DNA of 63,551 nucleotides, the filler included, from Octopus bimaculoides (lineage: Eukaryota), in assembly GCF_001194135.2 (NCBI RefSeq). It is 6 parts of 6 records of this genome, joined end to end, with 100 filler letters (N's around TTAATTAATTAA, not from the genome) between each part and the next. Parts side by side here need not be neighbours in the genome. Positions count along the whole stretch, not along the records: positions 29,007 to 51,026 come from NC_068988.1; 5 more parts are not named here. One strand, 5' to 3'. The notes under the pieces are model-generated. The model made no database searches. It was not told the origin of the DNA and worked only from the letters and a program-made list of their open reading frames with translations. Shown here in pieces: positions 1 through 63,551 of the stretch; the stretch's first letter is position 1; the number at the start of each line of letters is the position of its first letter. A program made the position numbers and the translations under genes.

Positions 1-18
1 TATATATATATATATATG

Positions 19-1251
19 CAGGGTGTGTAAGACATTTGAGGACAGATTTACGTTTATAAATAACATATACAATAACATAACTTTATTTATCAAAAAATGC
101 TATGAGGATAAAAATAAACCTTTTGTATAACGTTATTCAATGAAGCCACTTTTAGTTTCAACAACTGCTTCTATATGAGATCTGAATCATCTACATGCTC
201 GAATCAAGTGGTCCTGGTTCATTTTGGACATTACTCTGACTATGACAGCTTTCAAAGAAGCTTTGGTGTTATGGGAATGTTCATTGACCTCTTTCTCAAG
301 AACGCTCCACATGTAATAGTCCAATGGATCGAGATCTGGGGAATTAGAAGGCCAAATGTTAGGGGTAATGTGATCATGAAAATTTTCAGCCATGCATTCC
401 TGTGTTACTAGAGCCATGTGTGATAGTGCAGTCTTACTAAAACACATGGCCTTCCATTGCATACACCGTCTATCCAGGGCTTAACAATTATTTCCAGGAC
501 CTCAATGTAGGCGGTAGAGTTAACTCTAAGGCCTTGTGGAAGGAAGTAAGGTGCCATCACATGTCCTTCCTTGCTGACAACCCCTAAAACCATGACAGTT
601 GCAGGAAATGTTGTACTTTAGAAGGGTCTGCACATAACCATCTGTCATTTATTCAGTTAACATTTTGATCTTGGCCGAAGTTTTTCTTGTTTGAGAAAAA
701 CCAAATTAAATCTTCTTCTGCTGGATATTTCAGTTTGTTTAAGAGCATTTTAGATCTGATATAGTGGTTTTCTTTTGCTTTTTCTGCCAAATTGACCTTT
801 CCTCATCATATAAGATTTATATCTGATGTCTTCGTGGACAACATGTCTGACTGTTCCTTCTGACACATGGAGATCTTTTGCAATTGACCTCATGGACTTT
901 CTGGGATTGTAATCAATGGTCTGTTGAACTTGCTGGATAAATTCAGGTGTTCTGATTATTTCAGAGCGTTCAGAATGCTTTTTATGCTTTGATACTGGTG
1001 ATACGTTTCCATCTTCAGTCTCTAGCTCCTTACAAACTCTGTAAACGAAAGATCTAGCAACTTTTAAAAATCGATATATTTTTAAATCGCTATGCTCATC
1101 CTTTATAACCACAATAACAGCATGCCTCTTCATTTCTTGAGTAAGCTGAGGGTCTGCCATTATTATTTTCTGAAACAAAGATTATAAAGAGTTAGCAAAA
1201 TGCAGCAATGACACAAAAAAAGTACGTCCCCAAAAATATATACACACCCTG
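19..1251 (-). mobile_element. Decayed near-full-length Tc1/mariner transposon, maT (DD37D)-type
   Basis: Minus-strand frameshifted transposase: N-terminal HTH region (ORF 750-1178), WFFSNKKNF (from SDEKNF), MVLGVVSKEGHVMAPYF, and WPSNSPDLDPLDYYMW. Restoring a 2-nt deletion gives 37 residues between the 2nd and 3rd Asp. Imperfect terminal inverted repeats start CAGGGTGTGTA (19 and, reversed, 1251) and are embedded in (TA)n. Confidence 0.9.
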
Positions 1252-1729
1252 TATATATATATTTACACACACACATATATATATATACGCATATATATTT
1301 ATACATACATACAAACATACATGCACGGTGCGCTTTGAGTGATTTACCATTAAAAGGTAAGTTGGAATGACACTAGGTTCAGCAATTAGATAGGTACATA
1401 CAAACATACATATATCTACCATGTGCAAACAGGCATGATGTCATTTGCGGCATAAAAGATCAGCTGCACTGCAGATGTGAACATCCTTTCCAAAATTAAC
1501 AACGAAAGTATGGACAATTGCTTTAAAATCTGCTCAATAATTATTGGTATATTTAGTTACGAGTAAATGTTTGACAATCTAGAAAAGTCAGGACTGTCAG
1601 ACAAAGAGTCCAGTTAATATGCTGCAACTAATAAAGGGGTATAGTAACACACAGAGTCGCACTGTGGGACCGAACCCAAAATCACGTGGTTGCAAAGCGA
1701 ACTTCTTAACAACACAGCCATGCCTAAAT

Positions 1730-1764
1730 CTATCTATCTATCTACCCATTTATCTACCTATCTA

Positions 1765-1807
<43 letters not shown>

Positions 1808-1830
1808 GCCTTCTGTCTGTCTGTCTGCCT

Positions 1831-1861
<31 letters not shown>

Positions 1862-1920
1862 ATCTGTTTCTCTGTCAATCCGTCTATCTATCTATCGATC
1901 TATCTATCTATCTATTTATC

Positions 1921-1983
<63 letters not shown>

Positions 1984-2172
1984 GCGTGTGCGTAAGTGTG
2001 TGTGTCTATATATATATGTGTGTGTATGTGTGTGTGTATGAGTGTGTGTGTGTGTGTGTGTGTGTGTAATTTTATATCTACACAATAAATAAAATACACA
2101 CACACACTCATACGCATATGCATATAACGTATGTATGTGCATGCGTGTGTGAATGTGTGTGTGTGTGTGTGC
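1730..2172. repeat. Compound microsatellite (TCTA/TCTG/TA/TG), representative of dozens of such tracts
   Basis: Directly visible; similar tracts at about 3860-4070, 6210-6720, 14394-14640, 22540-22900, 27200-27460, 38640-38950 and 56700-57370. Confidence 0.95.
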
Positions 2173-2693
2173 GGGTGTGTCACTAAATTTTTGAAGGTTA
2201 TCATTTATCTGTATATATATGTTCGATGTACTAGTGTGCATTTGTGCATGCTCATAATTGTGCTTTATTTTAAGATGAAAGGACTATGAGGCATTGGGTG
2301 TCGTATTGCCGTGAGAATGTGAACTAAAATGCTTTTTATATACAGAAGTGTTTCGGTGTGAGTTTGTATATGTGTGCCCTAGTGGTTAGGCTGTTGTACT
2401 CACGATCGCCGGATCGTGGGTTCGATTACTTTGTAAGTATATTTTTGCTGCCATAAGTAATTTGATGAAAATGAATATATAATATTTAATTATAATTTTC
2501 GTTTGCGTATAATATTTATTGATATTACGCATGGTGAATAAAAATATATCAATATTATTGAAGCAGTTGTAGTCACATATTCATTTGGAGCAGTTTGCTG
2601 ATGCAAAAGAAACAGCAAAAATGTACTCAGCTAACAAACAACTTACTTAAAAATCATCTTACGGAAATACTCTTAACAATAAATATTGACTTC

Positions 2694-2905
2694 AAGGCGG
2701 CGAGCTGGCAGAATCGGTAGCACGCCGGGCGAAATGCTTAGCGGGTATTTCGTCTGTCATTACGTTCTGAGTTCAAATTCCACCGAGGTAGACTTTGCCT
2801 TCCGGGGTCGATAAATAAAATACCAGTTGCCTACTGGGGTCGATTTAATCGACTGCCCCCCCTCCCCAAAGCTTTCGGGCCTTGTCCCAAGAGTAAAAAA
2901 GAATA
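2694..2905 (+). mobile_element. tRNA-headed SINE, family A
   Basis: Head ggcggcgagctggcagaatc.gtagcacg..gagttcaaattcc (A/B-box-like), body gactttgcc..ggggtcgataaa..agtaccagtt..ctggggtcgat, repeated more than 15 times in the window. Confidence 0.85.
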
Positions 2906-2914
2906 AATACTGAC

Positions 2915-3125
2915 TTCAAATTTTGGGTACAAGGCCGGCAATTTCGGGGCAGAGAACAAGTTGATTGCGCTGATTCCAATGTTCAACTGAGACTTATTCA
3001 ATCGACTCTGAAAAGATAAAAAGGAAAGTCGACCTCGGCAGAATCTGAACCCAGAACGTAAAAGACAAGCTAAATGCAGATGAGACTTTTTGCCCAAAGT
3101 GCTAACAATTCTGCCAGCTCGCTGT
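2915..3125 (-). mobile_element. SINE family A, antisense, tail-to-tail with the previous copy
   Basis: Reverse complement of the family A consensus, ending ctgccagctcgc. Confidence 0.8.
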
Positions 3126-3996
3126 CTCTTTTCGTTTCCCTAAATTATAAACTATTGCAGAGACGTTTTCAGTCACAACCAGCTCTTGCGTCTTTTGCTC
3201 CTCCTTCTCCTCGTTCTCACCTCCTCCCCCGACTACAATGATAGATTTTAAAAAAACCATGAACAGTGTGTGTGTGTGAATGCGAATTTCGGGTTAGTTA
3301 AAATATGTTTGCAACGTATTTCAACTTCTGCAGTTACCATGGGCAAAAATAATTCTCTCTTACGGTAAGAGATGGAAAGACATCATATCCGTCCGCTGCT
3401 GCCCACTGTCGGATTCCCAAATATGGGCAGGTATGGTGTTTTTACATATTACCATAAGAGAACATTTTTATCTCCAAGGTAACTGCAGTGAATTTGCCTT
3501 TAGAAGTTACTCTTTTACTTGTTTCAATCATTTGACTGAGGCCATGCTGGAGCACCCAGGACTTATTCTTTGTAAGCCTAGTACGTATTCTATCGGTCTC
3601 TTTTGCCGAACTGCTAGTTTACGGGGACGTAAACGCAGCAGCATCGGTTGTCAAGCGATGTTGAGGGGGGACAAACACAGACACACAAACATATACACAC
3701 ACATACATCAGTTTCCGTCTACCAAATCCATTCACAAGGCTTTGGTCGACCCTAAGCTATAGTAGAAGACATTTTCCCAAGGTGCCACGCAATGGGATTG
3801 AACCCGGTATCATCTGCTTGGTAAGCATGCTACTTACCACACAGCCACTCCTGCGCCTATGTATGTAAATATATGTATACATATGTGCATACATACAATC
3901 ATACATGCATGCATGCATACATACATACATACATACATACATACGTACGTACATACATACATACATACATAGCCATACGTATGATTAAATGAGCAT

Positions 3997-4071
<75 letters not shown>

Positions 4072-4498
4072 ATACTTGGGTGTAACCGGGTAGACATAAT
4101 TTTTCTGCTCTTCTTGAATTTAAGTTTGTTATTGTGTAGGTGTGTGAAATTGTTATATATTTCTCTATATAAAAAATTATATATACGCATAATTTGAGAA
4201 CGTGTGTATGTGAAGCGAGACCAACTTTCTTAAATGCTCAATAATACCACGCTCTATTTAGGACAAGTTGGGCGTTAAGTTGCAGTCAAATGACGCTGCC
4301 TGAATATTAGAACCACTACTGCAACAATTCGTGCAACAAATACAATGAAGACGATACAGCCAGACCCATAGGCAACACACCTATAAATAATAGGTAGGTG
4401 AGGGTATTTAGTGCTACCGTGATAAAATATCACGAGTGCCTCGACAAATAACCGTCAATGAATAGGTGACGTAATGTAAGTGAGCATGCACGTATATA

Positions 4499-4550
<52 letters not shown>

Positions 4551-5510
4551 NNNNNNNNNNNNNNNNNNNNNNNNNNNNNNNNNNNNNNNNNNNNNNNNNN
4601 NNNNNNNNNNNNNNNNNNNNNNNNNNNNNNNNNNNNNNNNNNNNNNNNNNNNNNNNNNNNNNNNNNNNNNNNNNNNNNNNNNNNNNNNNNNNNNNNNNNN
4701 NNNNNNNNNNNNNNNNNNNNNNNNNNNNNNNNNNNNNNNNNNNNNNNNNNNNNNNNNNNNNNNNNNNNNNNNNNNNNNNNNNNNNNNNNNNNNNNNNNNN
4801 NNNNNNNNNNNNNNNNNNNNNNNNNNNNNNNNNNNNNNNNNNNNNNNNNNNNNNNNNNNNNNNNNNNNNNNNNNNNNNNNNNNNNNNNNNNNNNNNNNNN
4901 NNNNNNNNNNNNNNNNNNNNNNNNNNNNNNNNNNNNNNNNNNNNNNNNNNNNNNNNNNNNNNNNNNNNNNNNNNNNNNNNNNNNNNNNNNNNNNNNNNNN
5001 NNNNNNNNNNNNNNNNNNNNNNNNNNNNNNNNNNNNNNNNNNNNNNNNNNNNNNNNNNNNNNNNNNNNNNNNNNNNNNNNNNNNNNNNNNNNNNNNNNNN
5101 NNNNNNNNNNNNNNNNNNNNNNNNNNNNNNNNNNNNNNNNNNNNNNNNNNNNNNNNNNNNNNNNNNNNNNNNNNNNNNNNNNNNNNNNNNNNNNNNNNNN
5201 NNNNNNNNNNNNNNNNNNNNNNNNNNNNNNNNNNNNNNNNNNNNNNNNNNNNNNNNNNNNNNNNNNNNNNNNNNNNNNNNNNNNNNNNNNNNNNNNNNNN
5301 NNNNNNNNNNNNNNNNNNNNNNNNNNNNNNNNNNNNNNNNNNNNNNNNNNNNNNNNNNNNNNNNNNNNNNNNNNNNNNNNNNNNNNNNNNNNNNNNNNNN
5401 NNNNNNNNNNNNNNNNNNNNNNNNNNNNNNNNNNNNNNNNNNNNNNNNNNNNNNNNNNNNNNNNNNNNNNNNNNNNNNNNNNNNNNNNNNNNNNNNNNNN
5501 NNNNNNNNNN

Positions 5511-5542
<32 letters not shown>

Positions 5543-5712
5543 CGTTGTATTTCTGTGTCTGTGTTTGTCCCTCCACCATCGCTTGACAACCGATGCTAGT
5601 GTGTTTACGTCCCCGTAACTTAGCGGTTCGGCAAAATAGACCGATACAATAAGTATTGGGCTTACAAAGAATAAGTCCTGGGGGTCGATGTGTTCGACTA
5701 AAAGGCGGTGCT

Positions 5713-5776
5713 GATTTAGCAAATAATGCAGCAATGACCTAAAAAAGGTACGTCCTGAAATACCTTACGCACCCTG
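5713..5776 (-). mobile_element. Solo terminal fragment of the same maT family, abutting a truncated family B SINE tail
   Basis: ttagcaaataatgcagcaatgacctaaaaaaggtacgtcc...caccctg aligns with 1193-1251 (ttagcaaaatgcagcaatgacacaaaaaaagtacgtcc...caccctg). Confidence 0.75.
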
Positions 5777-5783
5777 CATTTAG

Positions 5784-5825
<42 letters not shown>

Positions 5826-6534
5826 CTATGTCTCTATGTGTCTTTGTATCTATGTATATACATGTATTTATATCACTCATGAACTACCAAAAATGCCAAC
5901 TATTTCACCCTTGGTCTACCTGTTTTGTGTAAATCTATTTTCCTAACATCGTGAGTTTGTCGCTAAACCTACTTATATCTCCTTGTGTCCAAACCTAACC
6001 ACCTCTCTATCTCTCTCTCTATCTATCTATCTATCTATCTCACTCTCCCTTTCCCTCCCTTCCTCTGGCGTCTCTCTAGTATATGTCAATACATGAAGTA
6101 AAGTCATACGAATGTCACAAGGTGTTTCTTACCTGTGCAGGTTATATAAGAAAACGGAATGAATCAGCATTTTTTTCACTCCAACATGTGTGGGTGTGAA
6201 TATCGAAGAGGGCGAGTGTAGATATACATACATAAATACATACATACATACATACATACATACATACATACATACATACATACATACATGCGTGTATGTA
6301 TGTATGTATGTATGTATTATGCATGTATGTGTGTATGTGTGTGTATATATATATATATATGTATATACATGTATGTATGTATGCATGTATGCATATGTAC
6401 TTAAAATCGCCCTCCTCAATATTCATATATGTGTATATATATGTATATGTATGCTTGTGTGTATATTATGTATGTGTGTTTATATATATAGAGAGAGAGA
6501 GAAAGAAGATAGATAGATAGATAGATAGATAGAA

Positions 6535-6581
<47 letters not shown>

Positions 6582-6678
6582 TAGATAGATAGAGAGATAG
6601 ATATTCCTCCTTGAATGTAAGCACGTGACAATGACTAGTGTATATGTGTGAGAGAGTCTATATATAAACATACATATA

Positions 6679-6725
<47 letters not shown>

Positions 6726-6735
6726 NNNNNNNNNN

Positions 6736-6895
6736 AGGTGATGTAAATAACAAAAGTATATATTAGTATGACGCTCGGGAATACGGAAAGTCTTTGACGT
6801 TTCGAGCTACGCTCTTCAACAGAAAGAATACGGAGACAAGGAGAAAAACACGGAGAAAAAAAATTGAATAGTGTTCAGTCAACGGTCAATCATAA
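6736..6895 (-). mobile_element. Penelope-like element terminal fragment containing a minimal hammerhead motif (6791-6827)
   Basis: Minus strand UCUUU CUGUUGA A GAGC gua GCUC GAAA CGUC AAAGA: helix I, helix II and palindromic ACGU. Confidence 0.65.
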
Positions 6896-6919
6896 TATAT
6901 ATATATATATATATGCGTG

Positions 6920-6961
<42 letters not shown>

Positions 6962-7539
6962 TCTACATAAACATACATATATATATATACTTACACGCGC
7001 ACACGCACCCATACACTCGCGCGCGCGCGCCCAATGGTAAGCTGACAAAAAAAGAACTAGTGGTTCGCCTAACTTCTAAGAATTTACTACTTTGTTCGTT
7101 GAACGAGAGATTTACTTTATTCTATGCAGTGTGTTCTGCATAAAAGATTCCAGTTTCTGCCACAAGATATATATTTACTAAACTATCTCTTCAATAATAT
7201 ATTAAAATAAGTTAGAATCTGTAACTCAAAGAAACTATTATTTGCAGCAGAAGCTTTTCAAAACAGCTACGTGTTTTACGTCACCGATATTCACACGACT
7301 GAAGTATGGAAACAGCGTGTCAATATATATATATAAGCAAATGTATTGGCAAACATCGACATTAATCAATAGAACAGGAATTCATTTTGAATAAATCTTG
7401 GCTTCTTTTTAACAAATTTGTTTATTTATATAATATGAAGGATACGAAAAAGCAAAAAGTGCTTCTGCACGTGACTACCTGATAATATCCTTTGTTCTGA
7501 GCAGTACAACGTATAGATGAATGTATGAGGCATTTACTC

Positions 7540-7738
7540 TAATACTTGTTTCAGTCATTTGACTGCGGCCATGCTGGAGCACTGCCTTTAGTCGAGCAAA
7601 TCGACCCCAGGAAATATTCTTTACAAGCCTAGTACTTATTCTATCGGTCTCTTTTGCCGAACCGCTAAGTTATGGGGACGTAAACACACCACCATCGGTT
7701 GTCAAGTGATGTTGGGGGGGGGGACAAACACACACACA

Positions 7739-7792
<54 letters not shown>

Positions 7793-7968
7793 CATACACA
7801 TATATATACGACGGGCTTCTTTCAGTTTCCGTCTACCAAATCCACTCACAAGGCTTTGGTCGGCCCGAGGCTATAGTAGAAGACACTTGCCCGAGGTGCC
7901 ACGCAGTGAGACTGAACCCAGAGCTATGTAGTTGGTAACCAAGCTACTTACCACACAACCACTCCTGC
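7540..7968 (-). mobile_element. Full-length SINE family B, antisense; other copies at about 3500-3860, 21826-22205, 5510-5712, 37678-37845 and 39845-40075
   Basis: Reverse complement of 31343-31762 with an expanded internal (CA)/(TA) tract. Confidence 0.85.
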
Positions 7969-8743
7969 ATTTCTTAAGTTTTATTAATTTTTGTTTTATT
8001 GGCTACCAATCAAATCTCTACCTATAGCTAATTAATCAACTTTCAACGCAGTTTCACGTTTTTTTTTTATTATATTTTTTGTTATTATATTTTATTTTTT
8101 TTAAAGATAGGAGCCATTGTGATTTTCCACATTGTTTGAATAATTGGAATAACATATTTTACCCTCTGAAATTATATATGCACGCCATAGTATACATTAT
8201 GTAATATATTTCCTGTTTCAAATTCAGACATTCACCTAACTTTATATACACTAATACATGCATACACACATTTCCAAATGTATGTGTGTGTGTGTATATA
8301 TATATAGAGGCTAGCGGTCTATCATGGCGAATTATATATATATATATAGCATATAGGAGTCCACTTTTGCTGGTCATTCCTCTTATTTTTGTATGTATTA
8401 TATATATATATATATATATAGTTTTAGGGAAAATAACCAATTTTCAAGAACTCATCGATGAAAATCCACTATCACATATAGAAAAATTAATAATTAAAAG
8501 CACAATAAATGAGTATNNNNNNNNNNTATATATATATACATACATACACACATGCACACATGCACGCACACACACACACATATTTTACTATTGTATACTC
8601 ATCTGTCTTATTGTATATTGTGTATTCTTTCTGTACATTGATATATATGTTTTTCTCTCATTTCATTATATGTAAACCTTCACACTTGATATCTATCTTT
8701 GTATTGTACTCCTCATCCTTCGCCCTGACGGCAAGTAAAAGAA

Positions 8744-9590
8744 ATTATTATTATTATTATCATCATCATTATCATCATCATCATCATCATCATTATTATT
8801 ATTGTTATATGAAAACTTACAGCTTATTTTGCTGGGTATGATGGAAAGTTTCAGCTTGGTACAGCCAGCAGGCTAAAGTGAGACTTTGTTTACTGGTCAT
8901 GCTTCAAGAACCTTGCGAAGAATTCTTACAGTTCCAAGCAACGCTGATTTTTGTAGGTGCTCTACCTTCACACTTGCACCGATCTTTTTCAGCCATGTTG
9001 GTAGTCGAGTGATGATACTTCCAAGTGCACCAATCACTATTGGTATCACGTCTACTCTCTCCATTGATCACAACCTTCGTATTTCCCACTTCAAATCGTC
9101 ATAGTTGTTTATTTTTGTCTTCTTCTTTCACATTGATCTTGTTGTCACCGGGGCATGCTATGTCGATTATCATAAATGTCCTTTCTTTTCTATTCACCAC
9201 AACAACGTCCGATTTCCGATGTTTGGTCGGGTGGTCGCACTGGATCATTGCATCCCAAGGATTTTGCAATTTTCATTTTCGGTGACTCCTTCTAGAGTTT
9301 GTTCATATCACGTCTTTGCACAGAGCCTTCAATGGATCATTCTTGCCTTATTGTCATAGCGTCATAGCATCGGGCTTTCGCTAACGATGTGCCATACCGT
9401 TTCACTCCTTTCACCATACATTCTGCGTTTGTCGCTGTCGGTAGTGTTGGTTCTTAACGCTTTTATAGTTAGTCCTTAACACTTATTCCAGTGCTTCTGT
9501 CTCTATCTTCAGGTCACTCCTCCTCATCCATAGCCACCGGTCCTCTGTATCTGTCTTAGCGTTCCCAACTCTTCCAAACTGACCGCATAT
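8744..9590 (-). mobile_element. 3' fragment of RLE-type non-LTR retrotransposon (R4/Dong-like) with (AAT/GAT)n tail
   Basis: Minus-strand pieces GQFGR..WLWMRRSDLKIETEAL, CRMYGERSETVWHIVSES (decayed CCHC knuckle) and terminal LQKSALLGTVRILRKVLEA*, then a short 3' UTR and a trinucleotide tail at 8744-8805. Confidence 0.85.
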
Positions 9591-9713
9591 ATTTTTTTCC
9601 TTCCATGCTTTATTAATTAATTAACATATCCACCTACAATTATCTCATTTCACAGCTAAAATTAAAACGGCAAACATATAAATACATAATCTTGCATTTT
9701 AAAATACATTGTA

Positions 9714-9863
9714 TGGAAAATCATCAGGGAGTACAAAGAACAATAAGGATTACATTAGGATACGCTTGGAATACTCAGAATATATGATTATATAATCTGA
9801 GTATTCCAACGGATCATAATGTAATCCTTGTATTGGACTTTTGTACACCCTGATGATTTTCCA
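9714..9863. repeat. 150-bp imperfect palindrome (foldback or MITE-like)
   Basis: tggaaaatcatcaggg/ccctgatgattttcca, aggattacatta/taatgtaatcct and ttggaatactcaga/tctgagtattccaa are mutually reverse-complementary. Confidence 0.85.
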
Positions 9864-10344
9864 GCCAAACTTAAAAATAATAATATTTGATATTTCATGT
9901 CATTTTATATAACATTCATTGAAGAAATATCTCTTCAAAATACAATATATTAAAGCAGTGTATCTTGGATAGAAATATCCCTATAAGAGGTCTAAATAAC
10001 CACATTATGACTAATATATATNNNNNNNNNNNNNNNNNNNNNNNNNNNNNNNNNNNNNNNNNNNNNNNNNNNNNATATATATATATATATAAAGGTTAGT
10101 AGAGTTAGAGGCTGGAATAACTGTCTAAGGGATAAAAGTATCCATTATACTACCGGAATAATTACTTTTGTTAACCTTGGCCATACATATGCAAGCATAC
10201 TATGCTTAGAGATTACAGGTAATGACAAAGATAAACATGAGTTTATCAGGAATCAAATATAAAGTAAACAGAAAATGGAGAAATATTGATCAACAACAAT
10301 TGACTTACATCAATTATTATTTTTTAATCCAGTACAAATATACT

Positions 10345-10810
10345 GCATCCCATCTGACAGCTGTTTCTGCTTCCAATGTTATATGGTGTTGCCATTAAAG
10401 ATAGATGGCATGACAGGTCCTAACTATTTGGGTCGACTAGAAAAGTTCAAGCTTTATTCCTCCAACGCCACCGTGAACGCTACATCATCTGCGTGATGTG
10501 GAAAATATTCCATCAGCATTGCCCAAATGATGTTGGCATCGCCTTTAAGATACACCTAAGACTTGGACCCCGTGCTATCCGCCCACAACATAAATAATAC
10601 TCGCCTCACATAACAGCAATACGGCACAATTATTCCACTTCAATTGGTCCCACTCTCTTTGATATTACACCAAAGCACATAAAAGCAAAAACAGACCCCA
10701 CAAAATCCAAGAAGTCTTTGGACAAATTCTTTCACAGAATCCCAGATAAACCTCCATCACACCCGGATATGTCTCCGTAAACAACAACTCTCTCCTCGAG
10801 TGAGCCATGT
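10345..10810 (+). mobile_element. CR1/L2-group LINE ORF2 3' fragment
   Basis: Frameshifted translation: NYLGRLEKFKLY, LQRHRERYIICVMWKIFH..PNDVGIAFKIHLRLG, SLDKFFHRIPDKP. Matches the typical YxxRLxxLxLYSLQRRRERY C-terminus. Confidence 0.75.
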
Positions 10811-11426
10811 TGTCCGATTCCTGATTTGAATGACTTTGCCAGGTGGTGCTATTAAATTAGACAAGGCTTCGGCCCATACTGGCCGAAACCTATCAAAGTA
10901 TCAAAATATATATATATATATATCTTGTCTTTTCCTTGTATCGATCAATAGACGGCGGCCATAATGGGACAGCACTTCGAAAATTTGTTAGTCGAAGGAA
11001 TCGACCTCGGTGCTTAATTCTTTGAAGTCTACTACTTATTCCATATACATATACATATACATACACACACACATAATACATACATATATGTACGTATATA
11101 TNNNNNNNNNNNNNNNNNNNNNNNNNNNNNNNNNNNNNNNNNNNNNNNNNNNNNNNNNNNNNNNNNNNNNNNNNNNNNNNNNNNNNNNNNNNNNNNNNNN
11201 NNNNNNNNNNNNNNNNNNNNNNNNNNNNNNNNNNNNNNNNNNNNNNNNNNNNNNNNNNNNNNNNNNNNNNNNNNNNNNNNNNNNNNNNNNNNNNNNNNNN
11301 NNNNNNNNNNNNNNNNNNNNNNNNNNNNNNNNNNNNNNNNNNNNNNNNNNNNNNNNNNNNNNNNNNNNNNNNNNNNNNNNNNNNNNNNNNNNNNNNNNNN
11401 NNNNNNNNNNNNNNNNNNNNNNNNNN

Positions 11427-11468
<42 letters not shown>

Positions 11469-11894
11469 TATATATACACGTAAGTACATATATATTTATA
11501 TACATACATACATGTATATATACAACACACACACTCATACATGTATGTATGTAAGTATGCACAGCTACGCGCATGCGCGCCACGCACACAATCTCTTTGA
11601 CCGTGACTATCAAAACCATGGCTAAGATAAAGGGACAATTAGACTTAAGTGGAAAAAGAAGCTGAAAGGATCCAGTTCTCTTATCTTAAAAAATAAGGTG
11701 CTTTGCGAGTAATGTTGGAATCTCTTGGGTATGATCGCGTGCCATGACCGGTCGTAGGAAGATACACAGCCTCTAAGATATAATCCATATGGAGGAGATT
11801 TTGAATTGAGATAAGCCAGAGACTGGTTGGTTGGCAATGGGCAATGAAGAATTCTGATTTATTCTTTTTGTTATATTGTTGTTATTCTACCACT

Positions 11895-12185
11895 GCAAAC
11901 CGTTAGAATCGCTTGAACCCGAAGAAAATGTTTAGCGGCATTTCTTCCGGTTTTATATTCTGACTTGAACTGCTACCGAGGCCGACTTTGCCATCCATCT
12001 TTTCGAGGTCGATAAAATAAGTACCAGTTGAGCACGGAATTCGACTTACCCCCGCTTTGCTGAACTTACTGGGATTGTGCCAAAATTTGAAACTATTACT
12101 ATTATTGCTATCCAGTAGTCTTATTTTTTAACACGTGCTTTCACTGCGCTACCGAGCGCAGCTCTATGTGCCTTGAGCATGTGGT

Positions 12186-12258
<73 letters not shown>

Positions 12259-12469
12259 CATTATTTTTATAAGGGTGGCGTGCTGGCAGAATCGCTAGCG
12301 TGCTGGCAGAACCGTTAGCGTTACGTTCTGAGGTCAAATTTTGCTGAGGTCGACTTTGCCTTTCATGCTTTCAGGGTCGATAAACTAAGTACCAGTCAAG
12401 TACTGAAGTCGATGTAATCGACTATTCCCCTCGTCACAAAATCCAGGCCTTATACCTATAGTAGAAAGG

Positions 12470-12528
<59 letters not shown>

Positions 12529-12845
12529 GGCGGCGAGCTTGCATGGTCGTTAGCACGCCGAGCNNNNNNNNNNCACCCCGCCACAAAAATTGCTGCCCTT
12601 GTGACAAAATTTGAAACCATTGTTATTATTATTAAGACTGTGAGTTTGCACAGTGGTTAGCACGCCGGGAGAAATACTCAGCGACATTTCGTCCGTCTTT
12701 ACGTTTCGAGTTCAAATTCTGCTTGACTTTTGCCTATCATCCTTTCGGGGCCGATAAAATAAATACCAGTTGAGCACCAGGGGTCGATGTAATCGACTTA
12801 CCCTCTGTTCTGAAATTGCTGACCTTGTGCAAAAATTTGAAATTT
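11895..12845 (+). mobile_element. Cluster of four to five head-to-tail family A SINEs separated by (ATT)n
   Basis: Copies at about 11895-12095, 12272-12475, 12527-12620 (gapped) and 12633-12845. Confidence 0.8.
12108..12190 (-). mobile_element. Very short 3'-UTR fragment of the same Dong-like subfamily
   Basis: cagtagt..acgtgctttcact..ctaccgagcgcagctct.tgtgccttg matches 28121-28185 and is flanked by (ATT)n. Confidence 0.7.
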
Positions 12846-40084: not shown

Positions 40085-40733
40085 TCTAGTCATTAACAAG
40101 CAGAACGACCATGTGGCCAGCTTTGGGCAGGACATCTCTGAAGTCCACTACATGTCGACAACCAAGTACCTGGCTCTGCATCGTGGCTTTGAATGGTGAG
40201 AAGATGCCATTGGTGTGGTTTGCAACTGGTTGCAGGCTCAACACAGCCAACTACAGGGACATCTTGGCCACAAAAGTCCAGCCCTGGGTGAGAAAGATCA
40301 CAGAGAAGGTGGATTACATCTTTCAGCAGGGCAGTGCCCCAGCCCACACAGCCAAGAATAGCTGGAATGGAACATGAACTTCTGGTCACAGTACTTTTGG
40401 CCATCACAGTCATCCAACTGCAACTCCCTCGACTACAGCATGTTGAGCACAAGGCCTGCAAGTCCGTCACAGAAACGTCGATGAGCTGAAGTCCTCCATT
40501 AACTGTGTGTGGGCCAGCATGAGGAAGCATTTTGCCTGCAACATGTGCACGCCTTCAAGTCTCACCTGGAGTGCATGCTTGCCACCAAGGGTGGCCACAT
40601 TGATTAATATTAATATTTAAACACATACTTATATGTTAAAACAATAAAAACGTCTCTAACTGCATCAAAACTATCATTGTGTCCTTTGTTGAGAGCATCA
40701 TAACGAATGCAAGCGGACTTTTGCAAAGCCCAG
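40085..40733 (+). mobile_element. Second maT-like transposase 3' half, different subfamily
   Basis: MPLVWFATGCRLNTANYRDILATKVQPWVRK..YIFQQGSAPAHTAK, then after a frameshift FWPSQSSNCNSLDYS (degenerate WPPxSPDLNPLDY). Ends ...gcaaagcccag followed by TA. Confidence 0.8.
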
Positions 40734-41317
40734 TAAGCACATACATACATACATGCTTCTCTCAGTTTTTGTCTATCAAATCCACTCACAAAGCTTTACT
40801 CAGCCAACAACAATAATAGAAGACACTTGCCCAAAGAGAATCCAAGACTTCATCGTTGAGAAGTAAGACTCCACTGCACAGCCATATTATGAAATATGAA
40901 CCTCAAACAAAAAACTAGAAATTCTCCTTCACGACCGAAAACCATTTTTGCTCTCAAATTTATTTACTCTCATACAAAAGTCAAATATGACCCACATTCT
41001 AGCACTGCTCACATATTTGGAATGGTGCTGCTGCTATATGAATGAACCATTCAAGATCACATCCATGAAAGGTCATCAGGCTGGGCTATCTGACAATGAC
41101 TCACGGCCATTAGCCCACATATCTGATGCCTTCTCTTTCTACTCTGATACTGTAGCTTAAATGGTGGCACTATAGCTTAAATGGCTTCTGTTTGTTTGTG
41201 TTTACAAGCTTCTAATCAACTCCTCTTCAGTCCATCCATTATAACTGTCTATCCTCTAAAACTCACACTTTGTTTTTTTTTTTGTTTTGTTATTTTTTGT
41301 TGCTTTCCATAAGGTGC

Positions 41318-42070
41318 AAGCATGGCTGTGTTGTTAAGAAGCTCGTTTTGCAATTCATGTTTTCAGGTTCAGTCCTACTGTGCAATACCTTGGGCAAGTG
41401 TTTTCTACTATAGCCCCAGGATAACAAATGCCTTGTGAGTGAATTTGGTAGACAGAAACTGTGAGAGAGCATTCTTTTATTCTTTTACTTCTTTCAGTCA
41501 TTTGACTGTAGCCATGCTGGAGCAGCGACTTTAGTCAAACAAACCAACCCCAGGACTTATTCTTTGTAAACCTAGTACTTATTCTATTGTTCTGTTTTGT
41601 CGAACTGCTAAGTCACATGGACGTAAACCTACCAATCTCGGTTGTTAAGTGATGGTAGGAAGATAAACACAGACACACGAATACATACATGTATATATAT
41701 ATATATATATGACAGGCTTCTTTCAGTTTCCATCTACCAAATCCACTCACAAGGCTTTGGTCGGCCTGAGGCTATAGTAGAAGACACTTGCCCAAGGTAC
41801 CATGCAATGGGACTGAACCCGGAACCATGTGGTTAGAAAGCAATCTTCATACATATGTGTGTATGCATCTTTATGCTTGTCCCATCCACCATCATCTGAT
41901 AACCAGTGCTGGTTTGTTTCTGTCTGTAATTTAGCGATTTGACAAAACAGACTGATAAAACAAGTATACCACACTTGAAAATAAGTACTAGGAATCGATT
42001 TGTTTGAATAAAGCCTTCAAAAGGTGTTCTAGCATGGCCACAGTCCAATGAGTGAATGAAGTAAAAGATA
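41318..42070. mobile_element. Nested family B SINEs: an antisense copy (about 41473-41850) inserted between the head and tail modules of an older sense copy
   Basis: Sense head at 41318-41470, full antisense copy, then sense tail module at 41855-42070. Confidence 0.7.
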
Positions 42071-42129
42071 CAAGACAAGGATTCATCTGCAAAACTCCAA
42101 ACTGCTCTTCTCAGACCAAAGAAGAAAAA

Positions 42130-42285
42130 GATAATAATAATAACATCGAAAAATACCTTAGGAATGAGAACCCACGTTCAAAATTTCCCCAAGACACCTG
42201 ATGAAAGCTGGAGGGTATATCAGCCGAAACGTTGTGTTAACAACAAACAAGATAAGGACAAATATCCGTCAAATGTAAATAATGC
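42130..42285 (+). mobile_element. Penelope-like repeat with a minimal hammerhead (42193-42238)
   Basis: GACAC CUGAUGA A AGCUG gagggUaUaU CAGCC GAAA CGUU GUGUU; the core nucleotides are intact. Confidence 0.65.
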
Positions 42286-45200
42286 CACCTTATCTGTTTA
42301 GCTAATTTATCTTACCTGGATGCCACCTTGTCTATTTGGCAATTTTATTTCTACTTGGATATTCCATACATCAGTCTGGTTTGAGGTTATTCTGTACTCA
42401 TTGTTAGCCTACAAAGCCTTCAATAAATCAGCTCAACAATTTTGTTGCTGGTTTCCAAATTTTCTCTGAGCCTATCAACATCAGAACAATGATTTAAAAT
42501 AGTGAGCATCAAAAAGCTAATTGAAAATAATTATGTAGTGAGGAAAAAACATTAGTTCAATGACTAATAATATTTTAATCCTGTCATTGAGTATGGGAGA
42601 AAACTCTAGACATGTTTTTGATCTTGTATCTCCTCACCAAATGCAGACTTCATAGTACATGACTGAAGTACCATATTTTCCAGCATACAAGCCAACGTAG
42701 TATATAGTGTAGACATTCAAACATTGTCACTATCTTTCCAAATCCTGCTGCATTTCACATAGAATTTTTAGTCCTCACATGTCATCTTGGTATATAAGTA
42801 AACTTATCTTTCTGGATTGCATATTTTTGTCTGAAAAATTTGACTTGTTTGTCAGAAAATATAATAGTGACAAGAGGATCACAAAGTTGATGTACAATAT
42901 TGTATTATACCTAAGTAGGCATGAAAATTAACATATTCATGACTTGATTCTGTTTTTCGAATAAATAGATCCATCTTCAGTTGAAACACAAAAAAATTTT
43001 TTATAGCTCTTTAGGTCTCAACATTTTCCTCATCTACTTTCAACTGTAATTATCTACTCCTGCCTCTAATGAACTACAACAACACTCTACGGTCTCTTTT
43101 AAGTTGAGCTTCTTATATATGCAACTGCACTATACAACAGCTTTGGAAATATTGGCTTAATGTCAGCTTGCAAGAAATACCAATATGCATGCACACTTAA
43201 TTACACTGCCGCATTAATATTCTTATTTTCGAATGTCAAGTAACTTTCATGAAGCTGTTATCAATCGCTTCTGATAACCAAAACCTTACATCAGTCTCTT
43301 AAAATATCCACCTTATCTATCTGGTCAATTTACCTCTTCTGGATGCCAGCTTATTTGTTTAGCCAATTTATTTTCAAGCTTAAAAAACTCATCAATTTCA
43401 AAAATTTTGTTGCTTTCAGTTTTTTGTTTTTTTTAGTGTTACATGGAATTTAAATATTATTATTTCCTTATTGTTTTTTTTTTTGATGAGGAAGTTTTTT
43501 TCATTTTACTTTATGAATGAAATTAAATAATTTTATTTGAAAAAATTAACAAATGAATACATTGTTTTTTTTTCTAATTCTAACTTTTGACATTTTCTCA
43601 GTTATGGCAACAAGTATACAACCTTAACAATGCAAATTTGTAACAATGAAATATTTTCATCTAAAAATACAATCACACCAACAATCGTTTTTAACAATGA
43701 AGGTGCCTTAGTTTATTACTTTTGAATACCATCTCACCTTATCACCTCTAACTACTCTCCCAGTCATCAATTCTCTGCCTCCTCACTTCCTATTCTTTCC
43801 CTCCCTCTGCCCCTTTTTGTACCTTAAGGATACCCCCTGACACACCGCATCTCCTTTTCCTGCTAGGGTACCTATGTATCTCCTCCACAGTAAGACACCT
43901 ATTCCTGTTTTCCAACATTAACCTCTCCACACCTGGTACAATGTCACCTCGCTCAATACTGCACCTCCACTCTGTAAAGGGGGTCTTGTTTTGTGTGTTA
44001 TATGGTGACCCCACTAATGCTGGTGCCATGAAAAAAAAGCACCCAGTACACTCTGTAAAGTGGCTGGTGTTAGATACAGGTATGCAACTACACAAACCTT
44101 GCCAAAGCAGATAATGGAGATAAACATAGCCCTCAGGATAGTTGGATCTATTGAACTGTTCAATCAATGCCAGCATGGAACATGTGTGTTAAGCGATGTT
44201 AATGATGTCTAGTCTTTACACTAGACATCAAGTTCCAGAAGAAGGAAATGTAAAACTGTTATGTTCATGCCTGGGGTGCCAAGGAGGACATGACAAAGAC
44301 AAGGAAATACCCACGGTCGTCAGCTTGTACATGTAAAGTTCAGCTTGCCCAGGGTGCCAGCAACCCTAGGGCTGGCTCTACCTATTGAATATATGCCTAA
44401 ATCTTTGAGTTAAATATATTCAATGAGAATATTATATACTGAATTTATATTGAGTGCTCTATTGTATCAAAGTATTAATACTATTAAAGTATTTATGTAT
44501 TTAATACGAGCGATTATATATATTTTATAATATATATATATATATATATANNNNNNNNNNNNNNNNNNNNNNNNNNNNNNNNNNNNNNNNNNNNNNNNNN
44601 NNNNNNNNNNNNNNNNNNNNNNNNNNNNNNNNNNNNNNNNNNNNNNNNNNNNNNNNNNNNNNNNNNNNNNNNNNNNNNNNNNNNNNNNNNNNNNNNNNNN
44701 NNNNNNNNNNNNNNNNNNNNNNNNNNNNNNNNNNNNNNNNNNNNNNNNNNNNNNNNNNNNNNNNNNNNNNNNNNNNNNNNNNNNNNNNNNNNNNNNNNNN
44801 NNNNNNNNNNNNNNNNNNNNNNNNNNNNNNNNNNNNNNNNNNNNNNNNNNNNNNNNNNNNNNNNNNNNNNNNNNNNNNNNNNNNNNNNNNNNNNNNNNNN
44901 NNNNNNNNNNNNNNNNNNNNNNTTAAGATCTCAATTTCAGATATGAGAAACAGTTTAAACGAAATTTTTTCTCCTGCACATATCGAATGTCAGTAAGCTA
45001 AAACGTACTATTAGGGCATGTAACGTTTTCTTTATATTTTAAAACCATGTTTGATATTAATTAATGCAACATACCCACTAATTTAGATAGTAACATGATC
45101 TCAATAGTTTTGAAGTTTAAAAATCTAAAATAAACAAGTAGTATTAGAATTAATTGTAAGTTCAATCATGAAGGTGATTAGATTTACCTTCGAAAGCTTT

Positions 45201-46874
45201 GAATGAAAAAAGACTTCGGGAAATTCGAATGCAACAGAAGCCGAAACGGAAATTACACAGTTACGCCCCTTTACAGCAAATACTGCCCTAGAATGCTTTA
45301 AGATGTTAGTTCAGTAAGATGCATTTATTTATATAATTTTGACAAAAATCACAATAAAAGTATCGTTACATCATATTAGTAAGAACCCCTTTTAACTTTC
45401 AAAACTAAAAAACAAAAATTCAAATGAAAATTTTGTCTTTAACAGTTAAGCTATTTTAAAGAAAAGAAAGTGATTTTTTTTTTTTGGTGTTTTTCCTTGT
45501 TCTATGTATAAGATGAAGAATACAACAACAATCATTACCACAATCATCATCATTGTTTTAACGTTTATTTTCCCATGCTTGCATGGGTCAGAAGGAATTT
45601 ATTGAGGCAGATTTTCTATGGTTCAATGCCCTTTCTGTTATCAAGTAAGGTAATATTTTCCCAGACATATCATGGAAGATTGGAAATGAAGGACAGTGAG
45701 ACTGAACCTCAAAGCACACAGCCATGCCTATACCTATGTTGTGTTGAATTATAATACATGAATATATAAGACAATCTAAAGGTTGGTGTTAGGAAGGGTA
45801 TCCAGCTGTAAAAACCATCTCAAAACAGACAGCGAAGCCTGATGCAATCTTCTACCTAACCAGCCCATCAAACTGTCCAACCCATGCCAGCATGGAAAGC
45901 AGATATTAGATAATGATGATGATGATGATGTGTTTTAAAGTCATCGTTCTGGTGTGGGTTAGAGTTGAATAGATATAGAGCTGGCAAACTTCCTACGATG
46001 ATTTTACAGATTTCTCAAGCACACATGGAACAGACCAACTTTTTTGAACATCATCTCCAATTTCTGCTGAGGTGAAATTTGTGGAAAATTACGACAGGAA
46101 TAATACTGAGATCTCAGTGCTTATTGTGAAATGTAGAGAAGAGACAAGATTAGCACATTTGTGGAGGAAGAGTAACAGCACGTACTGGAGATCATGATTT
46201 GAGTTATAAATGCATTAACAATCATAATTGCTAAATTTTTTGCCAAATTTCTTTCAAGCATTATCATCATCATCATCCTTTAACATCTGCTTTCCATGCT
46301 GGCCTAGGTTGGATGGTTTGACAGAGAGCTGGAAAGTTGCAGTGTTGCATCGTGTTACAGTGTCATCCATGGTATTGTTTGTATGGCTGGATGCCCTTCC
46401 TAACATCAACCACTTTACAGTGTTCTGGGTGCTTTTTACATGGCACCATCACTCAAAATTATTTTAGATTCCATTAGACATGGGTTTTTCATTGTCATTT
46501 AAGTCCATGTCCCATGATGGCATGGGTTAGACTTTAATTTGAACTTCTCAATCTCGAAAAAGGAGTGGACACTTTTTATTCAAACTATTTTAGCAGCTAC
46601 TTTGCTTCTTTCTTTCTTTTCAGGGTACTGTCAGACGGAGCCAGCTGAGCCCGGGACTCGTGTCAGGCAGGGTCGTCACTCCCTGATGTATTGAAGAAAA
46701 TGGCTACCCACTACCTATACTGAAACAAGTAAAAGACAAAATAAATATGCTCAAGGTAATGAATGTAAATCAAATGAGGGGTACAAAAAAACAAAAAAAC
46801 AAATGTAAGGACATTATTTATTGAAGCATATCAAAGAGGATTTTCAGGCATTTATGAGTTTTGTCACAATGCCT

Positions 46875-47104
46875 TTAACCCTTTCATTACTGTATTTATT
46901 TTGAGATGCTCCTTGTTTCTTTCAATTAATTTTAAATATAACAAAGAATTTAGTAAACTAACTTAGTTATCATTAAGCTTGTGTTAGGAATATAAATTGT
47001 GACAAAGGTTTGGTGGAAGATTTTAATTCAAAACTTATGAAAACAAGACATTTGTACCACAGAGCCAGAGGTGGTTTCAGCCAGGTTGGTATCAAAAGGG
47101 TTAA
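46875..47104. mobile_element. piggyBac-type MITE (222 bp) with TTAA duplications; adjacent truncated second copy at 47128-47260
   Basis: TTAA|CCCTTT....AAAGGG|TTAA; the second copy starts TTAA|CCCTTT and is colinear for about 120 bp. Confidence 0.8.
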
Positions 47105-48221
47105 GAATTGTTTCTCTATTATATATTTTAACCCTTTTGTTGAGATGCTCTGTGTTTCTTTCAATTAATTTTAAATATAACAAAGAATTTAGTAAAATAA
47201 CTTAGTTATCATTCAGCTAGTGTTAGGAACATAAATTGTGACTCAGGTTTGGTGGAAGATCCCTGGACTTACTCTGTTCGATCTATTTCGCCAAACCACT
47301 AAGTTACAGGAACATAAACACACCAACTCTTTGAAACCTTTAGAAGTCAGAGCTAAATTTGGAGTGAATAGCACTTGACATATTTGAGACATTAAAGTAC
47401 ATTTTGAATTGAATGAACGTTTCTATGTCATTTAATATCTGTTTTCCATGCTAGCATGAGTTGGAGAGCTTGGCAGGAGCTGACAAACCATATGGGGCTT
47501 CAACATTGTTTCTGCATTTGGATGCCCTTACAAACACCAGCAACTTTGCAGTGTGTACTGGGTGCTTTTTTTTCATGTCACTAGCATTAGTGAAGTTGCC
47601 AAGTAACTCACAAGACAGGAAAAAGCCATCTTGACTAAGTGGAAGGACGTATTCAAGAGGGGTAAGATGGCTTTAGGCCAGGTGTTGAGAAGCTGAAGTA
47701 TGACAAGCACAGGTGTCTTGCTATAGAGGAGATAAGTGGTTATCCACACATTATAGAAGAGAGGGTGGGAATAGTCGACAGGATACATAATTAAGTTTTA
47801 GAAATAATATATTGAATAACATATGCAAAAAAATTCTGAAATTTCTTTCTTAAGTGGGAAACGAGAAAATAGAGAAATTTTAAGAGAAAATCACAGACAA
47901 GGGGAGATAATTTCAATAAATTAAAAATGAATTTCACCAAACTGATCTATATTCTTGTAGGGAAATCTGATCTTTTAACCTTGTTGTTACCTCCTCAGCA
48001 AAGAATATCAAACTGGAGACTGCTTGACCATACGACAGAGGGTTTTACTTACAGAAAAACAGACACGAAGATTTCTCGCCTGTAGTAATTAGCATAATTA
48101 AAAAATTAAAATGATCTAAGACAAACAGAACAGTTCAAGGCGATCACTTAGTTCCTTGATCTGAATGAAATGCAAATCCACAACAGGTATTCATAGAAAT
48201 AAACTTTGGTTTGTTTGTTTG

Positions 48222-48259
<38 letters not shown>

Positions 48260-48343
48260 TGTGCGTGTGTGAAGGAGTGATGCAACGAACACACTGTTCA
48301 AGACAGCGAATTCAAAGAGGCAATAACTACTGCAGCAGCTATG

Positions 48344-48382
<39 letters not shown>

Positions 48383-50143
48383 ACACAAGTAGACAGTAGA
48401 CCGGTGGTTTTTCTGTGTTTGTGGAAGTTGGCTTGCTTCTATCAGGAAGCAGACGACTTTCTTTGAATCGTCTAGAATGATGTATGGTAGGAATTTGTAC
48501 AGCTTAGTATCTGAACTTTGTGATAGTAATATAATAGTACGGATTGTTGTTAAAGACTGAAATATTTTAGTTTTCGAAATGTCTTGACTCCATGAGAGGT
48601 TAATAAAATGTTATTTAAAACTATGATACTTAACATTTACTAGCAATGTGAAGTTATGTTATTTATAATACTATTACTAAGCTGTAGAAGATTTACTAAA
48701 GTTACATCAAAAACTAATACACCCGCAAACCTAAAAATGCCACAATATGGTGCTGGAATGTCCAAGAATGATCCCAAATTAAATTAAACAACCATGGTGT
48801 ATATTTTTATTTACTCGCCATTACTGTCCAATTCATTTCAAAACGACCACATTTTAAGAATTCCAGCTATCTAAAGATTATGATTATGGTCTTTGAGGTG
48901 TTTCAGTGATATCACAAAATTCATTTAATAAATCTTCGTCCTCAGAGAATGTTGCAAAAAAAAAAAAATCAAGCAATGTGGTGGGTATTAATTAGACGGG
49001 TGACATCTGTGATATACGGAAATATAATTAACGAAGCAGCAAAGTTAAATTTTCTTCCATTCAATAGCGCTGTATCCCAATATACAAAAGAAGTGAAAAT
49101 TACAGAAACTCGCTAAAATAGAATGCAATCACGTTGGCCTATTCCCAACTAAATTTTCAAAACATGTGTAAGAGACTGCTTTAAACGAGGAAGAATTTCT
49201 TTAAGAAATTCCTCAAATTTAAGCCGTCAATCTTTGAAGGATAAATCTCATAAATCTAATTAATTAATGGCTTTCTTTTTTTCCTTTTTATTAGTAGCGC
49301 CTAAAATATTTTTTTCAAATAATTAAAAGGTTATAAAGACAAGAATAATTTAAAATATTGCACCACTACATTCCTCTTGCATATGGTATGAAAGCATCTT
49401 TCGTATAAAGATAAGGAAAAATACCAAAGTAACAGAAACATATTGAAAAAATAGCAAAATCTAGTTCTCAATAAACTATATATATATATATATATTCCTT
49501 ATCAAATATTCTTTTCAAAAACGAAACAAAAATTTAAAAGACCAAAATCAAACACGAATAATTTCTTTTGTAAATTTGTTTATAAAAATTCATTTTTCAG
49601 TTTATGAATTAACATTTTTAACTTGACAGTATTTTTGATAAAAGATGTTTTGAAGAATATATTACACTTGAAATGTGTGTAGAAATATCGAGAAAATATT
49701 AACCAAGTCTAATTGAAAACATTTGAAAATGCGCGGAAACAATGGAAATGGATATTTTCAGTGTAGAATTCTTCACATAATTAAAAAAAAAAAAAGCACC
49801 GATAAAAGGTACAAAACAATATAAAAATCAGAAAGAAATTTCTCAAAAATGTCTCAAGATCGTAATTCAGAAGATTAATGTAATTCATTTAGACAGCGGT
49901 TGTTATTGTTTAGCCGAAGGTCAAGTCAGATCGGCTAGAGCTACGACCAAAGGCATTCCGGCCGTGACCATCACATCTGTTTAAGGGCGCATAAACTACA
50001 TCGTTTCCTTAATTAGACTGATGTAGAATGTCTAATGGTATAGATGATGATCGATATGTAATTTTAGAAAATAGTAAAGTTATTTACATTTTTATGCATG
50101 TGTAGCAGAGGCCAGGCGGAAGGAAGGGTAAAGATGTAAAAGT

Positions 50144-50359
50144 TCACTTTAACTCAGCTTTAAGTCGTTGAATGCACTTCATCACTGGCGCAGGATAGGT
50201 GCATCCATACACCTCTATATTGACATAACACATGGACAGGCAAACCAGGCGATCTTCGTCAAACTTATCATGATGTACTTTAAGGAACTTTCTTCGTAGA
50301 CCCCATTCGGTGCTGCTCTCAAAAGCATTTCGGTATTTCGAAATTTTTTTATCGGACAT
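50144..50359 (-). CDS. XTBD (XRN2-binding domain) protein, PAXT-1/CDKN2AIP/CDKN2AIPNL/NKRF family; 71 aa if unspliced, or first coding exon of a longer gene
   Basis: Translation MSDKKISKYRNAFESSTEWGLRRKFLKVHHDKFDEDRLVCLSMCYVNIEVYGCTYPAPVMKCIQRLKAELK* has the XTBD pattern R-x3-ES-x3-W-x2-R-x2-F, L-x2-LS-x3-N and GC-x-Y. No frameshift or internal stop. ATG at 50359 is in context CACAATG (A at -3). Ortholog identity is uncertain, so no symbol is given. Confidence 0.85.
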   Translation of the reverse strand: MSDKKISKYRNAFESSTEWGLRRKFLKVHHDKFDEDRLVCLSMCYVNIEVYGCTYPAPVMKCIQRLKAELK

Positions 50360-50526
50360 TGTGAGTTGATAAATTCGACAGAAAGATAGATATATATTAT
50401 ACAATATATATATATGTCTCTGTATATATATATGTATATATAGCTACGCACCCGTACGTGTATGTATATAATATATTTTATATATAAATGTTATTATAAC
50501 AAATTCTAAGTAATAAGATCGAGAAC

Positions 50527-50536
50527 GGGCGGAAGT
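50527..50536. promoter_or_regulatory. Overlapping GC-box/ETS motif GGGCGGAAGT, putative promoter element of the XTBD gene
   Basis: GGGCGG (Sp-like) fused to CGGAAGT (ETS-like) about 170 bp upstream of the XTBD ATG, in repeat-free sequence. Typical of housekeeping promoters; function is inferred. Confidence 0.35.
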
Positions 50537-51224
50537 AGATTTTAAAATACAGCCATGATGGCTACTGCATTATGGGTAGTAGAGACCGCCTAGGTACAAA
50601 GTGACGACTAGAATTCGTTGAACCGTAAATTCTTGAATAATTTAAGGTCAAAGACCCTCAGCAACGACTTCAGTGAAAATTTCTCTTGCATAACATCGTT
50701 ATAGAAAGAAATATGGAAAAGAGTGAAGTCTAATTTATTACCGACTACTCAATTTCTTTATATTTCGTTTTCCATTCCTGAGTACAAGAAATGCTTTTTT
50801 CTTTTATATATCCCCTATAGTTAAATTTGGGTGCAGAAATCTTTAGTGTGTATTATTTTTTAAATATAGAGCGACATAGTTTCTTATTAGTATGCATGAT
50901 TTAATTATTTTCATTCAAGGGAAGAAATCAGGAAAGTGATGCTAGGGTGTGGTTCCAAAGTGGGATTGATACGTTGGATGTAGGTTGAAACCAATGAATT
51001 AAACAGATAATTACAAAATACGTAAANNNNNNNNNNNNNNNNNNNNNNNNNNNNNNNNNNNNNNNNNNNNTTAATTAATTAANNNNNNNNNNNNNNNNNN
51101 NNNNNNNNNNNNNNNNNNNNNNNNNNACGCACACACACGTTCTGTTATCACACACACACTCGCAGACTTTCGCAAACGCACAGATTCACCTCCCTTTTTC
51201 ACTCTCCTATCTTAGAAAGAACTT

Positions 51225-51430
51225 TTCCCCCACCACCTCCTCTTCCGGTCTTTTCATCATGTAACCTCGTGGGCATCGGTACCATTTTCCTCCTTCTCCG
51301 TTCTTCCATTCTCCGAACTTTCCATCTTTCCGACGAAGGGCTACGCCCGAAACGTCATACACTCTCTCTTTCCTTTCCTGAGCGTCCAATAATACTATCC
51401 ATATCACGTCCTCACTTTGTTGTTTTTTTG
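51225..51430 (+). mobile_element. Penelope-like fragment with a degenerate minimal hammerhead (about 51325-51360)
   Basis: CCGACGA A GGGC uac GCCC GAAA CGUC within a pyrimidine-rich flank; helix I does not pair well. Confidence 0.5.
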
Positions 51431-51515
51431 TTTTTTTGTTATTGTTTTTTTTAAACTTTATATATGTATATATATATGTATATATATGTATATATGTGTG
51501 TTTGTGTGTGTGTGA

Positions 51516-51815
51516 AAGTGCATGGCTTAGTGTTAAGGGTGTTGCACTCACGATTGCGAGATCGTGGGTTCAATTCCCAGATCAGGCGTTGTGTTTGTTG
51601 TGTTCTTGAGCAAAGCACTTCATTTCACGTTGCTCTGCGATCATTCCGACATGTACCACTTGGCACCCAGTTGCACCTGTAACAGGTAATGTCGATCTGA
51701 TGGAGGGAGTGAGCTTATGTGAACACAAACATTTGATCACTATAAACAAATCATCTGTGAGGTTGTTCGGTAAGAAACTGTCGAACCCTCATACGTCGTC
51801 TAACGACAAGAAAAC
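51516..51815 (+). mobile_element. SINE family E (tRNA head + CORE-like); second copy at 60800-61085, head fragment near 2372-2428
   Basis: tgcatggcttagtgttaaggg..gggttcaattccc..ttcttgagcaaagcacttcatttcac; the two copies are colinear over about 290 bp. Confidence 0.75.
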
Positions 51816-53261
51816 CACGCTGAAGACCATTTTTTCATCAAGGCCTAATTACAGATCGAAGGAATAAGTGGATCCGAAAATCATGTCTTCAGTGATGCGG
51901 CAGTGCTGAGGATGATTTGTAACATAGGCATAATTGTGTTCTACATTTTGGTAATGAGATATAGTTTGCTAAGTCAACCCATTATATAACTGGTACATAT
52001 GATTTTATGAACTAGGAGAGGATGAGAAGTAAAGTCGATTCTGATCAGATCTGAACCAATAAAATAAAGATATTCCACGTTGATTCAAATTCTCAGCTGA
52101 AAGAAAAGATTAAACAACCAAAGCGTCGAACTGGCAGAGTCGTTAGAGCATCGAATAAGATCGACTTAAATTATTCGTTGTGTCATTTGTTCAGACTTTC
52201 TGAGTTCAAATCCTATGGGCGTCATTTTAGTGTTTCGTTCTTTCAGAGTCGATAAAAACGAGACTGGTGGATTGGAGAGAGTGTAATACATTTAGACTGG
52301 ATGCTTTGCGTTATTTGTTACAAACCTTTACGTTTTGAGTTCAAATCGTTTCATGGCCTACTATTTGCTACATTCAATCCGTTCCCGGTTTAATAACACC
52401 ACCTGGTATCTTCCCTATCTTTAGAGGAATCCACTCCATTCAGTTCATTCGGTCCAAATCTCCAGTTTGAGATTACCTTCTTCTATACCCCCATACCCCA
52501 CGTTCCAGAGACCCTGTAAAAGGGTCACGCGCACTGCCTTCCCTCCTGACAAAAAAAGATAAAATAAAATATTGTCTTTGTGCCTCACAAAAGACCAGTA
52601 GGTATAATTAATTCCTAACGCCCCCACTACGAATAATAATAATAATAATAATAATAAAACACAAAGAATGTAGCCACGTTTTAGGGATCATATGTTTAAA
52701 GTGTACTTAACCATGCTCCTTAAATATGTTATGTTATAATGATGTGGTTGCATAAGATGGGCCTATTATCAACACGACATCTAGTTTGGGTACTGAGCAG
52801 AGATAAGTTTTGTGAAAACATTCACCTCGAAAGGCGTTAATGCACGTATACGGATATATGTGTGTGTGTGCACATATACATATGCATATATGTGACTCTG
52901 TGTGTCTGTGTGAGTATGCAAGTGTGTGTTGCACGTCGAAGAGAAAGTCTGGAATGTTCGTGCGGATGTATGAAGTTGTGTGTATAGAATAAGTATGTTT
53001 GCGCTTCTTTATAGTTCACTTGTGTAATTTATTCCAAATGTGTTTATATTAGATTAGGGGGTTTCAGGCTGAGGGCTGCTAAGGACATTACACATTTTGT
53101 ACGGTGGAGGTACTAGTGGTAGGGGTACTAACGGTGGGGGTAGGTGTTGGGGTTGGTATTGGTGGAAGCTTCTGCATAGCCCGCATAGACAAGCGAACAT
53201 ATGCACATGTATACGTGTGTGTGTATATACATATTCATACATACACACATACGTATGTATG

Positions 53262-53314
<53 letters not shown>

Positions 53315-53462
53315 NNNNNNNNNNNNNNNNNNNNNNNNNNNNNNNNNNNNNNNNNNNNNNNNNNNNNNNNNNNNNNNNNNNNNNNNNNNNNNNNNNNNNN
53401 NNNNNNNNNNNNNNNNNNNNNNNNNNNNNNNNNNNNNNNNNNNNNNNNNNNNNNNNNNNNNN

Positions 53463-53517
<55 letters not shown>

Positions 53518-54358
53518 TGTGAGTGTGTGTCGCTTGCCTACAGTACGGCATTAATGCTTATCTACAATGGCAAAAGTTAACCTCTTCTTTCTATGGTAAA
53601 ATCTGGCACTCTATAAAATGCTTCGAAAGAAAAACAGAAAACAAAGAAAACGACTTTAATCGCTTACAACGGCACACCACCAGCACCACCACTGGCATAA
53701 TTGAACTACCACCACCACCACCATCGCCGCAACCACTAGCACCACCACCACCACCNNNNNNNNNNNNNNNNNNNNNNNNNNNNNNNNNNNNNNNNNNNNN
53801 NNNNNNNNNNNNNNNNNNNNNNNNNNNNNNNNNNNNNNNNNNNNNNNNNNNNNNNNNNNNNNNNNNNNNNNNNNNNNNNNNNNNNNNNNNNNNNNNNNNN
53901 NNNNNNNNNNNNNNNNNNNNNNNNNNNNNNNNNNNNNNNNNNNNNNNNNNNNNNNNNNNNNNNNNNNNNNNNNNNNNNNNNNNNNNACCACCACCACTAC
54001 CACCATCGCAACCAATACCAGCACCACTACAACCACTACCACCACCACCACCACCACTACTATCTCAACTACCTCTTCTATGACCGCAAGCACTACCAGT
54101 TACAATACCACTTGTACCATCGACACCATATCACAACTCCACCGTTTTCATCGCGATGACCACCATCTCCACCATAACAAACGCCACTGCAGTAATCGCC
54201 ACTAATGGACACTGACCATACCATCTGCATCACTGCTGTCAGAATCTCTTAGCAAAAGACACAAGAATAGCCACAATCACCATGACTCAAACCTTTCTAA
54301 CTATCGCACTCATCACAATTACCAGCGGTGCCGTCGTGGTCGTCATCATCATCAACAT

Positions 54359-54402
<44 letters not shown>

Positions 54403-56081
54403 ACAACAACATAATCTTGATCATCACCATAAGGCGGCGGGCTGGCAGAAACGTTAGCACGCCGGGCGAAATGCTTAGCGGTTTTCTGAGTTCAAATTCC
54501 GCCGAGGTCGACTTTGCTTTTCATGCTTTCGGGGTCGATAAATTAAGTACCAGTTGCGTACTGGGGTCATTCNNNNNNNNNNNNNNNNNNNNNNNNNNNN
54601 NNNNNNNNNNNNNNNNNNNNNNNNNNNNNNNNNNNNNNNNNNNNNNNNNNNNNNNNNNNNNNNNNNNNNNNNNNNNNNNNNNNNNNNNNNNNNNNNNNNN
54701 NNNNNNNNNNNNNNNNNNNNNNNNNNNNNNNNNNNNNNNNNNNNNNNNNNNNNNNNNNNNNNNNNNNNNNNNNNNNNNNNNNNNNNNNNNNNNNNNNNNN
54801 NNNNNNNNNNNNNNNNNNNNNNNNNNNNNNNNNNNNNNNNNNNNNNNNNNNNNNNNNNNNNNNNNNNNNNNNNNNNNNNNNNNNNNNNNNNNNNNNNNNN
54901 NNNNNNNNNNNNNNNNNNNNNNNNNNNNNNNNNNNNNNNNNNNNNNNNNNNNNNNNNNNNNNNNNNNNNNNNNNNNNNNNNNNNNNNNNNNNNNNNNNNN
55001 NNNNNNNNNNNNNNNNNNNNNNNNNNNNNNNNNNNNNNNNNNNNNNNNNNNNNNNNNNNNNNNNNNNNNNNNNNNNNNNNNNNNNNNNNNNNNNNNNNNN
55101 NNNNNNNNNNNNNNNNNNNNNNNNNNNNNNNNNNNNNNNNNNNNNNNNNNNNNNNNNNNNNNNNNNNNNNNNNNNNNNNNNNNNNNNNNNNNNNNNNNNN
55201 NNNNNNNNNNNNNNNNNNTGTGGACAAACCACCACACGCAACGCGCACACAGAAACAAAAAAGAGAAGAAAAAAAAGCTAGATAAATGCGCTGACAACAG
55301 CAACAAAAGCTTGAATGGGTGGGCACGGCTTTGGTGTATACGACAGCCATCCTATTCCGCTTCGTAACCACCGCCACAAGAAACTGTAGCTCCGCCTTCC
55401 AGCATCTTCTCCCCCCCCACCCGTTTCAACTCCCTTCGCCCTCATAGCTCTCTTGCCAACGTCACGCAATCAATCTGCTGAAACGGTTACATCTTTGAAA
55501 ATACATACGTAAGGCTTTTTTCGCCTCCAGCAAGAATTTGCCGTGTAGACAAACACTTCTGCCCTTTACTATTTCCTCCTTCGTCCTCTCTGTCTCTCTC
55601 TGTACTCCCTCTCTCTGTACCCCGTCTCTCTCTGTCTCTGTCTCTCTGTCTCTCTTTCATTTTTCTCTCTCTTTCACTTTCTCTCTCTCTCCGTCTCTCT
55701 AAGCTGCGTCTGACGTTTTCACACTTTCCGTTTATTCGGCACCACATATTTGTGCGTGTGTACGTGCATTCTTGCATGTGTATGTGTGTGTGTGTGTGTG
55801 TATACATATGTATGCGATGATGCGAACGATGTGTTTGCGTAGGTTCCGCATATATGTGTGTGTCTACCCGGTTGTGCTGTGTGTGTATGTATGTATGTAT
55901 GTATGTATGCGTGTGTGCATGTGTGTCTCTGTGTCATTTTATGAGCGTATATTCTGTCAGACATTTTTTTCACACAAACCGAAAAATTCTAATTCCCTAC
56001 ATTATACGTACGCACAACTGTATGCGTATATACATACACACAGAGACATTCATGCACGCATACACATACAGAGAGAGAGAG

Positions 56082-56116
<35 letters not shown>

Positions 56117-56950
56117 GATATACGCACAAGCAACACACATACCTATACACACAGATACACACANNNNNNNNNNNNNNNNNNNNNNNNNNNNNNNNNNNNN
56201 NNNNNNNNNNNNNNNNNNNNNNNNNNNNNNNNNNNNNNNNNNNNNNNNNNNNNNNNNNNNNNNNNNNNNNNNNNNNNNNNNNNNNNNNNNNNNNNNNNNN
56301 NNNNNNNNNNNNNNNNNNNNNNNNNNNNNNNNNNNNNNNNNNNNNNNNNNNNNNNNNNNNNNNNNNNNNNNNNNNNNNNNNNNNNNNNNNNNNNNNNNNN
56401 NNNNNNNNNNNNNNNNNNNNNNNNNNNNNNNNNNNNNNNNNNNNNNNNNNNNNNNNNNNNNNNNNNNNNNNNNNNNNNNNNNNNNNNNNNNNNNNNNNNN
56501 NNNNNNNNNNNNNNNNNNNNNNNNNNNNNNNNNNNNNNNNNNNNNNNNNNNNNNNNNNNNNNNNNNNNNNNNNNNNNCCAATCCGAATACTTGTAGAACT
56601 CTGGTAACGCCGCTCACAGAGCACGTGATGGTGTTTCGCCAATTAGTTAGAAACATACGAACATACATACACACATATACGCACACAGACACGCGCGCGT
56701 TCAAACACACACACACACACACACACACGCACGAAGACACACATTCGTCTCTCTCACCTACATACATACACACATACACACACACATACATACATACATA
56801 CATACAGACAGACAGACAGACATACTTGTAGATATGTATACATATATTTATACACACATGTACGCACCCACACGTTCATATATATATCTGTATACGTGGA
56901 TATGTGCACAAATACAAAAATACAAAAATACAAAATGTGAGCGTATGCGC

Positions 56951-56998
<48 letters not shown>

Positions 56999-57082
56999 AT
57001 ATGTATGTATGTATGTACACACACACACACTCAAACACTCACACATACATATATGCGTATGTTTAAGTATGTTCATATATGC

Positions 57083-57139
<57 letters not shown>

Positions 57140-58424
57140 AAGAAAGAGAGAGAGAGAGAGACAAAGAAAGAAAGAAAGAAAGAAAGAGAGAAAGAAATAA
57201 AGAATAACAGACAGACAGACAGATAGACAGATAGATAGATAGATGGATGATGTCGGAATGTACGTACTTGTATGTATGTGTGTGTGTGTGTTTATGTATG
57301 TGTGTATGTATGTATGTATGCATGCATGTATGTGCGTGTATGTATGTGTATGCGCATGCGTGTGGTGTATATGGTTTGTGTATGAATGTGTGATAACGTA
57401 CCATGTACATTCAGGTCTCTCGTCAACAAACCAATGGGTGCGGGGGTCAACGAGTACAAAAGGTATTTCCTGTTCTATTTTAGTTCTCCTAAACGTTAAG
57501 AAGATTCAGAAAGAAGCATTGTAATCTTATTCTGAGTTCTCGTTGTCGTTAACGAACGAGACTTCACTTCCCCATATTACCTATCCACTATAAATGAATC
57601 CAGACAGACAGTGAGAGATCAGTAACCCCAAATGACCGACGCCCGTAAGGCTTTTGAATCTACATGCAGTCACTCATTTAACATGCCTATTGAGCTGACG
57701 CGTCTGTGGGTGCAGTCAAATGACTGAAACAAGTAAAAGAATAAAAGAATATGTGCTTATGTGTGTGTGGGGGGGGAGCACATGTGTCATTTTGAATGGA
57801 TTAATGGAACAGATCGATCTCAGTATTAATATTTTGAAGTCAAGTACTTATTCTATTGGTTTCTTTAGTCGAACCTCTGAGGGAAAACGAGACTAGTTTC
57901 CTCAATTGTCATAACTCAAAAAAGGCTGGGTTTCTTTTTTAACTGTCCACGAGGACGCTTCTTATAAACCCAATGTTGCTAACGGCTCCGGTATATCGGA
58001 AAGACCGATTTGAATATGAAACGCATTCTTGCTAGTTACTCTCACACTGTAGTCGTGAGACAAAGCGCTGTTAACGCACTATTAATTTAGTGATTGAACT
58101 AGCTGGTAAGAATAGGTAGACAATTAAACTTATGCTCTTGATAAGAGTAGATTTATATATTGTGTCTCCGTGGGTAACAAAATACCAAGATAGGAGTGAA
58201 ACTAGTCTGACTGATGCCTCTTATTCTTTCTATGGGAATACTAAATTCATACATACGCACACACGTATACACATAATACATCCATCCATCCATCCATACG
58301 TACATACATACATGCATGCATACATACATACATACATACATACATACATACATACATACATAGTGGCTGCTTTCTCGTATGCGAACAAAGCCATTGCTAG
58401 AAAGAATAATTGAAATGGGTCATT

Positions 58425-58738
58425 GATAATGTAATGTAAGGCCCTTATATGGCTCTTGAGCTCTGCTAAAGATTTGCACATTTTATTGCATAATGCACAA
58501 TTGTACTGGCTGGCAGAGAGAGAACAGGTGCCACAGCATGAACTCTTTTTACATGTCTTTTATATCCTCCACCTGAACGGCACACCTTTCTACAGGTTGC
58601 GCATGTTCTCTTGTGAGCAGTAGTCGTATCACAATTTACAAGGGGTTGGTTCCAGTGACTTCTCTGATGGCTGACCAAGCATGACTCAAGCATTTCCTTC
58701 TCACAAATCATACACATAAAAAAAAAACACCCCTTCAT
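58425..58738 (-). mobile_element. Three C2H2 zinc fingers with a frameshift, probably the C-terminus of an RTE-clade LINE
   Basis: CMICEKEMLESCLVSHQRSH and CATCRKVCRSGGGYKRHVKRVH, then in another frame CALCNKMCKSLAELKSHIRALH. No TGEKP linkers; the CxxCxKxCKSxxxLxxH style is typical of RTE ORF ends. Confidence 0.55.
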
Positions 58739-58859
58739 TTTCTACTGGGTCATTCTTTCTAAGCTTTCTCTTACTTTTTTCTCTCTTCCAAACTTCGAAC
58801 AACCACTGTGCACTCTTTTCCTCCATCCATTTCTATACATACATATATACATACATACA

Positions 58860-58890
<31 letters not shown>

Positions 58891-58904
58891 GCCTGCATAT
58901 ATAA

Positions 58905-59182
58905 TCGTGGCACTCCGTCGGTTACGACGACAAGGGTTCCAGTTGATCCGATCAACGGAACAGCCTGATCATGAAATCAGGCACAACAGAAACAGAAAGA
59001 AAGAGTGAGAGAAAGTTTTGCTGAAAGAGTACAGCAGGGTTCGCTACCACCCACTGCTGGAGCGTCGTGGAGCTTTAGGTGTTTTCAGTCAATAAACACT
59101 CACAACGCCCGGTCTGAGAATCGAAAACGCGATCCCACGACCGCGAGTCCGCTGCCCTAACCACTGAGCAATTGCGCCTCCA
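58905..59182 (-). mobile_element. Family C SINE with an internal deletion; a body/tail fragment also lies at 23900-24066 (+)
   Basis: Head ..gctgccctaaccactg.gc.attgcgcctcc (reverse) and tail gtggcactccgtcggttacgacgac (reverse). Confidence 0.8.
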
Positions 59183-59364
59183 CTATATATAATATATACG
59201 CATACATGCATACACACACGCAAAACACCTACACATGTGTATGTATGTATGTATGTATGTATCTATGTATCTATGTATCTATGTATCTATCTATGTATGT
59301 ACGAATACATACACGTAAATACATGTGTTTATGTATGTATGTATTTTTGTATCCACATGGAAAG

Positions 59365-59429
59365 GCTTGACAGTGGCTTAGAAGTTTCGGTTCGCTCACC
59401 TTCGTCAGACTGTGTGACCGAAGTCAAGC
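59365..59429 (-). ncRNA. Type I hammerhead-ribozyme-like motif with an extended, bulged helix I
   Basis: Minus strand GCUUGAC-uucggucacac-AGU CUGACGA A GGU gagcga ACC GAAA CUUcuAAG CC ACUGUCAAGC. Helix I is 10 bp with an 11-nt bulge; helix II is 3 bp; helix III is short. The cleavage triplet reads GCC instead of GUC. Confidence 0.55.
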
Positions 59430-59695
59430 AATAAACAACTTCGAAATCACACTTAACGTTTTCTCCGTACAAGTTTAGTAAACATGTACTCTACTAAAAA
59501 GCATTGAGTTATCCTTTAGTTTAACGTTAAATTTTATTTTTAACTTAACATAAAAATTTAAAAAACCATATACATATATATATATACATATATGTATACA
59601 TACATACGTACTACATACATTCCCGCTAAAAAATATTTACAAACGTGTTCTGTAATATTGTACAGAACTGAAACAAAACACTGTTGATGCACCCG

Positions 59696-59749
<54 letters not shown>

Positions 59750-59778
59750 CATATATATATGTATATATATGTGTGTGC

Positions 59779-59839
<61 letters not shown>

Positions 59840-61939
59840 TATACATATATAATTGCCTACATAGGCACATAAGCATATCTACACTTGGTACTTGACTGGC
59901 AGTAGAATGTGCCAAGTAAGCAAGAATTTTTTTTTCTGTTTCTGTACACTCTTGGAGACTTTCTGCTTAACTTATATTCCCTGTTGTGCATCATTCTTCC
60001 TTCCCCGTCATCACAACCACCCTCATAACCATCTCAAAACCACCCCACGGCCAGACGTCTCTGTAATTTTCCGCCTCCGCTCCTGTTCCTAAAAATCTTA
60101 ACCACCCCTCCTCCTTCTGTTTTCGCAAACACCACCCACCCCCTCCTCCTTTTCATATTATCGTCTAGCACCAAGTCATCCCCCCAACGCCGACGACGTC
60201 AGCGTCAGCGCCACCAAAGCCCACACCATCACANNNNNNNNNNNNNNNNNNNNNNNNNNNNNNNNNNNNNNNNNNNNTTAATTAATTAANNNNNNNNNNN
60301 NNNNNNNNNNNNNNNNNNNNNNNNNNNNNNNNNATATATATATATATATATTTGTATATATATATGTAAGTATATATATATATGTACACGTACACACACA
60401 CATATATATCATCATCATCCTTGTTTAACATCTGCTTTCCATGCTGGCATGGGTTGGACAGTTCGACTGAAAACTGGTAAGCAGGTTCCAATTTCATTTG
60501 ACAAGGTTTCTATGGCTGGATGACCTTCCTAATGCTAACCACTCTGAGAGTGTAGTGGGTGCTTTTCATATGCCACCAGCACAGGTGCCATTGACCTGAC
60601 ACCAACATCAGCCACAACTACAGTCTCACTTGGCTTGACAGGTCAACACAAGCATGGTGTATTGCTAAGGGTCTTGGATACCTGTCACTGCCTCCATGAA
60701 GCCCAATGTTCAAATGGTGCTTTTTACATGCCACCAGCACAGGTGCCAGTCAGATGACACTGGTGTTGGCCACATGCATGTGTGTGTGTGTGCATATGAA
60801 GGTGCATGGCTTCGTGGTTAAGGTGTGGCACTCGTAGTTGCAAGATTGTGGTTTTGATTCCAAGACCAAGCATTTATTTGTGCTCTTGAGCAAAAGACTT
60901 CATTGCACATTGCTCTTCAATCATTTTGTTATCTAACATGTGATGCATCATACACCTGTACAGGTAATGTCAATCTGATGAAGGGAGTGAGCACAAATAT
61001 CTGATCACTATAAACAAATCATGTGTAGTTGTCCAGCAAGAAACTGCAGAACCCTCAAACATTGTCTAACAACATAAGAATTCCATGATATATATGTGTG
61101 TATATGTACATGTAAATATCATAATTGGGCCCCTAGATTTATGAGACCCTTGGGCAACTGCCAAATGTGTGTGTTCATGCCTTTAGATGGCACTGTTTAG
61201 GGGTCATCCTCAATTGAGATACAGACTAGTGATTTAATCTCTCCACAGAATTGAAGAAAGTCATCACTTACTTTGGTGTGGTTGATTGGCCCAAGGTCTT
61301 GTGTCAATCTCTAGGTACTCTGACTGAAGTGGTGTAAGTAATCTTGTGTGTATGTCTCAAGTTCAAAGATATTGTTGATGGATTGGATAACTGCCTGCTC
61401 GAAGTCAAGAATTATTGGCAGTGAGCTGGTAGAATTCATCCATCTTTACATTCTGAGCTCAAATTCCGTCTGGGTCAACTTCACTTTTTGTCTTTTCAAA
61501 GTTGAGAAAAAAAAAGTATTAGTTGAGCACTGGGATTGATGTAATCAACTTACTCTCTCCCCAATAATTGCTGGCCTCATGCCGAAATTTGAGACCAATT
61601 ATTGTTGTTGGGTGTGGTTAGAATTTAATCACCTGATAGCAATTCATTAACTGTTTACAACAAGATTTCATGTGACTCTTGTATTTTAACTCTTTACCAT
61701 TTTAGCATTCAGATTATTCTGTCAAATGTAATCCTTATTTATTCACATTCTTTTGAGTTCATCATTCTGGGGGATGGGGATAGCCGATTATATCGATTCT
61801 AGTGTTTTACTGGTCCTAATTTCTGTCAATATACAATTTGAGACCTGTTAATGAATAAAAAAAAAAAACCAGCTTACTAGGGGTAAAAGAATATGTAGAA
61901 AACAAATATGAAAAAAAAATTTGCGGGGCAATGACTTTC

Positions 61940-62310
61940 GGAAAATTCACAAGATCCAATTTTTTCCTCATAACTTTCAGGAAAATGGATAGATATTAGT
62001 AAAATTTTATAGAAATACCATTCAAATAGCAAAAATTACGATTATAAAGAAATCTCTGGTGAAAATGTTTTCCGAAGGGTTGGGAGAGGATTTTGGAAAA
62101 TTCACAGTCCGTTTTTTTCCGTCATAACTTTCAGGAAAATGGATATCTTTTATTGAAATTTTACAGAAACACCTTTCAAACAGCATAGATTACGATTATA
62201 AAGAAATTTGTAGAGAAAATGTCTTCCCAAAGGGTGGGGAGAGGACTGTCGGAAAGTTCACATGATCTGTTTATTTTTCCCCTCATAACTTTCAAGATCC
62301 AGTTTAGCGC
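61940..62310 (+). repeat. 155-156-bp tandem repeat, about 2.3 copies
   Basis: gaaa(a/g)ttcac recurs at 61941, 62096 and 62252, with colinear cataactttca(g/a)g..ttacgattataaagaaat. Confidence 0.85.
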
Positions 62311-62479
62311 CCGGTCACCAAAACGGCAAAAAAATCCCAGTCTAATAGGTGTACAAAAACGCGTAGAAAACGAATATGNNNNNNNNNNNNNNNNNNNNNN
62401 NNNNNNNNNNNNNNNNNNNNNNTTAATTAATTAANNNNNNNNNNNNNNNNNNNNNNNNNNNNNNNNNNNNNNNNNNNNT

Positions 62480-63500
62480 TTCACTCCTTAGATATGGAGC
62501 AGGGGTAATCGCATGGACAGTAGACGAATTAAACAACTTATACAGAAAGACAAGGAAGTTGCTGACTACATATGGGATACTCCAGCCAAAAAGTGACACA
62601 GACAGACTGCATGTACCTAGAAAAAGAGGGGGAAAATGACTGACTGAATGCAAAGACAGCGTTAGAGTAGGAGAAAATAACAAATAACATTGCATGGTAC
62701 GTAAAAAATGCGACAGAACTGCTATTATTGGAAGTAAGAAGGTCAAGCTTGTGCGGGATGAAAGATTGCAAAGATAAAGCACCGTACAAGAAATTGAAAA
62801 TGAATGAAACTGAAAATAGGTGGGTAAAGAAAGGAACGCCTGGATATTTTCACAGAGATGTTGAAGATAAGGCAGACAGAGAAAATAGATGTTCTATGGA
62901 TGAATAAAAGTGATTTAAACCAGAAACAGAGGCTCTAATCTGTGCTGTCCAAGAGCAAGCACTATGAACAAACTACATCAAATACAGAATAGACAACACA
63001 TCAGAAAGCGATAAGTGCAGAATTCGTGGGGAAAATAGTGAAACCGGTTGGCATACTACTAATCAATGTACGCCACTAGCCCAGAAAGAATATAAGAGAC
63101 GTCACGACAATATAGCAAGGATTGTCCTTTGGAAACTTTGCAACAATTATTGACTTGGCAGAGCAAAAAAGTGGTACGAATCTAAACCCGAAGGCACCAT
63201 CGAAAATGAGAATGCAAAAATCCTATGAGATTTTATGATTCAGACATAGTGTCAATTTAGAAAAAAAAACAAACAAACGATGCTGGGTCATAGATAATTG
63301 TCGGAGCCCTAGGAACAGTGAGTAAAATTCTTGAGAAGTACATGATAAATATTGCAGTCCCTCTTGATCAAAATATTGTCAAAAAATGAAGTACAGACAT
63401 TGGCAAAGTACGAAGACCTCCAAATTGAAGTTTTCAAAATGTGAAGCATGACGGGGAAAACAATACCAAAAAAAATTGGAGCAATGGGCATGATATTTCG
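62480..63500 (+). mobile_element. R4/Dong-like non-LTR retrotransposon fragment (RT thumb, CCHC, RLE start)
   Basis: SLLRYGAGVIAW..RKTRKLLT..DRLHVPRKRGG, EQAL*TNYIKYRIDNTSESDKCRI..ETGWH..CTPLAQKEYKRRHDNIARIVLWKLC, KIL*DFMIQT; multiple stops. Confidence 0.85.
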
Positions 63501-63551
63501 ACATTCTTTTAATTTTGACTCTATATCTTCAGGAGGAGTTACCTCAATCCT

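What the first reader, a model, noticed from the sequence alone, without database searches (positions are those of the whole stretch)
50144..50359. Possible stand-alone 71-aa XRN2-binding-domain microprotein
Seen: an intact ORF with the XTBD signature (ES..W..RRKF, LVCLSMCYVN, YGC53TY55) that stops immediately after the domain, in a 2-kb island almost free of repeats, with an Sp/ETS motif upstream. Established: XTBD proteins (C. elegans PAXT-1; human CDKN2AIP, CDKN2AIPNL, NKRF) bind and stabilise the 5'-3' exonuclease XRN2, and from memory the GCxY Cys/Tyr are the key contacts. Inference: if unspliced, this is a domain-only XRN2 regulator shorter than the family members I recall. Only weak donors (GA|gttaaa, AA|gtgaac) lie before the TGA, so splicing into a longer NKRF-like gene, or a recent nonsense mutation, cannot be excluded.
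Basis: partly seen in the sequence, partly recalled or inferred. Interest (0 to 1): 0.75.

Follow-up and report, generated by a model that had tools for sequence, protein, structure and literature searches.

The report
Octopus 71-residue XRN2-binding-domain-only gene
This is a real, intact 71-codon gene in an octopus genome that encodes only the small helical domain other animals use to bind the RNA-degrading enzyme XRN2. It is a cephalopod counterpart of the human mini-protein CDKN2AIPNL and not a broken or mis-read piece of the larger NKRF gene.

Summary
The ORF is confirmed on the minus strand at 50359..50144: ATG to TGA, 71 aa. It scores E = 2.2e-23 against Pfam XTBD. An AlphaFold model built from 61 aligned sequences has pLDDT 95.5 and superposes on the crystallised PAXT-1 XTBD bound to XRN2 (TM 0.86-0.90, rmsd 1.0-1.4 A). 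The two XRN2-contact residues are present as Cys53 and Tyr55.

It is not the missing first exon of NKRF.
- Octopus has a separate full-length NKRF with its own XTBD. That domain is about 51-54% identical to the ORF, with no DNA similarity.
- The NKRF coding sequence has no introns.
- No dsRBD, G-patch or R3H exon lies in the 21 kb downstream of the ORF.

A second, distant cephalopod carries both its own NKRF and an XTBD ORF of exactly 71 codons. That ORF aligns to this one without gaps and stops at the same codon. Its codon-position identities (0.60/0.79/0.39) are those of purifying selection, and it has no usable splice donor before its stop.

Best reading, confidence about 0.65: a conserved, domain-only XRN2 binder derived from an NKRF-type XTBD, working like CDKN2AIPNL or the PAXT-1 XTBD.

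There is no transcript or protein evidence, so expression and splicing remain untested. It is a new member of a known kind, of moderate interest.

The parts
50144..50359 (-). Complete coding sequence of the 71-aa XTBD-only protein: ATG 50359-50357, TGA 50146-50144, 8.4 kDa, pI 9.2.
   Evidence: sequence. (Pfam XTBD, E = 2.2e-23). (pLDDT 95.5; TM 0.86-0.90 to 5FIR PAXT-1 XTBD). (mass and pI).
50195..50203 (-). Codons for Cys53-Thr54-Tyr55, the loop between helices 3 and 4. They are equivalent to PAXT-1 Cys54 and Tyr56, which are required for XRN2 binding.
   Evidence: alignment to 5FIR_B. (Tyr55 invariant in 61 XTBD sequences; Gly52 at 90% or more; Cys53 is the majority residue, with V, N, T, A or S in some homologues). 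PMC7054742 read (Cys54 and Tyr56 essential).
50526..50535 (.). Sp/ETS-like motif GGGCGGAAGT (ACTTCCGCCC on the gene strand), about 170 nt upstream of the ATG. Candidate core-promoter element.
   Evidence: sequence; the distant cephalopod homologue has ACTTCCGTTCTGACCGGAAGTG 50-75 nt upstream of its ATG. Promoter function is inferred, not tested.
50386..50442 (.). (AT)n microsatellite between the ETS-like motif and the ATG, in the putative 5' UTR or promoter.
50082..50090 (-). Best donor-like site near the ORF, AAT|GTAAAT (GT at 50087-50086). It lies about 57 nt AFTER the stop, so using it would not change the protein.
   Evidence: approximate PWM score 1.16; the homologue has a strong CAG|GTATGT 83 nt after its stop. 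Use of either site is untested.
49287..49292 (-). First canonical AATAAA downstream of the stop, 854 nt away. Candidate poly(A) signal.
   Evidence: Not tested.

Best explanation
The ORF is a genuine, conserved cephalopod gene. Its whole product is one XRN2-binding domain (XTBD) of 71 residues.

Shown here:
- The sequence is an XTBD.
- It is predicted with high confidence to form the same helical bundle as the PAXT-1 XTBD seen bound to XRN2 (DSSP helices 3-7, 16-29, 35-51 and 57-70).
- It carries the Cys/Tyr loop that contacts XRN2.
- It is a paralogue of the octopus NKRF XTBD, not part of that gene.
- A second cephalopod lineage keeps both genes and has the same 71-codon frame.

Inferred mechanism: the 8.4-kDa basic protein enters the nucleus and binds XRN2 one-to-one through the Cys53/Tyr55 surface. 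Because it lacks RNA-binding and G-patch modules, it cannot target XRN2 anywhere. It would therefore do one or both of two things:
- stabilise XRN2, as the PAXT-1 XTBD and human CDKN2AIPNL do;
- compete with NKRF for XRN2, and so tune how much XRN2 is drawn to nucleolar pre-rRNA.

Inferred origin: duplication of an NKRF-type XTBD before the two cephalopod lineages split, truncated right after the last helix.
For: Family and fold:
- Pfam XTBD E = 2.2e-23.
- AF2 pLDDT 95.5. The only significant PDB matches are the five PAXT-1 XTBD chains of 5FIR, TM 0.86-0.90 and rmsd 1.0-1.4 A over 65-68 residues.
- All invariant or near-invariant family columns are kept: R10, E14, W19, R22, F25, L38, C40, N47, G52, Y55, M60.

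Separate from NKRF:
- Octopus NKRF proteins of 646 and 653 aa carry their own XTBD.
- The O. bimaculoides NKRF CDS is one 1962-bp exon.
- It is 51-54% identical to the ORF, with no nucleotide similarity.
- tblastn with 151 XTBD homologues and with a 985-aa NKRF exon finds nothing else in 29007-51026.

Conservation:
- The contigs holding P0002 encode a 71-aa ORF under the standard code. It aligns gap-free, is 54% identical, begins MSD, shares CLSMC and EVYGCTYP, and stops at the same codon.
- Two of the same sequencing runs (ERR12374250, ERR14857104) also hold a cephalopod-type NKRF, P0165. It is collinear with and 46% identical to octopus NKRF.
- Codon-position identity is 0.60/0.79/0.39, dN = 0.37, dS saturated.
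- The ORF and P0002 pair in the NJ tree (87 of 200 bootstraps), outside the NKRF clade (194 of 200).

Donors: none before the stop is good in either species.

Public record: the exact 71-aa protein is a UniRef/MetaClust entry.

Functional precedent: CDKN2AIPNL, an XTBD-only protein, binds XRN2 and replaces PAXT-1 in C. elegans (PMC10511037). Cys54 and Tyr56 are essential (PMC7054742).
Against: - No RNA-seq, Iso-Seq, ribosome-profiling or peptide evidence could be consulted, so transcription, translation and the absence of splicing are untested.
- AAA|GTGAAC, in the last codon, scores about the same on a crude PWM (-0.33) as one donor proven real in another mollusc (0.79), so it is weak but not impossible.
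- Orthology of the ORF with P0002 rests on 71 columns and has only 44% bootstrap support. Pairwise identity to P0002 (54%) is barely above that to NKRF XTBDs (47-51%).
- The taxon of the P0002/P0165 runs is inferred, not read from metadata.
- About 1 kb of the 21 kb downstream is N, and cephalopod introns can exceed 21 kb.
- No close octopus orthologue (O. sinensis, O. vulgaris) could be retrieved to test the stop at short range. The word-indexed protein search proved insensitive.
Confidence: 0.65

Rival explanations
1. First coding exon of a longer gene. A weak donor in the last codons (AA|GTGAAC at 50147, or GA|GTTAAA at 50153) splices the XTBD onto downstream exons of a second NKRF- or CARF-like gene. 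Those exons would lie beyond 29007 or inside an N gap, and the TGA would be intronic.
For: - XTBDs normally sit at the N-terminus of longer proteins.
- In one mollusc the XTBD is split over small 5' exons, 5.5 kb upstream of the large NKRF exon.
- The Pfam match stops at model position 64 of 85.
- 1,026 N lie in the downstream 21 kb.
- The PWM score of AAA|GTGAAC (-0.33) is not far below one real donor (0.79).
Against: - Octopus already has a complete, intronless NKRF with its own XTBD.
- No homologous exon was found downstream.
- The distant cephalopod homologue stops at the same codon. Its only GT in the last codons is GGA|GTTTTT (score -9.1, different phase), so a shared donor does not exist.
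- Two independent intron read-throughs would stop at the same codon with P about 0.04.
- A public gene model ends at this stop.
Confidence: 0.12
2. The 71-aa ORF is translated but is not a stand-alone gene. It sits in the 5' exon of a longer, spliced or bicistronic-like transcript. The product is still the microprotein, but its expression is coupled to whatever lies downstream.
For: - In other lophotrochozoans the short XTBD ORF is physically linked to NKRF. An RNA contig carries a 76-aa XTBD ORF, a stop, then the NKRF body in one transcript.
- Elsewhere a 76-aa XTBD ORF lies 90 nt upstream of an intronless NKRF ORF.
- Donor-like sites lie shortly after the stop in the window (AAT|GTAAAT, +57 nt) and in the cephalopod homologue (CAG|GTATGT, +83 nt, score 5.7).
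Against: - No recognisable coding exon lies within 21 kb downstream.
- Octopus NKRF lies elsewhere, with no second XTBD within 10 kb upstream of it.
- A junction more than about 50 nt after a stop would normally trigger nonsense-mediated decay (general knowledge).
Confidence: 0.13
3. Non-functional relic. The ORF is the decaying 5' fragment of a duplicated or retrocopied NKRF gene that happens still to be open.
For: - It is intronless across a position where another mollusc has an intron, after YGC.
- There is no expression evidence.
- It is a singleton in the protein collection.
Against: - An open frame of 71 codons has P about 0.002 in this AT-rich DNA.
- All conserved XTBD positions are intact.
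- No nucleotide similarity to NKRF remains, so the copy is old. A homologue of identical length survives in a lineage whose NKRF is only 46% identical.
- The substitution pattern is that of a coding sequence.
Confidence: 0.07

Closest known systems
Human CDKN2AIPNL (C2AIL), XTBD-only protein
   Same: A small protein whose only domain is an XTBD. It forms a complex with XRN2 and can replace PAXT-1 in C. elegans to stabilise XRN2 (PMC10511037). This is the best functional analogue of the window's protein.
   Different: CDKN2AIPNL is longer: its XTBD is annotated at residues 25-113, against 71 residues in total here. It is a vertebrate relative of CDKN2AIP. The window's XTBD is closest to lophotrochozoan NKRF-type XTBDs, so the domain-only state probably arose independently. 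Orthology was not demonstrated.
C. elegans PAXT-1 XTBD (PDB 5FIR)
   Same: Same fold: TM 0.86-0.90, rmsd 1.0-1.4 A over essentially the whole protein. The Cys/Tyr contact loop is conserved. The crystallised fragment is about the same size (67-73 ordered residues) as the whole octopus protein.
   Different: Sequence identity is only 28-29%. In PAXT-1 the XTBD is the N-terminal part of a longer protein (Pfam places it at residues 7-87, PMC10511037). Here it is the entire product.
Octopus NF-kappa-B-repressing factor (XP_014768681.1 / A0A0L8IFX4; XP_029641382.1)
   Same: A paralogous N-terminal XTBD, 51-54% identical. It shares the cephalopod-typical CLSMCY and TYP motifs.
   Different: NKRF is 646-653 aa with dsRBD, G-patch and R3H domains, has GVTY in place of GCTY, and lies at another locus in a single coding exon. 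The window's gene has none of the RNA-binding or helicase-activating modules.
Short XTBD ORFs attached to NKRF in other lophotrochozoans
   Same: ORFs of 76 aa that end 0-5 residues after the last XTBD helix, at the same place as the octopus stop.
   Different: They arise differently: from a cassette exon with an in-frame stop inside the NKRF gene, or from a tandem duplicate 90 nt upstream of NKRF. In L019 the short ORF's closest relative is its own NKRF (61% identity), which points to an independent origin.

Membership tests
XTBD family (Pfam PF11952) | Sequence match to the XTBD profile above the curated threshold | tested here: met
   82.2 bits against a 27.6 cut-off, E = 2.2e-23, residues 6-69 on model positions 1-64 of 85. 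381 homologues at E <= 1e-3 in 1.8e9 representatives.
XTBD family (Pfam PF11952) | Helical XTBD fold as in PAXT-1 bound to XRN2 | tested here: met
   AF2 pLDDT 95.5, pTM 0.83. Foldseek against PDB: only the 5FIR PAXT-1 chains are significant, TM 0.86-0.90, rmsd 1.0-1.4 A. This is a prediction, not an experimental structure.
XTBD family (Pfam PF11952) | Conserved Cys and Tyr (PAXT-1 Cys54/Tyr56) needed for XRN2 binding | tested here: met
   Cys53 and Tyr55 align to them. Tyr55 is invariant in 61 sequences. Their requirement comes from PMC7054742.
XTBD family (Pfam PF11952) | Physical binding to XRN2 | not testable with these tools
   Needs pull-down, co-IP or a complex prediction with octopus XRN2.
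[quoted passage not shown] | XTBD joined to dsRBD, G-patch and R3H domains in one protein | tested here: not met
   The ORF stops after the XTBD. No such exon lies in 29007-51026. Octopus NKRF is a different, intronless gene with its own XTBD.
CDKN2AIPNL orthologue group | XTBD as the sole domain of a small protein | tested here: met
   71 aa, a single Pfam hit that covers the protein.
CDKN2AIPNL orthologue group | Descent from the CDKN2AIP/CDKN2AIPNL lineage | tested here: inconclusive
   The nearest relatives are NKRF-type XTBDs of molluscs and annelids. In the NJ tree a separate group of longer non-NKRF proteins falls outside, but those were not named and 71 columns resolve little. No vertebrate CDKN2AIPNL sequence was included.
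Expressed protein-coding gene | Transcript and translation evidence | not testable with these tools
   No octopus RNA data were reachable. The exact protein is not on record in the contig index, which also holds no transcript contigs of octopus NKRF. That absence is therefore uninformative.

The most novel reading that the evidence does not exclude
Domain-only XRN2 binders have been produced repeatedly and independently from NKRF in lophotrochozoans. Three routes were seen: a dispersed 71-codon gene kept since before the two cephalopod lineages split, a tandem 5' duplicate 90 nt upstream of NKRF, and a cassette exon that ends the frame right after the XTBD. All stop within a few residues of the last helix. 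This would point to a general, so far undescribed regulatory layer: a free XTBD acts as an endogenous competitor or chaperone that sets how much XRN2 is available to NKRF for pre-rRNA processing.
Probability: 0.3. Interest if true: 0.6.

Novelty: new member of a known kind. Interest (0 to 1): 0.4.

Why it matters
XRN2 is essential and has many roles, and its specificity comes from XTBD partners. The cellular role of the only known domain-only partner, CDKN2AIPNL, is still uncharacterised (PMC10511037).

A naturally minimal 71-residue XTBD protein, conserved between two distant cephalopod lineages and coexisting with NKRF, would show that the bare domain is selected for in its own right. It would give a compact reagent for XRN2 binding studies.

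Together with the short XTBD ORFs seen at NKRF loci of other invertebrates, it suggests that 'free XTBD versus targeting XTBD' is a recurrent regulatory arrangement.

It is also a small annotation lesson. The ORF should not be merged into NKRF, and its homologue in the protein collection is mis-translated to 139 aa with TGA read as Trp.

Tried and rejected
- Word-indexed protein search with the ORF, with an alignment of the ORF and P0002, and with an NKRF R3H segment. It returned only the query or nothing, and one run timed out. It missed sequences known to be in the collection, so its silence was not used as evidence.
- Exact-sequence look-ups of the 71-aa and 86-aa (TTG start) products found no contig.
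- A metagenome scan with back-translated motifs gave 557 pattern matches and no true relative.
- tblastn for downstream NKRF, CARF, dsRBD, G-patch or R3H exons in the piece gave only chance hits at E > 0.02, many on the wrong strand.
- Single-sequence AlphaFold was uninformative (pLDDT 56) and was replaced by the model built from the alignment.
- The bacterial promoter/terminator scan, Rfam and tRNA scans gave nothing relevant. A sub-threshold mir-297 hit is the AT/TG microsatellite.
- A literature search for the run and assembly accessions, to name the source organisms, found nothing. Richter et al. 2016 is not held.
- I considered whether the P0002 contigs are transcripts, which would have been expression evidence. 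I rejected this because all contig ends fall in homopolymer or (AT)n runs, as expected for assembly breaks.
- dN/dS as a number was not obtainable because dS is saturated.

Full report
**1. What is there**

On the minus strand, 50359..50144 is an ATG-to-TGA frame of 71 codons. The first in-frame ATG is the start, and an upstream in-frame stop bounds the frame.

- The product matches Pfam XTBD (PF11952) at E = 2.2e-23, 82 bits against a gathering score of 27.6.
- It matches the crystallised PAXT-1 XTBD (5FIR_B) at E = 2.5e-9.
- The Pfam alignment uses model positions 1-64 of 85, so by that yardstick the domain looks cut short.
- An AlphaFold2 model built on 61 aligned XTBDs is very confident (mean pLDDT 95.5). 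DSSP assigns helices at 3-7, 16-29, 35-51 and 57-70.
- Its only significant PDB neighbours are the five PAXT-1 XTBD chains of the XRN2 complex 5FIR, with TM 0.86-0.90 and rmsd 1.0-1.4 A over 65-68 residues. Those chains have only 67-73 ordered residues.
- So the ORF contains the entire structurally defined XRN2-binding unit.
- Cys53 and Tyr55 align with PAXT-1 Cys54 and Tyr56, which are required for XRN2 binding (PMC7054742). Tyr55 is invariant in the family alignment, and every invariant or near-invariant column is kept.

**2. Where the window comes from**

- The piece shares dispersed repeats (68-86% identity) with an Octopus bimaculoides chromosome segment.
- The exact 71-aa sequence is a singleton entry in UniRef/MetaClust.
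- So this is an octopod genome, and a public gene model already ends at this stop.

**3. Is it the first exon of NKRF?**

A full HMMER scan of 1.8e9 representative proteins found 381 homologues. The best are 52-58% identical, and the long ones are NKRF orthologues of Mytilus, Solemya and Capitella: XTBD plus dsRBD, G-patch and R3H.

Two of the hits are the octopus NKRF proteins themselves: O. vulgaris/sinensis XP_029641382 (646 aa) and O. bimaculoides XP_014768681 / A0A0L8IFX4 (653 aa).

- They begin with their own XTBD (MNIESFRNEVESDKEW...CLSMCYINHVSYGVTYP...). It is about 51-54% identical to the window's protein.
- The O. bimaculoides NKRF CDS is a single 1962-bp exon on CM046601.1.
- It shares no nucleotide similarity with the window's ORF.
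- tblastn with all 151 homologues, and with a 985-aa NKRF exon from another mollusc, found nothing else in 29007-51026 on either strand.

The ORF is therefore a distinct, old paralogue. It is not a mis-annotated NKRF exon, and there is no repeat here of the human NKRF annotation story in PMC7054742.

**4. Is the stop real and old?**

The closest short hit, P0002, is listed as 139 aa, but its contigs show that TGA had been read as Trp. Under the standard code the ORF is MSDRNF...DGVF-TGA, exactly 71 codons.

- It aligns to the window's protein without a gap, is 54% identical, has the same start (MSD), shares CLSMC and EVYGCTYP, and stops at the same codon.
- Two of its sequencing runs (ERR12374250, ERR14857104) also contain a full-length NKRF, P0165.
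- P0165 is collinear with and 46% identical to octopus NKRF. It clusters with octopus NKRF at 194 of 200 bootstraps.
- So a second, deeply diverged cephalopod has both genes. It is probably a decapodiform, but the taxon is inferred.
- Between the two short ORFs, nucleotide identity by codon position is 0.60/0.79/0.39, dN is 0.37 and dS is saturated. That is the signature of long-term coding constraint.
- In the NJ tree the two short proteins pair (87 of 200) outside the NKRF clade. The support is weak, as expected from 71 columns.

**5. Splicing**

These scores come from an approximate donor matrix with frequencies recalled from memory.

| Site | Position | Score |
|---|---|---|
| AAA\|GTGAAC (window) | last codon | -0.33 |
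| TGA\|GTTAAA (window) | near the stop | -8.1 |
| GAG\|GTGTAT (window) | middle of helix 3 | 0.7 |
| GGA\|GTTTTT (homologue) | only GT in the last codons, different phase | -9.1 |
| Two donors proven by a transcript in another mollusc | for comparison | 4.6 and 0.8 |

- XTBD homology continues to residue about 69 (RLKAEL against the family pattern QLKEL..L), so any bypass of the stop would have to use the last two or three codons.
- There is no donor shared by the two cephalopods there.
- Two independent intron read-throughs would end at the same codon with P about 0.04.
- Both species have a better donor-like site shortly after the stop: AAT|GTAAAT at +57 nt here and CAG|GTATGT at +83 nt in the homologue. 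Using them would not alter the protein.
- The first AATAAA is 854 nt downstream.

**6. Related arrangements elsewhere**

These bear on the origin of the gene.

(a) Locus L005, a mollusc-like contig. The NKRF XTBD exon ends ...YGC|GTCAGT, and the large NKRF exon (dsRBD, G-patch, R3H) lies 5.5 kb downstream.
- An RNA contig from SRR7949664 (L006) includes a 99-101-nt middle exon with proper acceptor and donor.
- That exon encodes SYPTQTMIQLQELIKELKGN followed by TAA, which gives a 76-aa XTBD-only ORF.
- Skipping it joins exon 1 to exon 3 in frame (…YGCRYPDSVHLQLKELTRDL…), giving full-length NKRF.

(b) Loci L019 and L020. A 76-aa XTBD ORF ends 90 nt upstream of an intronless 587-aa NKRF ORF that has its own XTBD. 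The two XTBDs are each other's closest relatives at 61%, which indicates a local tandem duplication.

(c) Loci L021 and L022. These encode a 99-aa XTBD protein with an acidic stretch and a KRKK tail, and no NKRF within 10 kb.

Short XTBD-only products are therefore recurrent, and they end at about the same place as the octopus protein.

**7. Mechanism**

Shown: an intact, conserved XTBD with the XRN2-contact residues and no other module.

Inferred from PAXT-1, CDKN2AIPNL, NKRF and CDKN2AIP biology (PMC10511037, PMC7054742):
- The 8.4-kDa basic protein (pI 9.2) binds one XRN2 molecule.
- It then either stabilises XRN2 or competes with NKRF's XTBD, modulating XRN2 recruitment to pre-rRNA.

Neither binding nor expression was testable here.

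**8. Verdict**

Rivals:
- spliced first exon of a longer gene: 0.12;
- microprotein ORF embedded in a longer transcript: 0.13;
- relic: 0.07.

The protein is a new member of a known kind: an XTBD-only XRN2 partner analogous to CDKN2AIPNL, probably derived independently from NKRF. No paper in the held library mentions XTBD proteins in molluscs or cephalopods. Interest is moderate.

Noticed in passing
L005 10001-10170 (exon 1), 14690-14790 (cassette exon), 15766 onward (large exon); RNA contig L006: In an unidentified mollusc-like genome, the NKRF gene has a 99-101-nt middle exon. It duplicates the C-terminal XTBD helix and carries an in-frame TAA. The RNA contig that includes it encodes a 76-aa XTBD-only ORF. 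Skipping it gives in-frame full-length NKRF. After the stop, the genome and RNA copies differ by a 2-nt indel; before it they are synonymous.
   Followed up: partly
L019 10001-10231 and 10321-12084; L020 6257-6487 and 6577-8340: A 76-aa XTBD-only ORF lies 90 nt upstream of an intronless 587-aa NKRF ORF that has its own XTBD. The two XTBDs are 61% identical, which indicates a tandem 5' duplication. Whether they share a transcript is unknown.
   Followed up: partly
L021 / L022 10001-10300: A 99-aa stand-alone XTBD protein (P0017) has an acidic run and a KRKK tail. No NKRF-like ORF lies within 10 kb on either side.
   Followed up: no
L017 10001-11962 (O. bimaculoides CM046601.1); L018 3001-4971 (Mizuhopecten yessoensis): The NKRF coding sequences of octopus and scallop are single exons, whereas the L005 species splits the XTBD with introns. 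NKRF gene structure therefore varies among molluscs.
   Followed up: partly
L001-L004 (Logan ERR12374250, ERR12408770, ERR12370320, ERR14857104): The collection's protein P0002 (139 aa) is an artefact of translating TGA as Trp. The real ORF is 71 codons. A strong donor-like CAG|GTATGT lies 83 nt after its stop, and a double ETS motif (ACTTCCGTTCTGACCGGAAGTG) lies 50-75 nt before its ATG.
   Followed up: partly
window about 40130-40500, + strand: A stop-interrupted frame reads ...YRDILATKVQPWVRKITEKVDYIFQQGSAPAHTAK.... It looks like the C-terminal part of a Tc1/mariner-type transposase, recognised from memory and not scanned against Pfam. The 145-aa ORF on the opposite strand (40093-40530) is probably its antisense shadow.
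   Followed up: no
window 35.9-36.5 kb, 44.5-44.9 kb and several short runs: Assembly gaps totalling 1,026 N lie in the 21 kb downstream of the ORF. An exon hidden there would have been missed.
   Followed up: no
window 50420-50488: A sub-threshold Rfam mir-297 match (29.6 bits against 90) coincides with the AT/TG microsatellite upstream of the ATG. It is almost certainly not a miRNA.
   Followed up: yes
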